Below, in pieces: positions 1-64,000 of a stretch of 64,000 nucleotides of DNA (its first letter is position 1; the number at the start of each line of letters is the position of its first letter). Source of the DNA: Candidatus Sericytochromatia bacterium (GTDB taxonomy: Bacteria > Cyanobacteriota > Sericytochromatia > S15B-MN24 > UBA4093); assembly GCA_036676985.1 (NCBI GenBank), contig JAKFBU010000076.1, forward strand, positions 1-64,000. The letters are read 5' to 3'. A model generated the notes under the pieces. It was given only the letters and a program-made list of their open reading frames with translations, was not told where the DNA came from and did no database searches. The translations under genes were made by a program, and so were the position numbers.

Positions 1-124
1 CGACAACATCCAGATGGAGATCGAGCTCATCACGCCCGTCGCCATCGAGGAAGGCATGCGCTTCGCCATCCGTGAGGGCGGTCGTACCGTCGGCGCGGGC
101 GTCGTGGCCAGCATCCAGGCCTAG
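1..124 (+). CDS. tuf: Elongation factor Tu, C-terminal fragment (truncated by window start)
   Basis: Frame 2 reads [40 protein letters not shown], the EF-Tu C-terminus; directly upstream of rpsJ. Confidence 0.97.
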
Positions 125-136
125 GAGTTATAATCA

Positions 137-442
137 ATGCAAGATAAGATCCGGATCCGGCTCAAGGCTTACGATCACAAGCTGATCGACGCCTCGACCG
201 AGAAGATCGTCGACACCGCTCGCCGGACGGGCGCCCGCGTCGTGGGCCCCATCCCCCTGCCGACGGCCAAGTCGATCTACTGCGTGCTTCGTTCGCCCCA
301 CGTGGACAAGAAGTCGCGCGAACACTTCGAGATCCGTACGCACAAGCGTCTGATCGACATCATGGAGCCCAACCCCAAGACGGTTGACGCCCTCATGCGC
401 CTCGATCTGCCCGCGGGCGTGGACATCGAAGTCAAGCTGTAG
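137..442 (+). CDS. rpsJ: 30S ribosomal protein S10
   Basis: [11 protein letters not shown]...GPIPLPT...[15 protein letters not shown]; AGGAG RBS. Confidence 0.99.
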
Positions 443-663
443 GACGTAAGAGCGCCTAACAAAACTGTTCCTTGGCTGCCGGTTGGCAGCGACGGCTTCA
501 AATGCCTGGTTTTGTTAGGTGCGGTTAAGGGGCCACGCTCCGGCGTTAGACGCGCTTCGGAGCGGCGGTTGGAAATCGTCGGGCCGATCGGGACCTGTCA
601 CAGGTCCCGATCGTGCCGTCGAAACGAACGTGGTGCCCCCGCACACAAGGAGTATGTGAAAGA

Positions 664-1296
664 ATGTCTTTAGGAATTCTCGGGAAGAAGCTGGGCATGA
701 CCCAGATCTTCGATGACAACGGTCGGGCCATCCCCGTGACGTTGGTCGAGGTCGGTCCCTGCTACGTCACGCAGGTCAAGACCTCGGATAAGGAAGGCTA
801 CCAGGCCATCCAGATCGGCTTCAGCGCCGTCAAGGAGAAGCACCTGACGAAGGGTCAGCTCGGTCACCTCAAGAAGGGCGGCAACCTGCTCCGCCACCTC
901 AAGGAGTTCCGCCTCGACAACGTCGCGGACTTCACGGTGGGCCAGGAGATCAAGGCCGACATCTTCACCGAGGGCCAGCTGGTCGACGTGATCGGCACCT
1001 CGATCGGTAAGGGTTTCGCCGGCGTGCAGAAGCGCTGGAACGCCGGCCGCGGCCCCATGTCGCACGGTTCGAAGTTCCACCGGCACCCGGGCTCCATCGG
1101 CGCCGGTACGACGCCCCAGCGCGTCTACAAGGGCCTCCACATGCCCGGCAACATGGGCAACGAGCAGGTCACGGTGCGTCACCTCCGGGTGGTGCGCGTC
1201 GACGCCGAGCAGGGTCTCCTGCTCATCCGCGGAGCCGTCCCCGGCGCCGAGGGCGGCGTGGTGACCGTGCGTCCCGCGATCAAGGTCGGCCGGTAA
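664..1296 (+). CDS. rplC: 50S ribosomal protein L3
   Basis: MSLGILGKKLGMTQIFD...GPMSHGSK; start moved to ATG 664. Confidence 0.98.
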   Translation: MSLGILGKKLGMTQIFDDNGRAIPVTLVEVGPCYVTQVKTSDKEGYQAIQIGFSAVKEKHLTKGQLGHLKKGGNLLRHLKEFRLDNVADFTVGQEIKADIFTEGQLVDVIGTSIGKGFAGVQKRWNAGRGPMSHGSKFHRHPGSIGAGTTPQRVYKGLHMPGNMGNEQVTVRHLRVVRVDAEQGLLLIRGAVPGAEGGVVTVRPAIKVGR

Positions 1297-1307
1297 AGGA
1301 GAAGACG

Positions 1308-1928
1308 ATGCCTAACTTGAAGCTAGTTGATTTCCAGGGCAACGCCGCCGGCGATCGCGCCCTGTCCGACGCGGTCTTCGCCATCGAGCCGAACACCCAC
1401 GTCATGCACCTGCACCTGGTCCGCCAGATGGCGAACTGGCGCGCGGGCACCCACTCGAGCCTGACCCGCGCCGAAGTCGCGGGCGGCGGCAAGAAGCCCT
1501 GGAAGCAGAAGGGCACCGGCCGCGCTCGCTCCGGATCGACCCGCAGCCCGCTCTGGCGGCACGGCGGCGTGATCTTCGGGCCCAAGCCGCACAACAACTA
1601 CACCAAGGACATGCCCCGCAAGATGCGCCGGCTCGCCCTGCGCTCGGCGCTGTCCGCCAAGGTCGCCGATCTGATCGGCCTGACCGAGTGGAAGCTCGAG
1701 GCTCCCAGCACCAAGACCGTCGCGACCTTCCTCCAGAAGGTGGGCGCCACGGGCAAGACGCTGATCATCCTCGAGGCCCCGAACGACGTCGTGACGCGCT
1801 CGGCGCGCAACATCGCGGGCGTGACGCTGATTCTCGCTTCCAACCTTAATGTTAAGGATCTGCTAAACCATGATAAAATCGTGGTGACTCCCGCCGCTCT
1901 GCAGCGGATCGAAGAGGTGTTTGCATAA
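1308..1928 (+). CDS. rplD: 50S ribosomal protein L4
   Basis: RAEVAGGGKKPWKQKGTGRARSGS motif; operon order. Confidence 0.98.
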   Translation: MPNLKLVDFQGNAAGDRALSDAVFAIEPNTHVMHLHLVRQMANWRAGTHSSLTRAEVAGGGKKPWKQKGTGRARSGSTRSPLWRHGGVIFGPKPHNNYTKDMPRKMRRLALRSALSAKVADLIGLTEWKLEAPSTKTVATFLQKVGATGKTLIILEAPNDVVTRSARNIAGVTLILASNLNVKDLLNHDKIVVTPAALQRIEEVFA

Positions 1929-2213
1929 ATGAGCGATCTCTACACCGTTCTCAAGCGGCCGCTGGTCACCGAGAAGAGCACGCTGCTCGCCGAGCAGAAC
2001 AAGTACGTCTTCGAGGTGGAGCGCACCGCGACCAAGATCGACATCGCCCGGGCGGCGGAGCTCCTCTTCAAGGTGAAGGTGACCGACGTCCAGACCACCG
2101 CCATCAAGCCCAAGAAGAAACGCGTGGGTGCGAGGACCGGTGAGACCAAGCCCGGCAAGAAGGCGGTCATCACCCTCGCCGAGGGCAACTCGATCGATAT
2201 CTACGGCAGCTAA
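1929..2213 (+). CDS. rplW: 50S ribosomal protein L23
   Basis: RPLVTEKS...KYVFEV...KKAVITL; operon order. Confidence 0.97.
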
Positions 2214-2223
2214 GGAGACGGCA

Positions 2224-3051
2224 ATGCCTATCAAGAAGTTTAACCCCAAGACCCCCGGCACCCGGGGCATGAGCGTCTCCGGCTTCGACGAGATCACCAC
2301 CGATCGCCCGGAGAAGAGCCTGGTCCGTTACCTGACCCGCACGGCGGGCCGCAACAACCAGGGCAAGATCACCAGCCGGTTCCGCGGCGGCGGCCACAAG
2401 AAGGCCTATCGCCTGATCGACTTCAAGCGTGACAAGGACGGCGTGCCCGCCCGCGTTGCGACCATCGAGTACGATCCCAACCGGAACGCCCGCATCGCGC
2501 TGTGCTTCTACGCCGACGGCGAGAAGCGCTACATCCTCGCGCCGCTCGGCCTGACCGTCGGTCAGACGATCGTCTCGGGCCCCGAGGCGGACATCCGCGT
2601 CGGCAACGCGCTGCCCCTGAAGAACATCCCCCTGGGTTCGACGGTGCACAACATCGAGCTCAAGGCGGGCAAGGGCGGCCAGATCGTCCGCTCGGCGGGT
2701 GCTGGCGCTCAGCTGGTCGCCAAGGAAGGCGATTACGCCACCCTGAAGCTGCCCTCGGGCGAGATGCGCAAGGTTCACGCCGCCTGCAAGGCCACCATCG
2801 GCCAGGTGGGCAACATCGACGCCAAGAACATCGCCATCGGTAAGGCCGGCCGCACGCGCTGGCTGGGCTTCAAGCCCCACAACCGCGGTGTCGTCATGAA
2901 CGCCAACGACCACCCGCACGGTGGCGGTGAGGGCAAGAGCCCCATCGGCGGCAAGCCGCAGACCCCCTGGGGCAAGCCTGCGATGGGCTACAAGACCCGT
3001 CGCGGCAAGCGTCCCAGTGACGATCTGATCGTCAAGTCTCGCAAGTCCTAA
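2224..3051 (+). CDS. rplB: 50S ribosomal protein L2
   Basis: [25 protein letters not shown] motifs; start at ATG 2224 after AAGGAG. Confidence 0.99.
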
Positions 3052-3068
3052 GGAGGAGGTCCCGATAG

Positions 3069-3341
3069 ATGTCTAGATCGTTGAAGAAAGGGCCCTTCAT
3101 CCAGACGGCCCTGATCGAGAAGGTCGATGCCCAGAACGAGCGCAACGAGAAGCGCGTGATCAAGACCTGGTCCCGCTCCTCGACCATCATCCCCTCGATG
3201 ATCGGTCACACCATCGCGGTCTACAACGGCCGCAAGCATGTGCCCATCTACATCACCGAGAACATGATCGGTCACAAGCTGGGTGAGTTCGCGCCCACCC
3301 GCCTGTACAAGGGCCACAGTGGCTCTGAGAAGTCGCGCTAA
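3069..3341 (+). CDS. rpsS: 30S ribosomal protein S19
   Basis: [10 protein letters not shown]...[11 protein letters not shown]. Confidence 0.99.
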
Positions 3342-3355
3342 AGGAAAAGAAGAGA

Positions 3356-3688
3356 ATGGAAACCAGAGCCAGTGCCAAATACGTGCTCATGTCGCCCCGT
3401 AAGGTGCGCCGTGTGCTCGATCTGATCCGCGGCAAGGGGACCGTCGAAGCCATGACGATCCTGCGCTTCACCAACCTGCGCGCCGCCAAGGTGGTCTCCA
3501 AGGTGCTCGCCTCGGCCATGGCCAACGCCGAGCACAACCACCAGGTTGATCCCCGTTCGCTCGTCGTCACCGAGACGTGGGCGGATGGCGGCCCCACGCT
3601 GAAGCGCTTTCAGCCGCACGCCCAGGGCCGGGCATTCCCGATCATGAAGCGTACCAGCCACATTCATGTGGTGGTGGGCTCGAAGTAA
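3356..3688 (+). CDS. rplV: 50S ribosomal protein L22
   Basis: SPRKVRRV...AMANAEHN...KRTSHI. Confidence 0.98.
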
Positions 3689-3698
3689 AGAGGAACTC

Positions 3699-4367
3699 AT
3701 GGGACAGAAGATTCACCCCATCGGTCTTCGACTGAACATCACGCGCCCCTGGTCGAGCCGCTGGTTCGCCACCAAGGACTACGCGAAGAACCTGGTCGAG
3801 GATCGTAAGATCCGCCTCTTCGTCAAGAAGAAGCTTTTCAACGCCGGCATCTCGGCCATCGATATCGAGCGCAAGAGCAACCAGCTCGAAGTCAACATCT
3901 CGGCTGCCAAGCCCGGCATCATTGTCGGCCGCGGCGGTCAGGGCATCGATCAGCTCCGGCGTGACGTCGGTCAGCTGACGGGTAAGAAGGTCCAGATCAA
4001 CATCACCGAGGTGACGAAGATCGACGCCGACGCCCAGCTCGTCGCCGAGAGCATCGCGGCTCAGCTCGAGAAGCGTATCGCTTTCCGTCGTGCGATGAAG
4101 CAGGCCATGATGCGCGCCACCAAGTCCGGCGCCAAGGGCATCAAGGTCATGGTCGCCGGCCGCCTGGGCGGCGCCGAAATCGCCCGCTCCGAGTGGGCCC
4201 GCGAAGGCCGCATCCCCCTGCACACCCTGCGTGCCGACATCGACTACGGCTTCACCGAAGCCCGCACCGTCTACGGCATCATCGGCGTCAAGGTGTGGAT
4301 CTACAAGGGCGAAGTGCTCCCCGCCAAGCCCGGTACGAAGGAGGAAGCCGCTCATGCTCATGCCTAA
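3699..4367 (+). CDS. rpsC: 30S ribosomal protein S3
   Basis: [12 protein letters not shown]...[12 protein letters not shown]...[11 protein letters not shown]. Confidence 0.99.
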
Positions 4368-4803
4368 GCGCACCAAGTACCGCCGTCACCACCGCGGTCG
4401 TATGACCGGACATGAAACGCGTGGCGTCGAGGTACAGTTCGGCGAGTTCGGTCTGCAGGCCTGCGAGCCCGCGTGGATCACCTCGCGCCAGATCGAGGCG
4501 GCCCGTCGCGCCATGACCCGCTCCATCCGCCGTGGTGGTCAGGTCTGGATCCGGGTGTTCCCGGACAAGCCCGTCACCGCCAAGCCGGCCGAGACCCGCA
4601 TGGGCTCCGGCAAGGGCGCGCCCGAGTACTGGGTGGCCGTGGTCAAGCCCGGTCGCGTCATGTTCGAGATCAACGGCGTGACCGAGGAGATCGCCCGCGA
4701 GGCGATGCGCCTGGCGGCCCACAAGCTGCCCATCAAGACCAAGTTCATCACCCGGGCCGAGGCGGCCGAAGGAGGCACCGACCGTGTCGAAGCAGAAGTT
4801 TAA
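4354..4803 (+). CDS. rplP: 50S ribosomal protein L16
   Basis: [10 protein letters not shown]...ETRMGSGKG. Confidence 0.99.
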
Positions 4804-4999
4804 CGAGTTGTTGGCTCTGGCCCCCCAGGAGCTGCAGGCTCAGCTCAAGGCGGCCAAGGAGGAACTCTTCAACCTCCGCTTCCAGCTGGCGATCCGTCAG
4901 CTCGAGAACACCGCCAAGATCGGGGAGACCAAGACCAAGATTGCCCAGCTTCAGACCGCCCTGCGTTCGAAGGAGTTGGCGGCCGGAGGAACGAAGTAA
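4784..4999 (+). CDS. rpmC: 50S ribosomal protein L29
   Basis: [10 protein letters not shown]...QLENTAKI; operon order. Confidence 0.96.
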
Positions 5000-5000
5000 C

Positions 5001-5246
5001 ATGCCGCGTAGAGAGATTACCGGGAAGGTCGTGTCGGACAAGATGGAGAAGACGATCGTCGTCGCCGTCGAGAGCCGCCACCCCCACCACCGTTACGGCA
5101 AGATCATCAAGTCGACCAACAAGTTCAAGGCGCACGACGAGGAGAACACGGCGCATGTGGGCGACATCGTCCGCATCATCGAGAGCCGTCCCCTCTCCAA
5201 GGACAAGCGTTGGAGCTTGCTCGAAGTGGTCGAGCGGGCGCAGTAG
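5001..5246 (+). CDS. rpsQ: 30S ribosomal protein S17
   Basis: [14 protein letters not shown]...AHDE...[11 protein letters not shown]; C-terminal part of the track ORF 4473..5246. Confidence 0.98.
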
Positions 5247-5258
5247 TAGGAGGCAGCG

Positions 5259-5627
5259 ATGATCCAGGTACAGACTCGTCTCGCTGTCGCCGACAACACC
5301 GGCGCGCGCGAGCTCATGTGCATCCGGGTGCTCGGCGGCGGCAACCGTCGCTACGCCCAGGTCGGCGACGTCATCGTCGCCGTCGTCAAGGATGCGACCC
5401 CCAACATGCCGGTCAAGAAGTCGGATGTCGTCAAGGCGGTCATTGTGCGCACCAAGCACCCCGTGGTCCGTCAGGACGGCAGCCGCATCAAGTTCGACGA
5501 GAACGCGGCCGTCATCATCAACAAGGACATGAACCCTCGTGGGACCCGCGTGTTCGGGCCCATCGCCCGTGAGCTTCGTGACAAGAACTTCATGAAGATC
5601 ATCTCGCTGGCGCCCGAGGTCCTGTAA
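5259..5627 (+). CDS. rplN: 50S ribosomal protein L14
   Basis: VADNTGA...[13 protein letters not shown]...SLAPEVL. Confidence 0.99.
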
Positions 5628-5645
5628 GAACGAGGAACAGCAGTC

Positions 5646-5963
5646 ATGAACCGCATCAAGAAGGGCGATACCGTCATGGTCATCGCCGGCAAGGATAAGG
5701 GGAAGAAGGGCGAGGTCAAGCTCGTCAACCCCAAGGACAACAAGGCCGTCGTCGAGGGCGTCAACGTGATCACGCGTCACACCCGCCCCTCGATGGCCAA
5801 CCCCCAGGGTGGCCGCGTGACCAAGGAGGCTCCGATCGACATGAGCAAGCTCATGCCGGTGGATCCCACCAGCGGCAAGCCGACTCGCATCGGGGTCGCC
5901 ACCTTGGCTGATGGCAAGCAAGTCCGGGTCGCGAAGGCCTCGGGCGAGCAGCTCGACAAGTAA
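5646..5963 (+). CDS. rplX: 50S ribosomal protein L24
   Basis: [22 protein letters not shown] motif. Confidence 0.98.
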
Positions 5964-5980
5964 GTGAGGACCTGAGTTCG

Positions 5981-6526
5981 ATGCGTTTGCACGAGAAATA
6001 CAAGACCGACGTGGTGCCCGCCCTCCAGAAGGAGTTCGGCTACACCAACGTCATGGCCGTTCCCCGGATCGTCAAGGTCGTCATCAACATGGGCCTCGGC
6101 GAGGCCGTCCAGAACCCCAAGGGCCTGGAGAACGCCGTCGCCGACCTCGCCAAGATCGCCGGTCAGAAGCCGGTCATCACCAAGGCGAAGAAGTCGATCG
6201 CGACCTTCAAGCTCCGCGAGGGCATGAACATCGGCACGATGGTCACCCTGCGTGGCGCTCGTATGTACGAGTTCCTCGACCGCTTCATGAACCTGGCTCT
6301 GCCCCGCATCCGCGACTTCCGCGGCGTGTCGGCCAAGAGCTTCGACGGTCGCGGCAACTACTCGATCGGCGTCAAGGAGCAGTTGATCTTCCCCGAGATC
6401 GACTACGACAAGGTCGACAAGGTGCGTGGCATGGACATCACCATCGTCACGACCGCGAAGACCGACGAAGAGGCCCGCGCCCTGCTCAAGAACATGGGCA
6501 TGCCGTTCGCCGGCATGAATAAGTAA
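5981..6526 (+). CDS. rplE: 50S ribosomal protein L5
   Basis: [10 protein letters not shown]...FDGRGNY...EQLIFPEI. Confidence 0.99.
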
Positions 6527-6537
6527 GGAGTAACCCC

Positions 6538-6723
6538 TTGGCCAAGACGTCGATGATCGTCAAGTCGCAGCGGCAGCCGAAGTTCAAGGTTCGGCACCAC
6601 AACCGTTGCAGCCGCTGCGGCCGTCCGCACGCGTTCTACCGCAAGTTCGGCATCTGCCGCATCTGCTTGCGCAACCTGGCTCACCGCGGTGAGCTGCCCG
6701 GGGTCGTCAAGTCCAGCTGGTAA
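6538..6723 (+). CDS. rpsN: 30S ribosomal protein S14, short zinc-binding (type Z) form
   Basis: 61 aa with CSRC and CRIC; [11 protein letters not shown]; TTG start. Confidence 0.98.
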
Positions 6724-6802
6724 GCCAGCTGGTCTCTGACCCGGAGTGGAGAAGTCCGCGGCGTGTGCCGCGGATACTGCCCAACTCAAGAAGGAAGAAG
6801 AA

Positions 6803-7204
6803 ATGCCTGTTACCGATCCCATCGCGGATATGCTGACCCGCATCCGCAACGCCAATATCGCGTTCCTCCCCAGCACCGACATCCCCTCGAGCAAGCTCAA
6901 GCTCGAGATCGCCCGCGTGCTCAAGGAGGAAGGCTTCATCCACGGCTTCGAGGCCGTGACGGATGAGGCCAACCACCCCCGGATCCGCGTTTCGCTGAAG
7001 TACGCGCAGGGCAAGCAGCGCGTCATCACCGGCATCAAGCGGATTTCCAAGCCCGGCCTGCGCGTGTATGCCGGCAAGAACGAGCTTCCCCGCGTCCTCG
7101 GCGGGCTGGGCATTGCCATCGTGTCGACCCCCAAGGGCGTCATGACCGACAAGCAGGCCCGGCGCGACAACGTTGGCGGCGAAGTGCTCGCCTACGTCTG
7201 GTAA
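6803..7204 (+). CDS. rpsH: 30S ribosomal protein S8
   Basis: [14 protein letters not shown]...SKPGLRVY...GGEVLAYVW. Confidence 0.99.
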
Positions 7205-7213
7205 GGGGGAAAC

Positions 7214-7759
7214 ATGTCGCGAATTGGAAAGCGCCCGGTCGAACTGCCGGGTAACGTCAAGGTCACGGTCGATGGCCAGAAGGTCACGGTCGAGGGCCCC
7301 AAGGGCAAGCTGAGCCGCGAGCTCGTGCCCCAGGTCTCGGTCTCGGTCGAGGGCAACGTCCTCTCGGTCAACCGCGCCGACGAGAGCCGCGAGGCGCGCT
7401 CGCGCCACGGCCTCAGCCGCACGCTGGTCGCCAACATGGTCGAGGGCGTCTCGACGGGCTTCACCAAGAGCCTTGAGATGGTCGGCGTCGGTTACCGCGC
7501 CACCCTCGAGGGCAAGGCCCTGAACCTCGCCGTCGGCTACTCCCACCCGGTCAAGATCACCCCGCCCGAGGGCGTGGAGATCGCCGTGGAGGGCGCCAAC
7601 AAGATCCACGTCAAGGGTGCCGACAAGCAGCTCGTGGGCGACACCGCCGCCGAGATCCGCGCCGTCCGTCCGCCCGAGCCTTACAAGGGCAAGGGCATCA
7701 AGTACGCGGGCGAGGTCGTTCGCCGCAAGGCCGGTAAGTCCGGCGGCAAGAAGAAGTAG
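7214..7759 (+). CDS. rplF: 50S ribosomal protein L6
   Basis: MSRIGK...[11 protein letters not shown]. Confidence 0.99.
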
Positions 7760-7768
7760 AGGCACGCT

Positions 7769-8137
7769 GTGATCAAGAAGAAAGTACGCAAGCACGAAAT
7801 CCAGCGGCGCCACGTCCGGCTCCGCGAGCGCATCAGCGGTACCGCCGAGCGTCCGCGTCTGGCCGTGTTCCGCAGCCAGCAGCACATCTACGCCCAGATC
7901 ATCGACGACGTCGAGGGCAAGACCCTCGCCGCCGCCTCGACCCTGGAGCCCGAGCTGCGCAACTCGCTGTCGAACGGTCGCACCGTCGAGGCGGCCACGG
8001 CCGTCGGCAAGGCGATCGCCGAGCGCGCGAAGACCAAGGGCATCGAGTCGGTCGTTTACGACCGCGGCGGGTTCCTCTATCACGGCCGAATCGCGGCGCT
8101 GGCGGATGCCGCGCGCGAGGGCGGGCTCTCGTTCTAA
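7769..8137 (+). CDS. rplR: 50S ribosomal protein L18
   Basis: RPRLAVFRS...[11 protein letters not shown]. Confidence 0.98.
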
Positions 8138-8152
8138 GGTTTGGAGGCATAA

Positions 8153-8719
8153 GTGGATAACAAGGATACGCGCGGCGGCCGGGGTCCCGGCCAGGGCCGC
8201 GGCACCCGCCCCCCGCGTGAGCGTGACCGCGAGCGCGAAGAGTCCGAGTGGCAGGAGAAGGTCGTCCAGATCCGCCGCGTCACCAAGGTCGTCAAGGGCG
8301 GCAAGAAGATGTCGTTCCGCGCCACGGTGGTGGTCGGCAACGGCAAGGGCCAGGTCGGCGTCGGCGTCGGCAAGGCTGCCGAGGTCATCACGGCCATCCA
8401 GAAGGCCGTCACGGATGCCAAGAAGCACCTGCTGACGGTCACCATGGTCGAGACGACGATCCCCCACACGATCATCGGCGAGGCCGGCTCGAGCTCCGTG
8501 CTCATCAAGCCCGCTTCCAAGGGTACCGGCGTTATCGCGGGTGGCTCGGTCCGGACCGTGCTGGAGCTCGCGGGCATCAAGGACGTGCTGTCCAAGTCGC
8601 TGAGCGGCAACAGCCCCCTGAACAACGCCCGTGCCACCATGAACGCCCTCTCGCGCCTGCACAAGGCCGAGGACGTCGCGGCCCTCCGTGGCCTCAGCGT
8701 CGAGCAGTTGCTGGGTTAG
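8153..8719 (+). CDS. rpsE: 30S ribosomal protein S5 with Arg/Gly/Glu-rich N-terminal extension
   Basis: RVTKVVKGG...GTGVIAGG. Confidence 0.98.
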
Positions 8720-8727
8720 GGGGAACG

Positions 8728-8913
8728 ATGGCGGACAACAAGAAGATCAAGATCACGCTCGTCAAGAGCCCCATCGGCTACGACAAGCGTCAGAAGGCCA
8801 TCGTCAAGGCCCTGGGCCTTGGCAAGCTGAACAGCACGGTCGAGCATTTGGATTCGCCCACGATCATGGGGATGGTCTTCAAGATCAGCCACCTGGTCAA
8901 GGTCGAAGCGTAA
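8728..8913 (+). CDS. rpmD: 50S ribosomal protein L30
   Basis: [12 protein letters not shown]...[13 protein letters not shown]...ISHLVKVE; between rpsE and rplO. Confidence 0.97.
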
Positions 8914-8922
8914 GGAGACACC

Positions 8923-9375
8923 ATGAACCTCACCGATCTCAGGCCCGCCGAGGGCGCGACCAAGCGCAAGAAGCGCGTGGGCCGCGGCCACGGCTCGGGT
9001 CACGGTAAGACCTCGACCCGCGGTTACAACGGTCAGGGTCAGCGCTCGGGCGAGAGCAAGCGCGCCGGGTTCGAGGGCGGTCAGATGCCCCTGTATCGCC
9101 GCACCCCGAAGATGCATCACTTCCCGATGCCCCTGCGCTACAAGCCCGAGTTCGTCATCGTCAACGTCGGCGACCTCGCCAAGTTCGACGCTGGCAGCAC
9201 GGTCGACGCCCAGGCGCTCGTCGACAAGGGCCTCATCCGCCACGAGGCGAATGGCGTCCGCGTCCTCGGCGACGGCGAGCTGACCGTGAAGCTCACGGTC
9301 AAGGCCAACTACTTCACGGCTTCGGCCAAGGAGAAGATCGAGGCCGCCGGCGGCACCGTCGAGGTGCTCGGCTAA
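8923..9375 (+). CDS. rplO: 50S ribosomal protein L15
   Basis: RVGRGHGSGHGKT...GFEGGQMPL. Confidence 0.99.
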   Translation: MNLTDLRPAEGATKRKKRVGRGHGSGHGKTSTRGYNGQGQRSGESKRAGFEGGQMPLYRRTPKMHHFPMPLRYKPEFVIVNVGDLAKFDAGSTVDAQALVDKGLIRHEANGVRVLGDGELTVKLTVKANYFTASAKEKIEAAGGTVEVLG

Positions 9376-10769
9376 TGGTGAACCTGGCGCAGGTCCAGAC
9401 GGCGCTCCGTAACCTTTGGAAAGTCGAAGGCATCCGGGAGAAGCTGCTGTTCACCCTCGCCATGATCGCCCTCCTCCGGTTCGGCGTGCACATCCCCGTC
9501 TCGGGGGTGGATCATGCACGCCTTTCCGGCATTTTTGGCGGCGGGAACATGCTCGCGGGCTTCCTCGACCTCTTCAGTGGCGGGGCGCTCGCGAAGTTCT
9601 CGATCCTGGCCTTGGGGATCACGCCGTACATCAACGCCAGCATCATCATGCAGCTGATGGCGTCGGTGATCCCCAAGCTCGAGGAGCTCCAGAAGGAGGG
9701 CGGCGAGCAGGGCCGCAAGCAGATCGCTCAGTGGACGCGCTACCTGACGGTGGTGCTCGCGCTGGTCCAGGCCTACGGGATCACCCGCTGGCTCTGGGCC
9801 TCGAACGCTGTCGTGGGACACCCTGCGACGGGTCCCTGGCCCTGGATGTTCATCCTGCCCACCATGCTCATCATGGTGACGGGCACGATCTTCGTCATGT
9901 GGATCGGGGAGCTCATCACCGAGCGAGGCATCGGCAACGGCGCCTCCCTGATCATCATGGCGGGTATCCTGGCGAGCATCCCCCGGTACTTCGAGACGAC
10001 CCAGCAGGGTCTCACCTCGGGTGCGTTTTCCTGGTGGCAGGTGCTGCTGCTGGCGCTCTCCTTCTTGGGGATCCTGGTGGCCATCGTCATCGTCCAGGAA
10101 GGCGCGCGCAAGATCCCGGTGCAGGCCGCCAAGAAGCAGGTCGGTGGCCGGGCGTTCCAGCAGCGCTCGAGCTACATCCCGTTCAAGGTCAACCAGGGCG
10201 GGGTCATGCCGATCATCTTCGCGTCGAGCTTGTTGCTCTTCCCGGTCACGATCTCCCAGCTCCTCGGCAACCAGGCGCAAGCCGTGACGGCCAAGGTCAA
10301 CTGGGCGTTCAACACCGGGGCTGCCTGGCAATGGGACAACGTCCGCAACGCCCTGCAGCAGGGGTTGAACCACCTCCTGTCGGCGCTCTCGCCGTCGGGG
10401 TGGCTGTACGCGGTGGTCTACTTCGCGTTGATCATCTTCTTCAGCTACTTCTACGCGAGCCTGGTGCTGAACCCCCAGGATCTGGCCAAGAACCTCCAGA
10501 AGTTCGGCAACTTCATCCCCGGGGTTCGCCCCGGCAAGCCGACGGCCGAGTATCTGGAGCAGGTGCTGAGCCGGATCACCTTCATCGGGGCGCTCTTCCT
10601 CGGCATCGTCTCGATCGTCCCGACCTTCGTCGAGAACGCCACCGGCGTCACGACGTTCCAGGGTCTGGGCGCCACGGCGCTCTTGATCATGGTCGGCGTG
10701 GCCATCGACCTGTACAACCAGCTGCGGACGCAGCTGCTCGCTCGACAGTACGAAGGTTTCATGAAATAA
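9375..10769 (+). CDS. secY: Preprotein translocase subunit SecY
   Basis: LGITPYINASIIMQL, WIGELITERGIGNG, FIPGVRPG; many hydrophobic segments. Confidence 0.99.
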   Translation: MVNLAQVQTALRNLWKVEGIREKLLFTLAMIALLRFGVHIPVSGVDHARLSGIFGGGNMLAGFLDLFSGGALAKFSILALGITPYINASIIMQLMASVIPKLEELQKEGGEQGRKQIAQWTRYLTVVLALVQAYGITRWLWASNAVVGHPATGPWPWMFILPTMLIMVTGTIFVMWIGELITERGIGNGASLIIMAGILASIPRYFETTQQGLTSGAFSWWQVLLLALSFLGILVAIVIVQEGARKIPVQAAKKQVGGRAFQQRSSYIPFKVNQGGVMPIIFASSLLLFPVTISQLLGNQAQAVTAKVNWAFNTGAAWQWDNVRNALQQGLNHLLSALSPSGWLYAVVYFALIIFFSYFYASLVLNPQDLAKNLQKFGNFIPGVRPGKPTAEYLEQVLSRITFIGALFLGIVSIVPTFVENATGVTTFQGLGATALLIMVGVAIDLYNQLRTQLLARQYEGFMK

Positions 10770-10785
10770 TGGGAGGCTCACGTCC

Positions 10786-11445
10786 GTGCGGATCGTGTTT
10801 CTAGGAGCCCCGGGGGCCGGCAAAGGCACTCAGGCGCGCCTGTTGGCTGAAAAGCACCACATCCCGCAGGTCTCGACGGGGGACATCCTCCGAGCGGCGG
10901 TCCGAGAGGGCACGCCGCTTGGCGTCGAGGCCAAGGGCTATATGGATCGCGGCGAACTGGTGCCGGATCAGCTCATGATCGGGTTGATCCGGGATCGCAT
11001 CGCCTGCGAGGATTGCGTGAAGGGCTACATCCTGGACGGGTTCCCCCGGACCCTGGAGCAGGCCCGCGCGCTGGACGAGATGCTCGCCTCGGTGGGCGCG
11101 CCGCTGGATGTCGCCATCGACTTCCACGTGCCCAACGAGGAGCTGCTCCGTCGCCTCACCGGGCGGCGGGTCTGCCGCAGCTGCGGCGCCTCGTTCCACG
11201 TGGTCAGCGCCCCGCCCCAGCATGACGGGGTGTGCGACCACTGCGGCGGCGAGCTGTATCAGCGCGCCGACGACAACGTAGAGACCGTGTCCAAGCGTCT
11301 CGAGGTCTACACGGCCCAGACGGCGCCCATCACGGGCTACTACCGCCAGCGGGACATCCTCCACGAGGTGGATGGCACGCGTGGCATCGAGGAGATCCAG
11401 GCGGGGCTCGAGCACATCCTGATGGGTGTGTCGGGCGCCAAGTAA
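10786..11445 (+). CDS. adk: Adenylate kinase (Zn-lid type)
   Basis: GAPGAGKGT P-loop, LDGFPR, CxxC...CxxC lid. Confidence 0.99.
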   Translation: MRIVFLGAPGAGKGTQARLLAEKHHIPQVSTGDILRAAVREGTPLGVEAKGYMDRGELVPDQLMIGLIRDRIACEDCVKGYILDGFPRTLEQARALDEMLASVGAPLDVAIDFHVPNEELLRRLTGRRVCRSCGASFHVVSAPPQHDGVCDHCGGELYQRADDNVETVSKRLEVYTAQTAPITGYYRQRDILHEVDGTRGIEEIQAGLEHILMGVSGAK

Positions 11446-11467
11446 TGTTTTCGGGTACGACCGGTCG

Positions 11468-12226
11468 ATGATTACGACGAAGAACGAGCGCGAGATCGAA
11501 TCGCTCAAGGCTGCCGGCCGCGTGGTCGGCAAGCTCTTGGCGTTCTTGCGCGCGCAGGTCGTGCCCGGCATCTCGACCAAGGAGCTGGACGTCATGGGCG
11601 AGGAGTTCATCCTCGCGCAGGGCGCCATCCCGGCCTTCAAGGGCCTGTACGGCTGTCCGTGCACGATCCTCACCTCGGTCAACGAGGAGGTCGTCCACGG
11701 GCTGCCGAATCGGCGTAAGCTCAAGGAGGGTGACATCGTGTCGCTCGACATGGGCGCCATCGTCGAGGGGTATTACGGGGACGCCGCCATCACGGTGCCG
11801 GTCGGCAACGTGACGGATCCGGTGGTCCGCAAGCTCCTGGAGGTGACCGAGGCCAGCATGTACCGCGGCATCGAGCAGGTCCGTCCGGGCAACCGGATCG
11901 GCGACATCGGGCACGCGGTCCAGACGCTCGCCGAGAGCAACGGTTTCTCGGTGGTGCGCGAGTACGTGGGCCACGGCATCGGCCGTCAGTTGCACGAGCC
12001 GCCCCAGGTCCCCAACTACGGGACCCCGGGCACGGGACCCGTCATCAAGGCGGGCATGGCGTTTGCCATCGAGCCGATGATCAACATCGGCCAGCCCGGG
12101 ACCAAGGTGCTCGGCAACAAGTGGACGGTCGTCACTCGGGACAAGAGCTGGTCCGCTCACTTCGAGCACTCGGTCCTTGCGACCGAAGAGGGGCCGCTCA
12201 TCCTCACCCGCGAGGAGGGACGCTAA
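11468..12226 (+). CDS. map: Type I methionine aminopeptidase
   Basis: SVNEEVVHG, GHGIG..LHE, AIEPM, SAHFEH. Confidence 0.98.
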   Translation: MITTKNEREIESLKAAGRVVGKLLAFLRAQVVPGISTKELDVMGEEFILAQGAIPAFKGLYGCPCTILTSVNEEVVHGLPNRRKLKEGDIVSLDMGAIVEGYYGDAAITVPVGNVTDPVVRKLLEVTEASMYRGIEQVRPGNRIGDIGHAVQTLAESNGFSVVREYVGHGIGRQLHEPPQVPNYGTPGTGPVIKAGMAFAIEPMINIGQPGTKVLGNKWTVVTRDKSWSAHFEHSVLATEEGPLILTREEGR

Positions 12227-12325
12227 GTCCCGCCTCGGAGATCCTTTCAAGTCGGGCTCAAATGGCCGTTTCGCGCGGCTTGAGGGGCTCAAAGGCTCGA
12301 AAGGTTAATAAAGGAGTAAGGTACA

Positions 12326-12439
12326 ATGAAAGTTCGTGCATCGGTGAAGCCGATTTGCGACAAGTGCAAGGTCATCAAGCGCCATAACAAGGTGATGGTG
12401 ATCTGCGAGAACCCGAAGCACAAGCAGCGCCAGGGTTAA
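12326..12439 (+). CDS. rpmJ: 50S ribosomal protein L36
   Basis: Read by hand (below ORF-track size): [37 protein letters not shown]. Confidence 0.99.
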
Positions 12440-12452
12440 TGTAGGAGGATCA

Positions 12453-12821
12453 ATGGCACGTATCGCTGGTGTCGACTTGCCCCGCGAGAAGCGGATCGAG
12501 ATCGCACTCACCTATATCTTCGGGATCGGGCTGAAGACCAGCCAGGACATCCTGGCCAAGACCGGCATCAACCCCGACACCCGTACCCGCGATCTCACCG
12601 AGGACGAAGTGGCCAAGCTCCGCGAGGAGATCGACCGCAATCGTCAGGTGGAAGGCGACCTGCGCCGCGTCATCTCGATGAACATCAAGCGGCTCATCGA
12701 GATCGGTTCGTTCCGTGGCATCCGTCACCGTAAGGGTCTGCCGGTTCGCGGCCAGCGCACCAAGACCAACGCTCGGACCCGCCGCGGCGCCAAGAAGACC
12801 GTCGCCGGTAAGAAGAAGTAA
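12453..12821 (+). CDS. rpsM: 30S ribosomal protein S13
   Basis: [10 protein letters not shown]...[16 protein letters not shown]. Confidence 0.99.
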
Positions 12822-12918
12822 CGTAGCCAAAGCGCGCCTCTGCTGGCGCGCGTTGTAAACCGGGTGGCTTAATCCCCAGCCGGGATGAAGGCGTCATCTG
12901 TTTTGAAAGGAGATTCCC

Positions 12919-13308
12919 TTGGCTAAGCCTACTGCTAAGCCGAAGCGCCGTGAACGCAAGAACGTTCACAGCGGGGTGGTCCACATTTCGTCCACCTTCA
13001 ACAACACGATCGTGTCGATCACCGACCCCAACGGGGGCGTGATCTCTTGGGGTTCCGCGGGAACCGTGGGGTTCAAGGGTGCCAAGAAGGGCACTCCGTT
13101 CGCCGCCCAGCAGGCCGCCGAGCATGCCGCGACGCGCGCCATGGAGCATGGCATGCGCACCGTCGAGGTGTTCGTGAAGGGTCCCGGCTCCGGCCGTGAG
13201 ACCGCCATCCGCGCCCTGCAGGCCGCCGGCCTCGAGGTGAGCGTCATCAAGGACGTCACCCCGATCCCGCACAACGGCTGCCGCCCCCCCAAGCGCCGTC
13301 GCGTCTAG
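12919..13308 (+). CDS. rpsK: 30S ribosomal protein S11
   Basis: STFNNTIV...[18 protein letters not shown]; TTG start. Confidence 0.99.
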
Positions 13309-13324
13309 TTGAAGGAGGAAGACT

Positions 13325-13945
13325 TTGGCTCGTCATACCGGTCCGGTCTGCCGTCTCTGCCGTGCGGAAGGCATCAAGCTGTTCCTCAAGGGTGAGAAGT
13401 GCAACTCCGGCAAGTGCCCCATCGTTCGTCGCTCGTATCGTCCCGGCCAGCACGGCCAGGCTCGCCACAAGGTCTCGGAGTACGGTCTCCGTCTGCGCGA
13501 GAAGCAGAAGGCCCGTCGCTTCTACGGCCTCGGTGAGAAGCAGTTCGTTCGCTACTACGAGCTCGCCACCCGCAAGAAGGGTGTCACCGGCGAACGCCTC
13601 CTCCAGCTCCTCGAGACCCGTCTCGACAACGTCGTGCACCGTCTCGGCTTCGCTCCGAGCCGCCCTGCGGCCCGTCAGATGGTCGGCCACGGTCACTTCA
13701 CCGTCAACGGCCGTCGCGTCGACATCCCGAGCTTCCGCGTGAAGGTCGGCGACAAGATCGGCGTCATGGAGAACAGCGGCGACGCCGTCAAGGTGATGGC
13801 CGCGAAGACCCCCATCGCTAAGACCCCCAACTGGCTGACCGTCGACCTCGACAAGCTGTCCGGCTCGGTGGTGGCGATCCCCGCCCGCGAGGACATCGAC
13901 ACCCCGGTCCGCGAGAACCTGATCGTCGAGTACTACTCCCGCTAG
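13325..13945 (+). CDS. rpsD: 30S ribosomal protein S4 (four-Cys zinc form)
   Basis: CRLCR...KC..GKC; LETRLDNVV; IVEYYSR. Confidence 0.99.
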
Positions 13946-14008
13946 TAGTCTCCGACAGGCTCTTGGACACCCCAGCGGCCCCTGTGGGCCAACGATAAAG
14001 AGGAACGA

Positions 14009-14989
14009 ATGGACAAGCCGAAAATCGAACTCGTCGAGTCCTTTAAGACTCCCGAGGGTCTCACCTATAGCAAGTTCGTCGCCGAGCCCCTGGAGCGCGG
14101 TTACGGCACCACGCTCGGCAACGCGCTTCGCCGCGTGCTCTTGAGCGACATCGACGGGGCGGCCATCACGGCCATCCGCATCGAGGGCGTGCCGCATGAG
14201 TTCACCACCATCCCCGGCGTCGTCGAGGACGTGGTGGACATCGTCCTGAACCTCAAGGGCGTGGTGCTCAAGCTCCACGCCGGCGACACCAAGACCGCGC
14301 ACATCAGCGTGCACCGTGAAGGCGTCGTCACGGCCGGCGACATCGTCGCCGACAGTGACGTCGAGGTCATCAACCCCGAGTGGCCCATTGCGACCCTCGA
14401 CAAGGGTGCGAGCCTCGAGATCGAGCTGCAGATCGAGAAGGGCAAGGGCTTCGTGCCCGCGGACAAGAACCGCAAGCCCCATCAGGCCGTGGGTGTGATT
14501 CCCATCGACTCGATCTTCATGCCGGTCCGCAAGGTCAACTACCTCGTTGAGGACACCCGCGTCGGTCAGATGACCGACTTCGACCGCCTCAACCTCGAGG
14601 TGTGGACCAACGGTGCGGTGGATGCCACCGAGGCCGTCAGCCGCTCGGCCGACATCCTCATCCGTCACTTCGACGTCTTCGCCGACCTCGCCCGCGAGGC
14701 CCTTCCCGGCGGTGGCAAGAAGGCGGCGGCCGAGGAGACTGGCCGTCCCCAGCCGACCGATATGTCGATCGAGGAGCTGGAACTGTCGGTTCGCGCTTAC
14801 AACTGCTTGAAGCGCGCCAACATCTACACCGTCGGCGATCTGCTCAAGAAGACCGAGCGCGAGCTGATGGACATCAAGAACTTCGGTAGGAAGTCGGCCG
14901 AGGAAGTCATCGAGCGCCTGCGTGCCTTCGGGTTCAACATGGCCTCCGGTGAGCCTGGCGACGAACTCGCCGGTGCAAGAGAGGACTAA
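14009..14989 (+). CDS. rpoA: RNA polymerase alpha subunit
   Basis: [21 protein letters not shown]; [14 protein letters not shown]. Confidence 0.99.
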
Positions 14990-14994
14990 CCCCA

Positions 14995-15351
14995 ATGCGT
15001 CACCAGAAGGCTAAGAATCTGCTTTCTAAGCCGGCCGACCAGCGTCGTGCGCTGCTTCGCAGCCTGACCACCGAGCTGCTCCGGCACGGTCGTATCACCA
15101 CCACCGAGGCGCGCGCCAAGGCGCTGCGCACGTCGGCGGAAAAGATGGTCACCCTGGCCAAGCGCGGCGATCTGCATGCGCGTCGTCAGGCCGAGGCCTT
15201 CATTCTCGACGGAGACGTCACCAAGCGTCTCTTCGCCGAGATCGCTCCTCAGTATCGCGAGCGTTCGGGCGGTTACACGCAGATCGTCAAGACGGAGCCC
15301 CGTCGCGGCGATGGCGCGCCCCAGGCGATCGTGATGCTGGTCGAGGCCTAA
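14995..15351 (+). CDS. rplQ: 50S ribosomal protein L17
   Basis: MRH...ITTTEARAK...GGYT...RRGDGA. Confidence 0.98.
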
Positions 15352-15369
15352 CGCCTCCCGAGGGGTTCC

Positions 15370-16152
15370 GTGCGTAACATCGCCCTGCGCGTCGGTTACG
15401 ACGGGACCCACTTCGCCGGCTTCCAGCGTCAAGCCACGGACCGCACGGTCCAGGGCGCGCTCGAGGAAGCCCTCACCCGTCTGACGGGCAACAGCTTGCA
15501 AGAGCTGCGGTTCGCGGGCGCGGGGAGGACGGATGCCGGCGTCCACGCAAGTGGGATGGTGGTGAATTTCCGCACCACCAAGGGTTTGGAGGACGAGACG
15601 TGGGTGAGGGCGCTCAACGCGCTGACACCCGACGACGTCGCCGTCCTCGGAGCCCGGGAGGTCGATGAGGCCTTCCACAGCCGCTTCTCGGCGACCGCGC
15701 GATCGTACCGGTACGTGGTGCTGGCACGGAGGACCCCGGACCCCCTCCGCCGCTTCACGAGCCACTGGGAGCCCCGGCCCATGCCCGAGGTGCCCGCGAT
15801 GATCGAGGCGTTTGCCGGACTGGTGGGCACGTCCGACTTCACGGCCTTCGGGTCGACGGGGTCGAACGAACGGAGCCCGGTGTGCACGGTACACCGAGCC
15901 GAGGCCCGGCTCGAGGACGACATGCTCGTGTTCGAGATCACCGCCCAGAGCTTCCTTTACCACATGGTGCGGCGGCTCGTGGGGACGGCCTTGGAAGTGG
16001 CGAAGGGAAGGTTGGACAAGCGGGAGTTCGCGGCCCTGTACCGCGCGCCCGGCAGCAGTGGGTTCGTCCCGCTGACGGCCCCCGCTCATGGCCTGATCTT
16101 TATGAGTGCAACTTATCCCCCGCCTTATGCGGGGTTAAACGGACCCTTTTAG
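15370..16152 (+). CDS. truA: tRNA pseudouridine(38-40) synthase
   Basis: [36 protein letters not shown]. Confidence 0.97.
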
Positions 16153-16162
16153 GAGGAACGAC

Positions 16163-16597
16163 GTGAAAACCTACATCGCCAAGCCGGAGGACATCACCCG
16201 GCAGTGGTATGTGATCGACGCCGAAGGCCAGACCCTGGGCCGTTTGGCGACCGTCGTCGCCGACCTGCTCCGGGGGAAGGGCAAGCCCCTCTTCACCCCG
16301 AACGTGGACTGCGGCGACTTCGTGATCATCGTCAACGCGGAGAAGATCCAGGTGACCGGCAAGAAGGTCACGGACAAGAAGTACATCCACCACACCATGT
16401 GGCCCGGTGGCTATCGTGAGACCACCTTCGAGAAGCTCATCAAGGCTCACCCCGAGCGGGTGATCGAGCACGCGGTGCGCGGCATGCTGCCGCACAGCCG
16501 TCTCGGCCGCGCCATCTACGGCAAGCTCAAGGTTTACGCCGGTGCGCAGCATCCGCACGCCGCGCAGCAGCCCCAGGCGTTCGAGCTGAAGAAGTAA
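16163..16597 (+). CDS. rplM: 50S ribosomal protein L13
   Basis: WYVIDA...LGRLAT...AVRGMLP...HPHAAQQP. Confidence 0.99.
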
Positions 16598-16609
16598 GGA
16601 GAATCTAGC

Positions 16610-17017
16610 GTGGCAACCAAGACCAAGACTGCCGCTTATTGGGGCACCGGTCGTCGCAAGACGGCGATCGCCCGTGTCCGCCTGGTGCCCGGCACCGGCA
16701 CCGTGACCATCAATGAGCGTCCGCTCGACAACTACGTCGGCTACCGCTCGGTCCTCATTCGCGAAGTGGGCCTGCCCCTCGAGGCGACCAACAACGCGGG
16801 CCGCTACGACGTGCACGTGCGCGTCGCGGGCGGCGGGGTGACCTCGCAGGTCGGCGCCATCCGCCTCGGCGTGGCCCGTGCCCTGCTCAAGGTCGATCCC
16901 GAGTACCGCAGCAACCTGCGCGCCGAGGATCTGCTCACCCGCGATCCCCGCGCCAAGGAGCGCAAGAAGTACGGCCGCAAGAAGGCCCGTAAGCGCTTCC
17001 AGTTCTCGAAGCGCTAA
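16610..17017 (+). CDS. rpsI: 30S ribosomal protein S9
   Basis: GTGRRKTA...LTRDPR.KERKK...QFSKR. Confidence 0.99.
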
Positions 17018-17030
17018 GCGTTTCGATCGC

Positions 17031-17062
17031 AAGGACCCCTGCCATTCCGGCAGGGGTCTTTT
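17031..17062 (+). terminator. Rho-independent terminator after rpsI
   Basis: AAGGACCCCTGCC-attcc-GGCAGGGGTCTT followed by further Ts. Confidence 0.85.
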
Positions 17063-17131
17063 CGTGCGCCGATTACGTCAGGTACGCTCCGGGTATGCAA
17101 GGGAGGGAAATCCTGTCGGGGAGGGAGCGAG

Positions 17132-17920
17132 ATGTCCGAACAGCGGAGCGGGAAGAGCCGGCCGGTCAGCCTGGCCATCAGCCCCGGCATGCTGCTCGAG
17201 TCCGAGGGCGCCCATGAGTACGCGCACGGGGTCCAGGAGCGCCTCGACCACTGCGCCGACTACTACCTGCCCTTCACGCTCGTCGGCATCTACCTCGACG
17301 ACGTGCCCATCGGCACGGGCAGCCTGCTCAACACCGACCTGCGCAGCCAGCTCTTCGCCCGCGCCAAGACGCTCATCCAGCGCTCGGTCCGCTCGACGAT
17401 CAACGAGCGGCGCAAGATGACGGACGGCCTCTACCGCATCGATCCCCTCTACGTGGTCGCCCTCTGCAACGCGGACCGTACGAACCACCTCATCCCCGTG
17501 GGCCGGATCATCGAGGCGCTGCGCCAGGCGAGCATGATCAACGAGCTCAACGGCCGCTCGACCTTCCGGCGCCGGATCGTGGTGGGCACCGTGAGCATGG
17601 ATCCGCGCCAGGGCATGCGCACCATCCCGGATCTCACCGAGCGCCTGGTCGAGGCGGTCTACAAGGCCATCGAGGCTCCGCACCCGGATGCCTGCGAGCG
17701 CATGCGCATCGGCAAGTCCATGCACGACGAGATCCTCTACCACGACCTCGCGGTGGGCGAGGAGCGGGTGAGCCCGGCGCACGCCATCCCCCGCTCCGGC
17801 ACCGCCCCCATCGCCAAGTCCGCCTCCGGGCCCATCTCGAGCCGCGCGGCCGTCCCGGTCCGCAGCGCCTCGGCGGCCAAGGAGAATGACCCGAAAAAAC
17901 CCTTCTGGCGCTTCTGGTAG
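17132..17920 (+). CDS. Hypothetical protein, probable degenerate GGDEF-fold domain, C-terminal KKPFWRFW
   Basis: Genome-typical codon usage and RBS; motif pattern PFTLVGIYLDD / SVR / DGLYRI..YVVAL / IVVG / LVEAVYKA parallels GGDEF domains, but GG(D/E)EF is absent. Confidence 0.6.
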   Translation: MSEQRSGKSRPVSLAISPGMLLESEGAHEYAHGVQERLDHCADYYLPFTLVGIYLDDVPIGTGSLLNTDLRSQLFARAKTLIQRSVRSTINERRKMTDGLYRIDPLYVVALCNADRTNHLIPVGRIIEALRQASMINELNGRSTFRRRIVVGTVSMDPRQGMRTIPDLTERLVEAVYKAIEAPHPDACERMRIGKSMHDEILYHDLAVGEERVSPAHAIPRSGTAPIAKSASGPISSRAAVPVRSASAAKENDPKKPFWRFW

Positions 17921-17949
17921 CGCCTCGCGCCCCGACCATAGGAGGAACG

Positions 17950-19572
17950 TTGGACCTCAAGCTCCCCGGCACCGTCTTTGCTCTCTTGTCCCTCACGCTC
18001 ACCATGGGCGCCGCCAAGGCCCCCGAGCTGCCCACCCATCCCCCCGCCACCCCCGAAGAGACCGCACGCGTCATCGAGGCGTTCCGGAACGCTGCCGCCC
18101 GCTCGCTGAGCGATCGCTCCGGCGACCTCTTCGCCCTTCCCGCCAAGTACTCCTTTGTCACCGAGACGGGGCACATGGTCGTGAAGAAGGCGCACGTGCG
18201 CGGCCAGACCCTCGCCATGATGGGCACCTCCCACGGCACGAGCTGGGAGTACGACACGCACATCCCCATCGTTCTCTGGGGCCCCGGCTTCATCAAGCCG
18301 GGCGTCCGCACGCCCGCTCCGGCCCAGCAGCAGGACCTGGTTCCGACCTTCGCCCAGCTGATGGGCGCGGTGCCCCCGGCGGATGCCTACGGCCGGGTCC
18401 TCGGTGAGGCCCTCCTGCCCACCCAGAAGCGCCCCAAGGTCATCCTCACGGTCGTCTTCGACCAGGGCGGCGAGGATTACTACCGGGCGCACCCGGGCGT
18501 CACGCCGCGGCTCGATCGCTTCAAGCGCGAAGGCACCTACTTCACCGAGACGCGCATCACCCACGTGGACACCGAGACGGGCATCGGCCATGCCGCCATC
18601 GGCACCGGAGCCTGGCCGAGCACCACGGGCATCTCGAGCAACAACATCTGGCTGCGCGGCATGGGCGCTCGCCGCTACTCGTTCGAGGGTGAGCAGGGCT
18701 CATCGCCCATCTTCCTGAACAGCCCGACCCTGGGCGATGCCTGGCTGCGCCAGACCGACAACAAGGCGCTCCTGCTCGGCTACTGCTACGCGGACCGCGC
18801 CGCCATCGGCATGGCGGGCCACGGCTCCATGTACCGCGGCAACAAGAAGCCCTGGGTCGTCTTCTACGACGAGAAGAAGGGCGAGCTCACCACCAACGAG
18901 GCCTACTACGAGCTGCCGGCCTACCTGAAGGGCGCAAGCCCCAAGCAGCGCTACGACGAGCTGACGAAGGGCACCGGCCAGTGGATGGGCCATGCGATCG
19001 ACGCCAAGTCGGCGGTCCGCAACACCCCGGCCTACGCGGCCTTCGACGGCGACAACATCGTCAAGCTCATCGAGCAGGAGCCCTTCGGCGCGGACGACGT
19101 CACGGACCTCATGTTCGTGACGCTCAAGTCCACCGACGCCTGCGGCCACGCCTTCGGCCACGAGTCGGACGAGGCGGGCGCGGTGCTCGCCGAGCAGGAC
19201 AAGCAGTTCGGCCGGATCCTCGACGCCCTGACGGCCAAGGTCGGCAAGGACAACGTCGTGGTCGCCTTCACGGCGGACCACGGCAGCGCTCCTCTGGTCG
19301 AGCTCACGGGCGGCAAGCGCCTGAGCGATCGCAAGCTCCTCGCGGATCTCAACCGCCAGGTCGACAAGGTCGCCAACGGCGTGAGCGTCTTCGAGTACGC
19401 CTCGGCGACCCAGCTCTTCGTCAACGAGACGGAGCGCCAGCGGAACAAGCTGACCTACCAGGACCTCAAGGCGGCCGTGCTCGCCTACCAGGTGGACGGC
19501 AAGCCGTTCTTCGTCGACGTCTTGACCCGCCCCGAGGCCCTCGAGCGCATCAAGCGCTTCCTGGTTCCCTAG
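17950..19572 (+). CDS. Alkaline phosphatase superfamily enzyme (PafA/PhoK-like), circularly permuted, with signal peptide
   Basis: RPKVILTVVFDQ, TETGIGH, STDACGH, TADHG; the normally C-terminal RSGD..GTSHG..YDTHIP..DLVPT block lies at the N-terminus. Confidence 0.9.
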   Translation: MDLKLPGTVFALLSLTLTMGAAKAPELPTHPPATPEETARVIEAFRNAAARSLSDRSGDLFALPAKYSFVTETGHMVVKKAHVRGQTLAMMGTSHGTSWEYDTHIPIVLWGPGFIKPGVRTPAPAQQQDLVPTFAQLMGAVPPADAYGRVLGEALLPTQKRPKVILTVVFDQGGEDYYRAHPGVTPRLDRFKREGTYFTETRITHVDTETGIGHAAIGTGAWPSTTGISSNNIWLRGMGARRYSFEGEQGSSPIFLNSPTLGDAWLRQTDNKALLLGYCYADRAAIGMAGHGSMYRGNKKPWVVFYDEKKGELTTNEAYYELPAYLKGASPKQRYDELTKGTGQWMGHAIDAKSAVRNTPAYAAFDGDNIVKLIEQEPFGADDVTDLMFVTLKSTDACGHAFGHESDEAGAVLAEQDKQFGRILDALTAKVGKDNVVVAFTADHGSAPLVELTGGKRLSDRKLLADLNRQVDKVANGVSVFEYASATQLFVNETERQRNKLTYQDLKAAVLAYQVDGKPFFVDVLTRPEALERIKRFLVP

Positions 19573-19586
19573 AATATCTCGCCCAC

Positions 19587-19622
19587 GTTCCGTACCGCCT
19601 ACCTGGGTAGGCGGTACGGAAC
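19587..19622. repeat. Perfect 17-bp inverted repeat (hairpin), no T tract
   Basis: GTTCCGTACCGCCTACC-tg-GGTAGGCGGTACGGAAC. Confidence 0.8.
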
Positions 19623-19699
19623 CCGCGTCCTGGTGCGCTCCGACCCACCTCCAGAGGAGGTACAATGGGGCGTCCCCAGCTTGTTGAAGGAGTTGCCCC

Positions 19700-20866
19700 A
19701 TGACCGACCAGATGCGCATCATGCTGCCCGGTCCCACCCCCTGTCCGAGCTCCGCCCTGCGGGAGATGAGCCGGCCGATGATCAACCACCGCGGCAAGGA
19801 GTTCTCCGCGATGCTGGAGCGCATCACCGAGGACCTGAAGTGGGCCTACCAGACGCGGAATGACGTCCTCATCCTCACGACCTCGGGCACCGGCGCCATG
19901 GAGAGCGCCATCGTCAACATGCTGAGCCCGGGCGATCGCGTCCTCGCCCTCATCTCGGGCGAGTTCGGCAAGCGCTTCGCCAAGATCGCCGAGACCTACG
20001 GCGCGGTGGTCGACACGGTCGAGGCCGTCTACGGCGAGCCCATCCTGCCCGCCATGGTCGAGGAGAAGCTGCGCGGCGTCACCTACAAGGCCGTGCTCTG
20101 CACCCACAACGAGACCTCGACCTCGCTGCTCAACCCCATGAAGGAGATCGCGGCCGTCATCCGGCGCGAGTGCCCGGACGCCCTCATCCTGGTGGACTCG
20201 GTCTCGGGCCTGGGCACCGCGCCCTTGGCCGTCGACGAGCTGGACCTGGACGTGGTGCTCGCCGGCGCTCAGAAGGCCTTCATGATTCCGCCCGGCCTGG
20301 CCTTCGCGGCCGTGAGCCCGCGCGCCTGGGCCGCGCACGCGCAGGCCAAGATGCCCCGCTTCTACTTCGACTACACCAAGGCCCGTGAGTTCGCCAAGAA
20401 GGGGCAGACCCCCTGGACCCCCGCCATCTCGCTGTTCTTCGCCCTCGAAGAGGCGCTCGGCATGCTGAAGAAAGAGGGCCTGGACGCCATCTTCGCGCGG
20501 CACGAGCTGCTCATGCGCATGATCCGCGCTGGCGCCAAGGCGCTCGGCCTGCGCCTGGTGGTCGAGGACGACACCTACGCCTCGCGCGCCGTCACGGGCA
20601 TCTTCCCGCCCGAGGGCATCCACCCCGGCGACCTGCGCAAGGTCATGCAGGACCGCTTCGGCTACGTGGTCGCGGGCGGCCAGGGTCCGCTCACCGAGAG
20701 CATCTTCCGGATCGGGCACTGCGGGTACTACGACGCGGCGGACATGCTGGGCATGCTCTCCGTGCTCGAGGCCTCGCTCTCGATCATGGGGGCCAAGATC
20801 CAGCCCGGAGCGGCGGTGGCAGCGGCCGAGGCCGTCCTCGCCGAGCGCCAGGCCGTCACCCGCTAG
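19700..20866 (+). CDS. Class V PLP aminotransferase (alanine-glyoxylate/serine-pyruvate family), probably acting as phosphoserine aminotransferase
   Basis: MLPGPT, SGTGAMES, HNETST, VDSVS, GAQKAFMIPPG, FRIGH; directly upstream of serA. Confidence 0.88.
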   Translation: MTDQMRIMLPGPTPCPSSALREMSRPMINHRGKEFSAMLERITEDLKWAYQTRNDVLILTTSGTGAMESAIVNMLSPGDRVLALISGEFGKRFAKIAETYGAVVDTVEAVYGEPILPAMVEEKLRGVTYKAVLCTHNETSTSLLNPMKEIAAVIRRECPDALILVDSVSGLGTAPLAVDELDLDVVLAGAQKAFMIPPGLAFAAVSPRAWAAHAQAKMPRFYFDYTKAREFAKKGQTPWTPAISLFFALEEALGMLKKEGLDAIFARHELLMRMIRAGAKALGLRLVVEDDTYASRAVTGIFPPEGIHPGDLRKVMQDRFGYVVAGGQGPLTESIFRIGHCGYYDAADMLGMLSVLEASLSIMGAKIQPGAAVAAAEAVLAERQAVTR

Positions 20867-20891
20867 CGCCCGCGCCTCATAAGGAGCAACG

Positions 20892-22523
20892 ATGACCTTC
20901 ACGTCCACCCCCTCCGAGCAGCAGCGCGTGGGCCAGGCGGGCCCCTTCAACGTCCTGGTCCTGGACCGGGTCGATCCGGCGGGCCTCGCCATCCTGGGGG
21001 ACATCGCCCAGGTCGATGCCCGGGACGCGGTCGCGCCCGACGAGCTCTTGCGGATCATCGGGAACTACGACGCGCTGATGGTCCGCTCGGCCACCAAGGT
21101 CACCCAGGAGGTGATCGAGGCGGGCACCCGCCTCAAGATCATCGGCCGGGCGGGCGTGGGCGTGGACAACATCGACGTGGGCGCCGCCACCAAGCGGGGC
21201 ATCATCGTCGTCAACTCGCCAGAGGGCAACACGGTGGCGGCCGCAGAGCATGCGATCGCCCTCATGTTCGCCCTCGCGCGCCACGTGCCCATGGCGGACG
21301 CCGCCATGAAGCAAGGCGAGTGGAAGCGCGAGCGCTACACCGGCCACGAGCTCTACCACAAGACGCTCGGCATCATCGGGCTCGGCAAGATCGGCAGCCG
21401 GGTCGCCAAGGTGGCCAATGCCGTCGGCATGCGCGTCCTCGGCTCGGATCCCTTCCTCACGCCCGAGCGGGCGCAGGAGCTGGGCGTCGAGCCCGTGGAC
21501 TTCGAGACCTTGATCGCCCAGAGCGACTTCATCACGCTGCACGTGCCCAAGACGGCCGAGACCAGCAAGCTCTTCAACGCCGAGGTGCTCGCCCGCTGCA
21601 AGCAGGGCGTGTGCCTCATCAACTGCGCCCGGGGCGGGGTCATCGACGAGGCGGCCTTGGCGGACGCCATCGAGAGCGGGCATGTGGCGGGGGCGGCCCT
21701 GGACGTCTTCGAGAAGGAGCCCCTGGGCGAGAGCCCGCTGCGGGGCTTGGGCGATCGCATCATCCTCACGCCGCACCTGGGCGCCTCCACCGAGGAGGCC
21801 CAGATCAAGGTGGCCGTGGACGTGGCCGAGCAGATCGTCAGCGTCCTCAAGGGCGAGGGGGCGCGGTCGGCCGTCAACATCCCCACCCTGCGTCCCGAGG
21901 TGGTGGAGCCGGTGCGGCCCTTCATGGGCCTGGCCGAGAAGCTCGGCAGCCTCGCCTCCCAGCTCCTGGACGGTCCCATCGAGCGGGTCGAGATCCTCTA
22001 CCACGGCGGACTGGCGGCGAAGAACGTGGAGCCCCTGACGGTGGCGGCCCTCAAGGGGGCGCTCTCGCACGCGGTGCCGGAGGGCGTGAACTACGTCAAC
22101 GCGCCCCTGGTGGCCAAGGAGCGGGGCGTCGAGGTTCGGGAGAGCCGTTCGAGCGAGTCCAAGGACTACGCGGACCTGATCGCGGTGGCGGTCATCGGCG
22201 GCGGTGGCTGGCACACGGTGGCGGGCACGGTCTTCGGCGAGGGCGACCCGCGGGTGGTGCGCATCGACGAGCATGCGTTCAACATGAGCCCGGCGGGCGA
22301 CGTCTTGATCGCGCCGCACCAGGACCGGCCGGGGGCCATCGGCACCATCGGGACGCTCTTGGGCGAGCTCGGGATCAACATCAACGGCTTCCAGCTGGGT
22401 CGAAAGTACAAGAAGGGCCCTGCGGTGATGGTGCTCAACGTGGACGACGCCATCTCGCCCGAGGCGATCAAGCGCATCTGTGCGCTGGAGGGGTTCCATG
22501 ACGTTCGGTTCGTGACGCTCTGA
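20892..22523 (+). CDS. serA: D-3-phosphoglycerate dehydrogenase (with ASB and ACT domains)
   Basis: VRSATKVT, GRAGVGVDNID, GLGKIG, INCARGG, TPHLGASTEEAQ, DRPGAIG. Confidence 0.96.
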   Translation: MTFTSTPSEQQRVGQAGPFNVLVLDRVDPAGLAILGDIAQVDARDAVAPDELLRIIGNYDALMVRSATKVTQEVIEAGTRLKIIGRAGVGVDNIDVGAATKRGIIVVNSPEGNTVAAAEHAIALMFALARHVPMADAAMKQGEWKRERYTGHELYHKTLGIIGLGKIGSRVAKVANAVGMRVLGSDPFLTPERAQELGVEPVDFETLIAQSDFITLHVPKTAETSKLFNAEVLARCKQGVCLINCARGGVIDEAALADAIESGHVAGAALDVFEKEPLGESPLRGLGDRIILTPHLGASTEEAQIKVAVDVAEQIVSVLKGEGARSAVNIPTLRPEVVEPVRPFMGLAEKLGSLASQLLDGPIERVEILYHGGLAAKNVEPLTVAALKGALSHAVPEGVNYVNAPLVAKERGVEVRESRSSESKDYADLIAVAVIGGGGWHTVAGTVFGEGDPRVVRIDEHAFNMSPAGDVLIAPHQDRPGAIGTIGTLLGELGININGFQLGRKYKKGPAVMVLNVDDAISPEAIKRICALEGFHDVRFVTL

Positions 22524-22662
22524 CCCCCCCTTCCCCCCCTGCTGCGCAAGGGGGGCACAAAGAGCCCGGCTGCGCCGGATTGTCGCCGCGAATCCCCCTG
22601 CAAGGCAGGGGGATTCGCCATGAAAAGCCCCCCTTGCCGAAGGCAGGGGGGGAAGGGGGGGT
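22524..22662. repeat. Inverted pair of C-run/G-run short repeats enclosing a further hairpin
   Basis: CCCCCCCTTCCCCCCCTGC..CAAGGGGGG at 22524 and its near reverse complement ending ~22662; inner GCGAATCCCCCTGC-aag-GCAGGGGGATTCGC. Confidence 0.8.
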
Positions 22663-22680
22663 GGTAACTCGGTCGGCGCT

Positions 22681-23481
22681 TCAGAGGATGATGGCGATGG
22701 GCAGCTTGCCGTTCTTCAGCGCGTCCTTGACCTTGTTCGCCTCGTCGTCCGCCAGGAGCAGATCCGCCCGGGTCGGGCCGAAGGCCCGCTTGGCCTTGAG
22801 CGACACCGGGCTCTCGCCCACGAAGGGCTTCGCCCCGTCCGGCACGTGGTAGTACGCGATGGGCGCATCCTCCGCCGTGAGCGCCTTGCCGCCCTGGTCG
22901 CGCACGCGGATCCGCAGCGCCGGCTGCGCCCCGGTGCCCCGGGCGTCGATCACGATCCCCGTCGGCTTGCCCTTGATGCTCTCGGTGGCCGCCGGCGTCG
23001 GGCCGAACACCACCCGCGCCAGGCTGGAGGGGCCGGCCAGGGGCAGCTCCAGCGTCACCTCCACCGAGCCGTCCGCCCAGTAGTGGGTGTCCACCGCGCG
23101 CGCCTCGCGCACCAGCTCGTTGATGCCGAGCCGCGTCTGGTCGTCCACGGCCGTCAGGTCCCGGACGAAGGCCGAGCCGTTGACCCGCAGCTGATCCAGG
23201 CTCTCCGAGAGCCGTCGGTAGCCGTCGGCAAACGCGGTCCGCTTGGCCATCAGGCGGCGCTGGGTGAGCGTGCCGCGCTCGGGCGCCATGCCGATGCCCT
23301 TGATGCGGAGCACGAACCGGCTCCAGTCGATGGAGAGCCCGTCGTCGTCCTTCTCGATGAGCGCGTTGCCCGCCACTTCCAGCGAGGTCGTCGCCGCCGC
23401 ACTGGCCGTCGCTTCCGCCGCATGGACGGGGCTCGAGATCAGCAGGGACAGGGCGAACAAGGGCGCGATCAAACGAAACAT
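22681..23481 (-). CDS. Exported protein, LPP20-like family
   Basis: Signal peptide MFRLIAPLFALSLL..VHAA; IDW..KGIG, AKRTA.ADGYRRL.E, TGIVIDARG motifs recalled from LPP20-domain proteins. Confidence 0.6.
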   Translation of the reverse strand: MFRLIAPLFALSLLISSPVHAAEATASAAATTSLEVAGNALIEKDDDGLSIDWSRFVLRIKGIGMAPERGTLTQRRLMAKRTAFADGYRRLSESLDQLRVNGSAFVRDLTAVDDQTRLGINELVREARAVDTHYWADGSVEVTLELPLAGPSSLARVVFGPTPAATESIKGKPTGIVIDARGTGAQPALRIRVRDQGGKALTAEDAPIAYYHVPDGAKPFVGESPVSLKAKRAFGPTRADLLLADDEANKVKDALKNGKLPIAIIL

Positions 23482-23644
23482 AGGCGAAATCTCCTTCCGG
23501 GGCGCCTCTTTTATACCACGTTCGGACGTCATTCTGACGCCGGGAGCGGCCTGACCATCATCCCGGGCCGCGGGCGTTTTTCCTTGCCTGGACAGGCGGG
23601 GGAGCCCCTGCTAGGATGAGCACCCAACTGAAGGAGGTGCTCGC

Positions 23645-24127
23645 ATGCCCGTTGTCGAAGACCGTCTCAAGACCCTAGGCATCACGTTGCCCACGCCCGC
23701 TCCGGCGGCCGGAAACTATGCGCCCGTGCTGGATGTCGAGGGCTGGATCTACATCTCCGGCCAGTTGCCGATGGTGGACGGAAAGGTCGTGAGCACCGGC
23801 AAGGTCGGCGGCGACGTTTCGGTCGAGGATGCGTATCAGGCGGCCCGCACCTGCGCCATCAACGCCCTGGCCCTGCTCTACCAGGCGATGGGCGCCCACG
23901 AAGGCGCCCTGGACGACGTCCAGATCGTCCGGGTGGGCGGCTTCGTCGCGAGCGCTCCCGGCTTCACCCAGCAGCCCAAGGTCATCAACGGGGCCTCGGA
24001 CCTCTTCTGCGAGGTCCTGGGCGATCGCGGTCGCCATGCCCGCGCGGCGGTCGGCGTGGCCGAGCTGCCCCTGGGCGCCTCGGTCGAGGTGGAGGTCGTC
24101 GCTCGACGGCTTGGCAAGTATGCCTAG
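23645..24127 (+). CDS. RidA/YjgF family protein
   Basis: ISGQLP, GKVG, INGASDL, GRHARAAVGVAELPLGASVEVE. Confidence 0.93.
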   Translation: MPVVEDRLKTLGITLPTPAPAAGNYAPVLDVEGWIYISGQLPMVDGKVVSTGKVGGDVSVEDAYQAARTCAINALALLYQAMGAHEGALDDVQIVRVGGFVASAPGFTQQPKVINGASDLFCEVLGDRGRHARAAVGVAELPLGASVEVEVVARRLGKYA

Positions 24128-25142
24128 CGTACTCTGTCTCGGGGAGGTCCTGTACGACTGGCACTGCCCCGAACAGGGGGCGACCCTCGCGCGCGCCACG
24201 ACCTTCGTCCGCACCCCCGGTGGGGCTCCCGCCAACGTGGCGGTCGGCCTGTCCAGGCTCGGCACTTCCACGGGGTTCCTGGGCCGCATCAGCACGGATC
24301 CCTGGGGGACCTCCCTGCTGGAGCTGCTCTCGTCCGAGCGGGTCGACGTCTCCCACGTGGTCCGGGACGATGGGGCTGGCACCCGCATGGCCTACGTGCT
24401 CCTCGACGAGCGCGGGGAGCGACACCTCGCGGCCTTCACGCACGGGGACTGCGCCGACGCGCGCCTGAATCACTCGGACGTACGGCCGGAGCAGTTCGAC
24501 GACGTGTGCATCCTCTACGCGGGCTCCCTGATGCAGGTCCATCCCGAGTCGGCCATGGCCGTCGATCGGGCCATGGGGCTCGCGCAGGAGGAGGGGGCGA
24601 TCGTCGTCTACGATCCCAACTACCGACCGGTGCTGTGGCCCACCCCGGAGGCCGCGCGCGAGGCCATCACCCATGCGGCCGAGCGGGCGGACATCCTCAA
24701 GGTCGGCGCCGAGGAGCTCGCCTTCCTGATGGGGGAGCCCGACCTCGAGCAGGCGGCGCGCATGGCCCAGGAGCGCTTCCTGCCGGCGCTCCTGGTCGTC
24801 ACGGACGGGCCGCGGGGCTGCTTTTACGTGCGGGATGCGGACGAGGGCCATGTCCCGAGCATCGACGTCGTGGCGGTGGATCCGACCGGAGCGGGGGACG
24901 CCTTCGTGGCCGGCCTGCTGTCGGGTCTGATCCCCGTCCTGCAGGAGGGCGACGGCCGGGAGGCGATCGCCACCATGGACGCCTCCGACCTGCGGCGCAT
25001 CCTGAGCCGGGCCAACGCCCTCGGGGCGCTGGTGGCGACGCGCACCGGGGCCATGACGGCGCTGCCCACCGCCGAGGAGCTCGAGGCGTGGGTGCATGCC
25101 CAGCCGAAGGGGGCGCTCAAGGACAGCCTGGGCTGGAGCTAG
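24120..25142 (+). CDS. PfkB family carbohydrate kinase (fructokinase-like)
   Basis: LGEVLYD, PGGAPANVAVGL, DPNYRP.LW, DPTGAGDAF; ATG overlaps the ridA 3' end. Confidence 0.92.
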   Translation: MPSVLCLGEVLYDWHCPEQGATLARATTFVRTPGGAPANVAVGLSRLGTSTGFLGRISTDPWGTSLLELLSSERVDVSHVVRDDGAGTRMAYVLLDERGERHLAAFTHGDCADARLNHSDVRPEQFDDVCILYAGSLMQVHPESAMAVDRAMGLAQEEGAIVVYDPNYRPVLWPTPEAAREAITHAAERADILKVGAEELAFLMGEPDLEQAARMAQERFLPALLVVTDGPRGCFYVRDADEGHVPSIDVVAVDPTGAGDAFVAGLLSGLIPVLQEGDGREAIATMDASDLRRILSRANALGALVATRTGAMTALPTAEELEAWVHAQPKGALKDSLGWS

Positions 25143-25149
25143 AGACAGT

Positions 25150-25183
25150 AAAATCGCCCCCTCCGCGGAGGGGGCGATTTTTT
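25150..25183. terminator. Bidirectional Rho-independent terminator
   Basis: AAAATCGCCCCCTCCGCGGAGGGGGCGATTTTTT palindrome between convergent genes. Confidence 0.85.
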
Positions 25184-25204
25184 CTTCCGGAGTCCCGACG
25201 GATC

Positions 25205-25234
25205 TACCCCCCCATTCCCCCCTGCTAGGGGGGA
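25205..25234. repeat. Short dispersed repeat (CTACCCCCCCATTCCCCCCTGCTAGGGGGG)
   Basis: Near-identical to the copy at 53671 and related to those at 22524 and 59001. Confidence 0.75.
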
Positions 25235-25274
25235 GGCTTTGTCAGGCCCCCCACGGGGGCCTGGAGGCCTCCGA

Positions 25275-26120
25275 TTAGAACATGTCGGTGGCGACGGGTA
25301 GGCGGACGAAGAAGTGGCTGCCGCGATCCGGCGTGCTGTCGACCGAGATGCTGCCGCCATGCAACTCGACCAGGCGCTTGACGATCGAGAGCCCGAGGCC
25401 CGAACCACCCGTGCGCTTCACACGCTGGTCGCGGATCTGGTAGTAGCGGTCGAAGACCCGCTCCAGGTGCTCGGCCTCCATGCCGATGCCGTTGTCGTAG
25501 ACCTCGAGCATCACGTGCTCGCCCGCGCGGCGCCCGTAGATCCCGACCTTGCCGCCCGACGGCGTGAACTTGCAGGCGTTGTCGAGCAGGTTGCAGAGCA
25601 CCTGGCCCAGGCGATCGGCGTCCGCGTAGATCTCGGGCAGGGGCAGGTCCATCCGGACCTCGATGTGCTGGCCCTTGGCGTCGAACAGGGGCTGCATGTG
25701 GCGGAGCGCCAGCTGCATGATGTCGGTAACCGAGACCATGTGGCGGTTGAGCGTGAACTCGTTGGCCTCCAGCTGGCTCCAGACGAGGAGGTCCGAGACG
25801 ATGCGGAGCATGCTCTCGCCGCCCTCGAGCATCTTGCGGACGCACTCGCGCTGACTCGGCGTCAGCGTGCCCAGCGTCTCCTCCTCGAGGATCGAGCCGA
25901 ACCCGATGATGTACGACAGGGGGGTCCGGAGCTCATGGCTGACGTTCGCGATCAGGTTGACCTTGAGCTGGTCCTGCTCCTCGAGCATGCGCTTGTCTTG
26001 GGTCAGGGCCTCGTTCTTGGCGAACAAGCGCTGCATGAGCACATGGTACTGCGGGTCGTCCGGGGTGAGGCGCGTGCTAAGGGCCGGGGTGACCTCACCC
26101 ATGGTGTGGATGTCTTCCAC
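25275..26120 (-). CDS. Cytoplasmic histidine kinase (coiled coil + HisKA + HATPase), no evident sensor domain
   Basis: VSHELRTPL, NLLDNACKF, DNGIGM, GGSGLGL; GTG start at 26120 after GGAGG. Confidence 0.9.
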   Translation of the reverse strand: MEDIHTMGEVTPALSTRLTPDDPQYHVLMQRLFAKNEALTQDKRMLEEQDQLKVNLIANVSHELRTPLSYIIGFGSILEEETLGTLTPSQRECVRKMLEGGESMLRIVSDLLVWSQLEANEFTLNRHMVSVTDIMQLALRHMQPLFDAKGQHIEVRMDLPLPEIYADADRLGQVLCNLLDNACKFTPSGGKVGIYGRRAGEHVMLEVYDNGIGMEAEHLERVFDRYYQIRDQRVKRTGGSGLGLSIVKRLVELHGGSISVDSTPDRGSHFFVRLPVATDMF

Positions 26121-26472
26121 GTAGGACCTCCAGGTGCGCTGGCAGAACACGCGACGAAACCAGGTAAGTGTAGCGTGCGGCCGCCGTCCGGCGGCAAGGG
26201 AACAGGTTCGTCGGGCGCTCTGATGCGGGTAAAAAAGGGCGCGGCTGGCCGCAAAGCGGTAACCGAGCAGGCCTTCTTCAGTATAGCCATGCGAGGTTGA
26301 TCTAACAAGATGTGGAGCTTTACGATTTGCAACGGAGTTTCGTTGCTGGTCGTGATCATTCTGCTCCACATGCTCCAAGGAGTTTCGGAGACACGCGGGG
26401 CGTATGTTAGCATGCAGTGGAGCTTTCACCGGTTCGGAACCCCGCCGATCCACGTCCCAAGGAGTTTTGCGC

Positions 26473-27462
26473 ATGAGCGAGCGATCGCTTCCTCTTTCCG
26501 CCACCGATCGTCAGGCCCTCGTCACCCGTCTCACGGCCCTGGGGTGGCGGATCGAGGAGCGGGCGGACTTCTCGGGCGTGCTCGCCACCGGCCAGACCCT
26601 CCGCTGCGTCGAGACGGTGGGCGACCACCTGGCGGAGAGCCTTCGGATCGATGCGGACGGTCGCCTCTACTACCGGGCCGGCTGGTTCGACGTGCTGCCC
26701 TTCGAGGCCATGCCGGACGTGACGGTCGATGCTCCGCGGCGTCCCGTCGGTGATGCGGCGCCCGCCGCCAAGCTCGCGCCCCATCCCGACTGGCGGGTGC
26801 TGGTGGCGCCCGCGGGCGATCCCGCAGGCCGCTACCACCTGGTGGACGTCGAGACGGTGCTCGGGGACGCCACGGATCTCGGGGAGCTCGTGGGCCAGTT
26901 GCGCGCGCTCGCTGCCGCCTACAACCCCGCGCCCGGGACCGTTCCCGCCGAGCAAGCCTCCTACTACCTGATGGCGCCCCAGCTGGTGGCCATCTTCCAG
27001 GAGAGCGTCGAGGACCAGGTGGCGGGCTGGGGGACCTACGAGGTCGTATCGGCCGATCAGGGGCCTGCCATGTGGCGTGCGACCGTCGAGCAGGCCGACA
27101 GCCGGGGCGATCGCTACCGCTACGACGTCATCCGCACCGCGGAGGGTGTCGCCGCCGAGATCCTGGGCAAGCGGGATCTGCTAGTGCACGACTGGATCTG
27201 GCGCTTCCCGATCGCCGAGCGGGACTGGACCGAGGAGGTGGACGGCAACGTCGTGAGCCTCCAGGTCTACCACGTGGACGGGCCCGTGGACGTGGTGGCG
27301 GGTCGCTTCTACGGCTGCGTGCGGCTGTCGACCATGAACGAGAACGGCTCGAGCGTCCACACCTATCACCCGACGGCCGGGCTCATCCTGAGCGAGTTCA
27401 CGGACGTCGAGGGCACGCCCGGGCGCCGGGAGCTCTTCGATCTGGTGCGCCGCATCCCCTGA
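26473..27462 (+). CDS. Hypothetical protein
   Basis: 329 aa, AAGGAG RBS, typical codon usage; C-terminal beta-rich V.V.AGRF...Y.P..GL pattern. Confidence 0.75.
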   Translation: MSERSLPLSATDRQALVTRLTALGWRIEERADFSGVLATGQTLRCVETVGDHLAESLRIDADGRLYYRAGWFDVLPFEAMPDVTVDAPRRPVGDAAPAAKLAPHPDWRVLVAPAGDPAGRYHLVDVETVLGDATDLGELVGQLRALAAAYNPAPGTVPAEQASYYLMAPQLVAIFQESVEDQVAGWGTYEVVSADQGPAMWRATVEQADSRGDRYRYDVIRTAEGVAAEILGKRDLLVHDWIWRFPIAERDWTEEVDGNVVSLQVYHVDGPVDVVAGRFYGCVRLSTMNENGSSVHTYHPTAGLILSEFTDVEGTPGRRELFDLVRRIP

Positions 27463-27492
27463 GTCGACTGCTAGGCCCCGGTCGGGGTCTCC

Positions 27493-29049
27493 CTAATCAG
27501 CGCTGGACAAGCTCGCCTCGCACTGCGCGACGGCCTGCCGCATGGCGGCGGCCGCCGCTTCTTTGGCCTTGGCGCGCGCGGGATCTCCGGGGTCCATGGC
27601 CAGATAGGCCCGGTGCAACGGGAGCACCGCTTCCATGTAACGCCTGCCGAGCTCTCCCTGCCGGGCCGCGGAGAGGAGCGGGACGCGCAGGGCCCGGATC
27701 TCGTCGAACGAGAGGTTGGGCGTGGCCACCCCGTTGATGAGGCGCCGGATCTGACCCTGGCCGAAGCGTGAGGCCAAGAAGAGCCAGGCGAAGTACGGGT
27801 CGAGCCCCTCGAAGCGCAGGATGTCGACGAAGCACCCCACATTCGCCCGCAGGGGCTCCGTGAGCACGGCCATCCGCCCCTTGCCGAGCGACCCCACTCC
27901 GGAGCGGGCGAAGAGCAGGTCTCCGGGCCTGGGCCGGCTGCGCGCAGGGTCGAAGATCGAGCCTGCGGCTACACGCCGGGCGTTGGTCAGGTCGATGCCC
28001 GACACGCCCAGCTCGCCCTGGTTCAGGAGCCAGACGTCACCGGGATCGGCCTCCGGTCGCCGTCCGGTGACGACGGGTCCGTAGGTGATGAACGAAAGGA
28101 ACTCCCCTAAAGGGCGGGTCTCCAGGCGATCGCCCAGCGCCAGGAGGGGGGCCGCATGCTCGGGACTCCAGTAGGACGGATCCCAGCGCTCGTCCTGGAG
28201 CCGGTCTGCGGGCACGAGGACGGCCGGCTCGCACGGCCGATCCATGAGGAAGGCCGCGGCCCGCTCGACCATGCCCTCCAAGTCGGCGGCCTGCCCCGCC
28301 CGGTCCATGAAGGTCGTGCCGGAACGGCCCTCCTTATGCAAGAGGAGCAGGACGGTGCGCGCGCTCGCCTTTTCCGTGCGGAACACGTTCGCCGGCAGGG
28401 AGAGGACGGCCCGGAGGGCGCAGCGCTCGGCGACCCAGTTTCGGACGTGCTGGAGCCTGCGGTTGGTGAGGAGGCCCTCGGGCAGTATCAGCGCGATCCA
28501 GCCGCCCGGCGCGCACAGCTGCACGCAGCGCTCCATGAACAGGCACTCGATGGGAAAGGTGGCGAGCTCGCGGAGGCGCTTGCGCCGCCCGTCCTGGCGG
28601 TAGATGGTGTAGGTCTCGAGGGCCGCGGCCAGCGCCCGGGATCCGGGACTATCGGGGTCGCGCAGCCCGTACAGCCCCTCGGAGCCGTAGGGCGGGTTGC
28701 CGATGACGACCTCGAAGTTCCGATCGAGCTCGGGATGGGGGCACAGGGCGTCCGCCGCGAGGAGGGTGAGGCCGGGATGGGCCGTGCTCAGGCGATCCCA
28801 CGTCTCCTGGAGGGCGGGATCCACATCGACGCCCCACATGGCATCGGCGGACAGTCCGCGCCGGAGGCCTTCGGTCAGGAACACGCCCTGTCCGACGGAG
28901 GGTTCGAGGATGGGGCCCGTGACCGCGGGTTGGCGCGATCGCCCTTCCGACTGGAAGAGCGCCACGAGCTCCCAGATCGCCCCGGCCAGGGCCGGGGGCG
29001 TGAAGAATTGCCCCAGTTGCTGCTTTTCGTGCCGGGTCTTCTGGATCAT
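27493..29049 (-). CDS. N6-adenine DNA methyltransferase with fused C-terminal specificity (HsdS TRD-like) domain
   Basis: GQFFTP, ILEPSVGQGVF, VIGNPPY, LILPEGLL; C-terminal ITYG..GDLLFARSG.GSLGK..P.FAWLFL.S.FGQ.QI..G...PNL. Confidence 0.88.
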   Translation of the reverse strand: MIQKTRHEKQQLGQFFTPPALAGAIWELVALFQSEGRSRQPAVTGPILEPSVGQGVFLTEGLRRGLSADAMWGVDVDPALQETWDRLSTAHPGLTLLAADALCPHPELDRNFEVVIGNPPYGSEGLYGLRDPDSPGSRALAAALETYTIYRQDGRRKRLRELATFPIECLFMERCVQLCAPGGWIALILPEGLLTNRRLQHVRNWVAERCALRAVLSLPANVFRTEKASARTVLLLLHKEGRSGTTFMDRAGQAADLEGMVERAAAFLMDRPCEPAVLVPADRLQDERWDPSYWSPEHAAPLLALGDRLETRPLGEFLSFITYGPVVTGRRPEADPGDVWLLNQGELGVSGIDLTNARRVAAGSIFDPARSRPRPGDLLFARSGVGSLGKGRMAVLTEPLRANVGCFVDILRFEGLDPYFAWLFLASRFGQGQIRRLINGVATPNLSFDEIRALRVPLLSAARQGELGRRYMEAVLPLHRAYLAMDPGDPARAKAKEAAAAAMRQAVAQCEASLSSAD

Positions 29050-29094
29050 GCGCCCTCCCCGCCCATGCTAGCGGTGGGGGAGCGATCGCTCAAG

Positions 29095-29415
29095 CTAGGA
29101 CTTGGCGGCGGGCAGGACGGCGAGCGCCTGACGCAGCGAGTAGAGGCACTGCTCGTACTCCTTGAGGGTGGCCTCGGTGCCGGGCAGGCGGCGCAACTCG
29201 ACCATGACATACTCGATCGCGCCGATGGACAAGGAGATGTGGCGATCCGTCAGGCCGACGTTCTTGAGCCGCTGCTCGAGCGTGCGCTCCACCTGTTGCT
29301 CGGTGGCCGGGGCCGCTCCGCGCGACTCGCGGTTGCCGCTCCAGCTCGAGCGGCGCATGTCACCCAACTCGAAGAGCGAGCGGATCGAGCGTTCCGTGTT
29401 GTCCTTCTGGTCCAT
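29095..29415 (-). CDS. Hypothetical helical protein
   Basis: 106 aa, GGAGG-type RBS, co-oriented with the methyltransferase. Confidence 0.65.
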   Translation of the reverse strand: MDQKDNTERSIRSLFELGDMRRSSWSGNRESRGAAPATEQQVERTLEQRLKNVGLTDRHISLSIGAIEYVMVELRRLPGTEATLKEYEQCLYSLRQALAVLPAAKS

Positions 29416-30010
29416 CCGTTCCTCCCTCCGGGGCGCAAGGGACGCCCCGCTCCGGGATCAAGGATAGCAGCGGATCTCGAACCGGGTGGTGGTACGGATC
29501 ACAGCGCCCGCTCGCGCGCCCGCTACCATAGGCAGGCGGCCGCTCCCGGACGTAGAAGTCGGCGCGCCATGGCGCGGCGAGGGCCGTTAGCACCGTTTCC
29601 TCGGCGGCCTCCTCGTCGCCTAGCTCTGCGAGCAGGTTCGCCTTGAGCCAGGCCCGGGTCATGGGCGGCAGCTCGACGCTCAGGGCCTCCAGCACCGAGA
29701 GCGCCTCGCGAGGGTGGTAGCGGCCCATCAGGGCGAGGCACCCTTCCACGATCTCCCAGTCGCCGCGTCGCTCGGCGCGGAAGACGGCCTCGTCCCACTC
29801 GATCAAGGCGGTGTCCGTCTGGTCCGACGCGCTCAAGGCGAGCGCGAGGGCGACCCGCTCGAGCAGGAGGTGGGGCCGGGCGCGCAGGCGCTGACGGCAC
29901 GCGGCCTCGACGAGGGACAGCCCCCCTTCCGACTCATGGGACCCGATCTGCTCCAGGATCGCCCTCAGACTCGCCGGAAGGGTGCTGGGTGAGGTATCCA
30001 CGGTGTGCAT
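29360..30010 (-). CDS. Hypothetical helical-repeat (TPR-like) protein
   Basis: AAGGAG RBS before ATG 30010; KANLLAELGDEEAAEE TPR-like segment; C-terminal tail looks less protein-like and overlaps the next gene. Confidence 0.6.
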   Translation of the reverse strand: MHTVDTSPSTLPASLRAILEQIGSHESEGGLSLVEAACRQRLRARPHLLLERVALALALSASDQTDTALIEWDEAVFRAERRGDWEIVEGCLALMGRYHPREALSVLEALSVELPPMTRAWLKANLLAELGDEEAAEETVLTALAAPWRADFYVRERPPAYGSGRASGRCDPYHHPVRDPLLSLIPERGVPCAPEGGTDGPEGQHGTLDPLALRVG

Positions 30011-30218
30011 GGCAACTCCTTGATTCAATAATGATATATCGTTATTTTATTAATCCTCCGTTAACCTGACAAGGGGGGGAGCGCCACGATCCGCGGGAGC
30101 GGCGGCCCAGGCCCCGATGACGTCACGGATGCGGCCAGGAAGACACCGCGCCGCGCGATGGGGTGCAAAGCGAGCCGGAAGGCGAGGATTAGCGGCGAAA
30201 GGGCGTGGAAAAATGCGA

Positions 30219-30224
30219 TATAAT
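30219..30224 (+). promoter_or_regulatory. Candidate sigma70 -10 box for folE
   Basis: Perfect TATAAT about 55 nt upstream of the folE start. Confidence 0.55.
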
Positions 30225-30279
30225 GTAGACGCTGTTCCCCTCTTGCGGCTGTGTAACCCTGGAAGAAAGCGAGGCCACC

Positions 30280-30867
30280 GTGGCGATCGAAACCCGAATC
30301 CCGTTGAGTCAACAGGAGCGCGCGCGTCAGGCGCTGCGGACGCTCCTGGAGGCCATTGGGGAGGATCCCGATCGCGAAGGCCTCCGCGACACGCCCGATC
30401 GCGTCCTGCGGAGCTGGGAGGAGATCTTCGGCGGCTACACGCAGGATCCCGGGGAGATCCTGGCGACCACCTTCGAGGAGGTCGAGGGCTACCAGGAGTT
30501 CGTCCTGCTCAAGGACATCCCGTTCGACTCCACCTGCGAGCACCACATGCTCCCCTTCGACGGGATCGCGCACATCGCCTACCTGCCCAACGATCGCGTC
30601 GTGGGCCTCTCCAAGCTGGCCCGCCTGGTGGATTGCTTCGCCCGGCGCCTCCAGATCCAGGAGCGCATGACGCAGCACATCGCCCAGGCCCTGATGACCC
30701 ACCTCAATGCCAAGGGTGTGGCCGTGATGGTCGAGGGGGTGCACGGCTGCATGACCTGCCGGGGCGTCCGCAAGGAAGGCTCCGCGATGGTGACGGTCGC
30801 CTTCGACGGGGAGTTCCAGCAGCCCGAGCGGCGCAACGAGTTCCTGTCGCTGACGACGCGTCGGTGA
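30280..30867 (+). CDS. folE: GTP cyclohydrolase I
   Basis: REGLRDTP.RV, STCEHHMLPF, GLSKLAR, RRLQIQER, HGCMTCRG. Confidence 0.97.
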   Translation: MAIETRIPLSQQERARQALRTLLEAIGEDPDREGLRDTPDRVLRSWEEIFGGYTQDPGEILATTFEEVEGYQEFVLLKDIPFDSTCEHHMLPFDGIAHIAYLPNDRVVGLSKLARLVDCFARRLQIQERMTQHIAQALMTHLNAKGVAVMVEGVHGCMTCRGVRKEGSAMVTVAFDGEFQQPERRNEFLSLTTRR

Positions 30868-30936
30868 CGTAGCCCCCGCAGCGTGCCGGCCCGGTAACGG
30901 GTCGGCCGTTTCGTGAGGGGAGCTGGGAGGGACACC

Positions 30937-32376
30937 TTGGGCAACTATCTCATCATGCTGCTGCCCATCCTGGTCACGCAGATCGTCAGTCGGGTGGTGG
31001 TCCGCTATGGCGCGACCTTCGACGTGCCGAAGTATCCCGTGTCCCGCCACCGTATGGTGTGCTCCTTCTGCCTCTACGCGAGCCTCGCCGCCACCGTCTT
31101 CTTCTGGAAAGTGCCCGGGATCCACGCGAGCTGGACCTTTGCGACCCTGCTCCTGTTCGCTACCTCGCTGGAGGGGCACCTGCGCCTGGTCGAATCGCCC
31201 TTCTCGCTACGCCGCTGGTGGCCGCTCTACGGCCTCGTGGCGCTCGCCGCCGCCCTGGGCGTCGGCCTGACCTATCCCAATCCGATCTACCTGTCCCTGT
31301 GGGCCGTCCTCGCCGTGCTCGCGCAGGGCGCCTCGGTCTTCGTCCTGACGCGTTCCGCTCTGCGCTCGTCGCCCGCGATCACCATCATGGGGGCCTCGTA
31401 TGCGGTGGGGATGGTGGCGGCGGCCATGACGCCCTGGGTGGCCTCGAACCTCTCGCACTTCCTGGTCGAGCTGCTCCTGGTCCTGGTCTCGCTCTCGGCC
31501 GTCCTCATGGCCATGGGCATGCTCAGCTTCGTGCTGGAGCGGACGGCCCAGCGCCTCCAGGACACCCAGGCGCGTATCTCGGCTGAGATCGACGAGCGTA
31601 CGGCCGAGCTCCGGGCGGCCAACTCGCGGCTGCAGGAGCTCGATCGCCTCAAGGACCAGATCCTGAGCACGGTGAGCCACGAGCTGCGCACCCCGCTCGC
31701 CACCATCCGGGGCTACGGCGAGTTCCTGGAGGATGAGATCGCGGGCCCGCTCTCGGACGGCAACCGGGAGTACGTCCACAACATCCTGGAGGCGACCCAG
31801 GTCGTCTCCCACAAGGTGGACGACCTCCTGGATCTCGCGGGCATCTCGGCCGGTAACTTCCGATTCGAGTTCGCGCCCTTCCGGTACGACGAGCTGCTGC
31901 GGCAGTTGGGCAGCCTCATGCATCCGATCCTGGCCAGGCGATCCCAGACCCTGCGCCTGCAGCATGCCGACGAGATCCCGCTGGTGGGCGATCGCCGCCG
32001 CATCCTGCAGGTGCTGGTCAACCTGGTCCAGAACGCCTCCAAGTTCTCGGCGGACGGCGCGGTCATCGAGGTCACAGCGGAGGTCGACGCCGAGGGCGTC
32101 ACCACCCGCGTGTCGGATCAGGGCATCGGCATCCCCCCCGAGCAGCTCACGCGCATCTTCGAGGCCTTCTACCAGGTGGACAGCCACAGCACGCGGGTGC
32201 ATGGCGGCATCGGGATGGGGCTGGCCATCGTGCGCAGCATGATCGAGGCCCACCGGGGACGCATCGAGGTCCGGAGTACCGAGGGCGAGGGCTCCACCTT
32301 CACCTTCCGTCTGCCTTACCTGCCCTTCGAGGAGCGTCGGGGGACGACGGCTCAACTGCCGGAAACCACCGTCTGA
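30937..32376 (+). CDS. Membrane sensor histidine kinase (about 7 TM + HisKA + HATPase)
   Basis: Hydrophobic N-terminal half; VSHELRTPL, NLVQNASKF, DQGIGI, GGIGMGL; TTG start after GGAGG. Confidence 0.92.
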   Translation: MGNYLIMLLPILVTQIVSRVVVRYGATFDVPKYPVSRHRMVCSFCLYASLAATVFFWKVPGIHASWTFATLLLFATSLEGHLRLVESPFSLRRWWPLYGLVALAAALGVGLTYPNPIYLSLWAVLAVLAQGASVFVLTRSALRSSPAITIMGASYAVGMVAAAMTPWVASNLSHFLVELLLVLVSLSAVLMAMGMLSFVLERTAQRLQDTQARISAEIDERTAELRAANSRLQELDRLKDQILSTVSHELRTPLATIRGYGEFLEDEIAGPLSDGNREYVHNILEATQVVSHKVDDLLDLAGISAGNFRFEFAPFRYDELLRQLGSLMHPILARRSQTLRLQHADEIPLVGDRRRILQVLVNLVQNASKFSADGAVIEVTAEVDAEGVTTRVSDQGIGIPPEQLTRIFEAFYQVDSHSTRVHGGIGMGLAIVRSMIEAHRGRIEVRSTEGEGSTFTFRLPYLPFEERRGTTAQLPETTV

Positions 32377-32532
32377 CCTGAAGTTCGGTAGGTCCTACGG
32401 ATGATCCTCCCGTTGCCCGGAGCTATGGTGAGGATGCGAGGAGGGAAGCCTGAAACGAACGAAATCGGACGGTTGAACACCCTCGAGGCGACACCGCCGC
32501 ACAGAAATCGCCACCAGGCGCACCCCTCCCCT

Positions 32533-32566
32533 GACCCCCGCTGCACCCGCGGGGGTCTTTCTATTT
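32533..32566 (+). terminator. Rho-independent terminator
   Basis: GACCCCCGC-tgcaccc-GCGGGGGTC-TTTCTATTT. Confidence 0.8.
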
Positions 32567-32984
32567 AAGGCACTTGCAGCGTGACGCTGGCGGTCGTGTC
32601 GGCGTCCACCTGGGCGCTCGCCGTCGCCGAGTCGTCGCTGAGCCGCACCTCGTAGGGGCCCGTCTTCATGCGCTCGAAGCGCACGACGCCCGAGGCGTCG
32701 GTCGTGCCGCTGATGACCGACGGACAGCGCAGCCCCGTGTAAACCAGGCGAGTGGCCGAGACGCCGACGTTTGCCTTGCCGACTCCGCCCGCATCGACCA
32801 CGCGGACCTGCAGGGTGCCGACCGGAATCTCCGTCTGGGTGCGGTAGCCTGCCGCGACCTGGGGGCTGCAGCCGCCGGAGTCGGCGGCCGGCGAGCCGAA
32901 CATGGTGCCGAGGCTCGAGCAGCCCGCCGTGACGACGAGGGCGGCGACGGCGAGGCCGACGAGGGCGTAAGGCTGGCGTGGCAT
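32565..32984 (-). CDS. Lipoprotein with carboxypeptidase-regulatory-like (transthyretin-like) beta domain
   Basis: Lipobox VTAGC; GTLQVRVVD..TDASG...F..MKTGPYEV. Confidence 0.75.
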   Translation of the reverse strand: MPRQPYALVGLAVAALVVTAGCSSLGTMFGSPAADSGGCSPQVAAGYRTQTEIPVGTLQVRVVDAGGVGKANVGVSATRLVYTGLRCPSVISGTTDASGVVRFERMKTGPYEVRLSDDSATASAQVDADTTASVTLQVP

Positions 32985-33112
32985 GGGGCATCTCCTTCCG
33001 AGGGGACTCATACCCGCCCGGCGAGCGCCCAACCCCCGCATGATCCACCGGGCGATCGTGGCCATGCGCGGGCCCCGGCAGTACACTGGAGGGACACGCA
33101 AGAAAAGGAGTT

Positions 33113-33466
33113 GTGACCAAGATGGCCAAGTCGACCGTGATCGCCGAAGGAAAGGCGTGGCGCCTGCAGACCACGTGGGGCGAGTTCGCCGTGCCCGCCG
33201 GGACCGAGCAAGACTACGAGTCCACCTATGAGAAGCTGCGGGACCTGGTGGTCGAGCGCTTCGAGCAGATCGCCCAGGAGAACGGCGCCATGCTCGCCTG
33301 GATCCGTGAGACCGGCCAGGTGGTGGGCCCTCAGAACCCGGCCGCCGATCTGCTGAAGAACCTCGAGCCCTGGCGCCAGCAAGCCGAGCGCGAGGTGACG
33401 GAGAGCTGGCAGCGTGGGGAGATCGCCGCGGTCTACTCGGGCGGAGCCCCCAGCGAGGCCGAGTAG
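33113..33466 (+). CDS. Hypothetical protein
   Basis: AAGGAG RBS, typical codon usage. Confidence 0.7.
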   Translation: MTKMAKSTVIAEGKAWRLQTTWGEFAVPAGTEQDYESTYEKLRDLVVERFEQIAQENGAMLAWIRETGQVVGPQNPAADLLKNLEPWRQQAEREVTESWQRGEIAAVYSGGAPSEAE

Positions 33467-33584
33467 CGCCCGCTTCCTGGACCCTCGGACCCGCTTGCGT
33501 TAAGCTGAAGCCATCTGGCGACGATCTGTCGCTGTTTGGTCACGGCAGCCTCCCTGCGAGGCCGGCAAGCGCACCGAGGGTCTC

Positions 33585-33947
33585 ATGTCCAAGTCGTCGT
33601 TCGAGTTCCTGATGATGGTGGTCGGCGTCGCGGCCATCGTGATGACGTCCGCGACCCTGTACTACCTGGGGACGGCCTTCGTTCCGGGCGTCCTCCTCTT
33701 CGTGCCCCTGTTCGGCATGGCCGGGCTCGTGCTCGCGCCCTTCCATCGGCGCCACTACGATGCGGACTGGTGGGACCTGGGCACGCCCCGCCTGAGCGAA
33801 GAGGACCCGCCCCTCTGGCAGATCGCGAGCCTCTCGGTGGTGCTCGTGTGCCTCCTGCTCTGGGTCGCCAACCCCGTCGTGTACTACCCCGGCGAGGTCA
33901 GCCTCCCCATCCGCTACGTTACCGAGGGCCTGAGTCAGGAGCGCTGA
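33585..33947 (+). CDS. Small membrane protein
   Basis: Three hydrophobic segments. Confidence 0.7.
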   Translation: MSKSSFEFLMMVVGVAAIVMTSATLYYLGTAFVPGVLLFVPLFGMAGLVLAPFHRRHYDADWWDLGTPRLSEEDPPLWQIASLSVVLVCLLLWVANPVVYYPGEVSLPIRYVTEGLSQER

Positions 33948-33957
33948 GCCACGCGCC

Positions 33958-34398
33958 TCACGGCTCCAGGGAGACGAGGGACCAGTGGGGGTAGCGCTCG
34001 TTGGCGTAGGCGAGCGCCTCCTCCAGCCGGTTGAAGTCCCGCTGGTGGCGCGGCAGCTCCTGCTCCACCACCGTGAACCAGTCCGGGGTCTGGGCGATGT
34101 AGACCTGGATCCGGTCCTTCTGCTTGACCGAGTAGCTCCAGTTCGACTTGGAGAAGGCCCGATCCCCCAGCGTCGCCTTGCTCTTGGGCGCCGCCATGCG
34201 CGTGGGAACGGCCAGGTACGTGCGCTGTGCCTCCTCGTCCCAGCGGAGGGAGCCCGCGGATCCGGCGCTGCTCAGGGCGAGCGGCCGATAGATCGCCTTG
34301 GCCGTGTCCAGTGGCGGCCGGTCGGTGGGAAGGGAACTGCAGGCGCCAAGGGCGAGGGCGATCAGGGCGCCCCCGATATAGGGATGGCTCAGTCTCAT
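33958..34398 (-). CDS. Hypothetical lipoprotein
   Basis: Lipobox ALGAC; GGAGG RBS. Confidence 0.72.
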   Translation of the reverse strand: MRLSHPYIGGALIALALGACSSLPTDRPPLDTAKAIYRPLALSSAGSAGSLRWDEEAQRTYLAVPTRMAAPKSKATLGDRAFSKSNWSYSVKQKDRIQVYIAQTPDWFTVVEQELPRHQRDFNRLEEALAYANERYPHWSLVSLEP

Positions 34399-34527
34399 GG
34401 GGCCTCCTTCGAAAAGCAGATCAGTAACGATAATTCGTTTTCATATCAAGCTAGCAAGTTTTGTGCGAAATGAAAAGAGCGAGTACGATGAGGGCGTGCC
34501 CGCTTGATTCATGAAGGAGTCCTCCGC

Positions 34528-36243
34528 GTGTCCACCAAGTCGGTCGTTGCCTCGCTCACCCTCTCGGCCCTCTTACTCGTCTCCACGGTCGCCTCGGCTG
34601 CTCCCGTCCCCGCCCAGTGGGCCTTTCCGGCCGATGGCCCTCCCGTGAAGGCCAAGCACGGCATGGTCTCGAGCGTCTCACCCATCGCGAGCAAGGTCGG
34701 CGTCGAGATCCTCAAGCAGGGCGGCAACGCCATCGACGCGGCGGTCGCCGTGGCCTTCGCCATGGCCGTCACCTGGCCGGAGGCGGGCAACGTGGGCGGC
34801 GGCGGCTTCCTGGTCATGCGCGACAAGGAGGGCAAGAACTACGCCCTCGACTACCGCGAGACGGCCCCCGCCAAGGCCACGCGCGACATGTTCCTCGACG
34901 AGAAGGGCGAGGTGACCGACAAGGGCCTCGTCACGCGCCTCGGCGCCGGAACCCCCGGCACGGTCTGGGGCATGTACGAGGTGCACCGCAAGTTCGGGCG
35001 CATGGCATGGCCCGACCTCCTGGCCCCCGCCATCAAGCTCGCCCATGAGGGCTTCCTCGTGGACAAGGGCCTCGCGGCCTCGCTCGAGAAGTACCAGGCG
35101 GATCTGCGCCGGGACGACGAGGCGGCGCGCATCTTCCTCAAGGACGGTCAGCCCCTCAAGGTGGGCGATCGCCTCCAGCAGCCCGATCTGGCCCGCACGC
35201 TGCGCCTCGTCTCGAACCGCGGCCCCGAGGGCTTCTACCAGGGTCCCGTCGCCGAGGCGTTCGACGAGGACATGGCCGACAACGGCGGCATCATGACGGC
35301 AGCCGACCTCGCCGCCTACCGTCCCAAGTGGCGCGAGCCCATCGCCTTCACCTACCGCGGCCTCAAGGTCGTGAGCATGCCGCCTCCGAGCTCGGGCGGC
35401 TTCCTCCTGGCCTCCATCCTCAAGATGGTGGAGAAGGACGACGTCAAGAAGTTGGGCTGGCACAGCCCCGGCCACATCCACCTCATCGCCGAGGCCGAGC
35501 GGCGCGCCTTCGCGGATCGCAACGAGTACCTGGGCGACCCCGACCACCTCTCCATCCCGCTCAAGCGCATGCTCGATCCCACCTACCTCCAGCAGCGCCG
35601 CGCCACGGTGGATCCCGCCAAGGCGACCCCCGAGTTCTCCACCCAGCCGGGCCTCGCGGAGCGTGAGGAGACGACCCACTTCGTGGTGGCGGACGCCTTG
35701 GGCAACGTCGTGAGCAACACCTACACCCTCAACGGCGCCTACGGCAGCTGCATCGTCGTGCCCGGCACGGGCGTCCTGCTCAACAACGAGATGGACGACT
35801 TCACGGCCAAGCCCGGCTCCCCCAACCTGTTCGGGCTGGTGCAGGGCGAGAAGAACGCGATCGCCCCCAAGAAGCGCATGCTGAGCTCCATGTCGCCCAC
35901 GCTGGTGCTGGACGCCAAGGGCAACTTCCGCATGGCGGTGGGCTCGCCCGGCGGCTCCACCATCCCGACCACCACCCTCCAGGTCCTCATGAACTACTTC
36001 GACTTCGGCATGAACGTCCGCCAGGCCGTGGTCGCGCCGCGCTTCCACCATCAGGGGCTGCCCCAGTCCATCGACGTGGAGCCCGCCGGCTTCGATCCCG
36101 CCACGCTGAAGGCGCTGGAGGGCATGGGTCATCCCCTGCGCGAGCGCTACCTTGGAGACGCGCAGGCGATCGTCCGCAAGCCCGACGGCAGCTTCGAGGG
36201 CTGGGCCGATCCGCGCAAGGGCGGCCTCGCGGTCGGCTACTAA
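34528..36243 (+). CDS. ggt: Gamma-glutamyltransferase, exported
   Basis: Signal peptide; GGNAIDAAVA, DYRETAP, ETTH nucleophile, LNNEMDDF, LSSMSP, GSPGGS. Confidence 0.97.
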   Translation: MSTKSVVASLTLSALLLVSTVASAAPVPAQWAFPADGPPVKAKHGMVSSVSPIASKVGVEILKQGGNAIDAAVAVAFAMAVTWPEAGNVGGGGFLVMRDKEGKNYALDYRETAPAKATRDMFLDEKGEVTDKGLVTRLGAGTPGTVWGMYEVHRKFGRMAWPDLLAPAIKLAHEGFLVDKGLAASLEKYQADLRRDDEAARIFLKDGQPLKVGDRLQQPDLARTLRLVSNRGPEGFYQGPVAEAFDEDMADNGGIMTAADLAAYRPKWREPIAFTYRGLKVVSMPPPSSGGFLLASILKMVEKDDVKKLGWHSPGHIHLIAEAERRAFADRNEYLGDPDHLSIPLKRMLDPTYLQQRRATVDPAKATPEFSTQPGLAEREETTHFVVADALGNVVSNTYTLNGAYGSCIVVPGTGVLLNNEMDDFTAKPGSPNLFGLVQGEKNAIAPKKRMLSSMSPTLVLDAKGNFRMAVGSPGGSTIPTTTLQVLMNYFDFGMNVRQAVVAPRFHHQGLPQSIDVEPAGFDPATLKALEGMGHPLRERYLGDAQAIVRKPDGSFEGWADPRKGGLAVGY

Positions 36244-36262
36244 GCCCACCATTCGCCACTTC

Positions 36263-36294
36263 AGGCCCTCCTCTTGTTCGAGGAGGGCCTTCTT
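36263..36294 (+). terminator. Probable terminator after ggt
   Basis: AGGCCCTCCTC-ttgttc-GAGGAGGGCCT-TCTT. Confidence 0.7.
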
Positions 36295-36328
36295 GCTGGG
36301 CCCGGAGGGGCGAGAGCGGCGGAGATCG

Positions 36329-36337
36329 TGATAAAAT
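36329..36337 (+). promoter_or_regulatory. Extended -10 promoter immediately before queD
   Basis: TG-A-TAAAAT ending 6 nt before the ATG. Confidence 0.55.
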
Positions 36338-36343
36338 GGGGGC

Positions 36344-36688
36344 ATGTACAGGCTCACCAAACGACTGAAATTCGAGGCCGCGCATCGCATCCCGGGGCAT
36401 CCCGGCAAGTGCGATCGCCTGCATGGCCACACCTACTTCGTGGACGTCGAGGTCAAGGGCACCGATCTCGACGCCCTGGGGATCCTGATCGACTTCAACC
36501 ACCTCAAGGAGCTCGAAGCGCTCCTGCCCGACCACACCTACCTCAACGAGACGCTGCCGGGCATCCAGACCACCGCGGAGGGGCTGTCCAGGCACTTCTT
36601 CCAGGTCTTCAAGGAGCGCCTCCCCGAGGTCGCGGCCGTGACCGTGCACGAGGGGCCCAACTCCTGGTGCCGCTTCGAGGAGGCGTAG
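36344..36688 (+). CDS. queD: 6-carboxytetrahydropterin synthase
   Basis: FEAAHR..GKC.RLHGHTY, IDF, DHTYLN, TAE. Confidence 0.94.
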   Translation: MYRLTKRLKFEAAHRIPGHPGKCDRLHGHTYFVDVEVKGTDLDALGILIDFNHLKELEALLPDHTYLNETLPGIQTTAEGLSRHFFQVFKERLPEVAAVTVHEGPNSWCRFEEA

Positions 36689-36689
36689 G

Positions 36690-37394
36690 ATGGCCGTGGA
36701 AGCGAAGCCCGTGACCCTCGAGGTCTGCGAGATCTTCACCAGCATCCAGGGCGAGGGCACCCGCATCGGCGTGCCGAGCACCTTCGTGCGGCTCCTGCGC
36801 TGCAACCTGCACTGCGCCTGGTGCGACACCACCTATAGCTGGAAGGACGGCGAACGGGTCGAGGGCGTCCAGATGTCCCCCGAGGCCATCCTGCGCGAGG
36901 TCCACGCCCGCGACGTGGTGCTCACGGGTGGCGAGCCCATGTTGCAGGACTTGTCGCCCTTGCTCGCCCTCATGGGCGATCGCCACGTCACCGTCGAGAC
37001 CAACGGCACCATCTTCAAGGCCTACGACCGGGTCAACCTCTGGAGCATCAGCCCCAAGCTCGGCTCGAGCGGCCACAAGCCCAACAAGCGGGTCCTCGGC
37101 GAGTTCGTCGCGCACTACGGCCACAAGCTGCAGCTCAAGTTCGTCGTCGGCGGTCCTGCCGACCTCCAGGCCGTCAAGGACCTGCTCGAGGAGCTGCCCG
37201 AGGTGGCCGAGCGCGCCATTCCCGTCATCCTGCAGCCCGTCGGCAGCCCGACGCAGGGTGCGGGCGATTACCTGGAGGGCATGCGCCGCCTGATCGAGGA
37301 GGAGCTCCTGGTCGATGGCGCCTGGGCCAGGTACAACTGGCGCTTCCTGCCCCAGTTCCACCGTCTCCTCTGGGGAGACAAGCGAGGGATCTAA
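36690..37394 (+). CDS. queE: 7-carboxy-7-deazaguanine synthase (radical SAM)
   Basis: SIQGEG, CNLHCAWCDT, LTGGEP, ETNGT, SPK. Confidence 0.95.
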   Translation: MAVEAKPVTLEVCEIFTSIQGEGTRIGVPSTFVRLLRCNLHCAWCDTTYSWKDGERVEGVQMSPEAILREVHARDVVLTGGEPMLQDLSPLLALMGDRHVTVETNGTIFKAYDRVNLWSISPKLGSSGHKPNKRVLGEFVAHYGHKLQLKFVVGGPADLQAVKDLLEELPEVAERAIPVILQPVGSPTQGAGDYLEGMRRLIEEELLVDGAWARYNWRFLPQFHRLLWGDKRGI

Positions 37395-38074
37395 TGTCGA
37401 AGAAAGCCGTCGTCCTGCTGTCCGGTGGTCTGGACAGCACCACCTGCGCGTATCTCGCCAAGGCCCAGGGCTACGAGGTCTACGCCCTCTCCTTCGACTA
37501 CGGCCAGCGCCTCGCCCGCGAGCTCGACTCGGCCAAGGCCGTCGCCCAGGCCGTGGGGGCCGCCGAGCACATCGTCATGAAGTTCGACCTCACGCGCTGG
37601 GGTGGCTCGGCCCTCACGCAGGCGGACCTCGCGGTGCCGACGGGCCGCGAGACGGCCGAGATGGAGGAGAGCATCCCCGTCACCTACGTGCCGGGCCGCA
37701 ACATCCTCTTTTTGAGCTTCGGCGTCTCCTACGCCGAGGCCAAGGGTGCCGAGGCCATCTTCATCGGGGTGAACGCCCTCGACTACTCGGGCTATCCCGA
37801 CTGCCGCCCCGAGTTCATCGCCGCCTACCAGGAGGCCGTTCGCCTCGGGACCAAGGCGGGCGTCGAGGGCCGGCCCATCCGCATCGAGACGCCGCTTCTG
37901 CACTGGACCAAGGCCGAGATCATCCGGCATGGGCTCGAGGCGGGCGCCGACTACGGCCTCACGTGGTCCTGCTACCAGGGTGGGGCCGTGCCCTGCGGCG
38001 AGTGCGACTCCTGCAAGCTCAGGGCCAAGGGCTTCGCCGAGGCGGGCGTCCGGGACGCGGCCCTACCCGTCTAA
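37394..38074 (+). CDS. queC: 7-cyano-7-deazaguanine synthase
   Basis: SGGLDS, TYVPGRN, DYSGYPDCR, TWSCY...CGECDSC. Confidence 0.97.
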   Translation: MSKKAVVLLSGGLDSTTCAYLAKAQGYEVYALSFDYGQRLARELDSAKAVAQAVGAAEHIVMKFDLTRWGGSALTQADLAVPTGRETAEMEESIPVTYVPGRNILFLSFGVSYAEAKGAEAIFIGVNALDYSGYPDCRPEFIAAYQEAVRLGTKAGVEGRPIRIETPLLHWTKAEIIRHGLEAGADYGLTWSCYQGGAVPCGECDSCKLRAKGFAEAGVRDAALPV

Positions 38075-38086
38075 GGTCTCCCAGGA

Positions 38087-38120
38087 AAGAGGGCGCTTCC
38101 TGTTCAGGAAGCGCCCTCTT
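38087..38120. terminator. Bidirectional terminator-like hairpin
   Basis: AAGAGGGCGCTTCCTG-tt-CAGGAAGCGCCCTCTT between convergent genes. Confidence 0.75.
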
Positions 38121-38133
38121 GTCGTCTGTGCCG

Positions 38134-39537
38134 TTAGAACCCGAGCGATTCGAGCAGATCGGGCTTCTTGTCCGGGGTGATGCGGATGCCTCGCTGCCAG
38201 TCCTGGTCGAAGAGGGCCGCGTCGAGCTGGCGGGTCGCCGCGGCGTCGTCGATGCCGAGGCCCGCCTCGCGCGAGTACACGAAGGACTGCTTGTCCATGT
38301 TCTGCGAGCCCACGTAGGCCCACTGGCCGTCCACGGACATGTACTTGGTGTGGTTGTTGGCGAGCGTCTGGCCGTCCGGCGAGAACCAGCGCATCTCGAC
38401 GTTCTGCCGCGATCGCTCGGGCAGCTTGTCCAGGAACTGGCTGATGAAGAGCTCGTTGTTCGAGAAGTCGACCAGCGACGTCCGCTGGTTGAAGCCCTTG
38501 GGCACCACGAGCTTGATCTGGACGCCGCGGTCGGCGGCCGCCGCGAGGGCGCTCCAGACCTCGCGGTCCGTGATGTTGGGCGTCACGATCCGGATCTCGC
38601 GCTGGGCCGCGTGGAGGGCGGCCAGGATCCCCTGGTCGGCGTCGTTGGCGTAGGGCTTGCCGTGCAGCGAGGCCACCGCGATGCTGTCCCGGCTCAGGTA
38701 GGTCATGGGGATGGTGGGGCCCGTGGCGGGAGCGGCCTCGGCCTTGATGGCCGGAGGCAGCTTGAAGCCGTCCGCCGAACGGACCGCGCCGTCCTGGATC
38801 TGCACCTTGACCTTGGACTTGGCGAAGGCCTGGTCGAAGTCCGCGAGCATGGTGTCGACCACGTCGCCCTTGACCTTCACGAGCACGTCCTGGAAGTCCT
38901 TGTCCTGGATGTTGATGCCGCCGATGAGGCCGGTGTTGCCGTCAATCACGAACAGCTTCTCGTGGTCCATGCCCCGGTGCGGCGTCTTGAGGTAGCCCGC
39001 GATCACGGCGTCCACGCCGTGCTCCGTGAAGGCGTCGTTGACGGGATCCTTGAAGAGGGTGAAGTCGCCGCGGTGGATCAGATACACCTTGAAGTCGGGC
39101 GACAGCTTCTGCTTTTCGCTGAGGGCCTTGAGCAGGGTCTTGCCCGCCTCGCTGTCCGCCTCGAACTCGAAGTTCTGGATCCGGATCTCGTGCTTGGCAC
39201 CCTTGATGGCCTGGGCCAGGCGATCCATGGCCTCGTTGTGGAGGTCGTGGTCGTTGATCCACAGCTCCTCGATGGAGCCCTTGGTGAAGACCTTGTCCCG
39301 GGGGACCACGCCGCTGTTGGCCTTGGCGACGGCCTGGTTGACGGCCTTGCCGACGTCGGTGGCGCCCGCGATCTCGGTGGTGGCAGCCGCGGCGCTGGCG
39401 GCGGCCGTCGCGCTGAGCTCGAGGCGATCGCGCGCCACCGTCTTGGCAGCCAAGGCCGCACCCTGCGCGGCCTTGGTCTCTTGCCGGCGGAACAGGCGTC
39501 GGACGGCGCCCTTCAGTTCGGTTCCGATCGCGTCCAC
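38134..39537 (-). CDS. Phospholipase D superfamily protein (two HKD motifs)
   Basis: HEKLFVIDG...GGIN and HTKYMSVDG...GSQN; Ala-rich N-terminus, no signal peptide or TM. Confidence 0.9.
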   Translation of the reverse strand: MDAIGTELKGAVRRLFRRQETKAAQGAALAAKTVARDRLELSATAAASAAAATTEIAGATDVGKAVNQAVAKANSGVVPRDKVFTKGSIEELWINDHDLHNEAMDRLAQAIKGAKHEIRIQNFEFEADSEAGKTLLKALSEKQKLSPDFKVYLIHRGDFTLFKDPVNDAFTEHGVDAVIAGYLKTPHRGMDHEKLFVIDGNTGLIGGINIQDKDFQDVLVKVKGDVVDTMLADFDQAFAKSKVKVQIQDGAVRSADGFKLPPAIKAEAAPATGPTIPMTYLSRDSIAVASLHGKPYANDADQGILAALHAAQREIRIVTPNITDREVWSALAAAADRGVQIKLVVPKGFNQRTSLVDFSNNELFISQFLDKLPERSRQNVEMRWFSPDGQTLANNHTKYMSVDGQWAYVGSQNMDKQSFVYSREAGLGIDDAAATRQLDAALFDQDWQRGIRITPDKKPDLLESLGF

Positions 39538-39638
39538 GGCGTTCCGTCTCCATGGGTAACGGCTGATTAACAGTTACCTTATAGGGGCGGGAAACCGGTG
39601 ACTTTCTTAAGCTTGGGCCAAGGTTCGAATCAAGTGTT

Positions 39639-40535
39639 TTAAGACCCGAGGTGGGTGCCGATCTGCTGCAGCAGCTGCTGGCGCAAAGCGGTCTCGTCGG
39701 CGGTGAAGGTGTGCCCGTCCACGTTGTCCGGCCAGATGGGGATGTGCATGGTGGAGGGCACCATTTGCACGCTCAGATCCGACTTGACGCCGTTGCGCAA
39801 CAGCTCGGCGCTCACCGGATCGACCGTGCCGTCCCCGTTGGCTTGGATGACGAGCGTGTTGGCGCCCTCTAGCCGGATGCCCGTGCGGAGGCGCGACTTT
39901 ACGATCTCGGTGAGGTCCACCAGGGACGTGATGGTGGACGCGGGCCGGAAGCGGTACCATTTGCCGACGCTCGCGCCCTCGGGGTTGGTGTCGAGGTACT
40001 TCACGCCGAGCCAGTCGAGCAGGCCCGCGTAGCCCGCGGCCTTGTTCTTGATCTCGACCAGGGGGGCGACGAGCGCGATGCGCCGCGGAGCCGGGCTGAT
40101 CTTGCCGCTCGAGAGGGCCTCGAGGATGAGCGTGCCGCCCGTCGAGGTGCCCAACAGCGCGATGTTGCGGTAGCCCTTGTCCTGCAGCGCCTGGTACTCG
40201 GCGACGATGGGCGCCTGCCAGGTCTTCCAGGTGGACTTCTCGAAGTCCTGGATGTTGGTGCCATGCGCGCCCAGGAGCACCTCGGAGACGAGCATGTTCT
40301 GGCTGCGCAGGTAGTCGACGGCGGGCTTGAGCTCGAAGGTGGTCGCCGTGTAGCCGTGGGCGGCCACCACCACGAGCTGGTCCTTCTGCAACTCGGTCGG
40401 CGCAGGGATCTCCTGGCTCACGAGCTTTGGCGTGACGGTCATGGTTCCGCCGTCGAGGTCCCCGGCCTGGATCGGGTAGGTGGTGCTGCAGCCGGTGAGC
40501 GCACCGATGAGAAGGGCGAAACCGAGACGTCGCAT
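39639..40535 (-). CDS. Alpha/beta hydrolase (esterase/lipase) lipoprotein
   Basis: Lipobox LTGC; HGY, GTSTGG nucleophile elbow, D.TVDP, terminal His. Confidence 0.87.
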   Translation of the reverse strand: MRRLGFALLIGALTGCSTTYPIQAGDLDGGTMTVTPKLVSQEIPAPTELQKDQLVVVAAHGYTATTFELKPAVDYLRSQNMLVSEVLLGAHGTNIQDFEKSTWKTWQAPIVAEYQALQDKGYRNIALLGTSTGGTLILEALSSGKISPAPRRIALVAPLVEIKNKAAGYAGLLDWLGVKYLDTNPEGASVGKWYRFRPASTITSLVDLTEIVKSRLRTGIRLEGANTLVIQANGDGTVDPVSAELLRNGVKSDLSVQMVPSTMHIPIWPDNVDGHTFTADETALRQQLLQQIGTHLGS

Positions 40536-40585
40536 GCCGGGTCCTTTCCTGCGCGGGGAGGGGATGCCGCTACTTTGTACCCGAA

Positions 40586-41077
40586 TTAGAGGGCGAATCC
40601 CGCCTGGATCAGCAGTCGCGGCACACTCCGGGCGTTGGTGACGAACAGGGGCTGGTTCAGGGCGTAGGGCATGGCGATGGGATTGAGCCCCACCCCCACG
40701 GTCGTGGAGTAGCGCCCGAACGTGATCTGGTAGCCCGCGCCCAGGAGGGCCATGGGGTTCCACTCCTGCGGGCTCTGGTCGGAGAGCGTCGTCATGCGGA
40801 TCATGGTGGCGCCCGCCTCCAGGTACGCGCCCAGCTCGTCCCAGGGGAAGTAGCGGAAGGTCCCCGTGATGTTGTTGGCCTGCACGAGCGTGCCCACGGT
40901 GATGGCGTAGCCCACGTTCCCGTAGCGGCTCGCGACGCCCAGGTGCAGCCACTCGGGGTTGCCGAGGCCGACGACCAGCTCGGTGGTGCGGACGGGGGCC
41001 GCAGGGGTCACGGCGGCCGTCACCGAAGCGGTCGCTGCGGGGGGCGTCGGGGGCATGTCGGCGGCTGCGAGCAACAT
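40586..41077 (-). CDS. Hypothetical protein with small beta-barrel-like pattern
   Basis: Alternating beta-strand segments (FRYFP, AYLEAGA, GAGYQ, IQAGFAL). Confidence 0.6.
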   Translation of the reverse strand: MLLAAADMPPTPPAATASVTAAVTPAAPVRTTELVVGLGNPEWLHLGVASRYGNVGYAITVGTLVQANNITGTFRYFPWDELGAYLEAGATMIRMTTLSDQSPQEWNPMALLGAGYQITFGRYSTTVGVGLNPIAMPYALNQPLFVTNARSVPRLLIQAGFAL

Positions 41078-41265
41078 CGTCCGGTCCTTTCGAACAACAG
41101 GAAACGACTCATCCTAGCCGAGCGAGCGCCCGTCGTCCAGCCAGCCCGATCCCTGCCGGGAAGGGGAGGTTAACCTTCGGGAAAGCTTCGGGAAAATGGC
41201 GCAGGGATCGGCTCCGGGGCGCCCATAACCATGGCGTACATCCTGATAACGGCAAGGAGGCGCCC

Positions 41266-42237
41266 ATGCTCGGTCATCGCAAGCTTTCCCTTCTTCTGCT
41301 CGCTGTTTCGCTCGCGTTGCCCGGCTGTGGTGCGGCCCCCGGCCTTCAGGCCTCGGTCGCGTCCGACGTCGCCCTCGATGCCAACGGCCTCCCGATGGAG
41401 GCCCGCACGATCAAGACCGAGATCGGCAACATCACGCTCGGCCTCCTGCCCAACAAGCGTCCCTCGTCCGAGGCCCTGGAAGAGGGCGTCACGGATTACG
41501 AGACGGAGCTTGGCCTCGGCCTGTCGATCCAGGGCACGACCCTGCCCGAGAAGGTCGATTTGAGCTCGTACTTCGGGGCCGTCCGCAACCAGGGAGCGCT
41601 CGGCTCGTGCGCGGCCTTCGCGACGACGAGCATCATGGAGGCGACCCTCAAGATCAAGGGCAAGAAGCGCGACACCCTAGCCCCCCTCTTCTTCTACTAT
41701 GCGACCCGCCAGGCCATGCAGGAGTCGGGCCGCATGGCCAAGGCGACCAAGCGTGACACCGGCTCGTTCATGGACCTCGCGGCCCGCACGGCGGTCAAGG
41801 TCGGCGCGCCCGGCGAGGACATGGTTCCCTATCGCGACGGCAAGCAGGGGCTCGCCTACGATCCGACCGACGACGAGTTCTCGGCGGCCAAGCAGTTCCA
41901 GATGCTCAAGACCAAGCGCGTCTCGACCGTGAAGGGCATGAAGTCGGCGCTGGCGAGCAAGCATCCCATCATCATCGGCGTGCCCCTCTACCAGTCGTTC
42001 ATGACCAAGGAGTTCGCCAAGAGCGGCGAGATGGTGCTGCCCCAGAAGGGCGAGCAGATCATCGGCGGCCACGCGATGGCGATGGTGGGCTACGACGACG
42101 CCAAGGAGTCGTTCATCGTCCGCAACTCGTGGGGCAAGGACTGGGGCAAGGGCGGTTACTTCTACATGCCCTACGAGTACTTCCAGCCCAAGTACATCGG
42201 ACAGCACGGCTACTTCTCGTGCTACATCTTCGACTAA
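41266..42237 (+). CDS. Papain-like (C1 family) cysteine peptidase, lipoprotein
   Basis: Lipobox LPGC; NQGALGSCAAFA, GGHAM, RNSWG..WG..GY. Confidence 0.94.
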   Translation: MLGHRKLSLLLLAVSLALPGCGAAPGLQASVASDVALDANGLPMEARTIKTEIGNITLGLLPNKRPSSEALEEGVTDYETELGLGLSIQGTTLPEKVDLSSYFGAVRNQGALGSCAAFATTSIMEATLKIKGKKRDTLAPLFFYYATRQAMQESGRMAKATKRDTGSFMDLAARTAVKVGAPGEDMVPYRDGKQGLAYDPTDDEFSAAKQFQMLKTKRVSTVKGMKSALASKHPIIIGVPLYQSFMTKEFAKSGEMVLPQKGEQIIGGHAMAMVGYDDAKESFIVRNSWGKDWGKGGYFYMPYEYFQPKYIGQHGYFSCYIFD

Positions 42238-42248
42238 GCTAGTCTCGG

Positions 42249-42278
42249 AGCCCCCGGCGGATCGCCGGGGGCTATTTT
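42249..42278 (+). terminator. Rho-independent terminator
   Basis: AGCCCCCGGCG-gat-CGCCGGGGGCT-ATTTT. Confidence 0.8.
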
Positions 42279-42297
42279 CATGATTCGCCTCTCTTGG

Positions 42298-42326
42298 TTG
42301 CCCTCCCGCGCGATCCTCGGCATAAT
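42298..42326 (+). promoter_or_regulatory. Candidate sigma70 promoter
   Basis: TTGCCC-N17-CATAAT upstream of the 42372 gene. Confidence 0.5.
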
Positions 42327-42371
42327 GAGGGTGGAATTGACCGTTTATCCACTCACGTCTAGAGGAATTCC

Positions 42372-42875
42372 ATGAATCAGTCTCAACGGGAACGCCTCGC
42401 GCTGGTGCTCAGCCGCGCGATGCAAGCAGCCTTGACCGAGAGCCCCGAGCGGGTGCGCGAGGTCCTGGAGGAGACGCTGCGCGAGCTGAGCGGTGGCGAG
42501 CGTCCGGCCCAGGCCCCCCGTCAGGGTCGCGGCGGCCGTCCCCCCCGCGAGCGCGAGCGCGAGCGGGAGTACGAGCCCGAGATCCCCTTCAACGAGGCCG
42601 AGAGCCGCAAGCAGCTCGCCGGCCTCCTGGACGTCCTGGTCATGGCCAGCGGGACCATCGGCCGCTATACTGCCGATCGCCTCGAGCGGAAGATCTTCGG
42701 CGATCGCGCCCGCGGCGCCGAGCGCTGGATGATCAACCAGGGCCTGATCCAGGCGACCGAGGACGGTGCGCTCCAGATCACCGAGGAGGGCCTGCGCTAC
42801 CTCGACAGCAACCGTGAAGGTCGCTTCAAGAGCTACGTCGGCTTCGAGGCCGAGCCCGCATCCCGCGGCGCCTAG
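42372..42875 (+). CDS. Hypothetical protein with C-terminal winged-helix (Mrr N-terminal-like) domain
   Basis: F.DR....RWMINQGLI....G.LQITEEG.RYL pattern; central RG/RE-rich linker; GAGG RBS. Confidence 0.65.
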   Translation: MNQSQRERLALVLSRAMQAALTESPERVREVLEETLRELSGGERPAQAPRQGRGGRPPREREREREYEPEIPFNEAESRKQLAGLLDVLVMASGTIGRYTADRLERKIFGDRARGAERWMINQGLIQATEDGALQITEEGLRYLDSNREGRFKSYVGFEAEPASRGA

Positions 42876-42896
42876 CTCTCCCAGCTCCAGAACCGT

Positions 42897-42926
42897 CGAC
42901 GCGCCCCCGGATCCGGGGGCGCGTCG
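42897..42926. terminator. 30-bp perfect palindrome between convergent genes
   Basis: CGACGCGCCCCCGGATCCGGGGGCGCGTCG. Confidence 0.7.
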
Positions 42927-42928
42927 TC

Positions 42929-43453
42929 TTATCCGTCGCTCGCTTTGTAGAAGAAGGTGAGCGTCAGGTTGGCCACGATCCGGTCGGGATCCTGCGGGTC
43001 GGTCTTGAGGGCCATGCGGTCGAGTCCCATGAGGACCTCCGGCCTCTCCAGCTCCGCGACGAGTTCGCCGATGGCCTCGTAGGACCCTTGCAGCTCGACC
43101 TCCACCCGGCAGGTCGACTCCTCCTGGGACAGGATGCTCGTTCCCACCGGAGTCACGGCATGACGGGTCGTCAGCTTTTCCAGGTAGCTCTGGATGGCGA
43201 GGCTGCTGTTCTCACCCGGCTTCAAGGCGAGGATGGGCGGCAGGGCCTCGCTCCCGGAGCTGCGCTCCGCCGTCACGGCCTCCTGCAGGGCGGCATGGGC
43301 CTCCTGCGACTTGGCGAGCTGCTGCCGCAGCTTGTGCGCCTGGGTGAGCGGGCCGTCGATCAAGAGCATGTAGCCGACGACGAGCTCCAGGAAGAACCCG
43401 AAGCCGATCATCAGGCGGATGTCGCGGGGAGTGAAGCCCGGGGTCTTACTCAT
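42929..43453 (-). CDS. pilO: PilO/GspM-like pilus assembly protein
   Basis: N-terminal TM, coiled coil, VELQGSY..IG..V..LE pattern; position in cluster. Confidence 0.7.
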   Translation of the reverse strand: MSKTPGFTPRDIRLMIGFGFFLELVVGYMLLIDGPLTQAHKLRQQLAKSQEAHAALQEAVTAERSSGSEALPPILALKPGENSSLAIQSYLEKLTTRHAVTPVGTSILSQEESTCRVEVELQGSYEAIGELVAELERPEVLMGLDRMALKTDPQDPDRIVANLTLTFFYKASDG

Positions 43454-44816
43454 GGGCGGCCTCCGCGACGATCTCGAAGCGGAAGACGCGCTGATCTCCC
43501 ACCTGCTGTGCCTCCAGGAGCGGCATGCCCACCTTGGTCAGCGTGGGCAGGTCCTCCAGGGCGCGGGCCATGTCCAGGGGCGACGTGCGGGAGAGGGCAA
43601 AGCCCTTGATCGAGAGCTTTTGATCCGGCTGGATCTCCGTCTCGGTCATCCACGCGTCTCCGGGCGTGACCTCCTGGAGGCTCCGATACAGGGAGCTGCC
43701 GGCACGGGACGAGCCGATCAGGGCGCGGGCCGCCTCGGTGTCGATGCCCTCGTGCCGGTGCTCGGTGACGGCGCTCTGTAGCTGCGCGGTCTCGGTGTCC
43801 AGCCTGATCATGGCCTCGCGGACCGCCCGGAGCTGGCCGTCCAGGAGGAGGCTCACCAGCATGAGCACGATGAGAATGCCCGAAAACGCCCCGATGAGCG
43901 CGAGCTGCCGGTTGCTGAGGCTGCGCTGCTTGGCCTTGGGCAGGGGCAGCACGTTCAGGTTGATCGGGAACTCGTCGCTGCCGAAGTCCGCGGCCCCGCG
44001 CGCGAGGGCCGTCTCCTTGCGATCGTCCAGCCGGGCGAACTCGTGCCCCGGCCAGAGCCGGAGCTGCTCCTCGAGCGTCTCGGGGACGTTGATCAGCTTC
44101 CACGCGGTCACGCCGGCGTCCAGCAAGGAGCGCTGCAGCTCCATGCGGGCGTCCGCGACGGCCTCCTGGTCGCCCTGGGCGATCGCCTCCAAGTCCACGT
44201 AGACCCGGCGCCAGCTGCCGAGGCGCTCCTCATGCCAGACGGAGACGTCGAGGCTATGCGGCAGGGCGAGGATGACGCCCAGGGAGCCCGCCGGCCGGAA
44301 GGCGGCCCGCTGCAGGGCGACGGCCGCGGGCTCGATGTTCAGGAGCTCGACTCCGACGCTCGCAAAGGTCGCGCCGATGGCGTCGATCAGGTCCTTGCGG
44401 AAGGCCGCGACCAGGAGCGCCAGCGAGTTGCCTTCCTGAGACACCACCGCGCAGTCGAAGAACACCTCGGTGCCGTGGAAGATGGTGTAGCGCTCGAGCT
44501 CCGTCAGGATGGCCGTCCGCAGCTCCTCGACCTCGGGCACGTAGGCGAGGGGCAGGTGCAGCTGGCGCAGGAGCCCCCCGTCCACCGCGAGGCGCGCGCG
44601 CACCTTCTTGGAGCCATGGCCGAGGGCCTGGCGGCAGCCTGTGATGGCGTCCTTGAGGGCCTGCTTGTCCAGAAGGTCGAAGCGCGCGGGCTCTTCGGCG
44701 CTCGAGGGGCCGAAGGTGGGGACCTCGAAGGCCTGGTACGAGCTGAGTCCCTCCGGATCGAGGGCCGAGAGCCCGCGGGAGGTCAGCGTGAAGGAGAGGA
44801 GGGGGCGTGTGATCAT
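43446..44816 (-). CDS. PilM-PilN fusion (GspL-like architecture)
   Basis: N-terminal PilM-like region (FFDC..V..LLVAA..D.I...IEPAAVAL.R), INL motif, TM helix, PilN-like P.DAWMT..LSIKGFA. Confidence 0.7.
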   Translation of the reverse strand: MITRPLLSFTLTSRGLSALDPEGLSSYQAFEVPTFGPSSAEEPARFDLLDKQALKDAITGCRQALGHGSKKVRARLAVDGGLLRQLHLPLAYVPEVEELRTAILTELERYTIFHGTEVFFDCAVVSQEGNSLALLVAAFRKDLIDAIGATFASVGVELLNIEPAAVALQRAAFRPAGSLGVILALPHSLDVSVWHEERLGSWRRVYVDLEAIAQGDQEAVADARMELQRSLLDAGVTAWKLINVPETLEEQLRLWPGHEFARLDDRKETALARGAADFGSDEFPINLNVLPLPKAKQRSLSNRQLALIGAFSGILIVLMLVSLLLDGQLRAVREAMIRLDTETAQLQSAVTEHRHEGIDTEAARALIGSSRAGSSLYRSLQEVTPGDAWMTETEIQPDQKLSIKGFALSRTSPLDMARALEDLPTLTKVGMPLLEAQQVGDQRVFRFEIVAEAAHE

Positions 44817-45760
44817 TTCGCCTTGAGCACGTAGGGCTTGGAATGCGTGGTGTCGGAGGCCTCGAACAGGGTCATGGTGAAGGACTCGATTTCCCGTTCG
44901 GCCATGAAGTGGAACTTGATGGTCGCGGACGTGCCCGCGCGGATGGTGAGCGGCCGGTCGAGCACCTCGGGAGCCCCGCCCGATCGGTACTCAGCCTGCC
45001 CGCCGCCCCACGAGCTCGCGTTGTCCGCCGAGAAGTCCATCGCCTTGATATACCCGCCGGCCTTGTGATCGTCCCAGGCGGCCGCAAAGGCGCCGATCTC
45101 GAGATCCTTGCCCGAGCCGTTCTCGAAGGAGAACGCTACGTGGACGGAGTGGTGCCAGTTCTGGTCGTCGCCCCAGGTCGTCCAGTCGGCGGTGGGCGTC
45201 AGGGCGCGTGCCGTGGCCGGCTCGCGCATCACGGCCGACACCGCCGGGGGTGTCTGGGTGGAGCCCGTGCTCTTGCTCTTCAGGCGCAGTTGCCCGAGCT
45301 CCAGCCGCCGGGCCTCGTCGTTGGTCTTGGGGACGCCGTTGTTGAGGGTGTAGTAGGCGAAGCGCCCGTCCTCGACCGTGAAGATCGCCGGATCGATCAC
45401 GTCCTGCCAGGTGCCGGGCGGGGTGGCCGCCGTCGCGCTCTCGCCGCGCTGGAGCTTGCCTTCGGCGATGCGCCAGGTGACGAAGGTGAAGGTCGTGAGC
45501 GACGTCGGCTGCCGCAAGGTGACTGCGGAGGCCTGGCTCAGGAGGCTCGTCATGTGGGTGGACGCGCGCACGTCCTCGGTGAAGCGCGAGAGCACCACGG
45601 CCCCGTCCTGCTGGCTGTAGAGGCTGTCCTGGCTGTCCCGACGCGCCATCTGGCTCTTGTAGACGAGCGCTCCGAGCGGCACGACCATGATGGCGAAGAT
45701 GCCGATGGCGACCATCAGCTCGAGGACGGTGACGCCGCGTTCATGGGGGCGAGGGCGCAT
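44813..45760 (-). CDS. Minor pilin/pseudopilin (PilW/GspJ-like)
   Basis: Class III signal ERG|VTVLELMVAIGIF. Confidence 0.82.
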   Translation of the reverse strand: MRPRPHERGVTVLELMVAIGIFAIMVVPLGALVYKSQMARRDSQDSLYSQQDGAVVLSRFTEDVRASTHMTSLLSQASAVTLRQPTSLTTFTFVTWRIAEGKLQRGESATAATPPGTWQDVIDPAIFTVEDGRFAYYTLNNGVPKTNDEARRLELGQLRLKSKSTGSTQTPPAVSAVMREPATARALTPTADWTTWGDDQNWHHSVHVAFSFENGSGKDLEIGAFAAAWDDHKAGGYIKAMDFSADNASSWGGGQAEYRSGGAPEVLDRPLTIRAGTSATIKFHFMAEREIESFTMTLFEASDTTHSKPYVLKAK

Positions 45761-46143
45761 CAGGGGGCCTCCTTTGCGGTCAAGGACACCAGCTCGACGA
45801 TCGGGGCGTCGCCGCCACGGGGGGTGACCGTCACCACCGCGCGGCGCAAGCTGCTCGTCGTCAGAGGAGCGGGAAGGGGCTCGGGGGTGAGGGTGAGGGC
45901 GTACTGGAGCCCGGAGTCGACCTCGATGCCGCTGGTGGCGACCTGCTGGTCGTACGAGACGTCCCGCACGTTCGATTCGAGCACCCGCTGCGCCAGGGCC
46001 ATGGCCTTGGAGCGCTGCTCCGCGGCCGAGGTCGCCTGGGCGGCCGCGAGCCACATGTTGGCCGTGGGCACCAGCGCGATGCTCACGATGCCGAGGGCGA
46101 GGGTCACCTCGATCAGGGTCATGCCCGCTTGGCCCGTTCTCAT
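45760..46143 (-). CDS. Minor pilin/pseudopilin (PilV/GspI-like)
   Basis: Class III signal QAG|MTLIEVTLALGI. Confidence 0.82.
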   Translation of the reverse strand: MRTGQAGMTLIEVTLALGIVSIALVPTANMWLAAAQATSAAEQRSKAMALAQRVLESNVRDVSYDQQVATSGIEVDSGLQYALTLTPEPLPAPLTTSSLRRAVVTVTPRGGDAPIVELVSLTAKEAP

Positions 46144-46526
46144 GGGATCTCCCACATCAGGATCCGGCCGCCCGAGGTGAAGGCCCGGGCGGTGGCCTGG
46201 TAGGCGTCGCCCTTGACCACCGCGCTGCCGGTGCTCGAGATCCAGGAGTCCGAGCCGATCGTGGCCTCGTAGGTGATGAACATGCCGTTGGCATCTCGCA
46301 GCGCGGTGACGGGGACGTCGCTCTTGGCATCGAGCGCCGCGTAGATGCCGGACTCCGCCGCGTAGACGGCCTGCAGGCGGGCGTGCTCCGCTGTGAGGCG
46401 GTGGGCATGGCTGAGCTGGGCCGAGGCGAAGGCCACCGACGCGGACAGGAACACGAAAACGACCAGCGAGAGGAGCAGGAGGATCGACCCCTGCTCGGAG
46501 CGGCGATCGCGTGAGCGTTTGCTCAC
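46140..46526 (-). CDS. Minor pilin (PilX/GspK-like)
   Basis: EQG|SILLLL (no Glu5), QAVYAAESG, ISSTG; C-terminal part of the track ORF 46140..48251; start uncertain. Confidence 0.75.
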   Translation of the reverse strand: MSKRSRDRRSEQGSILLLLSLVVFVFLSASVAFASAQLSHAHRLTAEHARLQAVYAAESGIYAALDAKSDVPVTALRDANGMFITYEATIGSDSWISSTGSAVVKGDAYQATARAFTSGGRILMWEIP

Positions 46527-46661
46527 GACAGGCGATTGTTCTTCGGGGTGATGTGAAGAAATACTCACGATCGACGTTTCCGAGTGCAAAAACGGCTTAA
46601 AACGAGGCCTGCCAACGTATAATACCACCGCAACCGCTTGTTTGACGCATTGGAGCTCTAA

Positions 46662-48404
46662 ATGGACCCGGTTAAACCCCCCATTTTTCCAATCGCTCGT
46701 AAGCTTGGGGAATTGCTCATGGAGGCGGGGCTCATCGATGTCCCGCGGCTCGAGCGGGCGCTTTCCGAGAGCCGGCAGACCGGTGAGCCGGTGGGCAAGA
46801 TCCTGCTCAAGCACGGCTGGGTGACCGAAGAGCAGCTCGGACAGGCCCTCAGCGCCCAGGCCGGCACCAGCTACGTCAAGATCGGCGATCGCGAGTTCAA
46901 CCAGGATCTGCTCGGGCTCTTCCCGCACGAGTTCTGCGCCCGCCGCAAGGTCCTGCCCCTGAGCGTCCAGCAGGGCGTGCTGCTGGTCGCCATGGTGCAC
47001 CCCAACGACGTGCAGACGCTCGACGAGATCTACCTGCTCACGGGCCTCAAGCCCAAGCCGCTCGTCACCACGAGCAAGGAGTTCGACGACTCCTTCGCCG
47101 CGCTCATGAGCGGGGTGCAGGGGCAGGTCTCCGAGGTGATCGCGACGCTGCGGCAGGAGGTCGCCGAGGACAGCGCGACGCCTCCTCAGCAGCGCCTCGC
47201 CGACGAGCTCGCCGTCGAGGACCAGCCCGTCGTGCGCTTGCTCAACTCCATCCTGTCGGACGCGATCGCCCGCGGCGCCTCGGACGTCCACATGGAGGCG
47301 CGCGAGAAGTGCCTGCGGGTGCGGTTCCGGGTGGACGGCATCATGATCGACGCCACCGACATCCCCAAGGACCTGGAGGCCCTGACCCTCAGCCGCCTCA
47401 AGATCATGGCGAGCCTCGACATCGCCGAGAAGCGCAAGCCCCAGGACGGCCGCAGCCGGGTCTCGGTGGCGGGCCGCCAGTACGACCTGCGCGTCAACCT
47501 CATCCCCAACATCTGGGGCGAGAAGGCGGTCATCCGGATCCTGCGGCCGGCCATGCTCTTCGGCGGCATGCAGAACCTCGGCCTCTACCCGGACGTCTAC
47601 CAGCGCCTGCGCGGCCTCATCGAGGCGCCGCACGGCATCGTGCTCGCCACCGGCCCCACGGGCTCCGGCAAGACGACCACCCTCTACTCGGCCCTCTACG
47701 AGCTCAACTCGACCGAGCGCAACATCCTGACGGTCGAGGATCCGGTGGAGTACCCGCTGGAGGGCGTCTCCCAGACCCAGGTCCAGCCCAAGGCGGGCAT
47801 GTCCTTCGCCGATGCCCTGCGCGCCATGCTGCGCCAGGACCCGGACGTCATCATGGTCGGCGAGATCCGGGACCAGGAGACGCTCGACGCCGCGGTCTAC
47901 GCGGCCCTGACGGGCCACCTGGTGCTCTCGACCATCCATGCCAACGACGCCACCAGCACGCCCACCCGCATGATGGAGATGGGGCTCGCGCCCTACCTGC
48001 TCACCTCGGCGGTGCGGGGCATCATCGCGCAGCGCCTGATTCGCCGCCTCTGCCCCCATTGCCGGGAGCCCCATCGGATGGAGCACGGCCCGGCGCCGCT
48101 CGTCGGCCTCACCATGTACCGGGGCCGGGGCTGCGCGCGCTGCCGGGAGACGGGGTTCCATGGCCGGGTGCCGCTCTTCGAGGTCATGACCATGAACGAG
48201 GCCATCGAGGACCTGATCAACCAGGGCGCTCCCGCCCAGCGCATCCGGCATGCGGCCCTGCAGAGCGGCATGCTGGGGCTCGCCGACGACGCCCTGCGCA
48301 AGATCCAGGACGGCATCACGACGCCCGCCGAGGTGGCGCGCGCGCTCGGTCCCTTGTGGATAGACGATCTATGCCCAGCTTCCGTTACCGGGTCGTCGAC
48401 CTAG
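46662..48404 (+). CDS. pilB: Type IV pilus/T2SS extension ATPase (PilB/GspE) with MshEN-like N-terminus
   Basis: GPTGSGKTTT, TVEDPVEY, LRQDPD..MVGEIRD, TGHLVLST.H, CPHC/CARC. Confidence 0.95.
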   Translation: MDPVKPPIFPIARKLGELLMEAGLIDVPRLERALSESRQTGEPVGKILLKHGWVTEEQLGQALSAQAGTSYVKIGDREFNQDLLGLFPHEFCARRKVLPLSVQQGVLLVAMVHPNDVQTLDEIYLLTGLKPKPLVTTSKEFDDSFAALMSGVQGQVSEVIATLRQEVAEDSATPPQQRLADELAVEDQPVVRLLNSILSDAIARGASDVHMEAREKCLRVRFRVDGIMIDATDIPKDLEALTLSRLKIMASLDIAEKRKPQDGRSRVSVAGRQYDLRVNLIPNIWGEKAVIRILRPAMLFGGMQNLGLYPDVYQRLRGLIEAPHGIVLATGPTGSGKTTTLYSALYELNSTERNILTVEDPVEYPLEGVSQTQVQPKAGMSFADALRAMLRQDPDVIMVGEIRDQETLDAAVYAALTGHLVLSTIHANDATSTPTRMMEMGLAPYLLTSAVRGIIAQRLIRRLCPHCREPHRMEHGPAPLVGLTMYRGRGCARCRETGFHGRVPLFEVMTMNEAIEDLINQGAPAQRIRHAALQSGMLGLADDALRKIQDGITTPAEVARALGPLWIDDLCPASVTGSST

Positions 48405-49609
48405 AGTCTCAGCAGCCCCTCGAGGGCCACATCGAGGCGACCAACGAGCGCTCGGCCCGTGCGGCCCTGCGATCGCGGGGCCTCATGCCCATGGCGGTGC
48501 AGCCGGACGATCCGACGGCAGGCATTCCACGCCAGTTCCAGGTGCTCATCGAGCTGTTGACCTTCCGTCCGCTCAAGACCTCCGATCTGGCCATCTTCAT
48601 CCAGCAATTCTCGGCCCTCCTGGATGCCGGTCTGCCCATCGTCGAGGTCATGGTCATCCTCGAGGAGCAGACGACCCACCCCACGCTGCGGCGGGCCGTG
48701 GTGGAGATCCGCAAGGACCTCCTGGGCGGCTTGATGCTCAGCGAGGCGCTGGCCCGCCACCCGCGGATCTTCCCGCCCCTGCTCGTGAGCCTGACCGAGG
48801 CCGGCGAGCTGAGCGGGGCCCTGCCCGTCATGCTCAATCGCCTGGCGGAGATGCTCGACAAGAACCTCGAGATCGAGCGCAAGGTGAAGGGGGCCATGAC
48901 CTATCCGGGCGTGGTGCTGGTGACGGTGCTCGCGGTGCTCACGGTCATGCTCGTGTTCGTGGTGCCGACCTTCCAGGGGCTTTACGCCAAGAGCAGCGAG
49001 GCCTTGCCCCTGCCCACGCAGCTGCTCCTCTCGCTCAGCGACTTCGTACGATCGTCGGTGCTCGGGATCGCGGCGGGCATGGTCTTCGCCGTCGTGGGGT
49101 ACCACTGGTTCCGGCGCACGCCGGTGGGGCGCCCCATCGTCGACCGCCTCTGGCTCCGGCTCCCCCTGGTGGGGCCGGTGCTCATGGTGCAGGCGGCCAA
49201 CACCTTCACCCGGGCCTTCGGGACGGTGTACGGCTCGGGGGTGTCCATCGTGCCGGCGATCGCCACCTGTCGCAAGGTCATCACCAACCGGGCGGTCGCC
49301 GAGGTGCTCGAGGAGGCCGAGCGCGAGGTGGAGCTGGGCAACCCCTTCGCCTCCAGGTTGCGCGAGTCGCCCTACTTCCCGCGGATCCTGTCGCAGATGA
49401 TCTCGGTGGGCGAATCGTCGGGCAAGCTCGAGGACATGGCCGCGCGGGCCGTGGCCTTCTCGGACAAGGAAATCGACTACAAGATCAAGCAGATGACGAA
49501 CATGATCGAGCCCGTGCTCACGATCGTCATCGGGCTCATCGTCATGGCGATCGCCCTGGCGCTCTACCTGCCGCTCTTCGACCTCTCGAAGATCATGAGC
49601 GGTAGCTAG
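48371..49609 (+). CDS. pilC: Type IV pilus inner-membrane platform protein (PilC/GspF)
   Basis: MPSFRY, AGLPI, AGE.SG.L, AMTYP, VGE.SG.LE.M, IEP, LYLPLF. Confidence 0.94.
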   Translation: MPSFRYRVVDLESQQPLEGHIEATNERSARAALRSRGLMPMAVQPDDPTAGIPRQFQVLIELLTFRPLKTSDLAIFIQQFSALLDAGLPIVEVMVILEEQTTHPTLRRAVVEIRKDLLGGLMLSEALARHPRIFPPLLVSLTEAGELSGALPVMLNRLAEMLDKNLEIERKVKGAMTYPGVVLVTVLAVLTVMLVFVVPTFQGLYAKSSEALPLPTQLLLSLSDFVRSSVLGIAAGMVFAVVGYHWFRRTPVGRPIVDRLWLRLPLVGPVLMVQAANTFTRAFGTVYGSGVSIVPAIATCRKVITNRAVAEVLEEAEREVELGNPFASRLRESPYFPRILSQMISVGESSGKLEDMAARAVAFSDKEIDYKIKQMTNMIEPVLTIVIGLIVMAIALALYLPLFDLSKIMSGS

Positions 49610-49630
49610 CGGTTCCAGCTTGTCTAGCGC

Positions 49631-49707
49631 GTCATCCCGGCGAAAGCCGGGATCCAGGGTCGGCTCTACGAGCGCATGCCCTGGCCCCCGGCTTTCGCCG
49701 GGGTGAC
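49631..49707. repeat. REP-like element: inverted 29-bp arms, each an internal hairpin
   Basis: GTCATCCCGGCGAAAGCCGGGATCCAGGG ... CCCTGGCCCCCGGCTTTCGCCGGGGTGAC (3 mismatches). Confidence 0.85.
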
Positions 49708-49758
49708 GGCCAACCCCATTCTTGGTCGCTACTAACCGTCCAGGCCCAACGGTGGGGC

Positions 49759-51384
49759 TTACGGCTGCACCTTCGGCGTCACGACGATCATCAGCTCGGT
49801 CTGCCGCGTCTCGTTGGCCGTGCTGCTGAACAGCGCCCCGATTAGGGGGATGTCGCCCAGGATCGGGAACTTGTTCCGGGTGCTGATCTGCGTGTTCTGC
49901 GTCAACCCACCCAGTGTCAGCGAGCCGCCCGAGGGCACCGTCACCTGCTGGGTCACCAGCTCCCGCCGACTCAAGAGCGAGATCGTGTTGTTGGCGCCGT
50001 CGCGCTGCGTCTCCCGGATGGTCGAGACCGTGGGGTGCAGGCGCAGGGTCACCGTGCCGTCGGCGCCGATCTTCGGCAGGATGTTGAGCGTCACGCCGGC
50101 CGCCCCGAAGATGGGCTCCACGACCACGAAGCTCTGGTTGCCGACGGTGACGGTCTGGTTCGTGATCTTCGTGCCCTTGATGACCTCGTCCACGATGTTG
50201 ATCTGCGACTCCGTGTTGTCGCTCGCCATGATCGTGGGATGGGCGAGGATGCGCGCCTTGCGGTCCTGGACCAGGGCGTTGAGCCGAGCCCGGAACGTTG
50301 CCGGGCTCACGATCGCCGGATCGTAGCTCACGCTCCAGCTCGGATTGGCCGAGGCCGGATCGAACGAGGAGCTGATGTTGCCGTTGGCGCCCGACAGGGC
50401 CACTCCGAGCTCGTGGGCGTCCAGCGTGCTGAGCTCCACCAGCTCCACGTCGATGGCCACCTGGCGCAGGGGTTGATCGAGCTCGGGGATCATGGCCTGA
50501 GCGAGGCGCAGGGTCTCGGCCGAGCCCGTCACGACCACCGAGTTGGTCCGGGTGTCGGGGACGGCCACGGACTGCTTGGCCTCGACGGGCAGGGCCTGGG
50601 TCTGGAGGGTCCGCGTGCGCACGCCCGACTGCGAGTTACCGATTTCCACGCCCGTGTTGGCGTTGTTGGCGCCGGTGCCCTCGGTGATGCTCTCGACGTC
50701 CGCGCGGACGGTCTCGGTGGTGGTCGCCTTGTTGCCGTTGTTGAAGATCGTGGCGTTGAGGACCGAGGCCACCTGGACCGCATTGGCGTGGCTGAGCTTG
50801 AAGATCCGGTGCTCGATGGGCTGATCCAGGCTCTCGATGGTCCGTTCGGCCAGCAACAGGTCGCCCGAGGTGCCGAACACCAGGACGCTGTTGGTCCGGG
50901 GATCGGCCTTCGCGAGCTCCAGCTGCTGATGTTGGGTGGTGTTCTGGTTGTTGAGCCCGCCCGAGTACGCGCTCGTCAGGGCCGAGGTGTTGAGGAACTC
51001 GGCCACCTTGGTGGCGCTCGCGTAGCGGAGCTTGAAGAGGCGGGCGTTGTTCGAGAGCAAGCCGCGCTCGTAGGCCTTCTTCTTGCCGATCACGGCGAAG
51101 ACGTTGCCACGCCACACGGCCTGGGCTCCGCCCATGGCAAAGAGCGTCTCCAGCGCGTCGCCCAGCCGCACGTCCTTGAACTCGACGTTGACCGACGACC
51201 TGAGGTCGTCCTCGATGACCAGGTTGAGGCGGCCCTTCTGCGCGACCAGCCGGATGGCGTCCTGCAGGGGCATGTCGCTGATGGACACCGAGATCGTCCG
51301 GTCCAGCGGCTTTTGTGGACTGGCCAGGGCCGGCATGGGGAGGCTCAGCGCGAGGCAGAGGGCGAGGGCGGAACGGAAGCTCAT
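49759..51384 (-). CDS. pilQ: Secretin (PilQ/GspD family)
   Basis: Signal peptide, N domains with DPRTNSV repeats, QVAIDVELVE, GVTLNILP.I, P.LGDIP.IG.LF. Confidence 0.92.
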   Translation of the reverse strand: MSFRSALALCLALSLPMPALASPQKPLDRTISVSISDMPLQDAIRLVAQKGRLNLVIEDDLRSSVNVEFKDVRLGDALETLFAMGGAQAVWRGNVFAVIGKKKAYERGLLSNNARLFKLRYASATKVAEFLNTSALTSAYSGGLNNQNTTQHQQLELAKADPRTNSVLVFGTSGDLLLAERTIESLDQPIEHRIFKLSHANAVQVASVLNATIFNNGNKATTTETVRADVESITEGTGANNANTGVEIGNSQSGVRTRTLQTQALPVEAKQSVAVPDTRTNSVVVTGSAETLRLAQAMIPELDQPLRQVAIDVELVELSTLDAHELGVALSGANGNISSSFDPASANPSWSVSYDPAIVSPATFRARLNALVQDRKARILAHPTIMASDNTESQINIVDEVIKGTKITNQTVTVGNQSFVVVEPIFGAAGVTLNILPKIGADGTVTLRLHPTVSTIRETQRDGANNTISLLSRRELVTQQVTVPSGGSLTLGGLTQNTQISTRNKFPILGDIPLIGALFSSTANETRQTELMIVVTPKVQP

Positions 51385-51845
51385 GGCGTGGCTCCTGGTA
51401 GGCGTTGCAGGGGACTTTCGAGGCGGCGTCCGTTCTTCTGCCAGACGAGCTTTTCCGGGGTGATGGTCATCAGCATCGCACCCTCGACGCGCTCGCCGCG
51501 CCGGACGAACCGGACCTTGCCGCGGATCTTCACGGCCGCGATCGACTCGTCGCCGTCGTAGGCGATGCCCATGTAGGTGAGCTTGACCGCGGGCGGCTTG
51601 GGGGCAGGTGCCATGGGGGCCGGCACCGCTACGGCGGGCGCCGAGGGGACGCTCGGCAAGGACGGTGCCTGGTCCGTGAGCACCAGGGGGCGGAAGGGAT
51701 TCTTGCGGCCGAGCGACATCACCCGGAGCGCCTCGTCCGGAGCGGGGTTCGCCGCCGCCTGAGCCAGGGCCGCCTGACCGACGATCAGGAGCACCGACAG
51801 CACGCCGGAGATCAGGGCGCTCGGTTTGGAAAGCGGTCTGGACAT
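51381..51845 (-). CDS. PilP/GspC-like protein
   Basis: Hydrophobic N-terminus, GRKNPF motif, Pro-rich linker, L.YMGI..A.V..VRRGE; upstream of the secretin. Confidence 0.68.
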   Translation of the reverse strand: MSRPLSKPSALISGVLSVLLIVGQAALAQAAANPAPDEALRVMSLGRKNPFRPLVLTDQAPSLPSVPSAPAVAVPAPMAPAPKPPAVKLTYMGIAYDGDESIAAVKIRGKVRFVRRGERVEGAMLMTITPEKLVWQKNGRRLESPLQRLPGATP

Positions 51846-52203
51846 CGGTAATGAAGGAATGTGAGGACTCCCGGGAGGGTTATGCTCCGCTATTATGCCC
51901 ACGGGAGGGTAAATTTGCACGAAAATCCGTGGTTTTCGCGAATTTCGCTTCTGTTTTCCGGGCACTATTCTGGGGAGAGTGACTGATTTTTTTGAGGTGG
52001 GGAAGTTTTCGGCTCGTAGCGAAAAATTGACTCTTCACTCCCGAAAAAAATCCCGTGAAGGGAAGCTTCACGTTACCTTCACCAAAGACACGATGGGTTC
52101 AGCTAATTTTCAGCTTCAGCGGGTAGCTTAGTCATGCAGGGACGATCGCTCGGTCGGCTAGCTGGCATCGTTGCCCCGACACGATTTGGAGGAACAGGCA
52201 TTC

Positions 52204-52596
52204 ATGTTTGCGCAGGTACCCGAAAAGAAGAGTAAGCAGTCCGGCTTCACGCTCATCGAGCTGGCCATCATCATGGCCATCGTCGCCGTGCTCGGTGCGG
52301 TGGGCGCCGTGAAGTTCGCCTCCATGAAGGATGAGGCGGCCAAGGCAGCCGAGGCGAGCGCGCTGGCGAATGCCCGTTCGGCTCTGGCCATCGCGGTAGC
52401 CAAGGACAAGGACAACAAGGTCGAGGTGGCCGAGTTCGGCACCTACCTCGAGGGCACGCTCACCGGTACGATCCCGACCCTGACGTGGACCCCCAAGGCG
52501 GGCGGCACCGAATACACCGTCACGGTGACGGGCGCGGCGGCCACGGGCATCGAGTCGGTCACGAGCGTGGTCACCAAGGCCGCAGCCGGCGGCTAG
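52204..52596 (+). CDS. pilA: Major type IV pilin (MshA-like N-terminus)
   Basis: KQSG|FTLIELAIIMAIVAVL; own long promoter region, GGAGG RBS and downstream hairpin. Confidence 0.88.
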   Translation: MFAQVPEKKSKQSGFTLIELAIIMAIVAVLGAVGAVKFASMKDEAAKAAEASALANARSALAIAVAKDKDNKVEVAEFGTYLEGTLTGTIPTLTWTPKAGGTEYTVTVTGAAATGIESVTSVVTKAAAGG

Positions 52597-52616
52597 ACTC
52601 GTACGGCACGACTTCG

Positions 52617-52646
52617 GGGCCCGCCAGGCAGACGCCTGGCGGGCCC
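52617..52646 (+). terminator. Hairpin after pilin gene
   Basis: GGGCCCGCCAGGC-agac-GCCTGGCGGGCCC. Confidence 0.65.
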
Positions 52647-52767
52647 GTTCCGTTCTGAAAAGGAATTTGAGTTTAAGGGAAAATAATCGAATCTTAAATA
52701 TTGATTAACGTTTCCAGATCCGCTATAACCAGAACCACGGGAAGTCCTGCTTATCCAAAAGGAGATC

Positions 52768-53610
52768 ATGCGGATGAAGAACGCTCGCAGGTTCTGGCTC
52801 CTGGTGCTCACGCTCGTCATGTCGGTCAGCCTGACCGCCTGCGGCTACTCCAACACCACCCAGCCCATCAACCTCAACGCCGCCAGCACCGAGGCGGACA
52901 CCAGCGCCCTGGACTTCACGCAGGACGAGGCGAAGACCGCCTCCGACCTCAACCAGAGCGGCGCGCTCGACGGCAAGGACTTCACGGAGTTCGAGACCGT
53001 GGTCGGCCGGACGGCCACCGCGCTCAACCCCCCCAAGGTGAACGGCTCGGCCGCCACCGAGGGCCTGGACAGCGTGCTCGAGGGCAGCAGCGGCTTCTTC
53101 AACGTGAAGCGCACCACCAAGATCGGCTACGTCCGCTCCATCGAGGCCGACAAGTACCTGCTGGTCCTCAAGAATGACCAGACCAAGCTGTCGGTCATCG
53201 GCCAGGACGGCAAGCGCGATCGCCGCATCGCCAACTACCTGAACCGCAAGGTCATCCTGCGCGGCATCATGATGGCCAACGGCAACCTGATGGTCGAGCA
53301 CATCCTCGTCATCCCGACCTTCAAGTTCATCACCGACTTCTTCTTCAAGGGCCGCCTGGCCGGCACGGTCTACATGCCCGTGAACAACCAGGGCCTGGTG
53401 GGCGCGCTGGTGGTGGTCAAGGCCAACCGCACGGGCTACCTGTTCCGGACGCAGACCAACAAGAAGGGCGAGTTCTACTTCTCGGGCCTCGATCCCGACA
53501 CCTACACGGTGACGGTGGGCCTCGGCGGGTTCAAGGGCGTCACCCAGGAGGGCGTCGCGGTCCTCAAGGGCAAGAAGACGACCCTGATGCTCGGGATGAG
53601 CTCGAACTAG
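52768..53610 (+). CDS. Lipoprotein with C-terminal carboxypeptidase-regulatory-like domain
   Basis: Lipobox LTAC; G.LAGTV..GA.V..TNKKGEFYFSGL.PDTYTV. Confidence 0.8.
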   Translation: MRMKNARRFWLLVLTLVMSVSLTACGYSNTTQPINLNAASTEADTSALDFTQDEAKTASDLNQSGALDGKDFTEFETVVGRTATALNPPKVNGSAATEGLDSVLEGSSGFFNVKRTTKIGYVRSIEADKYLLVLKNDQTKLSVIGQDGKRDRRIANYLNRKVILRGIMMANGNLMVEHILVIPTFKFITDFFFKGRLAGTVYMPVNNQGLVGALVVVKANRTGYLFRTQTNKKGEFYFSGLDPDTYTVTVGLGGFKGVTQEGVAVLKGKKTTLMLGMSSN

Positions 53611-53624
53611 TCCTCAACACCATC

Positions 53625-53651
53625 GCCCCCCGCTGCGGCGGGGGGCTTTTT
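53625..53651 (+). terminator. Rho-independent terminator
   Basis: GCCCCCCGC-tgcg-GCGGGGGGC-TTTTT. Confidence 0.82.
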
Positions 53652-53670
53652 CGTGCTGTGGCGACTCCTT

Positions 53671-53713
53671 CTACCTCCCCATCCCCCCCTGCTAGGGGGG
53701 GGAGGGGGGGTAG
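53671..53713. repeat. Short dispersed repeat overlapping the stop codon of the 53692 kinase
   Basis: CTACCTCCCCATCCCCCCCTGCTAGGGGGGGGAGGGGGGGTAG; supplies the terminal YPPSPP* codons. Confidence 0.75.
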
Positions 53714-54957
53714 AGCGAGTCCACCCCCCGTAGCTCCAGCCGAAACGTCACCCCGCCGGGCCCGTTATCGAGCAACTCGATGGACCCACCCATCGCCACC
53801 AGGTAGTCCCGGCAGATGGCGAGCCCGAAGCCCGTCGAGGTGGGATCCTCCGGGTTCGGCGGCTGCACGCCGAAGAGCCCCGCGAGCCGGGCCGGCGGAA
53901 TGCCGGGACCGTCGTCGGACACGTCCAGCCGGATGCGATCGCCGATCCGCGCCGCCGCGAGTCCGAGCCGCCCCCCTTCGGGCAGCACCTTGAGCGCGTT
54001 GCCGATGAGGTTGTCGAGCACGATCTCGAGCCGCGGCCCATCCGCCAGCACCTGGAGGTCCGGCGCCACGTGCACCTCGGTGCTCGCGCCTCGCTTGCCG
54101 AGCACATAGCGCACCTCGTCCAGGCAGCGCTCAATGAGCGGCGAGAGCTCGGTCGGCGCCACCTCCAGCTCGAAGGGCCCTTCCGCCAGCCGGTGGCGGT
54201 CCAGGTTCTGGATGACGTTGCGCTCGAAGCGCGCCAAGGCCGCGGCGATCTTGTCCAGCCGCTTGGCGACCCGCTTGCGGTTCGACACCGAGCGACGGGC
54301 GTCGGTGAGCATGCTCTGGCCGAGCAGGAGGGGCGTCTTGAGCTGGTGCGAGACCACCGCATTCACGCGCTCCTGCAAGATGCGGTCCTCGTCGGCCTTG
54401 TGGGCGGCCAGTTGCTCGTCGATGAGGGTGCGGCCGAGCCACCGGTTTTCGAGCACCAGCGTCAACTGCTCGCATGTCTGCTGCAGCATGCCGCGATCGC
54501 GCATCGGCAGCGGTTTTCCATCGGGGCGCCCGCCCAGGATCAGGTAGCCGACGACTCCGGTGCGCCCGGTGAGCACCAGTCCGGTGGCATAGCCCTCCAC
54601 CAGGGCCGTGCCGGTCTCGGCACGCTCGAGAGAAAGGCGCTCGCGGTTCGGGCGATGGGTCCCCGATTGCCACCGGAGCTCCTCGGCCCTGGGCTCACGG
54701 GCGTACAACCCTGCGCGTTCGATGCCCAGCGCGGTGGCCAGCGTCTCCAGCAACAGGGTTTCTTCGCCCGGCAGGCCTTCGAGCTCGTTCAAGAGGTCTA
54801 ACAGGTGGCGCCTGGCTTTACGTCGGGCGTACCGTTCCGGAAAGTAGCGGCGCTGCAGCGAGCGGGTCGCCCCGATGACCACGGGGCGCCCGATCAGCGT
54901 GATCGCCGCGAACACGGCGGCATCGAGGAACGGCTGCGAACTCCAGGCGCTGGCCAT
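53692..54957 (-). CDS. Histidine kinase (one TM, GAF-like, HisKA with HQ, HATPase)
   Basis: VSHQLKTPL, DNLIGNALK, DDGPGI, GFGLAIC; AAAGGAG RBS before ATG 54957. Confidence 0.9.
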   Translation of the reverse strand: MASAWSSQPFLDAAVFAAITLIGRPVVIGATRSLQRRYFPERYARRKARRHLLDLLNELEGLPGEETLLLETLATALGIERAGLYAREPRAEELRWQSGTHRPNRERLSLERAETGTALVEGYATGLVLTGRTGVVGYLILGGRPDGKPLPMRDRGMLQQTCEQLTLVLENRWLGRTLIDEQLAAHKADEDRILQERVNAVVSHQLKTPLLLGQSMLTDARRSVSNRKRVAKRLDKIAAALARFERNVIQNLDRHRLAEGPFELEVAPTELSPLIERCLDEVRYVLGKRGASTEVHVAPDLQVLADGPRLEIVLDNLIGNALKVLPEGGRLGLAAARIGDRIRLDVSDDGPGIPPARLAGLFGVQPPNPEDPTSTGFGLAICRDYLVAMGGSIELLDNGPGGVTFRLELRGVDSLYPPSPP

Positions 54958-55012
54958 GGGATCTCCTTTCGGATCCCTTGTACCCGCGGGCGGCTTGTCG
55001 TAGGCTGGTCCC

Positions 55013-55771
55013 ATGTCCCGCGAGTATCTGCGTTTCCTGGTGTTGGTCGTCCTCCTCTCGGTCGTCGTCTATCTCATCGATGGCCTTCTGGTCGGCGGAC
55101 TTGGCGGCGGCCTGATGCGAGGCCTCGTCGTCGTGGCGGGGATCGTGACGGCGGTCCTCTTGCCGCCGGCTTGGAACTGGCTCGCTCGGTTCCGGCGCCG
55201 CACCCGTCCGCCCGTCCTCGAGGCCATGACGGCCGAGCTGGCCGTGCAGGCGAGTGCCCGGGGGGTCGCGGCGGTGCTCGTCGAGCACGTGCGTCAGCTC
55301 ACCGGCGCTACGACGGTGGCCCTCTTCCTCGGTGACGACCTCTACATCGCCGTTCCCCGGCCGCCCGAGGGCGAACCCTCGGCGATCTACGCGCTCGGAC
55401 CTCCCGATCGAGCGGGGGGAGAGATCCGCTGTCACGGGGACGTCCGGGACGAGCGCCTGGTGGCCAGGCTGTTGCGCGTCGGGGCCCTGGCCTTCCAGAA
55501 TGCCCTCCTGGCCGAGCGTGCCGCCGCGGCCGAGCAGGTGCGCAGCAAGGCGCAGGCCCAACGAGACCTCCAGCACCGCCTGACCTGGACCGTCACGACG
55601 CAGCTCTGCACCCTGCTCGAGGAGACGCGCGACGAGCTCGAGACCGTCCGGCTCTGTGCCGCCACCTTGCCGGCCGATCTGCTCGCCAGGGATCTCGAGG
55701 CCCTGGCCGATCGCCTGCGCCGCCTCGAGGCCTTCGTGCAAGACAACTTAAGAAACGCTAACGCCGTCTAG
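55013..55771 (+). CDS. Membrane protein with GAF-like region and degenerate HisKA-like helices (no His, no ATPase domain)
   Basis: Two TM helices; C-terminus aligns by eye with the DHp of the divergent kinase. Confidence 0.65.
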   Translation: MSREYLRFLVLVVLLSVVVYLIDGLLVGGLGGGLMRGLVVVAGIVTAVLLPPAWNWLARFRRRTRPPVLEAMTAELAVQASARGVAAVLVEHVRQLTGATTVALFLGDDLYIAVPRPPEGEPSAIYALGPPDRAGGEIRCHGDVRDERLVARLLRVGALAFQNALLAERAAAAEQVRSKAQAQRDLQHRLTWTVTTQLCTLLEETRDELETVRLCAATLPADLLARDLEALADRLRRLEAFVQDNLRNANAV

Positions 55772-55843
55772 CCTTCGTTTTTCTGTTAGTCCCCTTGCCG
55801 CGGCCCCGCATCCTGGGTAGCATGGCAGGACCAGGAGGAGCCA

Positions 55844-56209
55844 ATGAACAAGACCATTCTGATCGTGGAGGATCACCCGGACGCCCTCGAGTACATCGAA
55901 GAGTTACTCGAAGAGAACGGCTACTCCGTACGGACGGCGGACAACGGCCGCAAGGGCCTCGATCTCGCCCGCTCCAGCCGTCCGGATGCCCTGATCCTCG
56001 ACGTGGTGCTGCCCCAGATGAACGGGCGCCAGATCCATGAGTCGCTCAGGGGTGACGAGGCGTTTCGCGAGGTGCCCATCCTGTTCATCACGGCGGAACA
56101 GGGTGAAGACGTCTCCGACCTGGTCGATGACCGCCACACCTTCTACATGAAAAAGGCCCTCGACGCCCAACAGCTCCTGGGGCTGCTGGAGCGGGCCCTC
56201 TCCTCTTAG
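55844..56209 (+). CDS. Single-domain response regulator
   Basis: ILIVED, LILDVVLP.MNG, FITA, K. Confidence 0.93.
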   Translation: MNKTILIVEDHPDALEYIEELLEENGYSVRTADNGRKGLDLARSSRPDALILDVVLPQMNGRQIHESLRGDEAFREVPILFITAEQGEDVSDLVDDRHTFYMKKALDAQQLLGLLERALSS

Positions 56210-56215
56210 CAGGGC

Positions 56216-57529
56216 ATGCGCACCGGGGGTGCGACCTGGGGCAACGAGGTCGTCTACCACGTCTTCGTGGATCGCTTCCGCAACGGCAATCCCGCCCGTG
56301 ACGTGCGCGCGGGCGAGTTCGCCTTCCATGGCCACCCGGTCGCATCCTCGACCGACAAGCGGCTGTTGACCGGGCGTCACTCCCACCAGCGGACGTTCTA
56401 CAACGGCGACCTGCCGGGCATCCGCGAGGCCGTGCCCTACCTGCACGATCTGGGCGTCACGGTGCTGCTGCTGACGCCCATCTTCGCGAGCCGCTCCTCC
56501 CATCGCTACGACACCGACGACTACCTGAGCCTGGATCCGCACCTGGGCTCCGACGAGGACTTCCGGGGCCTCCTGGACGACCTGCATGCCCGCGGCATGA
56601 AGCTCGTGCTGGACGGCGTCTTCGGCCACACCAGCTTCGAGCACCCCTGGTACGCGGATCCCGACCTGAGGCGCCGCCACTACCTGTTGAAGCCCGACGG
56701 CCGTCCCGAGACATGGCTCAACTGGGGGGTGCTGCCCAAGCTCGACACCGAGAAGGCCGAGACCCAGGAGCGCCTCATGGAGGTCGTGGATCGGTGGGCC
56801 GGGGTCGACGGCTGGCGCCTCGACGCGGCCCAGCACCTCCCGGCCTCCTTCCTGAAGCGCTTCAAGGAGCGCCTCAGGAGCCATCACCCGGAAGCCGTCG
56901 TCATCGGCGAGGAGTGGGAGCCCGTGTTCAGCCAGCTGCGCGACGGGCTCTACGACGGAGTGCTCAACTTCCAGTTCCGGCGTCCGCTCGCGGACTTCTT
57001 CCGGTTCGAGATCTCGGCCGAGACCTTCGCCCGGCGCCTGTCGCACTACATCGAGGGCTACCCTGCCGCGAGCCTGAAGCACTGCTGGAACCTCCTCGAC
57101 AACCACGACACCGAGCGCTTCTACGGCACGCATGCCAAGGACGCGCGGAGCATGCGGCTCGCGATCGCCCTCCAGACCCTGCTGCCGGGCTCACCGCAGC
57201 TCTACTACGGGGACGAGATCGGCATGCAGGCCAAGCACGCCGACGAGGCCCGCAGCCCGATGATCTGGGACCAGAAGCGCTGGAGCCGGCCCGTCCTGGG
57301 GGCGTACCGCGAGTTCCTGCGGCTGCGCCGCGCGCACCCGGTGTTCGCCGAGGGGAGCTTCGCCTGGCGCCACGTCTCGAACCGCGCCAAGCTCGTGGCC
57401 TTCGAGCGCCGTACGGCCGAGGAGCAGGCCCTGGTCGTCGTCAATGCAGGGGACTACGCGCAGCGTTTGACCCTCGACGGTTGCTCAATCGAGCTTCCGG
57501 CGCACGATGTCCGGGTGATCTTCCGCTAG
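56216..57529 (+). CDS. GH13 alpha-glycosidase (neopullulanase/cyclomaltodextrinase-like)
   Basis: FVDRFRNG, HRYDT.DY, DGWRLDAA, GEEW, LDNHD, YYGDE.GM. Confidence 0.92.
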   Translation: MRTGGATWGNEVVYHVFVDRFRNGNPARDVRAGEFAFHGHPVASSTDKRLLTGRHSHQRTFYNGDLPGIREAVPYLHDLGVTVLLLTPIFASRSSHRYDTDDYLSLDPHLGSDEDFRGLLDDLHARGMKLVLDGVFGHTSFEHPWYADPDLRRRHYLLKPDGRPETWLNWGVLPKLDTEKAETQERLMEVVDRWAGVDGWRLDAAQHLPASFLKRFKERLRSHHPEAVVIGEEWEPVFSQLRDGLYDGVLNFQFRRPLADFFRFEISAETFARRLSHYIEGYPAASLKHCWNLLDNHDTERFYGTHAKDARSMRLAIALQTLLPGSPQLYYGDEIGMQAKHADEARSPMIWDQKRWSRPVLGAYREFLRLRRAHPVFAEGSFAWRHVSNRAKLVAFERRTAEEQALVVVNAGDYAQRLTLDGCSIELPAHDVRVIFR

Positions 57530-57534
57530 AGGGC

Positions 57535-57543
57535 TGATATAAT
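57535..57543 (+). promoter_or_regulatory. Extended -10 promoter
   Basis: TG-A-TATAAT about 40 nt upstream of the 57585 start. Confidence 0.6.
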
Positions 57544-57584
57544 CCTAAAATGCTCGTTTGGTTGGCATTTGCCGAGGAGCCCGC

Positions 57585-58220
57585 ATGATGTCCCGGATCC
57601 GTTTCCGGCTGGTGGCCCTGGTGGCCGCGGCCGTCCTCACCTCGACCCTCAATGCCTGCGTGGTCGTCACCCCCTGGCGTATGCTCTGGGGCGGCTGGCA
57701 GGAAGGCATTCCCCACGATCCCTTGATCTTCAAGAAGCTCCCCGAGCCCAAGGCTCGCCAGGCGGCCGCCGCGGCGCTGGTCGGCCTGCGGGAGAAGCCG
57801 TACCGCCTCAAGGACGTGCGGGTGCTGCCGGGTCCTGCGACCAACTCGGTGCTCCTGATGGGCTCGTTGCCCTTCAACCCGCCCGAGCCGCCCAAGGAGT
57901 TCGAGGAGGACGTTCCGGCCAACTACCGGAGCGCGGTCTTTCCGGTCTTCGTGAAGGTGACCTGGCACGAGGGCTCGCTGACCCACTTCGACGTCCACGC
58001 GCGGATCATCCGCACGCCCTTCCGGGCGGGCTGGTCGGACGCCTATGACGCCACCGGCAGCGCGGACGCCACCCCGGCCTACCTGCTGCAGCGCGCGAGC
58101 GACATGCGCACCCGGGACCAGATCCGCCAGATGGACGCGGAGCTCGACCGGCTCAACGAGACCCTGGCCAACCATGTCCGTGCCGACCTGCCCTGGGTGG
58201 TCGAGGAGGTGTCCAAGTGA
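57585..58220 (+). CDS. Hypothetical lipoprotein
   Basis: Lipobox LNAC; GAGGAG RBS. Confidence 0.72.
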   Translation: MMSRIRFRLVALVAAAVLTSTLNACVVVTPWRMLWGGWQEGIPHDPLIFKKLPEPKARQAAAAALVGLREKPYRLKDVRVLPGPATNSVLLMGSLPFNPPEPPKEFEEDVPANYRSAVFPVFVKVTWHEGSLTHFDVHARIIRTPFRAGWSDAYDATGSADATPAYLLQRASDMRTRDQIRQMDAELDRLNETLANHVRADLPWVVEEVSK

Positions 58221-58996
58221 AGCGTCTCTGGGCGATCGCCCTCGCCACCCTTTCCGTCGCCGCTCCGGCGTTCGCCAACGACACCCTGCCCTCCTCCGAA
58301 GAGCTCGACCCCTACATGCTCGAGCTGAGGCCCGAGCTGCGCCACCGCATGCAGGCCACCCACTTCATGGGCCTGGCGGGCATCGGGCAGGTCGAAGGCG
58401 AGCCGGCCTACGCCCTGGACCTGGCGGGATGGTCCTACTGGGACCGTCGCTTCTACGCGGCGGCGAGCCTCGGGGGCGTCTTCTTCTCGCCCAAGACCTT
58501 CGGCATCCAGAAGGATCCCCAGAAGCCGGACGACCGGGGCAACTTGCTGCTTCCGGCGGGTGAGGCCGCGGTCGGCTTCAATCTGGTCGGCATCAAGGAG
58601 CCCTCGAACGAGCTCGAGCCGCTGTTCAACCTCAACGATCGGGCGTACCTGACGGTGGGCGCGGGCGTTGCGGCGGGCTTCACGTATACCAAGGCCGATC
58701 AGTACGGCTTCGGCATGACGGTCGGGCCCATGGTGGCCACTCGCTACAAGCTCATGGACTGGCACAACCTGAACGTCTACGGGCGTTACCTCTACGGTTT
58801 GAACCGGGCGGCGGACTCCTACGAGGCGGCCCTGCATACGAGCTTCGGGTCCAACGTCATCGAGTTCGGGTACCGCGGCGGCCAGTCGGCCTCCTACCTC
58901 AAGCGCGACGTGGCGAGCGGACAGGACACGCTGCTCGCGGTGCCTGCGGCCGTGCCCTACGGGGCGTGGTTCGTGCGGTTCTCGCAGGGTTATTGA
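58217..58996 (+). CDS. Probable outer-membrane beta-barrel protein
   Basis: Signal peptide (AFA), aromatic-rich alternating strands, C-terminal WFVRFSQGY; 4-bp overlap with the lipoprotein. Confidence 0.7.
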   Translation: MKRLWAIALATLSVAAPAFANDTLPSSEELDPYMLELRPELRHRMQATHFMGLAGIGQVEGEPAYALDLAGWSYWDRRFYAAASLGGVFFSPKTFGIQKDPQKPDDRGNLLLPAGEAAVGFNLVGIKEPSNELEPLFNLNDRAYLTVGAGVAAGFTYTKADQYGFGMTVGPMVATRYKLMDWHNLNVYGRYLYGLNRAADSYEAALHTSFGSNVIEFGYRGGQSASYLKRDVASGQDTLLAVPAAVPYGAWFVRFSQGY

Positions 58997-59000
58997 CGAG

Positions 59001-59172
59001 GAGAACCCCCCCAGCCCCCCCTCTAGAGGGGGGGTAAGGATTATTGGTGGGGGAAAGCAGGGCTTCCAATGGATCATGGGTTGGGGAAAGCAGAGCTGCT
59101 CCAATGGATCCTGGATGTAGCTACTCCTCCCAAGAGCTCCCCCCCTCTAGAGGGGGGGTAGGGGGGGTCCTC
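59001..59172. repeat. MITE/BIME-like element with about 35-bp terminal inverted repeats and internal direct repeats
   Basis: GAGAACCCCCCCAGCCCCCCCTCTAGAGGGGGGG ... CCCCCCCTCTAGAGGGGGGGTAGGGGGGGTCCTC; inside GGGGAAAGCAG..CCAATGGATC twice. Confidence 0.75.
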
Positions 59173-59262
59173 CTTATTCCTCCCCCGCCTCTCGTCCACC
59201 ATGTCCAACCCCCCGCTGCACCTTTCCAGCTACCATAGGGGCTGACCGAAAGGAGGCTGGAC

Positions 59263-60240
59263 ATGGAGACGTTTCGAGCGGTCGTCCTGGACGAGTCCGG
59301 AGCCAGCCTCAAGGACCTGCCCCTCTCGACCCTGCCGCCCGGCGAGGTGCTCGTCGACGTCGCCTACTCCAGCCTCAACTACAAGGACGGCCTCGCCCTC
59401 ATGGGCCGCAACAAGGTCGTCCGCCAGTACCCCATGGTCCCGGGCGTCGACCTCGCGGGCATCGTCCGCGAGTCGAGCGATCCCCGCTACGAGCCGGGCG
59501 ATCGCGTCGTCCTGACGGGCTGGGGCGTCGGCGAGCGCCACTGGGGCGGCTTTGCCCAGATGGCCCGGGTCTCGGCCGACTGGCTCGTCCCCCTGCCCCA
59601 GGGCCTTGACCTCCTGGAGGCCATGGCCATTGGCTCGGCCGGCCTCACGGCCATGCTCTGCGTGCTCGCCCTCGAGGACCGCGGCCTCGGGCGCGATCGC
59701 GAGGTCCTCGTCACCGGGGCCGCGGGTGGGGTGGGGAGCGTCGCGGTGGCCGTCCTCTCGCGCCTCGGCTACCCCGTCGCGGCCGCGACCGGCCGCCCCG
59801 AGGAGGAGTCCTTTTTGCGGAGCCTCGGCGCCCAGACCGTCCTCGACCGCCGGGAGCTCTCGGCCCCCTCCGACAAGCCCCTCGAGACCGAGCGCTTTGG
59901 AGGGGCCGTGGACGTGGTGGGCGGCGAGCTGCTCGCGGGGATCCTGCGCCAGATGGCCTACGGCACGAGCGTGGCCGCCACGGGCCTCGCGGGCGGGCGC
60001 GAGCTCCACACCACCGTCCTGCCCTTCATCCTGCGCGGTGTGAGCCTGCTCGGGGTCGACTCGGTCCGTACCCCCCTCGCCCTGAGGCGCCGTGCCTGGG
60101 AGCGGCTCTCCACGGACCTGCCGCGCGAGCTATTGGCCCGGCTCATGCAGGTGGTTCCCCTCGGCGCGACCTTGACCCTCGGCCCCGCGATCCTTGCGGG
60201 GCGCGTCAAGGGACGGACCGTCGTCGACGTCAACGCCTGA
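59263..60240 (+). CDS. acuI: MDR oxidoreductase, YhdH/AcuI (acryloyl-CoA reductase) family
   Basis: YSSLNYKDGLA, PGVDLAG, VTGAAGGVGS, TVLPFILRGV.LLGVDS. Confidence 0.9.
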   Translation: METFRAVVLDESGASLKDLPLSTLPPGEVLVDVAYSSLNYKDGLALMGRNKVVRQYPMVPGVDLAGIVRESSDPRYEPGDRVVLTGWGVGERHWGGFAQMARVSADWLVPLPQGLDLLEAMAIGSAGLTAMLCVLALEDRGLGRDREVLVTGAAGGVGSVAVAVLSRLGYPVAAATGRPEEESFLRSLGAQTVLDRRELSAPSDKPLETERFGGAVDVVGGELLAGILRQMAYGTSVAATGLAGGRELHTTVLPFILRGVSLLGVDSVRTPLALRRRAWERLSTDLPRELLARLMQVVPLGATLTLGPAILAGRVKGRTVVDVNA

Positions 60241-60499
60241 CCGGCTGACTTTTAGCGCCGGAAGACGTCAGTTTTGGCGCCGGACACGCCATAACTTCTG
60301 AACGGTCCGGCCGCTGAGTCAGCCGGGAAGCCGAGTTTGCTCACCACAAAGCTTAACGTCCACGCAGCAGATTGATCATGACGACGTCGCACTCACCGCG
60401 CATCCTAACACCTGACGAAAGGCCTTGTTTCACGGCAGCCGGGGCTCTCCGGCGTTCGGGACCGGGGGAGGCCGGCCGTTCCATGCCGGGGATGACGCC

Positions 60500-60871
60500 G
60501 TGAGCCACCGCCTCCTGGTCGTCGAGGACGACCCCTCCAACTCCCGCCTGTTCCGCCTCATCTGCGAGGCGGCCGGCTACCAGGTCTCCGAGGCCACCAA
60601 CGGCTACCGGGCCCTCGAGATGGTCCAGTCGGAGCCGTTCGACGTGGTCCTCATGGATCTCCAGATCCCGGGGGTGGACGGCCTGAGCGTGACCCGGGCG
60701 ATCAAGGCGCGGGCCGAGACGGCCCACCTGCCGGTGATCATCGCGACGGCCCGGGTGGAGGACGCCGCGCGGGCCAGCCTCAAGGAGGCCGGTGCGGTGG
60801 CCGTCCTCCTCAAGCCGTTCACGCGCCGGGTGCTGATCGATTGTCTGGATCGGGTGCTCAGAGGCTCCTAG
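60500..60871 (+). CDS. Single-domain response regulator (DivK/CheY-like)
   Basis: LLVVEDD, VLMDLQIP.VDG, ATA, LKPF. Confidence 0.92.
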   Translation: MSHRLLVVEDDPSNSRLFRLICEAAGYQVSEATNGYRALEMVQSEPFDVVLMDLQIPGVDGLSVTRAIKARAETAHLPVIIATARVEDAARASLKEAGAVAVLLKPFTRRVLIDCLDRVLRGS

Positions 60872-61940
60872 AGGCAAGGTGGGGGGCCAGGAGCTCTCCT
60901 ACGGCCGACACCCAGCTCGGATGGGAGTTGAGGGACGGCACCAGCCGCAGGTCCTCGCCGCCATGGGCGCGGAAGGTCTCCCGGGCGCGCAACCCGATCT
61001 CCTCGAGCGTCTCGAGGCAATCCGCCGTGAAGGCCGGGCACATGACGGCCAGGCGCTTGACGCCCGCCTGGGCGAGCTCTGCGAGCCGCTCGTCGGTGTA
61101 GGGTCGGATCCAGGGCGTGCGCCCCAGGCGCGACTGGAAGGAGACGCTGTGGGCGCCCTCCGGCAAGTCCATGGAGCGGGCGAGGGCCCGGGCGGTGGCG
61201 AAGCACTGGGCCCGGTAGCAGCTCCGGTTGACGTCCGTGAGGGTATCGCAGCACCCGGCCGAGGCCAGGCAGTGGGATCGCGTGTCGTCGCCCTTTTTCA
61301 GGTGGCGCTCGGGCAGCCCGTGGAAGCTGAAGAGCACGTGATCGGGCCGGAACTCGGTGAGCGTCGGGGCGGCCACCTCCGCAAAGGCCCGCAGGAAGGC
61401 CGGGTGATCGTAGAAGGGCTCCACCACCTGGACCGAGGGCATCGTCCACCAGGTGCCGAGCACCCGGTAGACCTCGGCTACGGCCGTGCCCGTGGTCGAC
61501 GTGGCGAACTGGGGAAAGAGGGGCAGGACGATCAGGCGCTCGACGCCACGGGTGCGCAACCGCCAGAGGGCATTGGGCAGCGAGGGCGCGCCGTAGCGCA
61601 TGCCGAGCTCCACCGGGACGTCCGGCCCGAGGGCCGCCTGGACCTGCCGCGCCAACTCCTGCGCGTGCACCATGAGGGGCGAGCCCGCCTCCGTCCAGAT
61701 CTGGCGGTAGGCCTCGGCGGACTTGCGCGGCCGGAAGGGCAGGATGACGAGGTTCAAGAGGAGCCAGCGCCCGAAGGCCGGCATGTCGAGCACCCGGGGG
61801 TCGCCGAGGAACTGCCGCAGGTAGTCCCGGACCTTGCCGGACGTGGGGGCCTCGGGGGTGCCGAGGTTGATGAGCAGGCAGCCTGTCTTTCCGGGTCGGG
61901 GGTCCATCGTCTCCAGCCAGTCGCGAGGGGTCGGCGTCAT
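60858..61940 (-). CDS. hemH: Ferrochelatase (no C-terminal CAB domain); true start may be ATG 61907
   Basis: LINLGTP, GMRYG.PS, FSFHGLP, FQSRLG..PW..P, FTADCLETLEE, LNSHP. Confidence 0.96.
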   Translation of the reverse strand: MTPTPRDWLETMDPRPGKTGCLLINLGTPEAPTSGKVRDYLRQFLGDPRVLDMPAFGRWLLLNLVILPFRPRKSAEAYRQIWTEAGSPLMVHAQELARQVQAALGPDVPVELGMRYGAPSLPNALWRLRTRGVERLIVLPLFPQFATSTTGTAVAEVYRVLGTWWTMPSVQVVEPFYDHPAFLRAFAEVAAPTLTEFRPDHVLFSFHGLPERHLKKGDDTRSHCLASAGCCDTLTDVNRSCYRAQCFATARALARSMDLPEGAHSVSFQSRLGRTPWIRPYTDERLAELAQAGVKRLAVMCPAFTADCLETLEEIGLRARETFRAHGGEDLRLVPSLNSHPSWVSAVGELLAPHLASRSL

Positions 61941-62027
61941 GCCGATCTTACGCGCCGGATCCCGGGGCGTCCAGTCGCCAAGAGCCCGGGGCGACGCCTC
62001 GCGCCGCCCCGGGCCTCGCGGGTGCGC

Positions 62028-62357
62028 CTATTGGATGCGCACCAGGGCCTGGTACCGGTTGTCTCCGGTCTTGATGTAGAGGATGTCGCCTTGGGGTGCG
62101 CCGCCGGCACCGCCGCCCGAGAGCCGGAACAGCGTGTAGCCTTCGGCGTTGCCGACCTGGGTCAGTTGGTCGTTACGCAGGGGCAGGGCCTCGCCGCGGG
62201 TCTGGTAGATCCCGTTGTTGAACGCGATCGTCTCCGCGCCCATGCTCGGCTCGTAGACGACCTCGGTCGCCTTCTCGCCGCGCATGCCCGCGCAGCCCGC
62301 CAACAGTGCTCCCGCCAGGCCTGCCACGAGGGCGAGACCGAACAGCTTCGAACGCAT
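62028..62357 (-). CDS. Small hypothetical lipoprotein
   Basis: Lipobox LAGC; GGAGGAGG RBS. Confidence 0.72.
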   Translation of the reverse strand: MRSKLFGLALVAGLAGALLAGCAGMRGEKATEVVYEPSMGAETIAFNNGIYQTRGEALPLRNDQLTQVGNAEGYTLFRLSGGGAGGAPQGDILYIKTGDNRYQALVRIQ

Positions 62358-62588
62358 GCAGAGTCCTCCTCCCGTTGGGTTTTGAGCGTCTAGAGCATAG
62401 ATCGACTTCCCGGGGCTGGCATGGGCCCCCGTACCAAAAGGCCTTGGTCGTTTCGAACAGCCCGGGGCGGCCACGCTTGGCCGCTTTCCGGGCGATCGCC
62501 TCTCGAGGGCTTGTAGGTTAAGGGGTATTTAAGGTAAAATTAACGCAGCTATCCTAGCCTTACCAGCGAAGCGAGGTAGATCGTGTCC

Positions 62589-64000
62589 ATGCGCTCGTTC
62601 AAGCCGCTGTTGGCCCTGTTCTCCGCCGCCGTGGTGGCGAGCTGCGGCCTGATGCCCGGCTCCAACCCCCTGGGTGGCGATGAGGGCAAGCCCATCGTCT
62701 TTGGCAACCCCAACCAGATCGTCGCCGTCGAGATGACCTTCACGGATCGCAAGCAGGTCCAGGGGCTCGCGGACGCGGGGGTGGACTTCTGGGCCATCGA
62801 CCGCAAGGGCAAGCGCATCAAGGCCGCCCTCGACCAGGCGCAGTACGAAGCCGCCGTGAAGCTCGGCCTCAAGATCACGCGCCGGAGCGATCGCTACCTC
62901 AAGAACACCTTCGACAAGGGCTACCACACCTACGACACCATGCTCGCCGAGCTCAAGGACGTGGCCGCCAAGTACCCGCAGCTCGTGGAGCTGGTCGACA
63001 TCGGCGACGGCTGGGAGAAGACCCAGGGCCAGGCCAACCGCGACCTGTGGGCCGTCCACTTCAAGAAGGCCGGCGCCGGCAAGCCCACCGTCATGTTCGC
63101 GGGCTGCCACCATGCCCGCGAGCTCGTGACGCCCGAGATGGTGCTCGGCATGGTCCACCACCTCGCCAACGGTTACGGCAAGGACGCCGAGGTGACGGCG
63201 GCCGTGGACAACCGCGACATCTGGCTGGTGCCCATGGTCAACCCGGACGGGCATGCGCTCGCCGCCAAGGGCGCCAACCAGCGCAAGAACACCAACAACG
63301 TCACGGGCGGCAAGAGCCGCCGGGGCGTGGACCTGAACCGCAACTACGACGCCTCGTGGGGCACGGCGGGCGACTCCGGCAACGCCGAGTCGGACACCTT
63401 CCGCGGCACCAAGGCCTTCTCGGAGCCCGAGACCCAGGCCATCCGCGACCTCATGACCCGCATCAAGCCGGTCATGTACCTCACCTTCCACTCCTTCGCC
63501 AACTCGGTCATGTGGAGCTGGGACAAGACCACCGCCCCCCCTCCGGACAAGCGTCTCGAGCCCATCGGCAAGGCGCTCGGCAAGCTCTCGGGCTACGACG
63601 CCTACCAGGGCAGCCAGATGTACGTCAACAGCGGTGACGACGTGGACTGGGCCTTCGAGAAGCTGGGCACGCTCGCCTACACCGTCGAGATCGGCGGCTA
63701 CAGCGACGGCTTCGATCCCCCCTACTCGCGCGTCGCCCAGTTCTGGAACGAGAACCGGCCCATGATGCTCTACACGCTCAAGATCGCGGACAACCCGAGC
63801 GCGGTCTTCGGCCCCGAGGTCACCGCCGCCGCGGTGGCGGGCGGTCGCCTCTCGATCGCGGGCAAGAGCCCGGTCGCTGCGGCCGAGTACTTCGTCGGCA
63901 AGCCCGGCGTGGCCGGCTCCGGAACGCCCCTGCGGGTGGACGGCCTGACGGCCACGGGGCTCGCCCCCGTCACCGAGGGTCGCCACCTCCTCTACGTCCA
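62589..64000 (+). CDS. M14 zinc carboxypeptidase (carboxypeptidase T-like) lipoprotein, truncated by window end
   Basis: Read by hand: MRSFKPLLALFSAAVVASC lipobox; HHARE, NPDG, RKN, GVDLNRNY, FSEPET, TFHSF, VEIG. Confidence 0.93.
   Translation, partial: MRSFKPLLALFSAAVVASCGLMPGSNPLGGDEGKPIVFGNPNQIVAVEMTFTDRKQVQGLADAGVDFWAIDRKGKRIKAALDQAQYEAAVKLGLKITRRSDRYLKNTFDKGYHTYDTMLAELKDVAAKYPQLVELVDIGDGWEKTQGQANRDLWAVHFKKAGAGKPTVMFAGCHHARELVTPEMVLGMVHHLANGYGKDAEVTAAVDNRDIWLVPMVNPDGHALAAKGANQRKNTNNVTGGKSRRGVDLNRNYDASWGTAGDSGNAESDTFRGTKAFSEPETQAIRDLMTRIKPVMYLTFHSFANSVMWSWDKTTAPPPDKRLEPIGKALGKLSGYDAYQGSQMYVNSGDDVDWAFEKLGTLAYTVEIGGYSDGFDPPYSRVAQFWNENRPMMLYTLKIADNPSAVFGPEVTAAAVAGGRLSIAGKSPVAAAEYFVGKPGVAGSGTPLRVDGLTATGLAPVTEGRHLLYV

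Follow-up and report, generated by a model that had tools for sequence, protein, structure and literature searches.

A gene in the window (the whole 64,000-nt stretch of a Candidatus Sericytochromatia bacterium genome analyzed here) encodes a circularly permuted relative of the alkaline phosphatases PafA and PhoK. The permutation is conserved across a large clade together with the metal ligands, and this clade shows a reciprocal lysine pattern, in which the lysine of the canonical site is replaced and another lysine is present at position 393. The best reading, to which we assign a probability of roughly two-thirds, is that the protein would be an active, exported two-zinc phosphatase of the PafA/PhoK branch with a relocated catalytic lysine. 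The original prediction of a naturally permuted PafA-type subfamily is fully supported by alignments, homologues, a tree, and independent contigs, and it extends to far more than one gene. The main parts of the gene are listed below.

17950..19572, + strand: gene of the circularly permuted PafA/PhoK-like alkaline phosphatase superfamily enzyme, 540 aa, TTG start
17950..18018, + strand: probable Sec signal peptide, aa 1 to ~23, hydrophobic GTVFALLSLTLTMGAA, judged from the sequence, with a predicted cleavage site
18076..18417, + strand: permuted block, aa 43-156, with the RSGD strand and His95, W99, Y101, and D102 (hhalign, phmmer)
18418..18429, + strand: junction PTQK, aa 157-160, joining the ancestral C-terminus and the ancestral mature N-terminus (hhalign)
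18418..19545, + strand: core, aa 157-532, collinear with canonical 23-437 and PafA 24-450 (hhalign, VIA-align)

The motifs on which the original prediction was built were all found at their places in the translation of this frame.

aa 56-59 (nt 18115), + strand: RSGD
aa 92-96, + strand: GTSHG
aa 101-106, + strand: YDTHIP
aa 129-133, + strand: DLVPT
aa 148-151, + strand: GRVL
aa 161-172 (nt 18430), + strand: RPKVILTVVFDQ
aa 208-214, + strand: TETGIGH
aa 281-291, + strand: ADRAAIGMAGH
aa 394-400, + strand: STDACGH
aa 441-445, + strand: TADHG
aa 524-531, + strand: VLTRPEAL

The 540-aa protein carries a Pfam Phosphodiest domain (PF01663, aa 167-527) at 93.3 bits, above the gathering cutoff of 23, and its best sequence matches among PDB chains by phmmer are PafA and PhoK. 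The AF2 model is confident (pLDDT 94.0, pTM 0.92), and its fold matches structures of the alkaline phosphatase superfamily in Foldseek and VIA-align, with the six metal ligands, the Ser/Thr nucleophile, and the alpha/beta core that define this superfamily all present. The nucleophile segment VDTETGIGHAAIGTG lacks the formylglycine-type C/S-x-P-x-R motif of sulfatases (PF00884), and the Pfam Sulfatase match (45.5 bits) consists of two partial stretches, the best covering model positions 254-301 of 301. Residues 1-20 have a pLDDT of 49-53, and the N-termini of homologues resemble signal peptides or lipoboxes, suggesting that the phosphatase is exported.

Split comparison with PafA and PhoK revealed that the two parts of the protein match the canonical enzymes in rotated order, well beyond chance. 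In phmmer searches against PafA (5tj3), query residues 160-328 corresponded to SEQRES 16-192, 355-510 to 253-412, and 89-155 to 469-533, the last of these stretches including the His at SEQRES 475; PhoK (3q3q) gave the same rotated order. Consistently, the end of the Sulfatase model (48 positions, 254-301 of 301) fell at aa 92-140, N-terminal to the Phosphodiest domain. When the family alignment of the window protein was compared with that of 34 canonical relatives by hhalign, query 157-532 matched canonical 23-437 (probability 100, E value of 1.4e-62) and query 43-156 matched canonical 441-537 of 538 (probability 99.6, E value of 1e-24), indicating homology between the permuted block and the C-terminus of canonical PafA-like enzymes. 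These stretches do not overlap, in agreement with the earlier proposal that the two parts tile the fold without duplication, and query 156 and 157 correspond to canonical 537 and 23, respectively. Only two departures from pure rotation were observed, namely, a 16-residue insertion in the N-terminal block (~aa 71-86) and ~20 additional residues following the signal peptide. The block is modeled at a pLDDT of 90-98, and H95, W99, Y101, and D102 within it are invariant in all 65 sequences of the family alignment. Because Foldseek and VIA-align are sequential aligners, only model residues 157-538 were matched to PafA 24-450 (VIA-align Z of 29.7, 368 residues, rmsd of 3.5). The PafA model NF042991 shows the same boundary, as matches of permuted proteins stop at model position ~450 of 554, while canonical relatives give one stretch spanning 23-553.

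These alignments suggest that the ancestral chain was effectively opened within a surface loop around canonical residues 438-440 and that ~4 residues came to link the old C- and N-termini, so that the ancestral last ~100 residues would now come first. The RSGD strand and the third Zn1 histidine would then be carried on the block that is now N-terminal, and the fold and bimetallic site (D171, T210, D396, H400, D443, H444, and H95) would be rebuilt from the two pieces.

Contigs from three other studies span the junction (nt 18418-18430) with no joints reported, which answers the suggestion that reads across it be checked. A 13,326-nt contig of run X2 covers 17900-19600, and the junction is also bridged by contigs of runs X7 (18076-18553) and X9 (18164-18580); some bins of the gene are without cover in runs X5, X7, and X9. 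Moreover, of 41 related genomes, 24 contain a collinear copy without stop codons (E value of ≤1e-130), a count that includes G000. Misassembly at the junction, considered as a candidate explanation, was ruled out by the bridging contigs and these collinear copies.

Searches for homologues in the same order, as the original prediction had proposed, recovered at least 94 permuted clusters at 50% identity. Among the best 150 cluster representatives at this level, 94 were permuted, 34 were canonical, and 22 had no detectable block (mostly fragments), and 119 of the 120 listed matches to 90% clusters were permuted as well. The genomic loci gave a similar picture, with 73 permuted, 8 canonical, and 2 truncated proteins in 83 open reading frames (ORFs). 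Permuted members with taxon labels belong to the Sericytochromatia, Leptospiraceae, Methylomirabilota, Verrucomicrobiia, Actinomycetes, and Elusimicrobia. In a core-only tree of 123 sequences (quick search, LG+G4), a single branch with an SH-aLRT value of 100 divided the 89 permuted from the 34 canonical proteins, the latter being only the nearest relatives, and this split points to a single origin. The permutation would thus be a one-time event in the common ancestor of this large clade, whose present members are distributed over several phyla. Two other PF01663 proteins in the source genome have the canonical order, and no block-core-block duplication intermediate was found in 264 proteins and the 83 locus ORFs, a set defined without the "longer" length class. 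The source is a draft assembly of 79 contigs, in which a mis-join near nt 18420 could in principle produce an odd order, either as a chimeric contig or as a gene fragment fused to a truncated phosphatase gene. Such an artifact is hardly conceivable, however, given the independent bridging contigs, the open-frame copies in related genomes, the permuted order in 73 of the 83 locus ORFs (cultured Leptospira genomes among them) and in 94 representative clusters, the exact tiling of the canonical protein by the two parts, and the single confident domain in the AF2 model.

The metal-site and nucleophile positions are given below, with conservation in the 65-sequence family alignment (identity down to 36%) and, where two further counts are given, in the permuted and canonical sequences of the tree.

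18232..18234, + strand: His95 codon, predicted third Zn1 ligand, aligned to the His of PafA "kkgtths" (65/65)
18460..18462, + strand: Asp171 codon, PafA D38, Zn2 ligand (65/65; 89/89 permuted, 33/34 canonical)
18577..18579, + strand: Thr210 codon, PafA T79, nucleophile (65/65; 123/123 overall)
18640..18642, + strand: Asn231 codon, PafA N100, phosphoryl-oxygen contact (65/65; 64/89 permuted, 33/34 canonical)
19135..19149, + strand: Asp396 and His400 in STDACGH, PafA D305 and H309, Zn1 ligands (65/65; 123/123 overall)
19276..19281, + strand: Asp443-His444 in TADHG, PafA D352 and H353, Zn2 ligands (65/65)

Asp443 is present in 88 of 89 permuted and 34 of 34 canonical proteins, and His444 is present in 88 of 89 and 33 of 34, respectively. 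Thr210 aligns with PafA T79 and also with the chain of the T79S mutant (phmmer). His95, which we take to be the equivalent of PafA H486, probably completes the Zn1 site. Together with Arg283, also invariant in the 65 sequences, T210 and N231 reproduce the PafA-type combination of Thr, Asn100, and Arg164.

The original prediction of an altered active site holds only in a narrow sense. The replacement of the KDR lysine, PafA K162, by alanine at position 281 was confirmed by the alignments, and a lysine at position 393 argues that the residue moved rather than being lost.

18790..18798, + strand: Ala281-Asp282-Arg283, former K-D-R motif in the "monoesterase helix," Lys replaced and Arg kept
19126..19128, + strand: Lys393 codon, proposed relocated catalytic lysine, equivalent to PafA A302 by alignment

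In the family alignment, position 281 is Ala in 53, Gln in 11, and Val in 1 of the sequences and never Lys; in the tree set, Lys281 occurs in all 34 canonical proteins and in 2 of the 89 permuted ones. Lys393 has the opposite distribution, being found in 88 of 89 permuted proteins, in all 71 readable permuted genome loci, and in none of the 34 canonical proteins, all of which have Ser, Thr, or Ala there. All 123 sequences carry a lysine at 281, 393, or both, and the only permuted protein without Lys393 (P0133) has Lys281, with Gly at 393; in essence, this covariation reflects two events in evolution, namely, the split of the clades and the change in P0133. This reciprocal change at position 393 is absent from the original prediction.

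Lys393 lies three residues N-terminal to the Zn ligand D396 and aligns without gaps to PafA A302. In the supplement to PMC10629569, A302 is classed as Shell 2, a label for residues touching some active-site component without specifying which, while L301, S303, and T304 are Shell 3, and the A302V mutation lowers kcat/KM by log2 4.4. As the same paper (PMC10629569) gives a >10^6-fold loss of PafA catalysis for K162A, simple loss of the lysine from an otherwise conserved site seems unlikely. The alignment thus suggests that Lys393 is the relocated catalytic lysine and that it would reach into the site, most likely giving the transferred phosphoryl group the positive charge once supplied by K162. 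The permuted clade also differs from canonical enzymes by having Gly174 where an Arg is conserved, by 7 inserted residues at 294-300, and by the loss of a conserved Trp at 233, changes which indicate that the pocket was remodeled and that specificity could differ even with a relocated lysine.

With regard to substrate, the window protein most likely works as a phosphate monoesterase, because Asn231 and Arg283 are kept. Thr210 would attack the substrate to form a phospho-Thr intermediate, which would be hydrolyzed by a Zn-bound hydroxide. The shift toward diesters inferred previously treats the lysine as lost, while the data argue that it moved, so that the evidence does not point to such a shift in the window protein. 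A version in which the lysine is truly lost and the enzyme acts mainly on phosphodiesters or on other esters that are neutral or singly charged, such as phosphonate monoesters and sulfates, is unlikely overall, although it has several points in its favor: K162 is replaced by Ala281, the pocket is remodeled across the clade, and Arg is also missing in half of the clade. Moreover, PafA without K162 and R164 has equal mono- and diesterase activities according to a preprint (10.1101/2020.11.24.383182), and an Alteromonas PafA is described in PMC12594817 as a diesterase/sulfatase whose site is conserved but whose monoesterase activity was undetectable, so that a conserved site is no guarantee of this activity. 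Against this version, Arg283 and Asn231 are kept throughout the subfamily (65/65), the "monoesterase helix" region aligns with that of PafA, and VIA-align Z values are 27-30 to PafA/PhoK versus ~16 to nucleotide pyrophosphatase/phosphodiesterase (NPP)-type diesterases. In addition, Lys393 was gained exactly where Lys281 was lost and the lone exception reverts both, an exchange that would be hard to explain if no lysine were needed.

The clade is not uniformly monoesterase-like, as Arg283 is missing in 45 and Asn231 in 25 of the 89 permuted representatives (Arg283 is present in 44 of these and in 32 of 34 canonical proteins), and a diester shift is possible for the 45 without Arg. A catalytically dead or binding-only derivative, such as a phosphate- or ester-binding protein, could be imagined from the absence of the canonical lysine and the severity of K162A in PafA (PMC10629569), but it is very improbable considering that the seven metal-site and nucleophile residues plus Asn231 and Arg283 are invariant in the 65 sequences and that Lys393 is conserved in 88 of 89; purifying selection of this kind, acting on the whole catalytic set, speaks for an active enzyme.

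The gene is preceded by rpoA, truA, rplM, rpsI, and a 262-aa ORF of unknown function and followed by a class-V aminotransferase gene and serA, an order common only to genomes of the same genus and family. No Pho-related neighbors were found across the 73 permuted loci (16 cluster representatives annotated), which contain lineage-specific housekeeping genes instead. Within 16900-19900, promoter scanning gave 0 promoter-like sites, and terminator scanning gave one minus-strand site within the gene, no more than in shuffled sequences. Gene context was accordingly set aside as a clue to function, given only housekeeping neighbors and no Pho-type signal, and the lack of a Pho-type context or promoter counts among the points against the favored reading. 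Neither PhoA (PF00245) nor PhoX (PF05787) was found in the source genome, which is 100% complete by markers, and the only match to PhoD (PF09423) was weak, at 19.3 bits (35.6 when its neighbors are included).

A full-text literature search, which left most subscription journals outside its reach, returned no paper tying circular permutation to the alkaline phosphatase superfamily, and the permuted PafA-like family seems undescribed. We tentatively propose, with less than even confidence, that a separate class of exported zinc phosphatases, ancient and widely distributed, arose from the combination of permutation and lysine relocation. If so, marker surveys based on PhoA, PhoD, PhoX, and PafA would miss this class, the permuted enzyme would be the principal alkaline phosphatase where PhoA and PhoX are not found, as in the source genome, and sub-clades lacking the Arg and Asn as well would have switched to different substrates. 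It would also represent a natural experiment, with the outcome that a residue contributing >10^6-fold to catalysis is able to move from one secondary-structure element of a model enzyme to another. PafA is among the most thoroughly mapped model enzymes, with >1,000 single mutants measured, and the permuted clade offers a ready means to study the portability of catalytic groups and the constraints that chain topology places on an active site. The permuted proteins are annotated merely as "alkaline phosphatase family protein," and the window protein scores 146.2 bits, in three non-collinear stretches, against the NF042991 equivalog cutoff of 650, so that an exported phosphatase may be overlooked. 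Such enzymes are potentially common in soil, groundwater, and freshwater bacteria, with relevance to environmental phosphorus cycling, and among their carriers are several Leptospira species in culture as well as relatives of cyanobacteria that do not photosynthesize.

Among known systems, PafA of Elizabethkingia meningoseptica (5TJ3, NF042991) is the best match of solved structure (sequence E value of 8.5e-24, Foldseek E value of 1.9e-15), sharing the Thr nucleophile, the zinc-binding Asp and His residues, and the phosphoryl contacts made by Asn and Arg, as well as export, which is predicted for the window protein. PafA is not known to have Mg-site elements, and neither is the window protein. 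The latter differs in its rotated chain, cut near PafA residue 450, in Ala for K162 and the new Lys at the A302 position, and in Gly174 and the 7-residue insertion, which follows the K/R helix. PhoK/SPAP of Sphingomonas sp. BSAR-1 (3Q3Q, 5XWI) is the second match (E value of 1.2e-21, VIA-align Z of 27.6); its "DRAAI.MGG" helix is nearly identical in sequence, whereas its order is canonical and its KDR lysine is kept. The nearest non-permuted relatives are uncharacterized canonical PafA-like proteins (such as P0207, P0236, and P0214; E values of 1e-40 to 1e-32), which match the PafA model end to end and share the metal ligands but have Lys281 rather than Lys393 and are separated from the permuted clade by a fully supported branch.

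NPP-type phosphodiesterases (Xac NPP, ENPP1-7) have PF01663, the bimetallo core, and the Thr nucleophile in common with the window protein but are canonical in order and more distant (sequence E values of ≥4e-4, VIA-align Z of ~16 versus 29.7 to PafA). They lack the extended auxiliary domain bearing the K/R helix, as stated in the preprint 10.1101/2020.11.24.383182. The window protein retains this domain, with Arg283 in a helix modeled at 282-289, and is thus set apart from the NPP type. A precedent for an active-site lysine drawn from the segment with the first Zn1 Asp ligand is Lys328 of Escherichia coli PhoA, which adjoins the Zn ligand Asp327. PMC12704751 regards residue 328 as a key position of the active site. 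PhoA nevertheless belongs to another family (PF00245), with a Ser nucleophile, a Mg site, and a lysine one residue after the Asp (+1) instead of three before it (-3).

The phosphatase gene lies on the forward strand of the window, and its translation contained all the motifs listed in the original prediction, each at the coordinates at which it had been placed:

17950 to 19572, + strand, open reading frame of 540 codons with a TTG start (translation of the window)

The encoded protein matched PF01663 (Phosphodiest) of Pfam over aa 167 to 527 (93.3 bits), and the last 48 positions of the Pfam Sulfatase model (254 to 301 of 301) matched aa 92 to 140, N-terminal to this main domain. Its top matches among all PDB chains (phmmer) were PafA (5tj3, E = 8.5e-24) and then PhoK (3q3q, E = 1.2e-21), and the NCBIfam PafA equivalog model aligned in three stretches with 146 bits, well under its cutoff of 650 bits. 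Considering that its N terminus resembles a Sec signal peptide and that those of its homologues are signal-like or lipobox-like, the protein is probably exported.

Sequence comparisons confirmed the proposed circular permutation relative to PafA. Three phmmer stretches followed one another in rotated order, pairing query residues 160 to 328, 355 to 510, and 89 to 155 with PafA SEQRES 16 to 192, 253 to 412, and 469 to 533, respectively (published PafA numbering is the SEQRES index plus 11, as verified by the 5too mutant chain with T79S, N100A, K162A, and R164A). Profile-profile comparison of our family alignment (A1, 65 members) against the aligned 34 nearest relatives of canonical chain order paired the core (157 to 532) with canonical positions 23 to 437 (probability 100, E = 1.4e-62) and the moved N-terminal block (43 to 156, including the RSGD strand) with canonical positions 441 to 537 of 538 (probability 99.6, E = 1e-24). 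This two-piece tiling left 3 residues uncovered at the new termini, joined the old ones through 4 residues, and involved no duplication, and the moved block carried a single 16-residue insertion relative to the canonical proteins.

An AlphaFold2 model with A1 as input (mean pLDDT 94.0, pTM 0.92, moved block 90 to 98) predicts that the permuted protein forms one fold. Foldseek ranked PafA first for this model (E = 1.9e-15), and VIA-align placed residues 157 to 538 on PafA residues 24 to 450 (Z 29.7, 368 residues aligned, rmsd 3.5), while Z was 27.6 for PhoK and 15 to 17 for NPP diesterases, phosphonoacetate hydrolase, and sulfatases. The sequential structural alignment ended with ∼95 PafA residues remaining, which are those matched in sequence by the N-terminal block of the query. 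We infer that His95 and Lys393 are placed within the active site.

Logan contigs from four other sequencing runs were compared with 17900 to 19600, and no joints were reported in them over this interval. One contig of 13,326 nt (run X2) covered the whole interval with 17 differences, and the junction at nt 18418 to 18430 was bridged by contigs from other studies (X7, 18076 to 18553; X9, 18164 to 18580). Collinear matches at E ≤ 1e-130 without internal stops occurred in 24/41 genomes of relatives (the window's own genome counted), and together with the bridging contigs they ruled out an assembly artefact at the junction. In the X5 and X9 contigs, a 1-nt insertion after 18615 was offset by the loss of 1 nt at 18621, and substitutions lay nearby; related populations thus carry a compensated frame variant of two codons, and the gene is not disrupted. 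One orthologue (G010:C175:5200-6766, − strand) was split over two frames (query 15 to 120 and 103 to 529), suggesting a frameshift or sequencing error.

Chain order was scored per protein with sub-profiles for the moved block (aa 55 to 157) and the core (aa 160 to 460). The permuted order was found in 119 of the 120 hits listed at 90%-identity clustering, the other being a fragment without the block. Among the best 150 of 4,963 hits (E ≤ 1e-3; 50%-identity cluster representatives), 94 were permuted, 34 were canonical, and 22 had no detectable block, the last being mostly fragments of 147 to 435 aa beginning within the core; these counts support and widen the predicted permuted subfamily. The 83 ORFs from genome loci, among them the locus of the window itself and a duplicated record, comprised 73 permuted, 8 canonical, and 2 cut by a contig end. 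By record title, permuted members came from Sericytochromatia/Blackallbacteria and other Cyanobacteriota MAGs, Methylomirabilota/Rokubacteria, Verrucomicrobiia, Actinomycetes, Elusimicrobia, and numerous Leptospiraceae and Turneriella, including cultured Leptospiraceae such as L. idonii, L. yanagawae, and L. vanthielii. Canonical hits (Saltatorellus, other Planctomycetota, and a Paracoccaceae MAG) served as a positive control for the scoring. One permuted subgroup of 650 to 690 aa from Methylomirabilota/Rokubacteria and Verrucomicrobiia (proteins P0099 to P0120; loci L029 to L034 and L040) had a lipobox-like N terminus, Gln at 281, and a C-terminal extension of ∼120 residues. Moreover, three loci of uncultured Actinomycetes (L058, L068, and L072) carried the permuted core within far longer open frames (aa 477 to 779 of 880 in L058), with Asn231 and Arg283 replaced (patterns DSAK, ELSK, and -TGK) and Lys393 and the metal ligands retained; their proteins may be fusions or serve another function.

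A tree restricted to the shared core (123 rows, each stripped of the moved block; 22 block-less sequences and 8 short permuted fragments left out) was inferred by a quick IQ-TREE search under LG+G4 with the nearest relatives as the canonical sample. One branch (SH-aLRT 100, length 0.51) parted the 89 permuted from the 34 canonical rows, and on these sequences the permutation appears to have arisen once. The canonical order is ancestral, since more distant superfamily members (PDB-matched sulfatase and NPP chains and the Pfam Sulfatase model) also have the block at the C terminus.

No relevant report of circular permutation in the superfamily, PafA, PhoK, or NPP was found in the open full-text literature, a scope outside which most subscription journals fall, and no permuted member was found by sequence among solved structures (phmmer, PDB chains). 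Public records name permuted proteins "alkaline phosphatase family protein" or hypothetical. We thus found no prior description, and they could have been noticed elsewhere.

Gene context offered no functional clue for the phosphatase. In the window's genome, PhoA and PhoX had no match, PhoD-like proteins had one weak match, and two other PF01663 proteins, neither with a KDR motif, were both canonical in order:

G000:C30 (L089 1076-2569), + strand, second PF01663 protein, 497 aa, no obvious signal peptide
G000:C38 (L090 409-2373), − strand, third PF01663 protein, 654 aa, signal peptide present, large insertion

A 262-aa ORF (17132 to 17920, + strand) follows rpsI and ends 29 nt upstream of the phosphatase gene, without Pfam or NCBIfam matches; it is conserved at 76% identity in a same-genus genome (L002/L011) but has no counterpart at this position in L004, a genome of the same family. 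Downstream (19700 to 22523, + strand) are a class-V aminotransferase (top NCBIfam match aspartate-glyoxylate aminotransferase BhcA, 283 bits, below the cutoff of 650) and a full-length D-3-phosphoglycerate dehydrogenase with an ACT domain, a pair resembling a serine/glyoxylate module that only close relatives keep beside the phosphatase gene.

Residues H95, D171, T210, N231, R283, D396, H400, D443, and H444 were invariant in A1 (65/65). The position of PafA K162 is Ala281 in the window protein, as originally noted, and held Ala 53, Gln 11, Val 1, and no Lys across A1. A scan for columns discriminating permuted from canonical proteins turned up a reciprocal change at position 393, which pairs with PafA A302 in gap-free alignment.

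Residues at four positions in canonical proteins and permuted representatives
281 (PafA K162): Lys in 34/34 canonical, 2/89 permuted
283 (PafA R164): Arg in 32/34 canonical, 44/89 permuted
231 (PafA N100): Asn in 33/34 canonical, 64/89 permuted
393 (PafA A302): Ser 31, Thr 2, Ala 1, and Lys 0/34 in canonical; Lys 88/89 in permuted

Lysine occurred at 281 only in 34 canonical sequences, at 393 only in 87 permuted ones, and at both in 1 permuted one, while none of the 123 lacked both. The sole permuted representative without Lys393 ("SLGSTD"), the 539-aa metagenomic P0133, carries Lys at 281 ("AAKAYS") but no Arg283, and the lysine appears to have swapped back on its terminal branch within the permuted clade. 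Among taxon-labelled loci, Lys393 was kept in 71/71 readable permuted ORFs. The supplement of PMC10629569 places A302 of PafA in Shell 2 (contacting T79, N100, K162, R164, or a zinc) and L301, S303, and T304 in Shell 3, and gives a decrease in kcat/KM by log2 4.4 for A302V; according to the same paper, K162A cuts catalysis >10^6-fold. As described in the HT-MEK preprint (10.1101/2020.11.24.383182), K162 and R164 contact the O2 phosphoryl oxygen, and removing both makes PafA mono- and diesterase activities equal.

We read these patterns as a catalytic lysine relocated, not lost, in the permuted clade; the predicted alteration of the active site holds at Ala281, while the suggested shift towards diesters is weakened by the apparently relocated Lys393. 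Because the protein combines Thr, Asn, and Arg with a complete zinc site and a candidate Lys, phosphate monoester hydrolysis as in PafA is the most likely activity. Permuted proteins also show clade-specific changes (Gly174 in place of a conserved Arg, 7 residues inserted at 294 to 300, and Trp lost at 233), and specificity may therefore differ. The candidate Lys393 has a precedent in E. coli PhoA, where Lys328 adjoins the Zn ligand Asp327. Residue 328 of PhoA is treated as a key active-site position in one account (PMC12704751).
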